Assembly: GCF_013167455.1 (NCBI RefSeq)
Contig: NZ_CP038328.1
Strand: one strand, 5' to 3'
Length of the DNA: 64,000 nt
Origin: Escherichia coli O157:H7
GTDB lineage: Bacteria > Pseudomonadota > Gammaproteobacteria > Enterobacterales > Enterobacteriaceae
In this document: one piece after another, positions 1-64,000 of the stretch
Layout of the letters: each line of letters opens with the position of its first letter
Position numbering within the stretch: the first letter of the stretch is position 1
Notes under the pieces: model-generated
Databases searched by the model: none
What the model saw: the letters and a program-made list of their open reading frames with translations, nothing else
What the model was told of the DNA's origin: nothing
Program-made: the position numbers and the translations under genes

Positions 1-11055: not shown

Positions 11056-11784
11056 ATGAGTATTCAATTAAACGGCATTAATTGCTTCTACGGCGCGCAT
11101 CAGGCGCTGTTCGATATCACGCTGGATTGCCCACAGGGCGAAACGCTGGTGTTACTTGGCCCCAGCGGCGCGGGTAAAAGCTCGCTGCTGCGTGTACTCA
11201 ATCTGCTTGAGATGCCGCGCTCCGGTACGCTCAACATTGCAGGCAACCATTTCGATTTCACCAAAACACCCTCAGACAAAGCGATTCGCGATTTGCGTCG
11301 TAACGTTGGCATGGTGTTTCAGCAATACAACCTGTGGCCGCATCTGACCGTGCAGCAAAACCTGATTGAAGCGCCCTGCCGTGTACTGGGGTTGAGTAAA
11401 GATCAGGCGCTGGCCCGTGCAGAAAAACTGCTGGAACGTCTGCGTCTCAAACCTTATAGCGATCGTTACCCGCTGCATCTTTCTGGTGGTCAGCAGCAGC
11501 GTGTTGCTATTGCCCGTGCGTTAATGATGGAACCGCAGGTACTGCTGTTTGATGAACCGACCGCCGCACTGGACCCGGAAATTACGGCACAAATCGTCAG
11601 CATCATTCGTGAGCTGGCAGAAACGAATATTACCCAGGTGATCGTCACCCACGAAGTTGAAGTGGCGCGTAAAACCGCCAGCCGAGTGGTGTATATGGAA
11701 AACGGTCATATCGTAGAACAAGGCGACGCGAGCTGCTTTACCGAGCCGCAAACCGAAGCATTTAAAAACTATCTCTCTCACTAA
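11056..11784 (+). CDS. artP: Arginine ABC transporter ATP-binding protein
   Basis: Walker [10 protein letters not shown], signature LSGGQQQR, Walker B LLFDEP; 242 aa from the internal Met (MSIQLNG...). Confidence 0.92.
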
Positions 11785-11801
11785 GATTCGGGATAACAAC
11801 A

Positions 11802-12533
11802 ATGAAAAAAGTTCTGATTGCCGCGTTAATTGCAGGTTTTAGTCTTTCCGCCACAGCTGCCGAAACCATTCGTTTTGCTACCGAAGCCTCCTATCCTCCG
11901 TTTGAATCGATTGATGCAAACAACCAGATCGTTGGTTTTGACGTCGACCTGGCACAGGCGCTGTGTAAAGAGATTGATGCGACCTGTACTTTCTCTAACC
12001 AGGCATTTGACAGCCTGATCCCAAGCCTGAAATTCCGTCGCGTGGAAGCGGTGATGGCCGGGATGGATATCACCGCGGAACGTGAAAAGCAGGTACTGTT
12101 TACCACGCCGTACTATGACAACTCTGCCCTGTTTGTGGGTCAGCAGGGTAAATACACCAGCGTTGATCAGCTGAAAGGCAAAAAAGTCGGCGTACAGAAT
12201 GGTACGACTCACCAGAAATTCATTATGGATAAGCACCCGGAAATCACCACCGTGCCGTATGACAGCTACCAGAACGCAAAACTGGATCTGCAAAACGGTC
12301 GTATCGACAGCGTATTTGGTGACACCGCAGTGGTAACTGAATGGCTGAAAGATAACCCGAAACTGGCGGCAGTGGGCGATAAAGTGACCGATAAAGATTA
12401 CTTCGGTACTGGCCTCGGCATCGCGGTACGTCAGGGCAACACTGAGCTGCAGCAGAAACTCAACACTGCGCTGGAAAAAGTGAAGAAAGATGGCACTTAC
12501 GAAACCATCTACAACAAATGGTTCCAGAAGTAA
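11802..12533 (+). CDS. artI: Arginine-binding periplasmic protein 1
   Basis: 243-aa solute-binding protein with signal peptide; paralogous to the artJ product downstream. Confidence 0.9.
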   Translation: MKKVLIAALIAGFSLSATAAETIRFATEASYPPFESIDANNQIVGFDVDLAQALCKEIDATCTFSNQAFDSLIPSLKFRRVEAVMAGMDITAEREKQVLFTTPYYDNSALFVGQQGKYTSVDQLKGKKVGVQNGTTHQKFIMDKHPEITTVPYDSYQNAKLDLQNGRIDSVFGDTAVVTEWLKDNPKLAAVGDKVTDKDYFGTGLGIAVRQGNTELQQKLNTALEKVKKDGTYETIYNKWFQK

Positions 12534-12539
12534 TTCCTG

Positions 12540-13256
12540 ATGAATGAATTTTTTCCTTTAGCAAGCGCCGCCGGGATGACCGTCGGCCTTGCCGTTTGTG
12601 CATTGATTGTCGGGCTGGCGCTGGCGATGTTCTTTGCGGTATGGGAGTCTGCGAAATGGCGTCCTGTCGCGTGGGCAGGTTCAGCGCTGGTAACCATTCT
12701 GCGTGGCCTGCCAGAAATTCTGGTGGTGCTGTTTATCTATTTTGGCTCCTCGCAGCTGCTGCTGACACTTTCGGATGGCTTCACTATCAATCTTGGGATT
12801 GTAGAGATCCCGGTGCAGATGCAGATTGAAAACTTCGACGTTAGCCCGTTCCTTTGTGGTGTCATCGCTCTGTCACTGCTGTATGCCGCCTATGCCTCGC
12901 AAACGCTGCGCGGCGCGTTGAAAGCGGTGCCGATGGGTCAGTGGGAATCCGGCCAGGCGCTGGGGCTGTCGAAATCGGCTATCTTTTTCCGTCTGGTGAT
13001 GCCGCAGATGTGGCGTCATGCGCTGCCTGGCCTCGGTAATCAGTGGCTGGTGCTGCTGAAAGATACCGCGCTGGTCAGTTTGATTAGTGTGAATGATTTA
13101 ATGCTGCAAACCAAAAGCATCGCTACTCGTACCCAGGAACCATTTACCTGGTACATTGTGGCGGCGGCGATTTACCTGGTGATCACCCTGCTCAGTCAGT
13201 ACATTCTCAAACGCATTGACCTGCGCGCGACACGTTTTGAGCGGAGGCCCAGCTAA
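12540..13256 (+). CDS. artQ: Arginine ABC transporter permease
   Basis: 238-aa polar amino-acid permease with multiple TM segments; position within art operon. Confidence 0.9.
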
Positions 13257-13924
13257 TGTTTGAGTATTTACCCGAACTGATGAAAGGGCTGCACACCAGC
13301 CTGACGCTAACCGTTGCCTCGCTGATTGTGGCACTGATTCTGGCGTTGATTTTTACCATCATCCTGACGCTGAAAACGCCGGTGCTGGTGTGGCTGGTGC
13401 GGGGTTATATCACGCTGTTTACCGGTACACCGCTGCTGGTGCAGATCTTCCTGATTTATTACGGGCCGGGTCAGTTCCCGACGTTGCAGGAGTATCCGGC
13501 ACTGTGGCATTTGTTGTCAGAACCGTGGTTATGTGCGCTGATTGCGTTGTCGCTGAACAGTGCGGCGTATACCACGCAGCTGTTTTACGGTGCAATTCGT
13601 GCGATCCCGGAAGGTCAGTGGCAGTCCTGTAGCGCCCTGGGAATGAGCAAAAAAGATACGCTGGCGATCCTGCTGCCGTATGCCTTTAAACGCTCGCTCT
13701 CTTCTTATTCCAACGAAGTGGTGCTGGTGTTCAAAAGTACCTCTCTGGCTTACACCATTACGCTGATGGAAGTGATGGGATACAGCCAGTTGTTGTACGG
13801 ACGCACCTACGATGTCATGGTGTTCGGCGCGGCAGGGATTATTTATCTGGTCGTTAACGGCCTGCTGACGCTGATGATGCGTCTGATCGAGCGCAAAGCG
13901 CTGGCGTTTGAGCGAAGGAATTAA
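13256..13924 (+). CDS. artM: Arginine ABC transporter permease
   Basis: 222-aa permease, start overlaps artQ stop; art operon synteny. Confidence 0.9.
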   Translation: MFEYLPELMKGLHTSLTLTVASLIVALILALIFTIILTLKTPVLVWLVRGYITLFTGTPLLVQIFLIYYGPGQFPTLQEYPALWHLLSEPWLCALIALSLNSAAYTTQLFYGAIRAIPEGQWQSCSALGMSKKDTLAILLPYAFKRSLSSYSNEVVLVFKSTSLAYTITLMEVMGYSQLLYGRTYDVMVFGAAGIIYLVVNGLLTLMMRLIERKALAFERRN

Positions 13925-13953
13925 TGTGGCTGCGTACATTCGCCGGGGGTTTT

Positions 13954-14044
13954 GTAGGTCTGATAAGACGCGCCAGCGTCGCATCAGACATCAGCACGGT
14001 GCCTGTGCCGGATGCGGCGTGGACGCCTTATCCGGCCTACATAG
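13954..14044. repeat. REP/BIME element (two inverted REP palindromes)
   Basis: gtaggtctgataagacgcgccagcgtcgcatcagac and gccggatgcggcgtggacgccttatccggcctac match the E. coli REP family. Confidence 0.8.
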
Positions 14045-14062
14045 TGCATAAATTCTTATAAT

Positions 14063-14100
14063 AAAGACGGACAACTCACTAAGTTGTCCGTCTTTTTTTA
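14063..14100 (+). terminator. Rho-independent terminator after artPIQM
   Basis: aagacggacaact...agttgtccgtctt stem followed by tttttttt. Confidence 0.7.
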
Positions 14101-14104
14101 TTTC

Positions 14105-14145
14105 ATGCAAATTATTTAATCATATTTATTGCATATAAATTCACT
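14105..14145 (+). promoter_or_regulatory. Putative tandem ARG boxes (ArgR operator) in the artJ promoter
   Basis: atgcaaattatttaatca and attgcatataaattcact resemble the ARG-box consensus tnTGAATwwwwATTCAnw; artJ is a known ArgR target. Confidence 0.5.
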
Positions 14146-14214
14146 TGATGGCATTGTTATCCCATGCCGCAGACACGGCCAATAATCATAAGATTGACAG
14201 ACGGGAGTTCCATC

Positions 14215-14946
14215 ATGAAAAAGTTAGTTCTTGCCGCATTACTGGCATCCTGTGCGTTCGGCGCTTCTGCCGCAGAGAAAATCAATTTTGGCGTATCAGC
14301 GACCTATCCGCCGTTCGAGTCGATGGATGCCAATAACCAGATCGTCGGCTTTGATATCGACCTAGCAAAAGCGTTATGCAAACAGATGCAGGCAGAATGT
14401 ACTTTTACCAATCACGCGTTCGACAGCCTGATCCCGTCACTGAAATTCAGGAAATATGACGCCGTAATCTCCGGTATGGATATCACACCAGATCGTAGCA
14501 AGCAGGTATCGTTCACCACGCCCTATTACGAAAACTCAGCCGTCGTGATTGCCAAAAAAGATACCTACAAAACGTTTGCCGACCTGAAAGGCAAACGCAT
14601 TGGGATGGAAAACGGTACTACGCACCAGAAATATATTCAGGATCAGCACCCGGAAGTGAAAACGGTCTCCTATGACAGTTATCAAAATGCCTTTATCGAT
14701 CTGAAAAATAGCCGTATTGATGGCGTATTTGGTGACACTGCGGTGGTTAATGAATGGCTGAAAACCAATCCGCAACTGGGCGTTGCTACTGAAAAAGTGA
14801 CCGATCCGCAATACTTTGGCACCGGTCTGGGTATCGCTGTACGTCCGGATAACAAAGCTCTGCTGGAAAAACTGAATAACGCGCTGGCAGCAATTAAAGC
14901 TGACGGTACATATCAACAAATCAGCGATCAGTGGTTCCCGCAATAA
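14215..14946 (+). CDS. artJ: Arginine-binding periplasmic protein 2
   Basis: MKKLVLAALLASCAFGASAA signal peptide, 243 aa, paralogue of ArtI. Confidence 0.92.
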   Translation: MKKLVLAALLASCAFGASAAEKINFGVSATYPPFESMDANNQIVGFDIDLAKALCKQMQAECTFTNHAFDSLIPSLKFRKYDAVISGMDITPDRSKQVSFTTPYYENSAVVIAKKDTYKTFADLKGKRIGMENGTTHQKYIQDQHPEVKTVSYDSYQNAFIDLKNSRIDGVFGDTAVVNEWLKTNPQLGVATEKVTDPQYFGTGLGIAVRPDNKALLEKLNNALAAIKADGTYQQISDQWFPQ

Positions 14947-14956
14947 TTATTCATTT

Positions 14957-14985
14957 GCCGGAGTGGGCGAACACCCACTCCGGCA
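14957..14985. terminator. Bidirectional hairpin between artJ and the sulfatase gene
   Basis: ccggagtggg-cgaaca-cccactccgg perfect 10-bp stem between convergent genes. Confidence 0.5.
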
Positions 14986-14996
14986 AAATCACTTCT

Positions 14997-16478
14997 CTAC
15001 GCTAATCCCAGGCGCTGAAACTGCTCTGGCGGCGCATCATTATCTTTCATCAACTGAATCAGCAACGCGATCATCCGGGACTCGATCACATCATCATGAA
15101 TCGGATGTAGCTGCTGCGGATCGTTTTGCAGATCAAACAGCAAATGACCAAACTGATTCAACCCCTTATATTTTTCCTGTGCCGGGATGCGTAATACCTG
15201 TAACCCTTTGGTAAAACGAAACGGTGGGGCCAGCGATAAAGCCCGCATCTCATCCACCGGATAGCGGCTGTTCATTTTGCAGGACATCAACGTGTAGTTG
15301 GCAATATCATCCTCACGCCCCGGCAGCGCTGCACGCATATACACATAACGCCCATCAGTTACGTTAGCATGACCACTGAAAACACCAAACATCGCCGAGC
15401 TGCGTACTGGTTCATCGTGACTGACCGTTTTCGCCAGCGGTTGCCCCTGCACATCGGGCGGCACTGGCTGTTGAAAAAAGTCATACAACGTTGGCGCCCA
15501 GTCGATCATTTGTACCAGTGCCTGTCGCCGCTCTCCTTTTACACCACTGCGCGGGTTCCAGATAAACAACGGATTATTGGCAACTTCGTTGTAATAAGGC
15601 ATCTGGTTTTTCGCCCACCAGCCATGCTCACCGAGTAAAAAGCCGTGGTCAGTGCCGACAATCAGCATGGTATCTCGCCACAGATCGTGCTCATCCATCA
15701 GGTCGAGAATGCGCCCCAGGTTGCGATCGCACATCGACACCAGCGAACGATACCGGCAACGGATGTGCTCCACGGCCTCGTCGCTTTCCTGCACCCGGCC
15801 ACGCGGCCAGTCATAATGCGGTCCATCCCAGTTATCTTCATACAAGGAAAGATACTCTTCCGTTGTGTGAAACGGCTCGTGCGGATCAAACGTTTCGATC
15901 TGCAATAACCAGTTATCTTCCGCGTGATTTTTGTGGATAAAGGCACAGCCTGCATCAAACACTTTAGTTTGTGGAAAATCCGCTTCCTGCTGAATATATT
16001 CCCGGTTTGCCCAGTCATGGCGCCACAGACCAGAAACACCGCCACCGGTCTGCTTTTGCGGCACCCGTAGCACCTCGGGAATAGGCGGTTGCGCAACGCT
16101 TGCATGCCAGTGATCGCCTTCCTGTCCGCGCACAATCTCCCACGAACTGTAGCGATTATGATAATTCCCGCCGCCATCTTCCCAGTAATGCAAATGATCG
16201 CTTATCAGGTGGGTATAGATCCCCGCCTTTTTAAGCAGCTCCGGCATGGAATCGTCAAACGGTTCTAACGGCCCCCACTCCCGATGCAGGAAGTTACATC
16301 GCCCGGTATGCAACTCCCGCCGGGCAGGCATACACGGCATACTGCCGACGTAACTGTTTTCAAAGGTGGCGGCATGAGCCGCCAGACGTTGGAAATTAGG
16401 CGCTTTGGTTAACGCATCGCCATAAGGTGGCAGATAACGTTTATTCAGACTATCGAACAGCAGAATAATCGCTCTCAT
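14997..16478 (-). CDS. Cys-type sulfatase (formylglycine-dependent), no signal peptide, predicted cytoplasmic
   Basis: 493-aa ORF with the sulfatase signature C-x-P-x-R...TGR (SMPCMPARRELHTGR) near the N-terminus; N-terminus MRAIILLFDSLNKRY lacks a signal sequence; absent from this position in K-12. Confidence 0.8.
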   Translation of the reverse strand: MRAIILLFDSLNKRYLPPYGDALTKAPNFQRLAAHAATFENSYVGSMPCMPARRELHTGRCNFLHREWGPLEPFDDSMPELLKKAGIYTHLISDHLHYWEDGGGNYHNRYSSWEIVRGQEGDHWHASVAQPPIPEVLRVPQKQTGGGVSGLWRHDWANREYIQQEADFPQTKVFDAGCAFIHKNHAEDNWLLQIETFDPHEPFHTTEEYLSLYEDNWDGPHYDWPRGRVQESDEAVEHIRCRYRSLVSMCDRNLGRILDLMDEHDLWRDTMLIVGTDHGFLLGEHGWWAKNQMPYYNEVANNPLFIWNPRSGVKGERRQALVQMIDWAPTLYDFFQQPVPPDVQGQPLAKTVSHDEPVRSSAMFGVFSGHANVTDGRYVYMRAALPGREDDIANYTLMSCKMNSRYPVDEMRALSLAPPFRFTKGLQVLRIPAQEKYKGLNQFGHLLFDLQNDPQQLHPIHDDVIESRMIALLIQLMKDNDAPPEQFQRLGLA

Positions 16479-16489
16479 TACGCCCTACC

Positions 16490-16810
16490 TTATTGATTAA
16501 TTAAATGCGGAAAATGTTGCTGAACCACTTCATAAATTTGCTGACCAATAGTTTCACCGTCCATAATATTCTCTATCGGAATCAAATATTGCCCTTGTTT
16601 CGGGTCAAGACTAACCACATCGAGTAATTTTTTGGAAATAGCAAAAATATCCGCCCAGTCGGTAAATCCGCCGACTTCACCTGCGGCGGTATGTTCCATT
16701 TCAACTTTGAAATCATATTTGGTCAGCGCTTTTTTAACGACCGTTTGTAACATAACGCTACTGCCTACACCGTAACCACAGACAAACAGAATATTAATTG
16801 TATCTTTCAT
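16490..16810 (-). CDS. PTS EIIB component (ascorbate/SgaB-UlaB-like family)
   Basis: 106-aa protein with N-terminal ILFVCGYGVGSS phospho-Cys loop typical of UlaB/SgaB-type IIB. Confidence 0.7.
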   Translation of the reverse strand: MKDTINILFVCGYGVGSSVMLQTVVKKALTKYDFKVEMEHTAAGEVGGFTDWADIFAISKKLLDVVSLDPKQGQYLIPIENIMDGETIGQQIYEVVQQHFPHLINQ

Positions 16811-16831
16811 TTTTAAACCCTTAATATTTAA

Positions 16832-18175
16832 TTAACCCGCGTAAGGACCAAGATGGAATGTTGCAGCGATAAATTTCAGAACTTCACAAATAGCAGGCCA
16901 TACGGTTGCCCAGTCAAATATTCCTGTCCAGCCGACGCCATTTTCAGCAAGCCCGGTTAACGGAATAGCCCACACCGTACCGAAGGTCTGAATAATACCC
17001 AGCAAGAACGTACAGATAATTACGGAACGGTATCCGCCCATGCGGTTTGCTAATACGCCAATTGGACCGCCAGAGAAAAACAGAGGTACAAAGCCAGGCA
17101 ATACCATAATTGGGCTGTGAACCAGTAATAAGATCCCCATCGAAAAAATGGTGCCAAAAGTACAGAAGACGAAGCCTAACGTTGCGGCATTGGGTGAAAA
17201 AGGTAACAGCGCTGCAACATCGACAGCAGGAATAGCGTTAGGAATAAAGCGATCTTGCCAGCCTTTAAACGAACCGTTAATTTCGCCCACCATCATGCGC
17301 ACACCCTGCAGCAGAATGACCATATACATGGAGAACTGTAAGCCAAGGTTGATGATATAGATGTACCAGGGCTTGCCTTTCGCCATTAACTGGACATTAT
17401 CGATACCCGTTGATAGCAAGAAACCACCGACAAACAGCGTCATCACAATGGCGATAGCCGTTACGTTATGGTTAAAAATCGCCAGCCACCCGGGAAGTTT
17501 CAGGTTTTCAGCATCGTGCTTTTCAGGGTCACCAAATTTATGGGCGAATTTGGAGAAAAACCACAATCCCAACATCTGGTTATGAGCAATGGTAAAACCG
17601 GCATCTTTGGTAACTTTGGCAATGGGCTTAACAATGAGCGTGGTGGAGAACGCCCAGAATACACCCGTTAATATTCCGGCAATAATAATGGATGTAGTCC
17701 AGCTAAAACCCAGCCAAAAGACAATCAACCATAATACCGCCTGAGAATGTGAAACACCGGTATTCCCTGTCAAAAATATCCCTTTGGCACCAGTATACCG
17801 ACCAAATAATACCAGCAGCAGGTTGGTAAAAAACGCCAGTACAAATACATACCCGACATAACCAAAATTATCCCCCAATGCAATTTGCGTTGCCGCTTTC
17901 ATTGCGTAGGAATCCATTAAATATCCGTGAACACCATAGGCTTTACTTACGGCTTCTGCTACCGGTTTAAATGTTGCGGAAAACTGGAAACCACCAAATA
18001 ACACCATCATTAATCCCACCATGGCGCTGACCATGCCGGTAATAATTTTTATTGGCGATTTCTTATCAAGGGCATAACCAATACCCACCAGCAAACCAAT
18101 TAAAATTGCCGGTTCAGTTAAAAACGTTTGAATAACATCTATGAATTTGGCAAACATCGTCGGAACGCCCTCCAT
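16832..18175 (-). CDS. PTS EIIC permease (ascorbate/SgaT-UlaA-like family)
   Basis: 447-aa polytopic membrane protein adjacent to the IIB gene; start may be the Met 18 nt downstream (MFAKFIDV...). Confidence 0.7.
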   Translation of the reverse strand: MEGVPTMFAKFIDVIQTFLTEPAILIGLLVGIGYALDKKSPIKIITGMVSAMVGLMMVLFGGFQFSATFKPVAEAVSKAYGVHGYLMDSYAMKAATQIALGDNFGYVGYVFVLAFFTNLLLVLFGRYTGAKGIFLTGNTGVSHSQAVLWLIVFWLGFSWTTSIIIAGILTGVFWAFSTTLIVKPIAKVTKDAGFTIAHNQMLGLWFFSKFAHKFGDPEKHDAENLKLPGWLAIFNHNVTAIAIVMTLFVGGFLLSTGIDNVQLMAKGKPWYIYIINLGLQFSMYMVILLQGVRMMVGEINGSFKGWQDRFIPNAIPAVDVAALLPFSPNAATLGFVFCTFGTIFSMGILLLVHSPIMVLPGFVPLFFSGGPIGVLANRMGGYRSVIICTFLLGIIQTFGTVWAIPLTGLAENGVGWTGIFDWATVWPAICEVLKFIAATFHLGPYAG

Positions 18176-18361
18176 ACGCGTACATTTCCGTTGTCAATGC
18201 ATGAACCTTCTGCTGACGTTAATAATGTCTCAGGAAATTTTGTGTTTCGCTAAGCAATGCCTCTGTATGTATTCGGTAAGTGCACTGTAGTAATCAAAAC
18301 AGTTCAATTAAAGATCTTATTTGATTATTTGTGATTTGATTTGCAAAAATAGAGCAATATA

Positions 18362-18404
18362 TAACCGTGATCGATCGGTTATTATTAATCGATCGATCAC
18401 GATT
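18362..18404. promoter_or_regulatory. GATC-rich inverted repeat upstream of the PTS/sulfatase operon (candidate operator or Dam-sensitive site)
   Basis: aaccgtgatcgatcggtt-N7-aatcgatcgatcacgatt: two 18-bp arms (16/18 complementary), each with a GATCGATC core, i.e. four GATC sites within ~40 bp. Confidence 0.4.
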
Positions 18405-18454
18405 ATTATTTTGGATGGATGTATGCCGAGGTGATATTGATTTGAATGATGTAT

Positions 18455-19582
18455 TTACATTTTTACCAGCAGCGTCAGCACTTCATAGTGCGCGGTGTGC
18501 GGGAACATATCAAAAAGCTGTACCCGTTCGATGCGGTAACCTGGCAGTTCGCGGATATCTTTCGCCATGGTTTGGGCGTTACAGCTGGAGTAGATAATAA
18601 AACGCGGTGCCATCGTTGAGAGATAATCACACAGCGGTTTACCAATGCCGCGGCGCGGCGGGTTAACCAGCACCAGCTCCGGCACCTCCCCCTGAGCGGT
18701 GGCAAACTGAGTGGAGTCCAGCGCCTGAAATTGCAGACGCGTTAAGCCCAGTTCAGCGGCTGACTGCTTTGCACAGGCAATGGCCTCTAGCGCAATTTCG
18801 ATCCCGGTTAACTGCATGTCAGGCGTCGCGCAGTGTAAACCAAAGCCCCCCACACCGCAGAACAGATCCCACATATGTTTAACCGGCAGCTGTCGTACCC
18901 AGTCGCGCGCGGTAGCGTACAGCTGGCTGGCGACCGCCGGATTAGTCTGGAAGAAACTTTGCGGACGGATCCACAGCGGCACATCGTTAAAACGCTCTAC
19001 CAGCGCCTGTTGTTCGGTCAGGTAGATCTCCGTCTCCCCTTCCATAATCGCCATATGTACCGGCTGAATATTGACGGTGATAACTTTTAGCTGCGGCAAT
19101 TGTGCCTGTAACCACGGCAATGCCTTACGCAGTTGTGCTAGTTTGGTTTCAGAACGCAGTACAAAGCGCAGCATCATGCCGCCATCGCTCTGGCTTTCAG
19201 TCAGCAGAATGTATTTCAGTTCGCCACGCTTACGCGCCACGTTGTAGGGCGTTAACCCCGCTCGGGCGATAAACGGTTTTAGCGCCGCAAAAACGGGCGC
19301 AAATGAGGCAGGATAAAGCGGGCAGTCACAAAGGTCTTCCGGTGTGCCGTCGCGATGCAGCATACCGAGCAGTGGTTTTTCAACGCTACCACTCACCACC
19401 ATTTTGGCTTTATTACGAAACCCTTGTTCCGGGCCTGACACCGGCGCGCACCATTCCTCAACCGGAAAGTCGGCGAGCAGATTTTTAAGATCGGCGGTTT
19501 TAGCGGAGAGTTGCTCTGGAATCGGCTGCGTTATCCACTGACAGGAACGACAGCGACCCGCGTCGTAAAGTGCGCACTGCAT
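18455..19582 (-). CDS. rlmC: 23S rRNA (uracil747-C5)-methyltransferase
   Basis: 375-aa ORF with N-terminal Cys cluster (CxxxxxCxxC) and SAM-MTase domain; RumB/RlmC length. Confidence 0.9.
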
Positions 19583-19622
19583 ACATTGACCTTCACATCA
19601 TCAGGGGCGACGATTATACACA

Positions 19623-20111
19623 TTATTGCAACTGGAAGAACCGCCGACTGGTCGAGGGAACGAACAGCAGCATCAGGATGAGCATATCCGGCAGCTTCTG
19701 CAGCATCAGGCTATGGAAGATTTCACGTTTTGATTCACCGGGAATGCTGAACAGCTCCGGATAACCGTACCCCAGCGAAGCCGCCCACAAGTAACTTGCG
19801 GCAGTGATTTGTGTCAGCAGATACAGCCAGCGCGCCCAGCGACGCCCTTTCACCAGTGAAAACGCACACCAGATCTCAATGAAAACCAGCACCAGACTGC
19901 TTAAAAAGACCAGCGTTAAACTCCAGGTTTGTACGCTGCGATGAATGAACTCGCCAATACCGCGCACGCCCAGCGTATTGAAAATCATCAGCACGTCGAG
20001 GCCACGGATCATAATAATGGCGAGCGCCGCCACCTGCACAAGCGCAGGCACATTCAGGCGAGCATGAGATGAAGATGTTTTCTTAAAAAATCCCAACGTT
20101 TCGTCTTCCAT
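19623..20111 (-). CDS. ybjO: Inner-membrane protein YbjO
   Basis: 162-aa hydrophobic protein in conserved position upstream of potFGHI. Confidence 0.75.
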   Translation of the reverse strand: MEDETLGFFKKTSSSHARLNVPALVQVAALAIIMIRGLDVLMIFNTLGVRGIGEFIHRSVQTWSLTLVFLSSLVLVFIEIWCAFSLVKGRRWARWLYLLTQITAASYLWAASLGYGYPELFSIPGESKREIFHSLMLQKLPDMLILMLLFVPSTSRRFFQLQ

Positions 20112-20170
20112 GAAAACAATGCCGCGACATACGCGGCATTATGTAGCCAGGTTGGCAAATTTTAGTGTCT

Positions 20171-21016
20171 TCAGCCACGTCTTGCACACTGGATGTCGCG
20201 TATCCGCTGTTTTTCTGCGCGAGCCATCAGATACCAGGCGATAAATCCGACAATTCCGACCGCGCCGAGGATCAATGTTGCTAGGGCGTTGATTTCCGGA
20301 TTCACCCCCATCCGCACGCTGGAAAAGACCAGCATCGGTAACGTGGTGGCTCCCGGCCCGGATACAAAGCTGGCGATCACCAGATCATCAAGCGACAAAG
20401 TAAAAGCCAGTAACCAGCCAGAAATGACCGCGGGCATGATCATCGGTAGCGTAATGACGAAAAACACTTTCAGCGGCGTCGCACCGAGATCCATCGCTGC
20501 TTCTTCTATCGAGCGATCCAGTTCCCGAAGACGCGACGAAATAACGACTGCCACATAAGCCGTACAGAAAGTGACATGCGCCAGCCAGATGGTAAGCATA
20601 CCGCGGTCCGCAGGCCAGCCAATGGCATGAGCAAGCGCGACGAATAATAACAACAGCGACAAGCCCGTGATGACATCTGGCATTACCAGCGGCGCGGTGA
20701 TCATAAAGGCAAAGCCATTTGATCCGCGAAACCTGCCAAAGCGCACCAGCACCACCGCCGCAATAGTTCCGAGGATCGCCGCCGCCGTCGCCGCACAGGC
20801 CGCAATTGTCAGACTTAAACCAACCGCACTCATCATCGCGTCATCGCGCAATAATTCGCCATACCAGCGCGTTGACCAGCCGGCCCACACCGTCACCAGC
20901 TTCGAGCTGTTAAACGAATAGATAACCAGCATCAGCATTGGCGCGTAGAGAAAGGTGAAGCCCAACAGCAAAATCACAATCCGCCAGGGCGAACGAACTA
21001 CCGGTAAATTATTCAT
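20171..21016 (-). CDS. potI: Putrescine ABC transporter permease
   Basis: 281 aa from the internal Met (MNNLPVVRSP...), overlapping the potH stop; permease. Confidence 0.9.
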   Translation of the reverse strand: MNNLPVVRSPWRIVILLLGFTFLYAPMLMLVIYSFNSSKLVTVWAGWSTRWYGELLRDDAMMSAVGLSLTIAACAATAAAILGTIAAVVLVRFGRFRGSNGFAFMITAPLVMPDVITGLSLLLLFVALAHAIGWPADRGMLTIWLAHVTFCTAYVAVVISSRLRELDRSIEEAAMDLGATPLKVFFVITLPMIMPAVISGWLLAFTLSLDDLVIASFVSGPGATTLPMLVFSSVRMGVNPEINALATLILGAVGIVGFIAWYLMARAEKQRIRDIQCARRG

Positions 21017-21966
21017 CCGTGTTCTCCCACGCTTTTTTGCTGGTGTTTGTGAAACCACATTATCGGCACAATTAGCAGCAGCAACATGATGATCGCTACC
21101 GCCGAGGCCACCGGCCAGTCGCGGTTATTGAAAAACTCTTGCCATAGCACGCGCCCGATCATGATGCTGTCCGGGCCACCGAGCAGTTCCGGGATCACAA
21201 ACTCGCCCACAGCCGGGATAAACACCAGCATCGATCCGGCAATAATCCCACCTTTAGTCAGCGGCACGATCACAGTAAAGAACGTTTTCAGCGGTCGTGC
21301 ACCGAGATCCAGCGCTGCTTCCACCAGCGAATAATCAATACGAATCAACGCGGTATAAATCGGCAGCACCATAAACGGCACGTAGGCGTAAACAATGCCA
21401 ATATAAACTGCCAGATTGGTATGAAGAATGGTCAGCGGTTGATCGATAACCCCCAGCCACAGCAGAAAATTATTCAGCACACCGTTGTTTTTTAATATTC
21501 CCATCCAGGCGTAGACACGAATCAGAAACGAGGTCCACGACGGCAGGATCACCAGTAGTAATAAGATATTACGGGTCGAAGGCTTACTGTGCGCCACCGC
21601 CCACGCCAGCGGATAGCCGATCAGTAAACAGCAAAATGTCGAAATCGCCGCCACCTGTAACGACTGGAGATAAGCATCGAAATAGAGCGGATCGCCGGTC
21701 AGTTGCAGGAAATTACCGAAATTAAGGGTGATGGACAGTTGCCCGTCAGCCCACTCCATCAGTTCGGTATAAGGTGGAATAGCGCGCGCCATCTCCGCCA
21801 GGCTTATTTTAAAGACAATCAGAAATGGCAGCAGAAACAGCAAGATCAACCAGATATACGGCAACGCAATGACCAGTTTGCGCCCATGCTTCATTTGCAA
21901 CTGCGACAACCACAGCTTAAATCCGCCCGGCGGTTTCGACTGGGCAGCAGGTTCAAGTGTACTCAT
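21013..21966 (-). CDS. potH: Putrescine ABC transporter permease
   Basis: 317-aa permease with EAA-type loop; pot operon synteny. Confidence 0.9.
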   Translation of the reverse strand: MSTLEPAAQSKPPGGFKLWLSQLQMKHGRKLVIALPYIWLILLFLLPFLIVFKISLAEMARAIPPYTELMEWADGQLSITLNFGNFLQLTGDPLYFDAYLQSLQVAAISTFCCLLIGYPLAWAVAHSKPSTRNILLLLVILPSWTSFLIRVYAWMGILKNNGVLNNFLLWLGVIDQPLTILHTNLAVYIGIVYAYVPFMVLPIYTALIRIDYSLVEAALDLGARPLKTFFTVIVPLTKGGIIAGSMLVFIPAVGEFVIPELLGGPDSIMIGRVLWQEFFNNRDWPVASAVAIIMLLLLIVPIMWFHKHQQKSVGEHG

Positions 21967-21975
21967 CTTTGCTCC

Positions 21976-23109
21976 TTAAACCGTCAGCACCACACAGCTG
22001 TCCACTTCCCAGCACAAACGCACTTCGTCGCCCCAGGTCGGTAACCCTTTACGATGACGATGGGCGTTTTGTAGCTGGGCGCTAATCATCTGCCCACTTT
22101 TCAGACGAACGTGATACACCGAAAGATCGCCGAGATAGGCAATGTGTATCACCTCCCCCACCGCGAAGTTACAACCATTGGCGGGCGGCTCTTCGCAAAG
22201 CATGATTTTTTCCGGACGCAGCGCTACGTGTACCGGCACGTTATCGACCACTGAAGCATCCGCATCGACTTTCAGTGGATGCACCAGCCCCGGCGAATAA
22301 AGCACCAGACCATCTTCCTGACGCTCTTTGAGTACACCTTCAAAGACATTAACCGAGCCAATAAATTCGGCGCTATAGCGGGTAGTCGGATGCTCGTAGA
22401 TCTCTTCCGGTTCGCCAATCTGGACAAATTTCCCACGATTCATAATGGCGATACGCCCCGCCATGGTCATCGCCTCTTCCTGATCGTGGGTGACCATCAC
22501 ACAAGTCACACCGACGCGTTCCAGAATATCCACCACTTCAAGCTGCATCCGGTCACGCAGCTTTTTATCCAGCGCGCCCATCGGCTCGTCGAGCAGTAAT
22601 AGTTTCGGGCGCTTGGCAAGGCTTCGGGCCAGTGCCACACGCTGTCGCTGACCACCGGAAAGCTGATGCGGTTTGCGTTTGGCGAACTCCTGCATATGCA
22701 CAAGGCCGAGCATCTCATTGACCCGGCTGGCAATTTCCGCTTTCGGTAGTTTGTCCTGTTTCAGGCCAAAAGCGATGTTCTGTTCCACGGTCATATGCGG
22801 AAACAGCGCGTAAGACTGAAACATCATATTGATGGGGCGCAGGTAAGGCGGCACCTGTGACAAATCGACGCCATCAAGCATAATCTGCCCGGCTGAAGGT
22901 TGTTCGAAACCTGCCAGCATACGCAGCAGCGTGGACTTGCCACAGCCGGATGCGCCCAGCAGCGCAAAGATTTCACCTTTGTAGATGGTCAGGCTGACAT
23001 CATCAACCGCATGCTGACCATCGTAGGATTTGGTCAGATTGCGGATTTCTAATAGCGGGGTCAGCGCCTTACGGGTTTTCGCCTGGGGGCGAGGGATAGC
23101 GTCATTCAC
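21976..23109 (-). CDS. potG: Putrescine ABC transporter ATP-binding protein
   Basis: Walker A GASGCGKST, LSGGQRQR signature, Walker B LLLDEP; 377 aa. Confidence 0.92.
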   Translation of the reverse strand: MNDAIPRPQAKTRKALTPLLEIRNLTKSYDGQHAVDDVSLTIYKGEIFALLGASGCGKSTLLRMLAGFEQPSAGQIMLDGVDLSQVPPYLRPINMMFQSYALFPHMTVEQNIAFGLKQDKLPKAEIASRVNEMLGLVHMQEFAKRKPHQLSGGQRQRVALARSLAKRPKLLLLDEPMGALDKKLRDRMQLEVVDILERVGVTCVMVTHDQEEAMTMAGRIAIMNRGKFVQIGEPEEIYEHPTTRYSAEFIGSVNVFEGVLKERQEDGLVLYSPGLVHPLKVDADASVVDNVPVHVALRPEKIMLCEEPPANGCNFAVGEVIHIAYLGDLSVYHVRLKSGQMISAQLQNAHRHRKGLPTWGDEVRLCWEVDSCVVLTV

Positions 23110-23203
23110 GGCTGCTCTCCGGCATTAAATGTGTGCAAGCGCACCATGTTGGTGCGAATTGCCGGAGGGAGTGGCGCTCCCGCCCGGCATCTAAGGCTGC
23201 GGA

Positions 23204-24316
23204 TTATTTTCCGCTCTTCACTTTGGTCCACGCGCGGGTGCGCACACGGTCGATTTTCGGAGCCTGTACTTTCAGAGTGAACAACTTCGCGCGGACATCC
23301 GCAGGCGGATAAATACCCGGGTTATCACGGACTTCCGCACTCACCAGCGGCGTGGCTGCTTTATTGGCGTTAGCATAGAACACATGGTCAGAGATATGTG
23401 CCACCACATCAGGACGCAGCAGGTAATTCAGGAACTGATAGGCTTCGTCTTTATTTTTGGCATCCGCAGGCATGGCGAATACATCAAAGAACGCCATCGC
23501 CCCTTCTTTTGGAATCGAGAACGAGACATTCACGCCATTCTTCGCTTCCTTCGCGCGGTTTGACGCCTGCCAGACATCACCTGCCCAGCCGATAGCGACG
23601 CAAATATCGCCGTTTGCCAGGTCGTTAATATATTGAGATGAATGGAAATAACGAATGTTCGGGCGCAGCTTTAACAGCAGATCGGTAGCCGGTCCGGTGT
23701 AATCATCCGCTTTAGTGCTGTTGGGATCTTTGCCGAGATAATTCAGCACGGTAGCAAAAACTTCTTCTGGCGCATCGAGGAAAGATACACCGCAGCTTTT
23801 CAGTTTTTCCAGATTTTCAGGCTTGAGGATCAAGTCCCAGCTATCGACGGGCGCGTTTTCGCCCAGCACCGCTTTGACTTTATCGACGTTATAGCCAATC
23901 CCGGTCGTCGCCCACATATAGGGCATAGCAAATTTATTGTCGGGATCGTGTTTGGCGACCAACTTCAGCAGTTCCGGGTCGAGATTCTTCCACTCCGGCA
24001 ATTTGCTTTTATCCAGCGGCTGGAAAACTCCCGCTGTCAGCTGGCGTTCAAGAAAGCTTGCTGACGGCACCACCAGGTCAAAGCCGGTGCTCCCGGCCAT
24101 TAATTTGCCTTCCAGTACTTCGTTAGAGTCGAAAACATCGTAGACGACTTTAATACCGGTTTCTTTTTCAAAGTTAGCCACCGTGTCGGGGGCGATATAA
24201 TCAGACCAGTTATAAATGTGGAGTGTTTTTTGTTCAGCCGCGAGCGTGCCGACAGAGACGGCCATCAGAGCACCCGCAACCAGACCCGAAAGCCATTTTT
24301 TATTTAAGGCGGTCAT
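23204..24316 (-). CDS. potF: Putrescine-binding periplasmic protein
   Basis: 370 aa from the internal Met (MTALNKKWLSGLVAGALMAVSVGTLA signal peptide); ORF track begins upstream. Confidence 0.9.
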   Translation of the reverse strand: MTALNKKWLSGLVAGALMAVSVGTLAAEQKTLHIYNWSDYIAPDTVANFEKETGIKVVYDVFDSNEVLEGKLMAGSTGFDLVVPSASFLERQLTAGVFQPLDKSKLPEWKNLDPELLKLVAKHDPDNKFAMPYMWATTGIGYNVDKVKAVLGENAPVDSWDLILKPENLEKLKSCGVSFLDAPEEVFATVLNYLGKDPNSTKADDYTGPATDLLLKLRPNIRYFHSSQYINDLANGDICVAIGWAGDVWQASNRAKEAKNGVNVSFSIPKEGAMAFFDVFAMPADAKNKDEAYQFLNYLLRPDVVAHISDHVFYANANKAATPLVSAEVRDNPGIYPPADVRAKLFTLKVQAPKIDRVRTRAWTKVKSGK

Positions 24317-24375
24317 ATCTCTTTCCTTCTGAAAGTTCGTTAACAAACGAACAAAAGTTGTCACACTGAAAGATA

Positions 24376-24391
24376 TGCAATAAACGTGCAT
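24376..24391 (-). promoter_or_regulatory. Possible sigma54-type -24/-12 element upstream of potF
   Basis: Minus strand reads aTGCAC-N5-TTGCA, near the TGGCAC-N5-TTGCA consensus, ~60 nt upstream of the potF start. Confidence 0.3.
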
Positions 24392-24666
24392 ATTTTTTAT
24401 CGGCGCGGTGTAAGAAAAGAGAACTCTCTCCCGGCCAGCACTGCTCGCTATATAAAAGCATCGCAAGAATAACTTTAGCCAGGGTTTGAGACTATAGCTC
24501 GGATTAAAAAACGGTATTTAACAAATTTTTATGCGTATTTGCTCTATGTGATAAAGCCAAATCGACACAAGAGAAGTGAAATAATCTTTAAGAAAAGGTT
24601 AAAAACAGCAGATAATTTTGCAGCGCGCAGCCACTGCACCAGCGACTGCGTGCTCGAAAGGAGTTA

Positions 24667-25143
24667 TCAGTGGAGGAAATAGTTTTCGGTAACGTTGTTT
24701 TGCCCTTCATCGTCAGTCGGTAACAGCAGTTGATGGGCATTAGCTTCAAGAATGACCATCGAAATCTGCTCTTCGCTCTGACGCACGAACCATGCAAACT
24801 GCTCATAGGTTACGCCCTGCATAACGGATAAAGACTGGCAAACCACCAGCTTTGGCAGATTATCATCCTGCATATCAAGAAATGCTTTCACGGTCAGCGA
24901 ACTGGCATTGATGGCAGATAAATCCGCCGCCAGCGGCAATACGGCTGAAGGTCGGACTTCCGCCATGGCAGAAAACAGGATCGTGTTATCGATCAGATCG
25001 ATTTTGGCATCAAAGACACCGTCGAAATTCTGCATATGGGGCAGATGCAGAGCCTGACAGTTATCACATTCAAAAAAACTCATCCCCAGGTCATCGAGCC
25101 ATTGACGCAGCGTATCCAGACCAGGAACGACCAGCGATGTCAT
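24667..25143 (-). CDS. ybjN: YbjN (putative sensory transduction regulator family)
   Basis: 158 aa from the internal Met (MTSLVVPGLD...); conserved between potF and rimK. Confidence 0.8.
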   Translation of the reverse strand: MTSLVVPGLDTLRQWLDDLGMSFFECDNCQALHLPHMQNFDGVFDAKIDLIDNTILFSAMAEVRPSAVLPLAADLSAINASSLTVKAFLDMQDDNLPKLVVCQSLSVMQGVTYEQFAWFVRQSEEQISMVILEANAHQLLLPTDDEGQNNVTENYFLH

Positions 25144-25230
25144 AATTTTGTACAACCTCTTTCGATAAAAAGACCGGCACAGCTTACGCAAAAAGAGCAG
25201 GCAAAACCATGATCAGTAATGTGATTGCGA

Positions 25231-26133
25231 CTAACCACCCGTTTTCAGGCAATATTCTGTCGTAGCGTGGCGTTCGATCCAGCGGATCATTTTACCCGCG
25301 ATGTCGATACCGGTGGTTTTTTCTATTCCTTCCAGCCCCGGCGACGCATTCACTTCCATCACCAACGGCCCGCGATTAGCACGCAGAATATCCACACCAG
25401 CAACGTCCAGCGCCATCGTTCGCGCGGCTTTTATCGCGATTTCACGCTCCTGTGGTGTGATACTGGCGACGCTTGCCGCGCCGCCACGATGCAAATTGGA
25501 ACGAAAATCGCCCTCTTTCGCCCGCCGTTCAATCGCAGCGACCACTTCATCGCCAACAACCAGACAGCGGATATCGCACCCTTGCGCCTCTTTGATATAT
25601 TCCTGCACCAGAATATGCGCGTTCAGACCGCGGAAAGCGTCAATCACGCTTTCCGCCGCCTGACGCGTCTCCGCCAGCACGACGCCAATTCCCTGCGTGC
25701 CTTCAACCAACTTGACCACCAGCGGCGCACCACCGACCATGTCGATTAAATCGCTGGTATCATCCGGCGAATGCGCAATGCCCGTGACAGGCAGGTCGAT
25801 GCCCTGACGCGCCAGCAGTTGCATGGAACGCAATTTGTCACGCGCCCGGGCAATGGCGACCGACTCATTGAGCGGATAGCTCCCCAGCATCTCGAACTGG
25901 CGCAGTGCCGCCGTCCCATAAAAGGTAATGGCGGTGCCAATACGCGGGATCACTGCGTCAAAATGGGGTAACTTGCGGCCTTTGTAGTGAATAGAAGACG
26001 CCGCAGGATTTATGTTCATGTAGCAAGAAAGCGGATCAAGAATTTCAACCAGGTGACCGCGCTGTATAGCGGCTTCACGCAGCCGCTTACACGAATAGAG
26101 CGTTCCATCCCGGGACAATATGGCAATTTTCAC
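25231..26133 (-). CDS. rimK: Ribosomal protein S6 L-glutamate ligase (ATP-grasp)
   Basis: 300-aa ATP-grasp protein, [19 protein letters not shown]-terminus. Confidence 0.92.
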
Positions 26134-26193
26134 CCTGCACCTCTCTGTCAGACCTGGTCAAAAGCCCGCGTATCATACATCGGCGTGGCGGTT

Positions 26194-26916
26194 TTAGCGC
26201 GTCGCCCAACCCTGTTTGTGCAAATAATCCAGAATAAATGGGCGGCTTTCTTTAATGATTGTTCGGCGGATATGATCGCTCCAGGTATCCCGGCGATTAT
26301 TGCTGCCACGGGTGAGGTAATATTCAGCCAGTTGTTCGTCATACTGCGCCAGTGCGTCTTTATCCAGCGGTTGATAGCTGTTTTCATGCACCAAAATGGA
26401 GGACGGTAAACGCGGCTTAAGATCCGGATTATCCGCAGGCCAGCCAAGGCACAGCCCAAACAGCGGCAGAACATGCTGCGGTAATTTCAGCAGTTTCGTC
26501 ACCGCTTCAATATTATTGCGCAGGCCGCCGATATATACCCCGCCCAATCCCAGCGATTCCGCTGCGGTTAATGCATTCTGCGCCATCATTGCCGTATCAA
26601 CGACACCGAGCAGCAATTGTTCCGCCAGGCCAAGCTGAGCATCCGGACAGATCTGTAAATGGCGGTTAAAGTCGGCACAGAACACCCAGAACTCCGCCGC
26701 TTGCGCTACGTGTTTTTGCCCGCCGGTCAGCGTCACCAGTTCTTCACGTAACGCTTTGTCGGTAATGCGAATAATGCTACTGCACTGCAAAAAACTGGAA
26801 CTGGACGTCGCACGGGCGCTGTTAATAATCGCCTCACGCTGCGCCTCGGAAATGGGTTCATCAGTGAAATGGCGAATGGAGCGATGGCCACAAGTAAGTT
26901 CAATGGTTGGCGTCAT
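26194..26916 (-). CDS. nfsA: Oxygen-insensitive NADPH nitroreductase A
   Basis: 240-aa nitroreductase-family protein in conserved position next to rimK. Confidence 0.9.
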   Translation of the reverse strand: MTPTIELTCGHRSIRHFTDEPISEAQREAIINSARATSSSSFLQCSSIIRITDKALREELVTLTGGQKHVAQAAEFWVFCADFNRHLQICPDAQLGLAEQLLLGVVDTAMMAQNALTAAESLGLGGVYIGGLRNNIEAVTKLLKLPQHVLPLFGLCLGWPADNPDLKPRLPSSILVHENSYQPLDKDALAQYDEQLAEYYLTRGSNNRRDTWSDHIRRTIIKESRPFILDYLHKQGWATR

Positions 26917-27187
26917 TATCTTTTTCTCTTTCTGAACGTGAATACTGCGGTGGACGGTTCATCAGCTGTGGGGCAAGACGTTTTGCCACCTGAAGAATAA
27001 CCACCACCGCAGCGGGAAGCATGAGCAAAACACCGAGAAAAATCATCAGAATCTGCACTTCTGGCCGAGAAAATGGCTCAGGCAGCGACAGGGAGTCGCT
27101 TACCGACAGCAGCGCCACCGCCAGCAACATCATTCCGATAAATTCCAGTATCAACACGCTTTTAGGCAATTTACCGATCGCGCGCAT
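26900..27187 (-). CDS. ybjC: Small membrane protein YbjC
   Basis: 95-aa hydrophobic ORF overlapping the nfsA start; ybjC-nfsA operon arrangement. Confidence 0.75.
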   Translation of the reverse strand: MRAIGKLPKSVLILEFIGMMLLAVALLSVSDSLSLPEPFSRPEVQILMIFLGVLLMLPAAVVVILQVAKRLAPQLMNRPPQYSRSEREKDNDANH

Positions 27188-27346
27188 ACGCTTCCCTCTG
27201 CAAAGTGAACCTTCAGTCTAAAACTTTTCACTGTATTGTGTTTAACAGTTATAGCTTTTAGCAATTAATGCAACAGGTTAAACCTACTTTCAGCGAATAC
27301 ATTTTAGCGTGATCATTACAGGCATAAATCTATGAGGAGAGAAATA

Positions 27347-27604
27347 ATGCAAACCGTTATTTTTGGTCGTCCGGGTTGCCCTTACTGTGTGCGTGCAAAA
27401 GATCTGGCTGAGAAATTGAGCAATGAACGCGATGATTTTCAGTATCAGTATGTAGATATTCGTGCGGAAGGGATCACTAAAGAAGATCTACAACAAAAGG
27501 CAGGTAAACCCGTAGAAACCGTGCCGCAGATTTTTGTCGATCAGCAACATATCGGCGGCTATACCGATTTTGCTGCATGGGTGAAAGAGAATCTGGACGC
27601 CTGA
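27347..27604 (+). CDS. grxA: Glutaredoxin 1
   Basis: 85 aa from the internal Met; active-site CPYC (MQTVIFGRPGCPYCVRAK). Confidence 0.92.
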   Translation: MQTVIFGRPGCPYCVRAKDLAEKLSNERDDFQYQYVDIRAEGITKEDLQQKAGKPVETVPQIFVDQQHIGGYTDFAAWVKENLDA

Positions 27605-27633
27605 TCGTCTGACAAGCCCTCGCGTTGAGGGCT

Positions 27634-28011
27634 TTACTGATTTTTTCTGTGCTGTGGTTTAAACAAGCTACTGATAAATAAGAAACACAGTGCCCCCAGC
27701 GCACACCAGAACACCGCGCTTAGTAACCATGCCAGCTCTTGCCAGAATGAGCGGGTCGGTGAAAAAAACAGCCGCATAATAAGCATTGAACAGGGTGCCG
27801 CCAGCATTGCGCCAAATAGAGGTTTCAGGACTTCTCTACGCTGTGAAAAGAAACTGGCAACTGCTCCAGGAAGAATGAAAAACAGCAAGCCGATTTCAGG
27901 ATGCCCGGCAGCCCGAAAAGCGCCTTTCATGTGCGTCGCCAGAAAAAGGCACACCACAATGAAGAGGACAAAACAGCAGATTGCCCCCGCCCAACGTTGT
28001 TTATGTTTCAC
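27634..28011 (-). CDS. ybjM: Inner-membrane protein YbjM
   Basis: 125-aa protein with multiple predicted TM helices; conserved position. Confidence 0.75.
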   Translation of the reverse strand: MKHKQRWAGAICCFVLFIVVCLFLATHMKGAFRAAGHPEIGLLFFILPGAVASFFSQRREVLKPLFGAMLAAPCSMLIMRLFFSPTRSFWQELAWLLSAVFWCALGALCFLFISSLFKPQHRKNQ

Positions 28012-28280
28012 TCGTTCCTCCTGACACTGCGTCTATCGAACACATTTTTCGCCAGTGTGGCGTTCAGTAAGATAAAGCCGCTTCGCATTCCATGCTAATA
28101 TAGGCCAACGCAATTCATATAGCCGTTGATACCTAATGTGATTACACTAGTAAAATATATTGTTACTTTACTATCGTTTAGGTGCGCTGAATGAATCTGC
28201 GCCCTGAATTCTGGTAAAAAACATTATCGTAAATTACCATTTCTTTCAACAGCTTACTAGTAAACAAGAAGTTAGCCTCC

Positions 28281-29966
28281 GTGAATATAAACGTCGCCGA
28301 ATTGTTAAATGGGAATTACATTCTGTTATTATTTGTGGTCCTCGCGCTTGGGCTATGTCTCGGAAAGTTACGACTTGGTTCGATCCAACTGGGTAATTCC
28401 ATTGGCGTTTTAGTCGTATCGCTGTTATTAGGCCAACAACATTTCAGCATTAACACCGATGCGCTTAATCTTGGCTTTATGCTGTTTATTTTCTGCGTCG
28501 GGGTCGAAGCCGGACCGAACTTTTTTTCCATTTTTTTTCGCGATGGGAAAAATTACCTAATGTTAGCACTGGTGATGGTTGGCAGTGCGCTGGTGATCGC
28601 CTTAGGGTTAGGTAAGCTGTTTGGCTGGGATATTGGCCTGACGGCCGGTATGTTAGCAGGCTCTATGACGTCGACACCGGTTCTGGTCGGTGCTGGCGAT
28701 ACACTGCGTCATTCCGGTATGGAAAGCAGGCAGCTCTCACTGGCACTGGATAATCTGAGCCTCGGGTATGCCTTAACCTATTTAATCGGTCTGGTGAGTT
28801 TGATTGTTGGTGCGCGTTACTTGCCGAAATTGCAGCATCAGGACTTACAGACCAGCGCCCAGCAAATCGCCCGCGAACGTGGCCTGGACACTGATGCCAA
28901 CCGTAAGGTTTATTTACCGGTGATCCGCGCCTATCGCGTCGGCCCGGAGCTGGTGGCCTGGACCGACGGCAAAAATCTGCGTGAACTGGGTATTTATCGA
29001 CAAACCGGCTGCTACATTGAACGTATTCGACGTAACGGGATTCTGGCAAATCCAGACGGTGATGCCGTGCTACAAATGGGCGATGAAATAGCGTTGGTAG
29101 GCTATCCCGACGCCCATGCCCGACTCGATCCCAGCTTCCGTAACGGTAAAGAAGTTTTCGATCGTGACCTTCTCGACATGCGTATCGTCACTGAAGAAGT
29201 GGTCGTTAAAAACCATAACGCTGTAGGTAAACGTCTCGCACAACTGAAGTTGACCGATCACGGTTGCTTCCTTAACCGCGTCATTCGTAGCCAGATTGAG
29301 ATGCCGATTGATGACAACGTCGTGCTTAACAAAGGTGACGTTTTACAAGTCAGCGGCGATGCCCGCCGCGTAAAAACCATCGCCGATCGCATCGGCTTTA
29401 TCTCGATTCACAGCCAGGTCACTGACCTGCTGGCATTCTGCGCCTTCTTTGTTATTGGGCTGATGATCGGGATGATCACCTTCCAGTTCAGCACATTCAG
29501 TTTCGGCATGGGGAACGCTGCCGGGTTGTTATTCGCCGGAATTATGCTGGGCTTTATGCGTGCTAACCACCCGACCTTCGGTTACATTCCGCAAGGGGCA
29601 TTAAGCATGGTGAAAGAGTTCGGCTTGATGGTGTTTATGGCAGGCGTTGGTCTGAGCGCCGGTAGCGGTATTAATAACGGTCTGGGCGCGATTGGCGGTC
29701 AGATGTTGATTGCCGGATTGATTGTCAGTCTTGTGCCCGTGGTTATCTGTTTCTTGTTCGGTGCTTATGTATTGCGAATGAACCGCGCACTGTTGTTCGG
29801 CGCAATGATGGGCGCACGCACCTGCGCGCCGGCAATGGAGATCATCAGTGATACAGCTCGCAGTAACATCCCGGCGCTGGGCTATGCGGGCACCTACGCA
29901 ATCGCCAACGTCCTGCTGACGCTGGCAGGGACAATCATCGTCATGGTATGGCCAGGATTAGGATAA
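28281..29966 (+). CDS. ybjL: Putative transporter YbjL (AAE-family, duplicated membrane domains with central TrkA-C-like domains)
   Basis: 561-aa ORF, GTG start, N- and C-terminal hydrophobic domains flanking a soluble region. Confidence 0.85.
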
Positions 29967-30042
29967 AACTGAAGTTGCCCTGAAAATGAAATTTTTTTGC
30001 ACAACCGCAGAACTTTTCCGCAGGGCATCAGTCTTAATTAGT

Positions 30043-30121
30043 GCCACTGCTTTTCTTTGATGTCCCCATTTTGTGGAGCCCATCAACCCCGCCATTTCGG
30101 TTCAAGGTTGATGGGTTTTTT
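30043..30121 (+). ncRNA. rybB: RybB small RNA (sigmaE-dependent, Hfq-binding regulator of outer-membrane protein mRNAs)
   Basis: GCCACTGCTTTTCTTTGATGTCCCCATTTTGTGGAGCCCATCAACCCCGCCATTTCGGTTCAAGGTTGATGGGTTTTTT matches the RybB sequence recalled from E. coli/Salmonella, including the terminator hairpin; candidate sigmaE -35/-10 (gaactt...tctta) just upstream; lies in the ybjL/rcdA intergenic region as expected. Confidence 0.85.
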
Positions 30122-30140
30122 GTTGCCTGAAATTTATCTA

Positions 30141-30677
30141 CTACCCTGCAACCCTCTCAACCATCCTCAAAATCTCCTCGCGCGATAGCGGCTTACGGTC
30201 GGTGACAAAATGCAGCGTCATCCCCTCAATAAACGCATCAAGCGCGCGGGCGGTTCCGGGTTCAAACCATTGTTCGAGCGTTTGCTGACTGCGCTGCATC
30301 CAGTTTTGCATTACCGTTTTTAATAGCGGTTTTCGGCTAGCCAGCGCGTAGAGCTGGTACATCAGCTCCATGTTATCCGGCGTTGCAACCTGTGAGCTGT
30401 AGATCATATCGGTGATAGCCTGGCATGCGCCTTGAGCATCACTAACATCGCTAAAAAATGCCTGATATTGCCGGGACATGATCTCAGTAAAACTGCTGAA
30501 CGCCTCCAGCAACAACTCATCAATTCCTGAAAAATAGTAGGTCATCGATCCCAACGGTACCCCGGCAAGGGTAGCAATTTTGCGGTGCGTAACAGCATGT
30601 ATTCCGTAAAGTTTCACCGCCTCCAGCGTGGCCTGGATAATTTTTTCTCGCCGTTGCGGATCGTTAGCGCGACGCAT
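30141..30677 (-). CDS. rcdA: TetR-family transcriptional regulator RcdA (YbjK)
   Basis: 178 aa from the internal Met; N-terminal TetR-type HTH. Confidence 0.85.
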
Positions 30678-30760
30678 GTCATTTCCTCTGTCTGCAATTG
30701 TGTACAAATGTACACAACCTTGCTAATGTTGTCTTCCCTCTTCTTATTTTGACGTGATCT

Positions 30761-31969
30761 ATGACCGTAAATTCTTCACGTAATGCATTGAAACGCCGAA
30801 CCTGGGCGCTGTTTATGTTCTTCTTTTTGCCGGGCCTGTTAATGGCGTCCTGGGCAACCCGTACGCCTGCTATCCGCGATATTCTCTCTGTCTCGATCGC
30901 TGAAATGGGCGGTGTTCTCTTTGGTCTGTCGATCGGTTCGATGAGCGGTATTCTCTGCTCGGCGTGGTTAGTGAAACGCTTTGGGACACGTAATGTCATC
31001 CTGGTCACCATGTCCTGCGCATTGGTCGGGATGATGATATTAAGTCTGGCACTCTGGCTGACATCGCCCCTGCTCTTTGCCGTTGGTCTCGGCGTCTTTG
31101 GGGCAAGTTTTGGTTCTGCGGAAGTGGCGATAAACGTTGAAGGTGCCGCCGTTGAGCGAGAAATGAATAAAACGGTTTTGCCGATGATGCACGGTTTTTA
31201 TAGCCTGGGCACGCTGGCAGGCGCTGGTGTCGGGATGGCACTGACGGCCTTTGGCGTTCCGGCAACGGTGCACATTTTATTGGCGGCGCTGGTAGGCATC
31301 GCGCCTATATATATCGCCATTCAGGCAATCCCTGACGGTACGGGCAAAAATGCTGCCGATGGCACCCAGCATGGCGAAAAAGGCGTACCTTTTTATCGCG
31401 ATATCCAGTTGCTGCTGATTGGTGTTGTGGTGCTGGCGATGGCCTTTGCCGAAGGTTCTGCCAACGACTGGTTACCCTTATTAATGGTTGACGGTCACGG
31501 TTTTAGCCCCACTTCCGGCTCGCTGATTTATGCCGGTTTTACCCTGGGGATGACCGTTGGACGCTTCACTGGCGGTTGGTTCATCGACCGTTACAGTCGC
31601 GTTGCCGTGGTTCGGGCCAGTGCGCTAATGGGGGCGTTGGGTATTGGGCTGATTATTTTTGTCGATAGCGCCTGGGTCGCTGGGGTGTCTGTTGTACTCT
31701 GGGGACTGGGTGCCTCGCTGGGCTTCCCGCTGACCATTTCTGCCGCCAGCGATACCGGCCCCGATGCACCAACCCGCGTCAGTGTGGTAGCAACGACCGG
31801 TTATCTGGCTTTCCTCGTCGGGCCGCCGCTGCTGGGCTATCTCGGCGAACATTATGGATTACGTAGTGCAATGCTGGTTGTACTGGCGCTGGTTATTCTC
31901 GCGGCTATTGTCGCGAAAGCCGTCGCCAAACCCGATACCAAAACGCAGACGGCGATGGAGAATAGTTGA
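30761..31969 (+). CDS. ybjJ: MFS transporter YbjJ
   Basis: 402-aa 12-TM-like hydrophobic protein, divergent from rcdA. Confidence 0.85.
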
Positions 31970-32784
31970 TGAGCATTAAATTAATTGCGGTAGACATGGA
32001 TGGTACTTTCTTAAGCGATCAAAAAACCTATAACCGTGAGCGGTTTATGGCTCAGTATCAGCAAATGAAAGCACAAGGCATTCGCTTTGTGGTCGCCAGC
32101 GGGAATCAATATTATCAGTTGATCTCTTTCTTCCCTGAAATTGCTAATGAAATTGCCTTTGTGGCTGAAAACGGCGGCTGGGTAGTGAGTGAAGGCAAAG
32201 ATGTTTTTAATGGCGAGCTGTCGAAGGATGCGTTTACTACTGTCGTGGAACATTTGCTGACGCGCCCGGAAGTGGAAATTATTGCCTGCGGAAAAAATAG
32301 CGCCTATACGCTCAAAAAATATGACGATGCCATGAAAATGGTGGCGGAAATGTATTATCACCGTCTGGAATACGTCGATAACTTTGACAACTTAGAAGAT
32401 ATCTTCTTTAAGTTTGGCCTGAATCTTTCCGATGAACTGATTCCACAAGTACAAAAAACATTACATGAGGCCATCGGCGATATTATGGTGCCGGTCCACA
32501 CCGGCAACGGCAGCATCGATCTGATTATCCCCGGCGTACATAAAGCCAATGGCCTTCGCCAACTGCAGAAATTATGGGGAATAGACGACAGCGAAGTGGT
32601 GGTCTTTGGCGATGGCGGTAACGATATTGAGATGCTGCGTCAGGCAGGCTTTAGTTTTGCAATGGAAAATGCCGGCAACGCGGTCGTCGCAGCGGCAAAA
32701 TACCGGGCAGGCTCCAATAACCGTGAAGGCGTACTGGATGTGATCGATAAAGTTCTTAAACACGAAGCGCCATTTGACCAATAA
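31969..32784 (+). CDS. ybjI: HAD-superfamily Cof-type phosphatase YbjI
   Basis: HAD motif I VDMDGT, motif IV GDGGND; paralogous to the ybiV product. Confidence 0.88.
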   Translation: MSIKLIAVDMDGTFLSDQKTYNRERFMAQYQQMKAQGIRFVVASGNQYYQLISFFPEIANEIAFVAENGGWVVSEGKDVFNGELSKDAFTTVVEHLLTRPEVEIIACGKNSAYTLKKYDDAMKMVAEMYYHRLEYVDNFDNLEDIFFKFGLNLSDELIPQVQKTLHEAIGDIMVPVHTGNGSIDLIIPGVHKANGLRQLQKLWGIDDSEVVVFGDGGNDIEMLRQAGFSFAMENAGNAVVAAAKYRAGSNNREGVLDVIDKVLKHEAPFDQ

Positions 32785-32869
32785 AAACGGCAGCACGCCC
32801 GGCAACACAATACCTGAATGAAGGCTGCATAATTCGCGGAAATTAACCCGCTGCATTATTTCAGGCGAA

Positions 32870-33154
32870 ATGATTATGAAAAATTGTCTACTGTTGGGCG
32901 CGCTTTTAATGGGCTTTACTGGTGTGGCGATGGCGCAAAGTGTCACCGTCGATGTGCCGAGTGGATACAAAGTGGTTGTGGTTCCTGATTCAGTCAGCGT
33001 TCCACAAGCGGTCAGCGTCGCGACTGTGCCGCAAACCGTCTATGTGGCTCCTGCGCCAGCTCCGGCTTACCACCCGCATCCTTATGTTCGCCATCTTGCC
33101 AGCGTAGGTGAAGGGATGGTTATCGAACACCAGATTGACGACCATCACCATTAA
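32870..33154 (+). CDS. ybjH: Small secreted protein YbjH
   Basis: 94-aa ORF with signal peptide (MKNCLLLGALLMGFTGVAMA). Confidence 0.7.
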   Translation: MIMKNCLLLGALLMGFTGVAMAQSVTVDVPSGYKVVVVPDSVSVPQAVSVATVPQTVYVAPAPAPAYHPHPYVRHLASVGEGMVIEHQIDDHHH

Positions 33155-33161
33155 TTCGAGA

Positions 33162-33197
33162 ATGCCTGATCGCACAAAGCAATCAGGCATTTTTTTA
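33162..33197. terminator. Bidirectional rho-independent terminator between ybjH and mdfA
   Basis: atgcctgat...atcaggcat stem followed by ttttttt. Confidence 0.7.
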
Positions 33198-34427
33198 CCC
33201 TTCGTGAGAATTTCCCATCTGTTTATCTTTTAAAAAGATAACCATCAGCGACAGCCACAAAATTCCGTTGACAAGGTTGAAGAGATTAAACAGTCCGTTG
33301 CCCCCGTTCAGCCAGGCATGTTTGCTGATTTCAATACCGACGGTAAAGATCAGCATTTGCAGCATTCCCATCGCCGCAGAAACCGTACCTTTACTCATAT
33401 CGCTGGCAAACAGGGTTAATCGCACCAGTCCCGCATTCGCCAGACCAATACCGAAAGCATAAATACTTAACCCGGCGGTCATCCATAAATACGCGTGCGA
33501 TGAGATAACCGTTGCCGCAGCAGCGACCAACAGACCAATCATAATCGGCCAGCCGCCCATAATAATCAGCGAACGTACGGTGCGGCGCGAGGTCAGACGC
33601 GCTAACAGCAAGTTACCCGCAATTAACGCCCCGAAAATAGGCACTTGCAGCAAACCATATTCATAGCTGCTCAACTGCTCGCCGGTAATGATGATAATCG
33701 GCGACTGAGCGATCCACGCCAGCAACGGCAGGCTAACGAATCCCAGCGCCAGCGCCCCCGCCACAAAGCGACCGTTCTTCAGCACCAGCTTATAGTCACG
33801 ACCGAGTTCTTTCAGCGACAGTTTCTCGCCTATACGCGTGGCGGTTTCAGGCATGGCTCGTTGCAGACCGAAAAAGGAGATCGCTGCCAATGCGGCAAAC
33901 AAGACAAACATCCCTTCCCAGGGCAGCACATGGATCCACGCCGCGCCCACCAGTGGACCAAGTAGCGGAGCAATCAGCGCCACGTTCGCCATCAGCGCGG
34001 TGATCTTGATACAAACCGCCTCTTCGAAGGATTCCTGAATTGCGGCGTATCCCACAGCGCCAATGAAACAGAGGCTTATGCCCTGCAAGAAGCGCAACAG
34101 GGTGAATTGTTCAATGTTTTGCGCCAGTAATATTGCCAGACAGGTGACAATAAACCACACCACACCCGCCAGCATCACCGGACGGCGACCAATACGATCC
34201 GACAACGGCCCCAGGAGCCATTGTAAAAACATCCCGCCCGCCAGATACGCGGTCATCGAAGTAGGAACCCAATCAATGCCCGCCTGATATTGTTCCACCA
34301 CGGCCAACATACCGGGTTGAATCATATCGTTGCCGATATAGGTTGAAAATTCGTAAAGCACCAGACAGAGAGGGAAAAGTAACGCCTGACGTCCAAGCCT
34401 GGCACCGGAAGCTAATTTATTTTGCAT
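33195..34427 (-). CDS. mdfA: Multidrug efflux MFS transporter MdfA (Cmr)
   Basis: 410-aa MFS protein, [41 protein letters not shown]-terminus recalled as MdfA. Confidence 0.92.
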
Positions 34428-34711
34428 GCAATTTCTTCGCCAATAATAATCGCGCAGAGTTTAATAAAAGCGCAGCTAACGAGAAAGCGAATTTTGTAGC
34501 TGAAACCACGGTTAAGCACATTCTTACATTATTGCGAGTATAGCTACGCTTTCTTTAAGTTTTATTTAACCTATGCCCGTTACAATCACCCACCGTAAAC
34601 AGGCCGCTTGAGGGAAATAAGACGATGCCGCTTTACCCAGTTTAACCTGCACTTTATTCTCAACGACTTGCCTGTATTGGCTCCCTTTTAATCACTTTGC
34701 GTCGGGAAGTT

Positions 34712-35308
34712 ATGCTGGAAAATTTGAATCTCTCTCTATTCTCTCTTATTAACGCGACGCCAGACTCGGCTCCGTGGATGATCTCGTTGGCGATTTTTAT
34801 TGCTAAAGATTTGATTACCGTGGTGCCGCTGCTGGCCGCGGTACTTTGGTTGTGGGGGCTTACAGCACAACGGCAACTGGTGATAAAAATCGCTATCGCG
34901 CTGGCGGTCAGCCTGTTGGTGTCCTGGACGATGGGACATCTTTTTCCGCACGACCGACCGTTTGTCGAAAATATCGGCTATAACTTCCTGCATCATGCGG
35001 CGGATGACTCATTCCCGAGCGATCACGGTACGGTGATTTTCACCTTTGCACTGGCATTTTTATGCTGGCATCGCCTGTGGTCCGGCTCACTTTTAATGGT
35101 GCTGGCCGTCGTCATTGCCTGGTCGCGCGTTTATCTTGGCGTCCACTGGCCGCTGGATATGCTCGGTGGATTGCTGGCAGGTATGATTGGCTGCCTTAGT
35201 GCCCAGATTATCTGGCAAGCGATGGGGCATAAACTCTATCAACGTCTGCAATCGTGGTATCGCTTCTGTTTTGCATTACCGATCCGCAAAGGCTGGGTGC
35301 GTGACTGA
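34712..35308 (+). CDS. ybjG: Undecaprenyl-pyrophosphate phosphatase (PAP2 family)
   Basis: PAP2 motifs (KxxxxxxRP, PSDH, SRxxxxxHxxxD) present; 198 aa from the internal Met. Confidence 0.88.
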   Translation: MLENLNLSLFSLINATPDSAPWMISLAIFIAKDLITVVPLLAAVLWLWGLTAQRQLVIKIAIALAVSLLVSWTMGHLFPHDRPFVENIGYNFLHHAADDSFPSDHGTVIFTFALAFLCWHRLWSGSLLMVLAVVIAWSRVYLGVHWPLDMLGGLLAGMIGCLSAQIIWQAMGHKLYQRLQSWYRFCFALPIRKGWVRD

Positions 35309-35365
35309 TCTCTGCTAAAAAGTGTAGTATTGAGCGGCTCGCTTCAATAACTATTCAGAGGGATT

Positions 35366-36124
35366 ATGGAAACACGTCGCGAAGAGCGTATCGGGCAGCT
35401 GCTGCAAGAATTAAAACGCAGCGATAAGTTACATCTTAAAGACGCCGCCGCCCTGCTTGGGGTTTCGGAGATGACGATTCGTCGCGATCTGAACAACCAC
35501 AGTGCGCCCGTCGTTTTGCTCGGCGGCTATATTGTTCTGGAACCGCGCAGCGCCAGCCATTACCTGTTAAGCGATCAAAAATCCCGCCTGGTGGAAGAAA
35601 AACGCCGGGCGGCAAAACTGGCTGCGACACTGGTAGAACCCGATCAGACCCTCTTTTTTGACTGTGGCACCACCACGCCGTGGATTATTGAAGCGATTGA
35701 TAATGAAATCCCTTTTACCGCCGTTTGTTATTCGCTAAATACCTTTCTGGCGCTGAAAGAAAAACCCCATTGCCGCGCATTTCTGTGCGGTGGTGAATTT
35801 CACGCCAGCAACGCCATTTTCAAACCCATCGATTTTCAGCAAACGCTGAATAATTTTTGCCCGGATATCGCTTTTTATTCTGCGGCGGGCGTGCATGTCA
35901 GTAAAGGCGCTACCTGTTTTAATCTTGAAGAGTTGCCGGTAAAACACTGGGCCATGTCGATGGCGCAAAAGCATGTGCTGGTTGTTGACCACAGTAAATT
36001 TGGCAAGGTGCGTCCGGCGCGCATGGGTGACCTGAAACGCTTTGATATTGTGGTGAGCGATTGTTGCCCGGAAGATGAGTATGTGAAGTACGCGCAGACG
36101 CAGCGTATTAAGTTGATGTATTAA
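35366..36124 (+). CDS. deoR: Deoxyribose operon repressor
   Basis: 252-aa DeoR-family regulator with N-terminal HTH (LLGVSEMTIRRDL). Confidence 0.9.
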   Translation: METRREERIGQLLQELKRSDKLHLKDAAALLGVSEMTIRRDLNNHSAPVVLLGGYIVLEPRSASHYLLSDQKSRLVEEKRRAAKLAATLVEPDQTLFFDCGTTTPWIIEAIDNEIPFTAVCYSLNTFLALKEKPHCRAFLCGGEFHASNAIFKPIDFQQTLNNFCPDIAFYSAAGVHVSKGATCFNLEELPVKHWAMSMAQKHVLVVDHSKFGKVRPARMGDLKRFDIVVSDCCPEDEYVKYAQTQRIKLMY

Positions 36125-36132
36125 TGACGTAT

Positions 36133-36163
36133 AACCGGATGACGTTTCGCGCCATCCGGTTAT
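36133..36163. terminator. Bidirectional hairpin between deoR and dacC
   Basis: aaccggatg-acgtttcgcgc-catccggtt stem-loop between convergent genes. Confidence 0.5.
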
Positions 36164-36170
36164 CAGAAGA

Positions 36171-37373
36171 TTAAGAGAACCAGCTGCCGAACCACTGATG
36201 GAATTTCATCATCACGAAATCCCACATCCGACCAAAGAATCCGCCCTCTTCCACATTTTCCATCACGATCAGCGGACGCTGCTCAATGGATTTACCGTTA
36301 AGCTGGAAATCAATGGTCCCGACAACCTGACCTTTTTTCAGCGGTGCGGTAAGCTGCGGTTCCGTTAACGTGTAGCTCGCCTTCAGGTTTTTCAGCTGCC
36401 CACGCGGTATGGTCACTGAGCCCGCTTCGCCTGCCCCGAGATTCACTTCGCTCTTATCACCAAACCAGACGCGCTGAGTCACAAAGGTGGCATCAGGTTT
36501 AATTGGCGTCACGGTTTCAAAGAAGCGGAAACCCCAGGTCAATAATTTCTCAGACTCATTAAAACGGATACGGTCGGTTTTCGCCCCCAGCACTACGGAG
36601 ATTAAACGCATATCGCCCTGGGTAGCCGAAGCAACCAGATTATATCCCGCGCCTGCCGTGGTTCCTGTCTTCATGCCATCAACATTCAGATTGCTGCTCC
36701 ACAGCAGACGGTTACGGTTAGGCTGACGAATTTTGTTGAAGGTGAACTCTTTCTCTTTATGAATGGCGTACTCTTCCGGCACATCGTGGATCAATGCTTT
36801 ACCCAGCAATGCCATATCGCGCGCGGTACTGAACTGCCCCGGCGCATCCAGACCGTGCACCGTCTGGAAGGTAGTGTTGGTCAGCCCCAGTTTTTTGGCA
36901 TAACCATTCATCAAACCAATAAATGACTCCTGGCTCCCGGCAACGTAATCGGCCAGCGCAATACAGGCGTCATTACCGGACTGGATAATCACACCTTTGT
37001 TCAAGTCTGCCACCGAAACCTGATCGCCCGGTTTGAGGAACATTACCGATGAACCACGCAGTGCCGGATTTCCCGTCGCCCAGGCATCTTTACCGACCGT
37101 CACCATATCGGTGAGTTTAATCTTATCGGCCTTAAGCGCCTGCCCAACCACATAGCTGGTCATGATTTTAGTCAGGCTCGCGGGATCCAGTTTCTCATCC
37201 GCATTGCCTTCTGCCAGCACTTTACCGCTGGCGTAATCCATTAAAATCCATGCACGCGCATCCACGCTCGGCGCTTCAACGGTTTGTTCGGCCGCGAATG
37301 CCGTTGGGGCAAAAAGGAATAAAAATGCAGAACCCGCTGCAAGACCACGAAGGAGAGAGGAGTATTGCGTCAT
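36171..37373 (-). CDS. dacC: D-alanyl-D-alanine carboxypeptidase PBP6
   Basis: SxxK (SLTK), SGN and KTG motifs of class-A low-MW PBPs; 400 aa from the internal Met. Confidence 0.92.
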
Positions 37374-37618
37374 AAATGCCACCCGAGTATCCATTCAAAA
37401 AAATACGTTATATCGCCGTATGATAAGTTCGGTGATTAATAACGCACACACAAACTTAAAGAAACCGTAAGTTGGTAAAGTTTTTAAAGTTTATGCAATA
37501 TCCTGCCGCTTCGCTGCTTCTGGTGTCATTTTTTTGCCAGCTGTTGCTTAAAAGTTAACTTTACTTCACCATCGGAGTCCTGTTCAGCCTGTGGCTGCCT
37601 GTCGGAAAAGGGGTGAGT

Positions 37619-38245
37619 ATGATTACGCTGTGGGGTCGGAATAATTCAACCAACGTAAAAAAAGTATTGCTGACGCTCGAAGAACTGGAACTACCTTATG
37701 AGCAAATTCTCGCGGGCCGTGAGTTTGGGATAAATCACGATGCTGATTTTCTGGCGATGAACCCTAACGGGCTGGTGCCGTTGTTGCGTGACGACGAAAG
37801 TGATCTCATTCTTTGGGAATCAAACGCCATTGTCCGCTATCTGGCGGCACAGTACGGGCAAAAACGCCTGTGGATCGACTCACCGGCACGTCGTGCGGAA
37901 GCAGAAAAATGGATGGACTGGGCAAACCAGACACTCAGTAATGCTCATCGCGGGATCCTGATGGGATTAGTCAGAACACCACCGGAAGAGCGCGATCAGG
38001 CCGCCATTGATGCCAGTTGCAAAGAGTGCGACGCCCTGTTTGCCCTGCTCGATGCGGAACTGGCAAAAGTAAAATGGTTCTCTGGCGACGAGTTTGGTGT
38101 GGGCGATATCGCTATCGCACCGTTCATCTACAATTTGTTTAATGTTGGCCTGACCTGGACACCGCGTCCAAATCTGCAACGCTGGTATCAGCAACTCACT
38201 GAACGCCCCGCAGTGCGCAAAGTGGTGATGATTCCCGTTAGCTAA
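37619..38245 (+). CDS. gstB: Glutathione S-transferase GstB (YliJ)
   Basis: 208-aa GST-fold protein ([16 protein letters not shown]...). Confidence 0.88.
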
Positions 38246-39357
38246 TTGCGTGGGCTAACTTTAAGTAATTCCCCACTGGACTCGTCGGTGAGAACGTATA
38301 AATAACCGTCGGGTCCAGTGCGAACATCACGAATTCGCTGCCCTCTGTCCGTTAAAATACGGCCATCTTCTGTTACTTTGTCGCCGTTGACGCTCATCAC
38401 AATGACATCTTTATCTTTCAGCGCGCCAATAAATAATTTTTGCTGCCACTGGGGGAATTTATCGCTGTTATAGAAGGCCATGCCGCTCACGGCGGGCGAA
38501 TCTTTCCAGTAAAAAACAGGTTGCTCGGTCCCGGCGACGATCTCCCCTTTCGCTTCCGGTATCTTAAAGCCTGAATAGTTGATTCCCCAGGTTGCCAGCG
38601 GCCAGCCGTAGTTTTTGCCTTTTTGCGGGATATTAATTTCATCACCACCGCGCGGGCCATGTTCATTCAGCCACAGTGCATTACTCCACGGATTCATCGC
38701 CATTCCTTGCGGATTACGAATGCCATAAGACCAGATCTCGGCGCGCGCACCGGATTCCTTTATAAAAGGATTATCATCCAGGATTTCGCCCTGGTCGGTC
38801 AGACGCACCAGTTTGCCCTGTAATTTATCCAGATCCTGCGCCGTCGGGCGCTGATTGTTTTCGCCCAGAGCAATAAAAAGATAACCTTTACCGTCGAATA
38901 CCAGCCGCCCGCCAAAATGGTTGCCGGTAGACAGTTTTGGCATCTGGCGAAAGACGGTGCGAAAGTCGGTCACTTTTGAGAGATCATCACTTAAGCGGCC
39001 ATACCCCACAGCAGTTCCGGCTTTGCCATCATCGCCAACTTCGGAATAACTTAACCAGATGCGGCGAGACTGAGCAAAATCAGGCGCTAAAACCACGTCC
39101 AGCAGGCCGCCCTGCCCGTGCGCCCAAACGTCCGGAACTCCGGAAAGCGGCGCAGATAATCCTTTTCCTGCTTGCCAGTGACGCAACTCGCCGCCGCGCA
39201 GAGTGATTAACATACCGTGGTTATCGGGTAAAAAGGCCAGTGCCCAGGGATGGTCGAGTTTGTCTTGCAGTACTTCGACATTTACCGTTGCAGGAGCCGC
39301 CCAGAGAGCGGAAGAAAGACAAATAAGGGGCACAAGGAAAAAGAATTGTCGATGCAT
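38242..39357 (-). CDS. yliI: Soluble aldose sugar dehydrogenase YliI (PQQ-dependent beta-propeller)
   Basis: 371-aa ORF with signal peptide, conserved position next to gstB. Confidence 0.85.
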
Positions 39358-39439
39358 AACGCCTCCGGATTGACTCTGGCTTAAAGCGTAGTCAGTGGAG
39401 GAGATAACAAATTCATTTTTACAAAAACTTAAACATGAA

Positions 39440-39465
39440 GGGGGAGACGCTTTCTCCCCCTTAGT
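39440..39465 (-). terminator. Terminator hairpin downstream of bssR
   Basis: aagggggagacgctttctccccctt perfect stem-loop immediately after the bssR stop. Confidence 0.55.
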
Positions 39466-39467
39466 TT

Positions 39468-39851
39468 TCAGGCCTTCTCAAGCATGGCGTGCTTCTGCAG
39501 GCTCTGGATACTCAGCGTTAAGCTCATCAGACAATTTTCAAGCTTATCGGCGTTGACGGTAATAACAGTCGGGCAATCATGGTGCCCACTCATCAAACAT
39601 ACTGCGGCTGTCGCTAATGCTTCTTCAGCATGATGAAGAGCACTCCACTCTTCCTGATCCAGATGAAGATTCAACCGCAGCGATTTATCGTGCAGTTCGC
39701 GATTCAGTTTAAAAAAGTTATCTCGTAGATGATTGCTTTCGCTGACGGACATGTATCCTTTTGCCTTCCTCAGTTGCACGTATGCGGCGAGGTCAACGCG
39801 TGCGTCGATCAACCGGTTCAGCAGATCGATTCGCTGTCTGTCAACGAACAT
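39468..39851 (-). CDS. bssR: Biofilm regulator BssR (YliH)
   Basis: 127 aa from the internal Met (MFVDRQRIDLLNRL...). Confidence 0.85.
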   Translation of the reverse strand: MFVDRQRIDLLNRLIDARVDLAAYVQLRKAKGYMSVSESNHLRDNFFKLNRELHDKSLRLNLHLDQEEWSALHHAEEALATAAVCLMSGHHDCPTVITVNADKLENCLMSLTLSIQSLQKHAMLEKA

Positions 39852-40063
39852 ACTTCGATCCTCCTCTTTCCAGCCTTGTTGCAATTAAATAGTATGGCTA
39901 TTTTTTGAGCATAATGCTGTCCAGGATCAATTCTTCACGCCGAATTAACAAAATTTACATTTCCTTCGCCTCCGCCAGCGAATGAGATTGCGATACAAAT
40001 TTTATCCAGAACTCTGTAGAATCCCTGCCCTGACCTTTCCTGTAACTGAATATTTTTTAAGCT

Positions 40064-41389
40064 ATGAGCAAAGTAACTCCCCAGCCGAAAATCGGCTTTG
40101 TTTCCCTTGGCTGTCCGAAAAACCTTGTCGATTCAGAGCGTATTCTCACCGAACTCCGCACTGAAGGTTATGACGTGGTACCGAGCTATGACGATGCGGA
40201 CATGGTGATCGTCAACACCTGCGGCTTTATTGACAGCGCGGTACAAGAATCACTGGAAGCCATTGGTGAAGCGTTGAATGAAAACGGCAAGGTAATTGTG
40301 ACCGGTTGTCTGGGGGCAAAAGAAGATCAGATCCGCGAAGTCCACCCGAAAGTGCTGGAAATCACCGGGCCTCATAGCTATGAGCAGGTTCTGGAGCACG
40401 TTCATCACTACGTGCCAAAACCGAAACACAACCCATTCCTGAGCCTGGTGCCAGAACAAGGTGTCAAACTGACGCCGCGTCATTATGCCTATCTGAAAAT
40501 TTCTGAAGGCTGTAATCACCGCTGCACCTTCTGCATTATTCCGTCTATGCGCGGCGACCTGGTGAGCCGTCCGATTGGCGAAGTATTAAGTGAAGCGAAA
40601 CGTCTGGTAGATGCGGGCGTTAAAGAGATTCTGGTGATCTCGCAGGATACTTCCGCCTATGGCGTTGATGTTAAACATCGTACTGGCTTCCACAACGGCG
40701 AGCCGGTAAAAACCAGCATGGTCAGCCTGTGCGAACAGTTATCGAAACTGGGGATCTGGACACGTCTGCACTACGTTTACCCTTATCCGCATGTGGACGA
40801 CGTCATCCCACTGATGGCAGAAGGCAAAATCCTGCCGTATCTGGACATTCCGTTGCAGCACGCCAGCCCGCGCATTCTCAAACTGATGAAGCGTCCGGGT
40901 TCTGTAGATCGCCAACTGGCGCGCATCAAACAGTGGCGCGAAATCTGCCCGGAACTGACCCTACGCTCAACCTTTATTGTCGGCTTCCCTGGCGAGACGG
41001 AAGAAGATTTCCAGATGCTACTCGACTTCCTGAAAGAAGCGCGTCTGGATCGCGTTGGCTGCTTTAAATACAGCCCGGTTGAAGGTGCAGACGCCAATGC
41101 CCTGCCTGACCAGGTTCCGGAAGAAGTGAAAGAAGAACGCTGGAACCGTTTCATGCAGTTGCAGCAGCAGATTTCCGCCGAGCGCCTGCAAGAGAAAGTG
41201 GGCCGTGAAATTCTGGTGATTATCGACGAAGTGGACGAAGAAGGCGCGATTGGTCGCAGCATGGCAGATGCACCGGAAATCGACGGTGCGGTTTATCTCA
41301 ATGGTGAAACCAACGTTAAGCCGGGTGATATCCTGCGTGTGAAAGTCGAGCACGCCGATGAGTACGATTTGTGGGGTAGCCGGGTTTAA
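40064..41389 (+). CDS. rimO: Ribosomal protein S12 methylthiotransferase (radical SAM)
   Basis: 441-aa ORF with radical-SAM CxxxCxxC (CNHRCTFC) and N-terminal MTTase Cys residues. Confidence 0.93.
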
Positions 41390-41572
41390 TTAATCTAAAG
41401 GCAGATCTAACAAGGATATTGTTCTTCGATCTGCCTCTACTACCCTTCCCGATGTCCTACCCTTACGCACAAAATCCCCTGACGCATAAATCGAGAAAAA
41501 TGAATCGTACTCGAGGCAACTCTCACTTTTTCACACCAAATTAAAGTTTTGATCGCAATTACTTGAAATAAG

Positions 41573-41598
41573 CGTAATGGTTACTATAGTAAACATTA
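41573..41598 (+). promoter_or_regulatory. Palindromic operator/promoter element upstream of the toxin gene
   Basis: gtaatggttactatagtaaacattac is a 26-bp near-perfect palindrome (24/26) centred ~30 bp upstream of the toxin start; typical of TA autoregulation. Confidence 0.5.
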
Positions 41599-41614
41599 CC
41601 ACAAGGATGGATGT

Positions 41615-42001
41615 ATGGGTGTGTATAAGGCAAGGCGATTCAGCCAAAGCACGAAAAAACTTGGTATTCACGATAAAGTTCTCATGGCTGCCGCTGAAGA
41701 AGTGATGCAAGGCATATGGGAGGCTGATTTAGGTAGCGGTGTCATCAAAAAACGGTTACCCCTCCAACAAGGAAAGAGTGGTGGAGCCAGAACAATTATC
41801 TTTTTTAAATCAGCAAATCATGTGTTTTTTTATGATGGTTGGTCCAAGAGTGGTCTAAGCAGTAAAGGAAGCAAAGAAATCGAAGATGATGAACTGGCAG
41901 CCTACAAAAAAATGGCAAATGCATTTCTGGCCTTTAGCAATAAGCAAATAGAGGATTTGATCGAAACTGGCTTCTTGATTGAGGTGAAAAATGAGCGATA
42001 A
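41615..42001 (+). CDS. HigB-like (RelE/ParE superfamily) type II toxin
   Basis: 128-aa protein; motif QQGKSGGARTIIFF resembles the GKRGGSRIIYYF core of HigB-family toxins; toxin gene precedes and overlaps the antitoxin gene (higBA order); absent at this position in K-12. Confidence 0.65.
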   Translation: MGVYKARRFSQSTKKLGIHDKVLMAAAEEVMQGIWEADLGSGVIKKRLPLQQGKSGGARTIIFFKSANHVFFYDGWSKSGLSSKGSKEIEDDELAAYKKMANAFLAFSNKQIEDLIETGFLIEVKNER

Positions 42002-42320
42002 ATTACAAATGATGCTGGAAGATGCAAAGGAACTGAATGCACTGGGCCTGATGTCTGATAGTGAGGTTGATGCCATTGCCGTCATGGTCAAAGCCCGTGA
42101 AGTCAGCGCCCGTATAGCCAAAGTCAAATCAATGACGGGTGAAGAGATCAAAGCCATCCGCACCCGATACGGCATGTCACAATCCGTGCTGGCACATACA
42201 ATGGGAATGTCAAAAGAAAGTGTCTCGAAATGGGAACGTAATGAAATAAAACCGAGCGGCCCGGCACTACGTATTTTGAATACATTGGCAATAAAAGGGC
42301 CGGAAGTTTTTGCAAAGTAA
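41991..42320 (+). CDS. HigA-like antitoxin, XRE-family helix-turn-helix
   Basis: 109-aa protein with HTH (IRTRYGMSQSVLAHTMGMSKESVSKWERNE); start overlaps toxin stop by 11 nt. Confidence 0.65.
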   Translation: MSDKLQMMLEDAKELNALGLMSDSEVDAIAVMVKAREVSARIAKVKSMTGEEIKAIRTRYGMSQSVLAHTMGMSKESVSKWERNEIKPSGPALRILNTLAIKGPEVFAK

Positions 42321-42389
42321 AATGTTTGCAAATGATTTACCACATTCATTAGTACCCCTTGATTCAGGGGTACTAACACTATTCTAATT

Positions 42390-43718
42390 CTACTGCCAGC
42401 TAATCTGAGCCCTGCCGTTTTTCTTACTCTTATACAGCCGCTCATCCGCCAGCATTTTCAAGCGTTCGACGGTAGTACATTCATTTGAATGCGCTACACC
42501 GATACTGGTGCTTAAATTAATGCTTCCCACCTGGAAATGAACGATTTCTTTTAGAATCGATAGTAACTCTTCCAGCGTGCCGCCAGTATAAATCACCGCA
42601 AATTCGTCACCGCCGAAGCGGTAGACTTTACCTTTATCTACCGGGATCTGTGATTTAAGGATTTTCACCACTTTCATCAACACTTCATCGCCCAGCAAAT
42701 GACCGAAGGTGTCGTTAATATTTTTGAATTTATCGACGTCAAACAGGCACAAATAACCGCCTTTTTCCGGCAGCGCTTTTAAATCTTCGTCAAAGGATTT
42801 TCTACCCATTGCTTTGGTCAGGTCGTCCAGGAACGCCGAGTTATACATACTGTAGAGTTTTTTGACATCGGCAGCCGAAAAGAAAAGCCCGCCATCCAGT
42901 ACGCGTTCAAAATGGTTATTAATAATGGCTTCTTTCTCCACAATACCACGATTAATCACTCTGCGTACCAGATAGAGGCAACTGGCACCCGATATCACTG
43001 CCACCAATGCGGCAAAGAAAATAATCAATGTACAGACCCGCAAATAAACATCTTTTTTATACGCAAATACGTACAATCCGGTCGGCAAATAGGCGAAGTG
43101 CTCCATCGCTTCCGAAACGGTGAAGATGGCGTTTTTAGCATTATATTCATCACCGGTCACCGGTTTACCGTTCTTAAACAGAGAGAACATCAGGTTCTCG
43201 CTGTCCATCGCCAGCGATTTTGACAGTAAAGAAAAACGCTCCAGACCAAGCAAAAATATCAGACTACGATTGTGAGTTACCGGATAGAGGTAATAGACGA
43301 AGGTTTTACCGTCAAAAGAGATAAACCCTGTATTTTTGACATGTCGATACTTCACAACCTGCATAATATCTGCACAATAATTTTTCTCGAACTCCTTTAC
43401 CTGAATACATTCGTCACTGGAAATCAGATAAGGACCGACATCGTACAAATAAGAGGGTGAAACCGAGTCGGCGTAAGCTGTGCGTAAGCCAACCAACAGC
43501 TGTTCCTCCGTGGGATTTAGCGTGTTGATAAGATCAATTGCCACGCTACGCCGATATTCAGCAATATTTGCCACCGCAAAAGCAGTATCAATAACGGACT
43601 GTTTCAGGCTATACACCCGTTCCTTTACCATTTGAGTGTAGATCCCGCAGGCAACTGCTGAAATCATGATAAAAATCAGCAGACTGACTGTAAGTACGAA
43701 CTTATTGATTCTGGACAT
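42390..43718 (-). CDS. dgcI: Diguanylate cyclase DgcI (YliF), membrane-anchored GGDEF protein
   Basis: 442-aa ORF with GGDEF active site (RFGGDEF) and N-terminal TM/periplasmic region. Confidence 0.9.
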
Positions 43719-43725
43719 ACGTAAA

Positions 43726-64000: not shown

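Follow-up and report, generated by a model that had tools for sequence, protein, structure and literature searches.

We analysed a 64-kb stretch of DNA from E. coli O157:H7 (hereafter, the window), in which the region of interest is 100% identical to strain PV15-279. Between artJ and rlmC lies a three-gene islet encoding an ascorbate-family PTS EIIC, a PTS EIIB and a sulfatase, and the gap between EIIC and rlmC contains an inverted repeat with four GATC (Dam) sites. The features of the locus are as follows.

14946, plus strand: end of artJ
14997-18175, minus strand: three-gene islet (EIIC, EIIB and sulfatase), 3' of the hairpin
14997-16478, minus strand: sulfatase, islet gene
16490-16810, minus strand: PTS EIIB, islet gene
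16832-18175, minus strand: ascorbate-family PTS EIIC, islet gene with its start at 18175
18176-18454: EIIC-rlmC intergenic gap of 279 bp, containing the inverted repeat
18283-18348, minus strand: promoter/regulatory block of 66 bp, gap-free across genera in alignment A4 and outside the hairpin
18284-18289, minus strand: putative -10-like hexamer TACAGT, TAnnGT in 7/7 aligned taxa
18330-18345, centre 18337.5: candidate CRP-like site, TGTGA-TTTGAT-TTGCA on the plus strand (TGCAA-N6-TCACA in the reading of the block)
18349-18360, minus strand: A/T-rich flank on the operon side, TATATATTGCTC, directly 3' of the hairpin
18361-18406: inverted repeat/hairpin found by the repeat search, with arms 18361-18381 and 18386-18406 and a 4-nt loop at 18382-18385
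18369-18376 and 18391-18398: two GATCGATC cores holding the four GATC (Dam) sites, which start at 18369, 18373, 18391 and 18395
18370, 18374, 18392 and 18396, plus strand: target adenines of the GATC sites
18407-18414: A/T-rich flank on the rlmC side; on the minus strand an A-tract before the hairpin, within AAAATAATAAT, and on the plus strand a T-run after the hairpin, TATTTTGG
18455-19582, minus strand: rlmC, co-directional and upstream of the hairpin, stop codon 18455-18457 (RefSeq annotation of the identical O157:H7 sequence)

The islet is carried by 566 of 5426 complete E. coli genomes, and no regulator gene is encoded in it (only EIIC, EIIB and the sulfatase). In islet-free E. coli genomes, homology resumes at ~18462-18465, within the last rlmC codons. 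In the artJ-rlmC gap, these genomes have REP-like repeats and, overlapping the rlmC stop codon, a GC hairpin, indicating that a structure 3' of rlmC is the norm. The same islet of three genes occupies this site in Salmonella too, where the order is rlmC - EIIC - EIIB - sulfatase - artJ. Across the 5426 complete E. coli genomes, the inverted repeat was detected at one locus in all 566 genomes with the islet and at none in those without it; the search returned two places per genome, which we infer to be the palindrome matching both strands. A search of the literature for the combination of rlmC, sulfatase and PTS genes, methylome studies included, found nothing on this locus.

The arms of the repeat are 21 nt each and 90% complementary. 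An earlier note on this DNA had described an inverted repeat with 18-nt arms beginning at 18362, and such arms are indeed present, although the first of them starts one base later. The 18-nt cores, AACCGTGATCGATCGGTT in arm 1 (18363-18380) and AATCGATCGATCACGATT in arm 2 (18387-18404), are complementary at 16 of 18 positions. The palindromic core reported for each arm was recovered as well, with GATCGATC occurring twice and all four GATC falling within 30 bp, and the distance to the EIIC start, given there as ~190 bp, was measured as 186-188 bp 5' of the EIIC ATG. On its other side, the hairpin lies 48 nt 3' of the rlmC stop codon. The rlmC/EIIC-sense (minus) strand of the O157 hairpin reads ATAATCGTGATCGATCGATTA-ATAA-TAACCGATCGATCACGGTTAT.

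The repeat exceeds chance by far. In the window, 0.04 occurrences of the arm 18-mer are expected when up to 3 mismatches are allowed, yet it is present in both arms. The folding z-scores were -4.8 as RNA and -7.0 as DNA, and none of 200 shuffles was equally stable. The predicted RNA folding energies of the two strands are -26 and -28 kcal/mol (the rlmC-sense strand having -26), and the predicted DNA fold of the repeat is -16.7 kcal/mol. In a fold of the 131 nt that span the rlmC stop codon and the hairpin (18330-18460), the hairpin was the sole stable structure. The density of GATC is less remarkable and by itself weaker evidence than the repeat. The four sites form the densest GATC cluster of the window, and random placement of the window's 298 GATC put four within 30 bp somewhere in the 64 kb in ~8% of cases; there are four sites because one GATCGATC core recurs in both arms.

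The Salmonella islet loci have a hairpin at the same position as in E. coli. On the rlmC-sense strand, it reads AATCATGATCGATCGAT-AAAAAAC-TCCGATCGATCATGGTT in S. arizonae and AAATACAATCAATTGATTA-TTTA-ATTCAATTGGTTGTATTT in S. enterica, and the S. enterica hairpin has a folding energy of -20 kcal/mol and zero GATC. Roughly every second arm position has changed between E. coli and S. enterica with complementarity preserved, and the double changes are mostly of the transition type (G-C to A-U, C-G to U-A and U-A to C-G). G-U intermediates are found in extant strains at four pairs, namely 13-50 in O157, 15-48 in TUM20902, 16-47 in Salmonella L105 and 19-44 in S. enterica, the last of which is now C-G in S. 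enterica L103. The 48 nt that separate the hairpin from the rlmC stop codon can no longer be aligned between E. coli and Salmonella.

Covariation was counted in alignment A5, which holds 12 distinct Escherichia/Salmonella variants and a 21-pair helix (an earlier version with 10 sequences was also run). Standard pairs occupied 92.6% of the stem cells in the 12 variants, compared with 17-43% when the partner was slid by 1-3 columns. Both sides were changed in 8 of the 21 stem pairs, a count in which the events are not independent, since the 12 variants represent only about three deep lineages. None of 500 shuffles reached the covariation score. Counted as G-U versus A-C, the wobble events numbered four on the minus strand and two on the plus strand, and overall pairing was about equal on both, so that neither strand is favoured. 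As a short tandem repeat, (ATCG)n, the stem shows slippage, as seen in a 4-bp deletion in E. coli KK05-19. Together, these comparisons indicate that since the split of Escherichia and Salmonella the pairing was kept, and that the readable sequence and the Dam sites were not.

The number of GATC sites varies accordingly among the relatives. Four are present in Escherichia spp., S. arizonae and Salmonella L105, three in S. diarizonae and in KK05-19 with its 4-bp ATCG deletion, and none in S. enterica (L006 and L100-L104) or in L009, in all of which the hairpin pairing is still kept. The GATCGATC cores are retained in every Escherichia lineage sampled, and in S. arizonae, S. diarizonae and L105. 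In the explanation that we prefer (below), the GATC content is incidental: it would be the ancestral stem sequence in Escherichia and in arizonae/diarizonae-type Salmonella, and the conserved function would not need GATC.

Next to the hairpin, on the operon side, lies the promoter/regulatory block, which is common to Escherichia, Salmonella, Silvania, Leclercia, Yokenella, an Enterobacteriaceae MAG (L011) and a short metagenomic contig (L098). The invariant pattern in alignment A4 is TTTTGCA.AT..A.TCACAAA.A.TCA......ATCTT....TGA.....TTTGAT...TA..GTG, and it includes an inner dyad, AATCA...TGA...TTTGAT. The CRP-like half-sites and their 6-nt spacing are conserved across genera and the spacer sequence varies. 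A match to the CRP core alone is not significant (23 were found in the window versus 26 expected), and conservation across genera is the one support of the CRP reading. For the -10-like hexamer, T74, A75, G78 and T79 of A4 are invariant. Read in this way, transcription would start near 18277 with the CRP-like site at about -61, and the control of the operon most likely sits in the block at 18283-18348. No second copy of the block was found in E. coli genomes, for example at another ascorbate-type PTS operon. Metagenome matches to the degenerate block pattern TTTTGCAWATNNNANTCACAAAWA (55 loci) were rejected as chance matches, with no EIIC relative detected by tblastn at any of them.

The hairpin follows rlmC and not the operon. 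Silvania, Leclercia, Yokenella and L011 have both the operon and the block, and the hairpin is absent from all four; in taxa without rlmC upstream, conservation ends exactly at the upstream edge of the block. Only where rlmC is upstream and co-directional, as in Escherichia and Salmonella, is the hairpin present. In Yokenella, a co-directional histidine-kinase gene lies upstream of the operon, followed by a different, GC-rich hairpin (GTTGCCGC..GCGGCAAC). Silvania, Leclercia and L011 have a divergent arylsulfotransferase gene upstream and no hairpin, and L011 shows only a vestige, GATCATGGT, beside the block. The fallback suggestion of the earlier note, that the repeat marks the junction of the islet with rlmC, is thus closer to the truth than its operator reading in that the hairpin is found only with a co-directional upstream rlmC. 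The junction itself, however, is ~56 bp away (18462-18465), and the far end of the islet lacks a partner repeat. No words of at least 7 nt are shared by the two islet boundaries in either orientation. A mobile-element end, an attachment site and a dispersed repeat (REP- or MITE-like) were ruled out, given the single locus and the lack of a partner repeat at the artJ-side boundary.

As the GATC sites were lost in relatives in which the shape of the hairpin was kept, an ordinary hairpin at the end of a transcript, though one of unusual length and GATC content, is most likely, and not an epigenetic switch. Our preferred explanation, held with moderate confidence, is that the repeat is a structure-selected terminator/insulator hairpin of a non-canonical type at the 3' end of the rlmC transcription unit. 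It would act in RNA, possibly on the rlmC-sense strand. Minus-strand transcripts leaving rlmC would fold into a stem of ~21 bp, 48 nt past the stop codon, with a conserved A-rich run on one side and a conserved U-rich run (UUAUAUAUU) on the other. The hairpin would then end the rlmC mRNA, stabilise it, or both, and it could shield the PTS-sulfatase promoter, which lies immediately downstream with its CRP-like site, from read-through of rlmC. Because the A/T-rich flanks are symmetric, it could also halt antisense transcription coming from the promoter region of the operon.

The rlmC-side flank AATAATAA is invariant in 12 of 12 variants (A5 columns 5-12), as is the operon-side flank TTATATAT (12/12, A5 columns 51-58). 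The last stem bases together with the operon-side flank make up UUAUAUAUU, an interrupted U-tract (6 of 9 U) on the rlmC-sense strand. Several properties are those of intrinsic (Rho-independent) terminators, above all of bidirectional ones, which likewise place a stem-loop past a stop codon with a conserved A-rich run 5' and a U-rich run 3' of it. The stem-loop follows a same-strand stop codon shortly (48 nt from rlmC, -26 kcal/mol, z = -4.8), and it is the structure rather than the sequence that is conserved among orthologues (8/21 pairs, 92.6%). The hairpin thus looks terminator-like from both directions, and its structure is kept by compensatory change.

Other properties depart from those of typical intrinsic terminators. 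Their stems are short (typically 5-14 bp) and G+C-rich, whereas the stem of the hairpin is much longer (21 bp) and more AU-rich, its G+C content being 43% in E. coli and well below that in S. enterica, and the sense-strand U-tract of the hairpin is interrupted. In E. coli, UUAUAUAUU on the minus strand fails the T-run criterion of a simple terminator scan and the plus strand of the hairpin is called terminator-like. The same scan of the hairpin region made no call on either strand in S. enterica and none in Yokenella. The genes on either side of the putative terminator are in tandem and not convergent. No credible ORF was found for a small ORF or divergent sRNA that would end at the terminator-like side on the plus strand, and this candidate was rejected. 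A plus-strand promoter-like match in S. enterica (TTGTGA-18-GATAAT) was rejected as unsupported, having failed the same scan in E. coli. An Rfam search of 17800-18800 at a permissive threshold returned sub-threshold noise only (microRNA precursors, and RsaJ at 18 bits versus 100) and no known family.

Our confidence in the terminator/insulator hairpin is limited to this level because it is non-canonical on the rlmC-sense strand (a 21-bp AU-rich stem and the interrupted U-tract UUAUAUAUU), because the scan calls only the plus strand in E. coli and neither strand in S. enterica and the wobble pairs pick no strand, and because the covariation comes from about three deep lineages. A comparison can be drawn with REP elements and similar stem-loops whose 3' position stabilises the mRNA upstream of them, as the artJ-rlmC gap of islet-free E. 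coli holds REP-like repeats and a GC hairpin. By analogy, the hairpin could fill the same 3' role for rlmC in islet-bearing strains. REP elements differ in being a dispersed, GC-rich family, whereas the hairpin is single-copy and AU-rich.

Complementary arms would likewise be kept in a symmetric DNA site, or in a quasi-palindrome repaired by template switching. According to one alternative, which we consider unlikely, the repeat is a DNA-level palindrome without a selected function, or a cruciform or nucleoid-protein site, and it may be a relic of the islet-rlmC arrangement kept complementary by template-switch correction. The wobble counts that favour neither strand agree with it, as do the slippage of the (ATCG)n stem in KK05-19 and the vestige GATCATGGT in L011, which suggests decay where rlmC is not adjacent. 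However, the hairpin outlasted the Escherichia-Salmonella split while the adjoining 48-nt spacer diverged past alignment, and template switching inside the palindrome leaves the invariant A- and T-rich flanks unexplained. The single copy per genome and the missing partner repeat at the other islet end also argue against it.

Somewhat less probable still is a role in RNA processing or attenuation, in which the stem (~21-26 bp) in read-through rlmC-EIIC transcripts would be a substrate of RNase III or a regulated attenuator, and would uncouple or tune the two units instead of terminating outright. At about two helical turns, the length of the stem suits a double-strand-specific nuclease more than it suits a typical terminator, the U-tract on the sense strand is weak, and the structure is kept by covariation. 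On the other hand, the islet has no antiterminator or RNA-binding regulator, and the operon's own conserved promoter block argues against a reliance on read-through.

We regard a methylation-independent operator as improbable. Here, an unlinked factor would bind two palindromes of 10-12 bp (ATCGATCGAT in E. coli and AATCAATTGATT in S. enterica) that lie 17-18 bp apart, and a short palindrome is indeed present in each arm in both genera with nearly constant spacing. Between the genera, nevertheless, CGATCG in the core is replaced by CAATTG, and CGTG in the outer arm by TACA, changes that a conserved protein would not tolerate, and the palindrome within each arm is retained because of two transition-type compensatory pairs. 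Neither a conserved half-site nor a nearby regulator, as expected of palindromic operators, was found, with about half of the arm positions differing between E. coli and S. enterica. The repeat is also absent from the other operon-bearing genera, and copies of the half-site in the window are not above chance. The earlier note had suggested looking for further half-sites in the genome; none beyond chance was found within the 64-kb window, and the repeat is single-copy in each islet-bearing genome. The absence of diverged half-sites holds for the window, as BLAST against 28 Gb is blind to an isolated 18-nt half-site with mismatches.

The reading that the earlier note had favoured, an operator of a Dam-dependent switch like those of pap and agn43, appears very unlikely. 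A regulator bound to the GATCGATC arms would compete with Dam, and the PTS-sulfatase operon would switch heritably between ON and OFF, as pap, agn43 and opvAB do. The repeat does resemble the switches of pap (Lrp), of agn43 and of Salmonella opvAB and gtr (OxyR) in that it places clustered GATC in an intergenic region 5' of an accessory operon. It would also fit that the cluster of four GATC in 30 bp is the densest of the window, that the repeat lies ~107 bp upstream of the putative transcription start, which is workable for upstream operators, and that the GATCGATC cores are retained in all sampled Escherichia, S. arizonae, S. diarizonae and L105. In known Dam switches, the GATC sites lie within Lrp or OxyR sites, form two alternative sets over roughly 50-100 bp and are conserved with the switch. 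The four GATC of the hairpin, by contrast, are two copies of GATCGATC without an Lrp or OxyR motif, and the cluster is the automatic product of the repeated core, at a density matched by ~8% of random placements.

The comparative data count further against a Dam switch. S. enterica and L009 have lost every one of the four GATC and have kept the hairpin by compensatory change, so the sites are dispensable in S. enterica. An operator should accompany its operon, and the hairpin does not travel with it, being missing in four enterobacterial lineages that keep the operon and the promoter block. The islet is also without a regulator gene. In 18340-18430, no match to the OxyR or Lrp consensus was found below 3-4 mismatches, a level found 322-594 times in the window. 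The scan used consensus strings known from the literature, and as a control it recovers the OxyR-type site at 27251-27287 upstream of grxA. The literature searched, including that on unmethylated GATC in O157, yielded no methylome or single-cell findings on this locus.

Least probable of all is that the stem is a Dam/SeqA-responsive element as well, for example a terminator/insulator or upstream site whose efficiency would vary with methylation or with hemimethylation after replication; this reading starts from the two GATCGATC cores, which Escherichia and the arizonae/diarizonae-type Salmonella have retained through a long divergence. If the stem did respond in this way, expression of the PTS-sulfatase operon would be coupled to the cell cycle or heterogeneous, and this layer would have been lost in S. 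enterica. The GATC clusters bound by SeqA at oriC and the dnaA promoter offer a comparison, in that the close GATC sites of the hairpin would be jointly hemimethylated after replication and could bind SeqA transiently. The cluster in the hairpin is far smaller and isolated, has no link to replication control and is not conserved in S. enterica. A Dam effect restricted to the Escherichia lineage could formally still operate.

These results leave the current understanding of Dam regulation and of termination unchanged. The finding is foremost a correction, in that the GATC cluster invites the story of an epigenetic switch, and Salmonella and the four enterobacterial lineages show the GATC sites to be dispensable and the pairing to be conserved. 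The analysis also maps the control region of an accessory operon that is so far uncharacterised, encoding an ascorbate-family PTS and a sulfatase, that is carried by O157:H7 and many Salmonella. The map includes a candidate CRP-dependent promoter block that is directly testable, and a hairpin that follows the co-directional rlmC neighbour and not the operon.

The regulatory DNA of the PTS-sulfatase operon (EIIC, EIIB and sulfatase genes; window 14997-18175, -) includes a 66-bp promoter block, which adjoins the GATC-bearing hairpin on its operon side. In the alignment, this block was conserved without gaps in at least five enterobacterial genera, and it was found in one copy per genome in E. 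coli. It contains the following features, the CRP-like and -10-like elements being named from their conservation:

18283-18348 (-), the promoter block
18330-18345, within the block (-), CRP-like site TGCAA-N6-TCACA
18284-18289, within the block (-), -10-like element TAnnGT
within the block (-), inner dyad AATCA...TGA...TTTGAT

The inner dyad may be an operator for some specific regulator. A fifth GATC (in AGATCT, window 18313-18316) also lies inside the conserved block. The promoter-block alignment showed this GATC to be limited to Escherichia, with AATCT at the position in Salmonella and the other genera.

The neighboring hairpin (18361-18406) varied in E. coli KK05-19 (locus L004), where a 4-bp deletion of ATCG in one arm, equivalent to window positions ~18387-18390, removes one GATC. 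The deletion fits slippage in an (ATCG)n microrepeat. KK05-19 is one of the 3 genomes, out of 566, that fall within the 80-90% identity band.

At the other boundary of the islet, a second structure lies between two convergent genes:

14957-14984, GC-rich hairpin GCCGGAGTGGG-CGAACA-CCCACTCCGGC, between artJ and the sulfatase gene

It was not called by a simple terminator scan because a T-run is absent on both sides, and it is likely a 3'-end structure common to artJ and the sulfatase gene.

The scan for OxyR motifs had a positive control within the window, a site that departs from the OxyR tetramer consensus at only 3 of its 22 specified positions. This strong match is probably the known OxyR site of grxA:

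27251-27287, OxyR-type site, between a ybjC-like ORF (26900-27187, -) and grxA (27332-27604, +)

Beyond Enterobacteriaceae, the nearest relatives of EIIC were found in Firmicutes, with 56-70% identity. A fuller operon is that of Neobacillus niacini:

L020 1174-9276, genes for a PRD-type regulator, a formylglycine-generating-enzyme-like protein, EIIA, EIIC, EIIB, a sulfatase and a UlaG-like ascorbate-6-phosphate lactonase

In comparison, the enterobacterial islet lacks EIIA, the regulator and the sulfatase maturase. The presence of the lactonase in the Neobacillus operon hints at a sulfated ascorbate-like substrate. In Yokenella regensburgei, whose operon likewise adjoins artJ, a gene for an OmpR-family response regulator and one for a histidine kinase (L016 2499-4690) lie immediately upstream in the same direction, and are candidates for a dedicated regulator of the operon. 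Neither E. coli nor Salmonella has them in its version of the operon.

The 90%-identity protein cluster with EIIC (that of P0001) also includes RlmC proteins, a database artefact that calls for caution with cluster sizes. The chimeric Salmonella ORF P0004 (563 aa), which contains EIIC, shows that fused ORF calls do occur at this locus, and our guess is that an rlmC-EIIC fusion call bridged the two families.

In islet-free E. coli (L002 1320-1500, compared with window 14947-18465), the artJ-rlmC gap holds REP-like repeats and a GC hairpin, and rlmC ends in different codons from those of islet-bearing genomes. The islet occupies the identical site in Escherichia sp., E. whittamii and Salmonella. 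Together, the comparison of the two site forms and this shared position suggest that the islet is an old insertion later lost from most E. coli, rather than a recent gain in O157.

Follow-up and report, generated by a model that had tools for sequence, protein, structure and literature searches.

We analyzed a window of 64,000 nucleotides of Escherichia coli O157:H7 DNA, in which the genes rimK, ybjN, potF and potG lie in this order on the minus strand, according to the annotation of matching genomes. The potF coding sequence (23204..24316, minus strand), recognized as an open reading frame and through RefSeq and K-12 annotation, specifies a putrescine-binding periplasmic protein and is the first gene of the potFGHI operon. 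A 2.4-kb query around the site studied here was 100% identical to O157:H7-type chromosomes and was present in 5419 of 5426 complete genomes. The first-pass annotation had described a sigma-54-like element upstream of potF, reading aTGCAC-N5-TTGCA on the gene strand, about 60 nt from the start codon and with an imperfect -24 GG dinucleotide, and this description was accurate throughout. On the minus strand, the letters are exactly a (24391), TGCAC (24390-24386), GTTTA (24385-24381) and TTGCA (24380-24376), and the end of the motif is separated from the ATG of potF (24316..24314) by 59 nt. Compared with the consensus TGGCAC, A replaces T and T replaces the first G.

The complete sigma-54 binding sequence is the 17-mer TATGCACGTTTATTGCA (24376..24392, minus strand), which was assigned as the potFGHI sigma-54 promoter, Bonocora site OS08, on the basis of its sequence, its identity to K-12, a ChIP-seq entry and its conservation. 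First, the -12 box TTGCA (24376..24380, minus strand) is consensus and is followed by an invariant T; its GC lies in a TTGCW context, with G in 133 and C in 124 of 134 verified sites. Second, the -24 box ATGCAC (24386..24391, minus strand) is non-consensus. The second G of the GG and the following CA(C/T) are present as GCAC at 24389-24386 (at position 4 of the motif, 133 of 134 verified sites have G), whereas the first G of the GG is replaced by T at 24390, where 130 of the 134 other ChIP sites have G (position 3). The four other ChIP-verified sites without the first G are ygfT, which has T, and dhaM, yqeC and ybhA, which have A. Thus, this G is near-universal and not obligatory, and it is typical of sigma-54 promoters without defining them. 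Finally, the spacing of the two dinucleotides is canonical, with TG (24390-24389) and GC (24378-24377) separated by 10 nt. By the rule of Bonocora, which counts 19 bp downstream from the motif centre to the start, and the distance of 49 nt tabulated there, transcription is predicted to begin at 24365 (minus strand) and to produce a 5' UTR of 49 nt.

By sequence alone, the potF sigma-54 motif is not above chance. The exact pattern TGCAC-N5-TTGCA occurred once in the window against 0.36 expected, and at least one occurrence was found in 31 of 100 shuffles. When up to two mismatches to TGGCAC-N5-TTGCA were allowed, the window contained 22 matches against 26.6 expected. We also built a PSSM, using the 134 motifs that the E. 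coli sigma-54 ChIP-seq study lists besides the one at potF (PMC4591121, Tables 1 and 2). It gave TATGCACGTTTATTGCA a score of 8.6, and only 2 of the 134 training sites scored lower; the same score ranked 47th in the window, with 46 positions higher, and 42.5 +/- 4.3 matches as good would be expected in a random sequence of 64 kb. The opposite strand of the 17-mer scored 0.28. The reality of the site accordingly follows from its position, the published binding data and its conservation, and not from the strength of the motif.

An identical 17-mer is present in E. coli MG1655, where its centre lies at NC_000913.3 position 893716, corresponding to U00096.2 position 892939, and this is the motif centre of OS08. 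In the sigma-54 ChIP-seq study of Bonocora 2015 (PMC4591121, Table 1), OS08 is assigned to potF, with a peak centre at 892944 and a fold-above-threshold (FAT) of 2; the peak centre is therefore 5 bp off the motif centre. The entry gives a distance of 49 nt between the predicted start and the ATG, a PSSM score of 6.8 and the mark 'P', which denotes a promoter already predicted in EcoCyc (PMC4591121). The occupancy of OS08 is among the lowest reported (PMC4591121). Motif-bearing peaks of that data set were rpoN-dependent wherever this was tested; 13 sites were validated by qPCR with an rpoN deletion, apparently not including OS08 (PMC4591121). Thus, the potF sigma-54 promoter is a weak one that was already known, from EcoCyc and from the exact mapping of its motif by ChIP-seq in 2015, and it is no discovery of this study. 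In a genomic SELEX experiment, the RpoN-holoenzyme peak in the ybjN-potF spacer was the highest in the genome (Shimada 2021, PMC8743547). This peak is centred some 300 bp upstream of the motif; in the paper, it was attributed to a different sequence, located inside ybjN (PMC8743547), an assignment that we find unconvincing. A second sigma-54-like 17-mer of the window, CTGGTGCAGTGGCTGCG (24626-24642, PSSM 6.9), lies nearer to the peak; it is part of the ybjN terminator hairpin and was rejected, because the hairpin sequence turns into a non-motif in other genera.

To place the element in a wider context, we collected 80 PotF loci, one genome per species of Enterobacterales. The pattern ATGCAY-N5-YTGCA was found in 52 of the 80 loci, with 18 different N5 spacers, and its distance to the ATG was mostly 58-60 nt, with a maximum of 108 nt. 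In nearly all Enterobacteriaceae examined, the best sigma-54 PSSM match within 450 nt upstream of potF was the orthologous site, whose end lies 58-60 nt from the ATG; the genera concerned include Escherichia, Citrobacter, Enterobacter, Klebsiella, Raoultella, Kosakonia and Leclercia, as well as Trabulsiella, Phytobacter, Siccibacter, Pluralibacter, Buttiauxella and Cedecea. In an unfiltered, motif-blind alignment of 35 genera, no block other than ATGCA..TGCAT was invariant in the stretch from an upstream terminator-like hairpin to the Shine-Dalgarno sequence. The -12 box and the -24/-12 spacing were unchanged in all 52 element-bearing loci, and the T after TTGCA was invariant although the search pattern did not demand it. 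Constraint beyond the invariant block was asymmetric and followed TGGCAYG-N4-TTGCW: position 6 was a pyrimidine, and among 49 distinct sequences G was present at position 7 in 45, T at position 10 in 46 and T at position 12 in 48, in each case beyond what the search pattern required. The non-consensus A and T at positions 2-3 of the 17-mer, which are rare among the 134 verified sites (A in 5, T in 1), were constant in every element-bearing locus, and the T was invariant in the 35-sequence alignment as well. Within the species, a 40-mer around the site was present in 5346 of 5426 E. coli genomes, and the 17-mer was identical in four other aligned E. coli sequences (three sampled variant genomes and locus L002), in which all differences fell outside it. 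The potF upstream regions of Yersinia, Serratia, Rahnella, Pectobacterium, Dickeya, Brenneria and Sodalis did not contain the element. It was degenerate in Salmonella arizonae and diarizonae, in which TTGCA has become AGGCA, and in Yokenella, in which 2 nt of the spacer are deleted and an NtrC box described below has been lost as well. The degenerate state in Salmonella agrees with the fact that potF is not mentioned in the main text of a sigma-54 ChIP-chip study of Salmonella LT2.

Thus, the evolutionary constraint on the element follows the pattern of a -24/-12 promoter, and the fixed non-consensus bases possibly reflect selection for a specifically weak -24 box. This conservation signature, together with the identity of the 17-mer to ChIP-seq site OS08, supports the original reading of the element as a sigma-54 promoter. 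We consider it highly probable that the putrescine ABC-transporter operon potFGHI has its sigma-54 (RpoN) promoter in this element.

The same conservation data bear on the alternative that survives best, namely that the element is, or doubles as, a palindromic operator ATGCA-N7-TGCAT of a dimeric factor that overlaps the sigma-54 site, with an Rrf2/NsrR-like protein as one candidate. The ten positions that never vary make up a perfect dyad. Sigma-54 disfavours the A and T at positions 2-3, which are nevertheless constant wherever the element is present, and the T following TTGCA, which completes the right arm, is invariant. NsrR sites have the form AAGATGCATTT-N-AAATGCATCTT, an 11-1-11 inverted repeat. 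The geometry of the potF element equals this repeat, and by our own count it matches the ytfE operator at 15 of 22 positions. In addition, the sigma-54 site of ygfT is identical to it at 16 of 17 positions, spacer included. On the other hand, the extra conserved positions Y6, G7, T10 and T12 are asymmetric and fit sigma-54 rather than a dyad. The central heptamer differs from the AT-rich TTTnAAA found in NsrR sites, and potF is absent from the part of the CFT073 NsrR ChIP-seq table that was examined and from the 19 promoters that this data set shares with an earlier K-12 ChIP-chip study (PMC5320621). Therefore, with the right geometry, only 15 of 22 matches to ytfE and no AT-rich centre, the element was not accepted as an NsrR operator. 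Two further candidates were also rejected. An ARG box (TGAAT-W4-ATTCA with up to three mismatches) was found nowhere over 24370-24400, so that this reading would need more than three mismatches. Reading the element itself as an NtrC box would need the wrong spacing, as seen by inspection, and the box scan gave no match. The low score of the opposite strand (0.28) implies that the dyad does not reflect two-way binding of sigma-54, and it provides no argument for a second protein either. An operator function, alone or in addition to that of a promoter, thus appears rather unlikely, and the sigma-54 promoter remains our preferred interpretation of the element.

With respect to regulation, the first-pass annotation had suggested that such a promoter would fit nitrogen-regulated putrescine uptake, and published expression data agree with this. 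On nitrogen depletion, the mRNA of potG rose 6.0-fold and that of potI 3.2-fold, and the increase was attributed to RpoN and NtrC jointly (Shimada 2021, PMC8743547). The potFGHI operon is among 15 described NtrC-regulated operons, all 15 of which have a sigma-54 peak (PMC4591121). In addition, potF was up in both the RNA-seq and the proteome of a nitrogen-limited, ammonium-cross-feeding coculture. It is the promoter at 24376-24392, rather than another one, that would carry this nitrogen response. At the same time, the potFGH genes of O157:H7 are strongly RpoS-dependent (52-, 18- and 4-fold, respectively), and the region has annotated sites for Lrp, ArgR and ArcA; there must therefore be at least one other promoter or input for potF. 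A sigma-70 promoter scan of the gene strand upstream of potF gave nothing convincing. The -10 candidate CTATAGT (24491-24497) was considered doubtful, as it reads TATAGC in most genera when compared by eye.

Several structures flank the element. A terminator-like hairpin with a T-run (GGCCGGGAGAGAGTTCTCTTTTCTT; 24412..24436, minus strand) lies 20-45 nt upstream of the -24 box. A simple terminator scan did not flag it; its structure is kept while its sequence varies by genus, for example GGGAGAGG..CCTCTCTCC-TTTTCTT in Klebsiella. This hairpin may shield the sigma-54 promoter against transcription that arrives from further upstream. There, beyond the hairpin, about 170 nt form a highly conserved block. 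On the other side of the element, a small conserved stem-loop, GUUCGUU-UGUU-AACGAAC (24334..24351, minus strand), is located in the 5' UTR just upstream of the Shine-Dalgarno sequence. In the alignment, 86.7% of its cells were paired, compared with 23-41% when the partner was slid, and in three pairs both partners had changed (from UA to CG, in 8-10 sequences), G-U intermediates being frequent; the folding energy was not unusual (z = 0.33). An Rfam scan of 23000-24800 gave no family, and an IHF consensus scan gave one match with 1 mismatch in the spacer, which is uninformative.

Some of these observations could be accommodated by a different role, in which sigma-54 polymerase parked at the element as a closed complex, alone or together with NtrC, acts as a roadblock or competitor that modulates upstream sigma-70/sigma-S transcription and is not mainly a productive promoter complex. 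Bonocora 2015 stress that binding sites are not necessarily promoters (PMC4591121), and Shimada 2021 (PMC8743547) propose that promoter-bound RpoN holoenzyme can repress RpoD-dependent transcription. The strong RpoS dependence of potFGH and the conserved block of about 170 nt upstream would fit such a role, and so would the literature, in which our search for 5'-end mapping of potF mRNA, and thus for a mapped sigma-54 start, found none. However, the induction of potG and potI was attributed to RpoN and NtrC and represents activation, not repression. The conserved terminator-like hairpin between the block and the element would already stop most read-through, and in most genera the element keeps a constant distance of 58-60 nt from the ATG, which would be expected if it were a promoter that gives rise to a leader of set length. 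A roadblock thus seems improbable, more so than the operator. Finally, the view that the element is a chance resemblance without function, with potF expressed only from sigma-70/sigma-S promoters, could draw on the motif statistics (22 matches against 26.6; rank 47 with 42.5 expected) and the missing first G, but it is effectively refuted and has next to no probability left, given a ChIP-seq peak centred on the motif, boxes kept family-wide while the spacer varies freely, and a 17-mer unchanged in all E. coli variants sampled.

If the element is the sigma-54 promoter of potFGHI, an enhancer for NtrC should be expected, and the first-pass annotation had proposed to look for one upstream. This expectation was not borne out. 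No NtrC box with up to three mismatches was found between ybjN and potF in the window, and within 600 nt upstream of potF the best NtrC match in all 80 loci was 8-10 of 14 positions, which is background, with none reaching 11 of 14. The only strong NtrC box lies downstream of potF. It is the near-perfect box CGCACCAACATGGTGCG (23140..23156, no strand assigned), a candidate enhancer in the 94-nt potF-potG spacer, with an exact GCACCA-N3-TGGTGC core and 12 of 14 matches to TGCACCA-N3-TGGTGCA, and it lies about 1.23 kb downstream of the promoter, with the GTG of potG some 30 nt further on. Its arms are identical in K-12, whereas the central triplet and a neighbouring hairpin differ. Adjacent to it is a weaker putative NtrC-like site or half-site, TGCACACATTTAATGCC (23121..23137, minus strand), which matches the consensus at 9 of 14 positions by eye and whose left half TTGCACC is kept across genera. 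The published NtrC genomic SELEX data include a peak at 894130 (95%) in the potF-potG spacer and a gel shift of a 'potG' probe (PMC8743547), and the CGCACCAACATGGTGCG box coincides with both the peak and the gel-shifted region.

The comparative set also suggested a relationship between the two sites. An NtrC box (10-14 of 14) was present in 48 of the 52 loci with the promoter element and in none of the 28 loci without it (Fisher p = 1e-17, with phylogeny ignored). Counted as events, these data correspond to one shared origin and 2-3 joint losses (Salmonella, Yokenella and possibly strain LSJC7), together with 3-4 losses of the NtrC box alone and none of the promoter element alone. The co-occurrence of promoter element and NtrC box is thus suggestive only. 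Two ChIP-seq studies of NtrC count against an enhancer at this position: Brown 2014 reported no potF or potG peak among 21 regions (Table 1 passes from glnHPQ to rut) and has no supplement entry for potF, and Aquino 2017 (Table S1) gives '-' for potFGHI. The label 'potG promoter' used by Shimada would imply a local sigma-54 promoter next to the box; for E. coli this was rejected, as the best gene-strand PSSM score in 22501-23800 was 3.8. A good sigma-54 motif overlapping the NtrC box was found only in a few Citrobacter species, in which 3-4 extra bases restore the spacing.

In engineered constructs, NtrC is able to act over kilobase distances and also from the downstream side. We raise, as a plausible but tentative idea that is more likely to fail than to hold, that the conserved NtrC box 1.2 kb downstream may serve as a natural downstream enhancer of the potF promoter. 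In a fuller version, which we regard as slightly more doubtful still, a downstream NtrC enhancer, made up of the box and its adjacent half-site, would loop to a crippled -24 box, whose A and T have stayed fixed, perhaps through a palindromic operator for a second protein, and promoter and NtrC box would have been lost jointly in Salmonella and Yokenella.

Based on these considerations, the sigma-54 promoter of potFGHI could work as follows. Sigma-54 polymerase would bind TTGCA and a deliberately poor -24 box, ATGCAC, and would form a closed complex of low occupancy. Under nitrogen limitation, phosphorylated NtrC would oligomerize on its DNA sites and loop to the bound polymerase, and ATP hydrolysis by NtrC would then open the promoter. 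Transcription would start near 24365, the predicted position, and yield a potFGHI mRNA with a 49-nt leader. The terminator-like hairpin at 24436-24412 would probably insulate the promoter from transcription coming from ybjN or from the upstream block.

The main value of the locus is that of a calibration case. A motif indistinguishable from background proved to be real, and it was recognizable only from its position before a nitrogen-scavenging operon. It follows that weak sigma-54 sites can neither be called nor be dismissed from their letters alone. Three further points are of modest value: a non-consensus -24 box has stayed fixed throughout a bacterial family; the promoter has its only NtrC box on the downstream side, within the operon, and the box tends to come and go with it; and the label 'potG promoter' is unsupported by any sigma-54 motif at that place in E. 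coli. What goes beyond published work is limited to the downstream NtrC box as an enhancer candidate and the frozen non-consensus -24 box, and the downstream-enhancer idea is a modest new proposal. If true, the downstream box would be a natural example of long-range, position-independent enhancer action by NtrC, which to our knowledge has been shown mainly with engineered constructs.

Comparison with known systems places the element as follows. The potF sigma-54 promoter of MG1655 (OS08) is the same object, with an identical 17-mer at the same position relative to potF. The 350-nt ybjN-potF spacer contains 2 substitutions relative to MG1655 and the flanks otherwise match; the central triplet of the NtrC box is ACA in the window and TTA in K-12, and nothing of substance differs. 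A similar verified site is the sigma-54 site of ygfT (OS32, TATGCCCGTTTATTGCA), whose 16 identical positions include the non-consensus TAT start and the GTTTA spacer, and which resembles the potF site also in its low FAT (3), its low PSSM score and the same T following the motif. It differs in that it belongs to another locus and pathway (a putative oxidoreductase) and in that its left dyad arm reads ATGCC, not ATGCA.

With the glnAp2, glnHp2, nac and glnK promoters, the potF promoter shares the -24/-12 elements with exact spacing and induction by nitrogen limitation. Its predicted leader of 49 nt falls in the range of theirs (42-73 nt), and both the potF operon and these promoters have an NtrC box with the TGCACCA-N3-TGGTGCA core. 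In contrast, the -24 box of potF has TG and not the GG of canonical NtrC-activated promoters, its FAT is 2 compared with 6-24 for glnH, glnK, nac and glnA, and NtrC ChIP-seq was negative at potF and strongly positive at glnAp2, glnHp2, nac and glnK. Finally, in canonical NtrC-activated promoters the NtrC sites are located at about 100-150 bp upstream, whereas the only strong NtrC box of potF lies about 1.2 kb downstream.

Upstream of the potF sigma-54 promoter, a conserved block of approximately 170 nt (24445-24615, minus strand) was located between this promoter and the ybjN terminator, whose conservation across genera was far above that of the surroundings of the sigma-54 element. Its sequence reads AACCTTT..TTAAAGAATTATTCAC...GCTTTATCACATAGAC..TGCATAAAAAATTGATAAAAGGCGTTTTTTAATCTGGGCTATAGCC....CTGGCTAAAGTTATTCTTGCGA, and contains the self-complementary GGCTATAGCC as well as CTATAGCC/GGCTAMAG, which may form a stem. 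A scan of positions 23000-24800 against Rfam returned no match for the block, and our literature search found no paper on it. The block could be the site of a sigma-70 or sigma-S promoter and of the Lrp, ArgR and ArcA sites that belong to it. Alternatively, it could represent a small RNA or leader ending at a terminator-like hairpin followed by a T-run (GGCCGGGAGAGAGTTCTCTTTTCTT, 24412-24436, minus strand); this hairpin lies 20-45 nt from the -24 box, on its upstream side. The sequence of this hairpin differed between genera, with its structure maintained (for example, GGGAGAGG-TC-CTCTCTCC-TTTTCTT), and it was often surrounded by an outer CTGC/GCAG stem. The hairpin was not among the hits of a simple terminator scan.

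Two additional hairpins were observed around potF. First, a small stem-loop (GUUCGUU-UGUU-AACGAAC; 24334-24351, minus strand) was present in the potF 5' UTR, directly upstream of the Shine-Dalgarno sequence. Its stem showed compensatory changes between genera (UA to CG and GC to AU) along with many G-U intermediates, and its loop, UUGUUAA, was conserved. In more distant genera, this position was occupied by another hairpin, which was GC-rich and had U's after it. Second, a hairpin that was GC-rich and lacked a T-run (GCCGGGCGGGAGCGCCACTCCCTCCGGC, 23161-23195, minus strand) directly followed the potF stop codon, between potF and the NtrC box. Nine of its positions differed from E. coli K-12, with pairing apparently retained, and other genera carried comparable hairpins. 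The hairpin next to potF is probably a REP-like or intercistronic stabiliser element.

Comparison of potF loci from other Enterobacterales revealed sigma-54 motifs at further positions. In the potF-potG spacer of some Citrobacter (loci L006 and L010), three to four extra bases after the NtrC box generated a good sigma-54 motif, at approximately +88 to +120 counted from the potF stop codon and overlapping the right arm of the box (GTGGTGCGTTATTTGCA and ATGGTGCGAATTTTGCA, with matrix scores of 14.9 and 17.5, respectively), whereas E. coli and most other genera lacked the correct sigma-54 spacing at this box. In Kluyvera (L023) and Pseudocitrobacter (L028), the conserved weak motif was preceded by an additional, fully canonical one, at distances of 265 and 141 nt from potF (TTGGCGAGATTCTTGCA, 15.9; TTGGCGAGGTTTTTGCA, 16.7), respectively. 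The potF-potG NtrC box was missing in Pseudocitrobacter.

In the in vitro gSELEX screen with RpoN holoenzyme, the strongest peak of the genome lies at approximately U00096.2 892632 (PMC8743547); its centre is about 300 bp away from the in vivo ChIP-seq motif, on the upstream side. The motif proposed for this peak by the authors of that screen, TTTGCATGGTTCGTGGC, is inside ybjN (PMC8743547), and its version in the window (24782-24798, minus strand) had a PSSM score of 6.1. A GG-containing 17-mer, CTGGTGCAGTGGCTGCG, within the ybjN terminator hairpin (24626-24642, minus strand), scored 6.9. Neither accounts for the top-ranked peak.

The highest matrix score of the whole window (15.3) belonged to TTGGCGAAGAAATTGCA (34427-34443, minus strand), which far surpasses the potF element as a sigma-54 site. 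Its position is exactly that of Bonocora site OS07 (U00096.2 882888; FAT 10; nearest gene rcdA), and it also matches the gSELEX RpoN peak at ybjG/cmr. In addition, TGGCAAGAGTTTTTCA (21129-21144, minus strand), which is absent from the high-stringency E. coli ChIP-seq sites, lies inside potH. In Salmonella LT2, a sigma-54 ChIP-chip signal was assigned to the intragenic potH site TGGCAGGAGTTTTTCAAT, of which TGGCAAGAGTTTTTCA appears to be the counterpart, as judged from its similar sequence and its position within potH. Finally, the potF site was identical at 16 of 17 positions, among them the non-consensus TAT start and those of the spacer, to the sigma-54 site upstream of E. coli K-12 ygfT (TATGCCCGTTTATTGCA(T); positions 279-295, minus strand, of the ygfT upstream region, L082). 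The spacer common to both sites varies freely among potF orthologues. This likeness between the ygfT and potF sites may reflect a shared origin, a shared second factor or coincidence.

What the first reader, a model, noticed from the sequence alone, without database searches (positions are those of the whole stretch)
41573..42320. HigB/HigA-like toxin-antitoxin module with palindromic operator inserted between rimO and dgcI
As I recall K-12, rimO and dgcI (yliF) are adjacent, so this pair is an insertion. The first ORF (128 aa) carries a GKSGGARTIIFF motif resembling the HigB (RelE/ParE superfamily) core. The second (109 aa) is an XRE-type HTH protein whose start overlaps the toxin stop by 11 nt. 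A 26-bp near-perfect palindrome sits ~30 bp upstream. Toxin-first order, overlap and operator together form a classic type II TA architecture. The family is described; the interest is that it is a strain-specific addition beside c-di-GMP genes and a plausible stabiliser or phage-defence element.
Basis: partly seen in the sequence, partly recalled or inferred. Interest (0 to 1): 0.5.

Follow-up and report, generated by a model that had tools for sequence, protein, structure and literature searches.

The report
HigBA2-type toxin-antitoxin pair, rimO-dgcI spacer
This is an ordinary, already annotated but experimentally untested toxin-antitoxin gene pair of the Vibrio cholerae HigB2/HigA2 family, carried by about one in five E. 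coli strains; it looks like an old resident of this chromosomal spot, not a recent strain-specific insertion.

Summary
Two overlapping ORFs (toxin 41615-42001, 128 aa; antitoxin 41991-42320, 109 aa; 11-nt overlap) follow a 26-bp palindrome (41574-41599, 12 of 13 arm positions). That palindrome is the only one of its kind in the 64-kb window. The window is E. coli O157:H7 Sakai, where RefSeq already annotates the pair.

The toxin matches Pfam PF06296 over its full length (E 7.7e-33). This is the V. cholerae HigB-2 family, not Rts1 HigB or Gp49. For both proteins the nearest solved structure, by profile and by predicted fold, is V. cholerae HigB2 or HigA2. Four of five HigB2 active-site residues are invariant; the tyrosine is a tryptophan.

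The palindrome spans the -10 element of a TTGAAA-16-TATAGT promoter. Its core TTACTATAGTAA is unchanged in 8 of 9 related loci, although synonymous sites are saturated. Both genes are under strong purifying selection.

The "insertion" reading is weak:
- 1138 of 5426 complete E. coli genomes carry the pair, and 4285 have the K-12 46-bp spacer.
- There are no mobile-element marks.
- The pair has diverged about as much as its flanks.
- Orthologues in Kluyvera and a related genus sit beside gsiD, with no dgcI or pdeI.

Verdict: an uncharacterised member of a known family, of low interest.

The parts
41390..42389 (.). The 1000-bp allele-specific segment between the rimO stop and the dgcI stop. K-12-type strains have an unrelated 46-bp spacer here instead.
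   Evidence: only TTAAT after the rimO stop is shared, and the dgcI stop codon is TAG here but TAA in K-12; 1138 genomes carry this segment and 4285 carry the 46-bp spacer, out of 5426.
41396..41439 (+). Hairpin just after rimO (18-nt arms, 83% complementary, 8-nt loop). It is probably the rimO terminator of this allele.
   Evidence: I2. The terminator role is inferred; the consensus terminator scan did not call it.
41563..41590 (+). Sigma-70-type promoter: -35 TTGAAA (41563-41568), 16-nt spacer, -10 TATAGT (41585-41590).
   Evidence: 10 of 12 consensus matches. The same TTG...-TATAGT layout recurs in orthologous loci. The transcription start site has not been mapped.
41574..41599 (.). Operator palindrome GTAATGGTTACTATAGTAAACATTAC. 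The core TTACTATAGTAA (41581-41592) covers the -10 element. It can also be read as two 11-bp GTAAT-N-ATTAC-like units, 15 bp apart.
   Evidence: I8; unique in the window. The core is invariant in 8 of 9 loci whose toxins are 51-100% identical, while synonymous sites are saturated. Protein binding has not been tested.
41603..41607 (+). Shine-Dalgarno AAGGA, 7 nt before the toxin ATG.
   Evidence: Read directly from the sequence.
41615..42001 (+). Toxin gene, 128 aa (RefSeq ECs_5400). It belongs to PF06296, the HigB-2-type RelE/ParE-fold family, whose characterised members are ribosome-dependent mRNA endonucleases.
   Evidence: PF06296, E 7.7e-33, model positions 1-120 of 120. (profile hits only VcHigB-2 in the PDB, E 4e-4). 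(AF2 pLDDT 85.9; the top 8 Foldseek hits are VcHigB2). (K45, R47, R59, K78 invariant). (dN/dS 0.04-0.09).
41981..41986 (+). Shine-Dalgarno GAGGTG for the antitoxin, inside the 3' end of the toxin gene. This suggests translational coupling.
   Evidence: Read directly from the sequence.
41991..42320 (+). Antitoxin and repressor gene, 109 aa (RefSeq ECs_5399). It has an N-terminal two-helix segment (residues 3-41 in the model) and a C-terminal XRE HTH domain (about residues 48-105).
   Evidence: HTH_3 at 53-94, E 3e-9. (the profile's best PDB hit is VcHigA-2, E 1.4e-10, residues 48-102 against 38-92). (AF2 pLDDT 88.6; top Foldseek hits are VcHigA2, with TM 0.81-0.83 and rmsd 1.2-1.4 A to its C-terminal domain). 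(an equivalent HTH gene follows the toxin in 12 of 12 loci).
42349..42376 (.). Perfect 11-bp stem with a 6-nt loop (TTAGTACCCCT/AGGGGTACTAA) between the antitoxin stop and the convergent dgcI stop. It is probably a bidirectional terminator.
   Evidence: I12. There is no T-run, so the consensus scan did not call it. The terminator role is inferred.

Best explanation
This is a chromosomal type II toxin-antitoxin operon of the HigB-2/HigA-2 kind (Pfam PF06296 toxin plus XRE-HTH antitoxin).

Proposed mechanism, inferred by homology:
1. One promoter (TTGAAA-16-TATAGT) transcribes the toxin gene and then the antitoxin gene. The antitoxin has its own strong ribosome-binding site inside the toxin's 3' end.
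2. The toxin is a RelE-fold endonuclease that enters the ribosomal A site and cuts mRNA being translated. It uses a basic active site (K45, R47, R59, K78) plus an aromatic residue (W76).
3. The antitoxin dimerises through its C-terminal HTH domain. Its N-terminal helical segment wraps the toxin and keeps it off the ribosome.
4. The antitoxin, alone or with bound toxin as co-repressor, sits on the palindrome that covers the -10 element and shuts off the operon.
5. If antitoxin supply falls, free toxin halts translation.

Shown here in silico: family membership of both proteins, predicted folds, conservation of active-site residues, strict gene coupling, operator position and conservation, and purifying selection. 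Inferred only: toxicity, neutralisation, DNA binding and any physiological role.

At population level the pair is an old presence/absence polymorphism in the gsiD-rimO interval, not a recent mobile insertion.
For: Toxin:
- PF06296 match over the full length, E 7.7e-33.
- A profile of 26 homologues hits only V. cholerae HigB-2 in the PDB.
- The AF2 model (pLDDT 85.9) has VcHigB2 as its top 8 Foldseek hits, followed by other RelE/ParE-fold proteins.
- The VcHigB2 active-site residues K49, R51, R64, Y82 and K84 (PMC5416850; PMC10098735) align to K45, R47, R59, W76 and K78. In the family alignment the four basic residues are invariant and W76 is at least 90% conserved.

Antitoxin:
- HTH_3 domain.
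- The profile's best PDB hit is VcHigA-2, E 1.4e-10.
- The model's top hits are VcHigA2.

Operon and operator:
- Toxin-then-HTH coupling with a 4-41-nt overlap in 12 of 12 loci.
- The promoter and palindrome geometry matches the mapped V. cholerae operator, which runs from after the -35 over the -10 (PMC11006873).
- The operator core is invariant in 8 of 9 loci.
- dN/dS is 0.04-0.12 for both genes, with pS 0.6-0.9.

Family and locus variants:
- Family members are experimentally proven TAs in V. cholerae and in Coxiella (ToxP/AntitoxP).
- A natural in-frame deletion allele removes R59, W76 and K78 (P0013), as expected if the intact toxin is harmful.
Against: - No experiment exists on this locus. 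No paper was found for ECs0914, Z1059, Z1060, ECs_5399 or ECs_5400.
- The catalytic tyrosine of VcHigB2 is a tryptophan here, and phenylalanine or tyrosine in more distant relatives.
- Sequence identity to VcHigB2 is only 13-15%, and TM-scores are moderate at 0.5-0.68.
- The toxin has no NCBIfam model. The antitoxin scores below the curated cut-offs for MqsA and NadS.
- The antitoxin's N-terminal segment is 47 aa and modelled as two confident helices. VcHigA2 has a 36-aa disordered segment that folds into a helix plus a strand on binding.
- The operator is a 26-bp composite palindrome rather than a 7-N5-7 repeat, so the binding stoichiometry may differ.
Confidence: 0.78

Rival explanations
1. 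The pair is an attenuated or domesticated module. The 'toxin' no longer cleaves mRNA efficiently and serves mainly as a co-repressor, so the pair behaves as a self-contained autoregulated regulator with no addiction or growth-arrest phenotype.
For: The VcHigB2 catalytic Tyr82 is replaced by Trp76. The pair is stably chromosomal, dispensable in 79% of strains and absent from true plasmids. Truncated and deleted toxin alleles circulate.
Against: The four basic active-site residues are invariant across homologues down to about 40% identity. Toxin dN/dS is 0.04-0.09. The antitoxin is always retained and coupled. The existence of knock-out alleles argues that the intact form carries a cost.
Confidence: 0.1
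2. Its main biological role is abortive-infection phage defence, or exclusion or stabilisation of mobile DNA. The toxin would be released when a phage shuts off host transcription.
For: RelE/ParE-superfamily toxins are discussed as defence toxins (PMC11980606). Family members occur on 196 plasmids, 6 viral contigs and one E. coli phage. Both proteins hit PHROG families of unknown function. V. cholerae higBA-2 and Coxiella toxP/antitoxP stabilise plasmids.
Against: The toxin hits no PADLOC model. The locus lies between core genes (rimO, dgcI), with no defence island, prophage or integrase nearby. The E. coli allele is not on genuine plasmids, because the hits at 99% or more are 0.7-4.9-Mb records. 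No phage data exist.
Confidence: 0.12
3. The pair is a recent horizontally acquired insertion into the rimO-dgcI spacer, and the K-12 arrangement is ancestral.
For: K-12, UTI89 and ST131 strains share the 46-bp spacer at 98.9-100% identity. The representative genomes of other Escherichia species gave no hit in the species-level scan (that scan depends on peptide patterns, so it is weak). TA modules are generally mobile.
Against: - There is no target duplication, terminal repeat or mobility gene, and the two alleles share only 5 nt.
- TA divergence between Sakai and two other lineages (1.2-1.5%) matches rimO (0.8-1.0%) and dgcI (1.7-1.9%).
- Orthologues lie next to gsiD in four non-E. coli genomes. 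One of these has rimO 1.35 kb upstream and another has bssR upstream.
- Synonymous divergence of the pair (pS 0.69-0.90) is similar to or somewhat above that of gsiD and rimO (0.60-0.70).
Confidence: 0.25

Closest known systems
Vibrio cholerae HigB-2/HigA-2 (VCA0468/0469; PDB 5JA8, 5JAA, 5J9I, 8A0X)
   Same: - Same Pfam toxin family, PF06296.
- It is the best and only solved relative of the toxin, by profile and by fold, and the best solved relative of the antitoxin.
- Toxin-first order.
- The antitoxin has the same layout: an N-terminal neutralising segment plus a C-terminal XRE HTH dimerisation and DNA-binding domain.
- The operator is an inverted repeat running from after the -35 across the -10.
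- The basic active-site residues are conserved.
- The doubled hydrophobic pairs after the catalytic Arg (RTIIFF here, RIIYYF in V. cholerae) are the feature that allows the one-residue strand slide described in PMC5416850.
   Different: - Only 13-15% identity.
- The toxin is 128 aa against 110 aa, with two extra C-terminal helices and a terminal strand in the model.
- Trp replaces the catalytic Tyr82.
- The beta2-beta3 loop is shorter.
- The antitoxin N-terminal segment is longer (47 aa against 36 aa) and modelled as two helices.
- The operator is a 26-bp composite palindrome, not TGTACGC-N5-GCGTACA.
- It lies among core genes rather than in a superintegron.
'Bicistronic relE-yiaG modules' of the PF_RelE family (Gerdes 2025, PMC11980606, section 22)
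   Same: A PF06296 toxin lies upstream of a YiaG-like XRE-HTH protein. That paper's model of the YiaG partner ('two parallel helices' joined to an HTH resembling HigA2) matches the model obtained here. The antitoxin also weakly matches the K-12 YiaG model PRK10072.
   Different: That paper describes toxins with extended, disordered N-termini. This toxin has none, since the Pfam model starts at residue 1. The extended ORFs among the homologues seen here (P0036, P0038, L010) read through the operator, so those extensions look like start-codon artefacts. I could not establish whether the E. coli example in that paper (VREC0535) is the same locus.
Coxiella burnetii QpH1 ToxP/AntitoxP (CBUA0028/0027)
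   Same: It is a HigBA2 homologue shown experimentally to be toxic, antitoxin-neutralised, translation-inhibiting and promoter-binding. The toxin query matches 19 Coxiella plasmid records.
   Different: It is plasmid-borne with a stabilising role and keeps the catalytic Tyr. I did not check that the Coxiella hits are ToxP itself.
Rts1 HigBA (PF05015), E. coli K-12 HigBA/YgjNM (PF09907), Gp49/HigB-like (PF05973), MqsRA
   Same: RelE/ParE superfamily fold, toxin-first gene order and an HTH antitoxin. The antitoxin HTH is distantly similar to the C-terminal domain of MqsA.
   Different: None of these toxin families scored in the Pfam scan. The antitoxin lacks the N-terminal CxxC zinc domain of MqsA and falls below the TIGR03830 cut-off (47.1 against 61.8 bits). 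In Rts1 HigBA the antitoxin does not cover the active site, and the HigA fold and operator differ.

Membership tests
PF06296 ('RelE'; HigB-2-type) toxin | Significant full-length match to the Pfam family model | tested here: met
   E 7.7e-33, 113.7 bits, residues 1-124 on model positions 1-120 of 120. All 64 close homologues also carry PF06296 or are fragments.
PF06296 ('RelE'; HigB-2-type) toxin | RelE/ParE (BECR) fold closest to VcHigB2 | tested here: met
   AF2 model pLDDT 85.9. The top 8 Foldseek PDB hits are VcHigB2 (E 2e-4 to 6e-3, TM 0.49-0.68), followed by Cami1, YafQ, HP0894 and ParE. This is a prediction, not a solved structure.
PF06296 ('RelE'; HigB-2-type) toxin | Basic active-site residues (VcHigB2 K49, R51, R64, K84) | tested here: met
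   They align to K45, R47, R59 and K78, all invariant in 26 homologues.
PF06296 ('RelE'; HigB-2-type) toxin | Catalytic tyrosine (VcHigB2 Y82) | tested here: not met
   The aligned residue is W76, at least 90% conserved as Trp in close homologues and Phe or Tyr in distant ones. An aromatic residue is kept but the hydroxyl is not.
PF06296 ('RelE'; HigB-2-type) toxin | Ribosome-dependent mRNA cleavage and growth arrest | not testable with these tools
   This needs expression and in vitro translation assays.
HigA-2-type antitoxin | C-terminal XRE HTH domain homologous to VcHigA2, preceded by an N-terminal toxin-binding segment | tested here: met
   (HTH_3 at residues 53-94). (VcHigA-2 is the best PDB hit, E 1.4e-10). 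(5j9i: TM 0.81-0.83, rmsd 1.2-1.4 A). A 47-aa N-terminal segment is present. Its binding to the toxin is not tested.
Type II TA operon (HigBA2 layout) | Toxin gene first, antitoxin overlapping or adjacent, and co-conserved | tested here: met
   The overlap here is 11 nt. The same arrangement is found in 12 of 12 related loci.
Type II TA operon (HigBA2 layout) | Autoregulation through an inverted-repeat operator overlapping the promoter | tested here: inconclusive
   The palindrome spans the -10 element, is unique in the window and has a core conserved in 8 of 9 loci. Binding and repression are not testable here.
Rts1 HigB-like (PF05015), K-12 HigB (PF09907), Gp49 (PF05973) | Match to the family HMM | tested here: not met
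   One search lists only PF06296 with E of 0.001 or below. None of these families appears, even at E up to 10.
MqsRA | Antitoxin with an N-terminal CxxC...CxxC zinc domain, scoring above the TIGR03830 cut-off | tested here: not met
   47.1 bits against a cut-off of 61.8, matching only profile positions 51-122, the HTH half. The 109-aa sequence contains no cysteine.
Known anti-phage defence systems (PADLOC-DB v2) | Toxin or effector matches a defence-system model | tested here: not met
   no family for the toxin. The antitoxin hits only generic HTH models.
Mobile-element insertion | Target-site duplication, terminal repeats, a mobility gene, or an empty site recoverable by excision | tested here: not met
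   the two alleles share only TTAAT, there are no flanking direct or inverted repeats, and there is no integrase or transposase.

The most novel reading that the evidence does not exclude
The pair may be an ancient, trans-generic resident of the gsiD-rimO interval, kept as a long-lived presence/absence polymorphism in E. coli. This would imply a selectable host benefit, such as phage exclusion or stress-linked translational arrest. A related possibility is that its 26-bp composite operator, readable as two GTAAT-N-ATTAC units 15 bp apart around an invariant TTACTATAGTAA core, binds two antitoxin dimers. That would be a regulatory geometry different from the single-site V. cholerae paradigm.
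Probability: 0.15. Interest if true: 0.35.

Novelty: new member of a known kind. Interest (0 to 1): 0.15.

Why it matters
It matters little beyond housekeeping.
- It gives a precise family assignment (HigB-2/HigA-2, PF06296) for a pair that RefSeq labels only generically.
- It predicts an operator and promoter.
- It offers a clean natural test case: about 21% of strains carry the pair and about 79% lack it, at one fixed chromosomal site.

If the pair is functional, it adds one more ribosome-dependent mRNase to the O157:H7 TA complement that K-12 lacks. The synteny with Kluyvera cautions against reading every K-12-absent TA as a recent insertion.

Tried and rejected
- NCBIfam gave no model for the toxin and only sub-threshold hits for the antitoxin.
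- A single-sequence phmmer search of the toxin against the PDB found nothing. A profile was needed.
- Rfam found no RNA family in 41300-42500.
- The species-level genome scan returned only 4 loci. One is a 1.2-kb E. coli contaminant binned in a 'Collinsella' MAG, and one is a weak Gimesia hit that I did not use.
- Strain BS-01 appeared to hold a decayed copy lacking the antitoxin. The alignment shows homopolymer-ridden assembly noise, so I discarded it.
- I tried to count genomes carrying the 24-aa toxin deletion with a junction query. This failed because BLAST joined the two flanking pieces in intact genomes.
- I tried to fetch reference strain UMN026 for phylogroup mapping, but the accession is not in the collection. 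Phylogroup distribution therefore rests on a few named strains.
- Literature searches by locus tag found nothing relevant. Two O157 transcriptome papers do not mention the locus.
- The supplement of PMC11980606 does not list this protein's accessions.
- I considered a T-A complex model and dropped it, because the structure tool reports no interface metrics.
Full report
**1. What is there**

The window is E. coli O157:H7 Sakai. The 1000-bp rimO-dgcI spacer (41390-42389) is 100% identical to NC_002695.2. RefSeq annotates two genes there: ECs_5400 'addiction module toxin RelE' and ECs_5399 'transcriptional regulator'.

The toxin gene is 41615-42001 (128 aa, containing GKSGGARTIIFF). The antitoxin gene is 41991-42320 (109 aa), and the two overlap by 11 nt.

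The palindrome GTAATGGTTACTA|TAGTAAACATTAC lies at 41574-41599, with 12 of 13 arm positions complementary. It is the only 13+13 palindrome with at most one mismatch in the 64 kb, against 0.07 expected by chance. Its consensus form has no other match with up to 3 mismatches.

A sigma-70-like promoter, TTGAAA-16-TATAGT, spans 41563-41590, so the -10 hexamer lies in the centre of the palindrome. An AAGGA ribosome-binding site sits 7 nt before the toxin ATG. A GAGGTG site sits 4 nt before the antitoxin ATG, inside the toxin gene. Two hairpins bracket the module: 41396-41439 after rimO, and a perfect 11-bp stem at 42349-42376 before the convergent dgcI stop. No Rfam family matches the region.

**2. 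Family assignment**

The toxin matches Pfam PF06296 ('RelE') end to end, with E 7.7e-33. No other RelE/ParE-superfamily family scored; HigB-like PF05015, HigB PF09907 and Gp49 PF05973 are all absent from the results.

According to Gerdes (mBio 2025, PMC11980606), PF06296 is the family of V. cholerae HigB-2. Its members are ribosome-dependent mRNases with toxin-then-antitoxin gene order.

- A single-sequence search of the PDB found nothing.
- A profile of 26 homologues (A1) hit only VcHigB-2 chains, at E 4e-4. The alignment covers the GG..K.R...GK.GG.R.I..F core.
- An AlphaFold2 model (pLDDT 85.9) has VcHigB2 as its eight best Foldseek hits. Cami1, YafQ, HP0894, ParE and HigB1 follow.

The VcHigB2 active-site residues are K49, R51, R64, Y82 and K84 (PMC5416850; listed in PMC10098735). 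They align to K45, R47, R59, W76 and K78. The four basic residues are invariant in A1 and W76 is at least 90% conserved. More distant relatives have Phe or Tyr at that position. The tyrosine criterion is therefore not met, although an aromatic residue is retained. The RTIIFF strand keeps the doubled hydrophobic pairs (RIIYYF in V. cholerae) that permit the strand-register slide described for HigB2 inhibition. That last point is my inference.

The antitoxin has an HTH_3 domain at residues 53-94. It scores below the curated cut-offs for the MqsA, NadS and YiaG models.

- A profile of 11 cognate antitoxins (A3) finds VcHigA-2 as the best solved relative. E is 1.4e-10, with residues 48-102 aligned to 38-92 of 103.
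- Its AF2 model (pLDDT 88.6) has two N-terminal helices (3-17 and 23-41) followed by the HTH domain.
- The top Foldseek hits are VcHigA2. The C-terminal domain superposes with TM 0.81-0.83 and rmsd 1.2-1.4 A.

This model matches the description of YiaG-like partners in the 'relE-yiaG' modules of PMC11980606. The family is large: 2458 clusters at 50% identity score E of 0.001 or below.

**3. Comparative evidence for function**

I examined twelve loci in total. They comprise this window, four Kluyvera or Enterobacteriaceae loci, two other enterobacterial contexts (Kluyvera-like L021 and L023 were added later), and six viral contigs. In all twelve, the toxin gene is followed by an overlapping 103-113-aa HTH gene.

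Both genes are under strong purifying selection. dN/dS is 0.04-0.12, and synonymous sites between genera are near saturation at pS 0.6-0.9.

Despite that saturation, the operator core TTACTATAGTAA is identical in 8 of 9 loci whose toxins are 51-100% identical. These loci sit in at least four different genomic contexts. The right outer arm (A/G)TTAC is kept in all nine, and the left arm GTAAT in five. More distant members carry a different palindrome (GCAATctATTGC) at the same position between the -35 and -10.

This layout mirrors the footprinted V. cholerae operator, which starts after the -35 and extends over the -10 (PMC11006873). Binding itself is not tested here.

**4. Insertion or old resident?**

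K-12 has rimO and dgcI 46 bp apart. However, that spacer is an unrelated sequence with its own hairpin. Only TTAAT after the rimO stop is shared, and even the dgcI stop codon differs (TAG here, TAA in K-12). There is no target duplication, terminal repeat or mobility gene.

Among 5426 complete E. coli genomes, 1138 carry the module (1128 of them at 80% or more coverage, essentially all chromosomal). Another 4285 carry the K-12-type spacer.
- Carriers include O157:H7 strains, ATCC 8739 and a protein with the accession prefix of strain 042.
- Non-carriers include K-12, MC4100, UTI89 and ST131.

Assigning these strains to phylogroups relies on my own knowledge, not on a test done here.

Between Sakai and two other carrier lineages, the module differs by 1.2-1.5%. 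The flanks differ by 0.8-1.0% (rimO) and 1.7-1.9% (dgcI).

Orthologues at 68-74% amino-acid identity lie convergent to gsiD in four genomes:
- Kluyvera sichuanensis, with bssR upstream (L005).
- K. georgiana (L007).
- A Kluyvera-like assembly (L021).
- Enterobacteriaceae UBA5654, with rimO 1.35 kb upstream (L004).

All four lack pdeI and dgcI at this spot. Synonymous divergence of the pair between E. coli and these genomes (0.69-0.90) is similar to, or somewhat above, that of gsiD and rimO (0.60-0.70). Between the two Kluyvera species the pair has diverged more than gsiD (0.74-0.78 against 0.41), so allelic replacement cannot be excluded.

The simplest reading is a long-standing occupant of the gsiD-rimO interval that has become a presence/absence polymorphism in E. 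coli. The neighbouring c-di-GMP genes are incidental. The polarity of the E. coli indel remains unresolved.

**5. Role**

The toxin hits no PADLOC model and the locus lies in no defence island or prophage. The E. coli allele is not on genuine plasmids: the three 'plasmid' hits at 99% or more are 0.73-4.9-Mb records.

Distant family members are common on plasmids. There are 196 plasmid records, including 19 from Coxiella and 36 from Piscirickettsia. They are rare in phages, with one record and six viral contigs. Experimentally, family members stabilise plasmids and arrest translation. Stabiliser or defence roles for this chromosomal copy remain speculation.

**6. Novelty and verdict**

No paper was found on this locus. 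It is an annotated but uncharacterised member of a well-described family. The differences are of degree only: a longer toxin C-terminus, Trp in place of the catalytic Tyr, a longer helical antitoxin N-terminus, and a composite 26-bp operator. Interest is low.

Noticed in passing
Homologues P0036, P0038 and P0041; L010 3962-4387: Annotated 'N-terminally extended' toxin homologues (141-179 aa) read through the operator. Their extensions contain ...TIV(T)..., which is ACTATAGTA(AC) translated. The conserved start in these homologues is a GTG at the canonical position (P0030 begins VAFYK). The 'extended, heterogeneous, disordered N-termini' reported for PF_RelE-YiaG toxins in PMC11980606 may therefore be start-codon artefacts.
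   Followed up: partly
window 41774-41782 and 41846-41854: A 9-bp direct repeat, AAGAGTGGT, occurs twice 72 nt apart inside the toxin gene. An E. coli allele (P0013, 104 aa, seen on 23 contigs) has exactly the intervening 24 codons deleted in frame. The deletion removes R59, W76 and K78, making it a natural toxin knock-out. Several frameshifted toxin variants also circulate (P0024, P0025, P0037, P0049). Some of these may be sequencing errors in the A/T homopolymer runs.
   Followed up: partly
window 42317-42340: A second, weaker palindrome (GTAAAATGTTTGCA/TGCAAATGATTTAC, 79% complementary) lies directly after the antitoxin stop. Its GTAA...TTAC ends resemble the operator half-sites. It is not conserved in the Kluyvera or UBA5654 loci, so it is probably chance.
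   Followed up: partly
L003 (JAIJJM010000872.1, 1198 bp): A contig binned in a 'Collinsella sp.' MAG encodes this toxin at 99% identity. It is almost certainly E. coli contamination of the bin.
   Followed up: no
PLSDB records CP088669.1, NZ_CP134663.1 and NZ_CP141089.1: These records are filed as plasmids but are 0.73, 4.90 and 4.94 Mb long and carry this chromosomal module at 99.2% identity. They look like mislabelled chromosomes or chimeric assemblies.
   Followed up: no
L014 (E. coli BS-01, NZ_CP172816.1 853511-854177): An apparent degraded copy of the module is in fact low-quality consensus made of long homopolymer runs, not biological decay. In the same record pdeI has an internal stop.
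   Followed up: yes
L011 5337-7000 (E. coli MSHS 133): The neighbouring pdeI is annotated as frameshifted with an internal stop in this TA-carrying urinary isolate.
   Followed up: no
L004 1738-2688 (Enterobacteriaceae UBA5654): In this relative, a 316-aa ORF of unknown function sits between rimO and the TA pair, and pdeI-dgcI are absent. The gsiD-rimO interval therefore seems to be a variable spot across genera.
   Followed up: no
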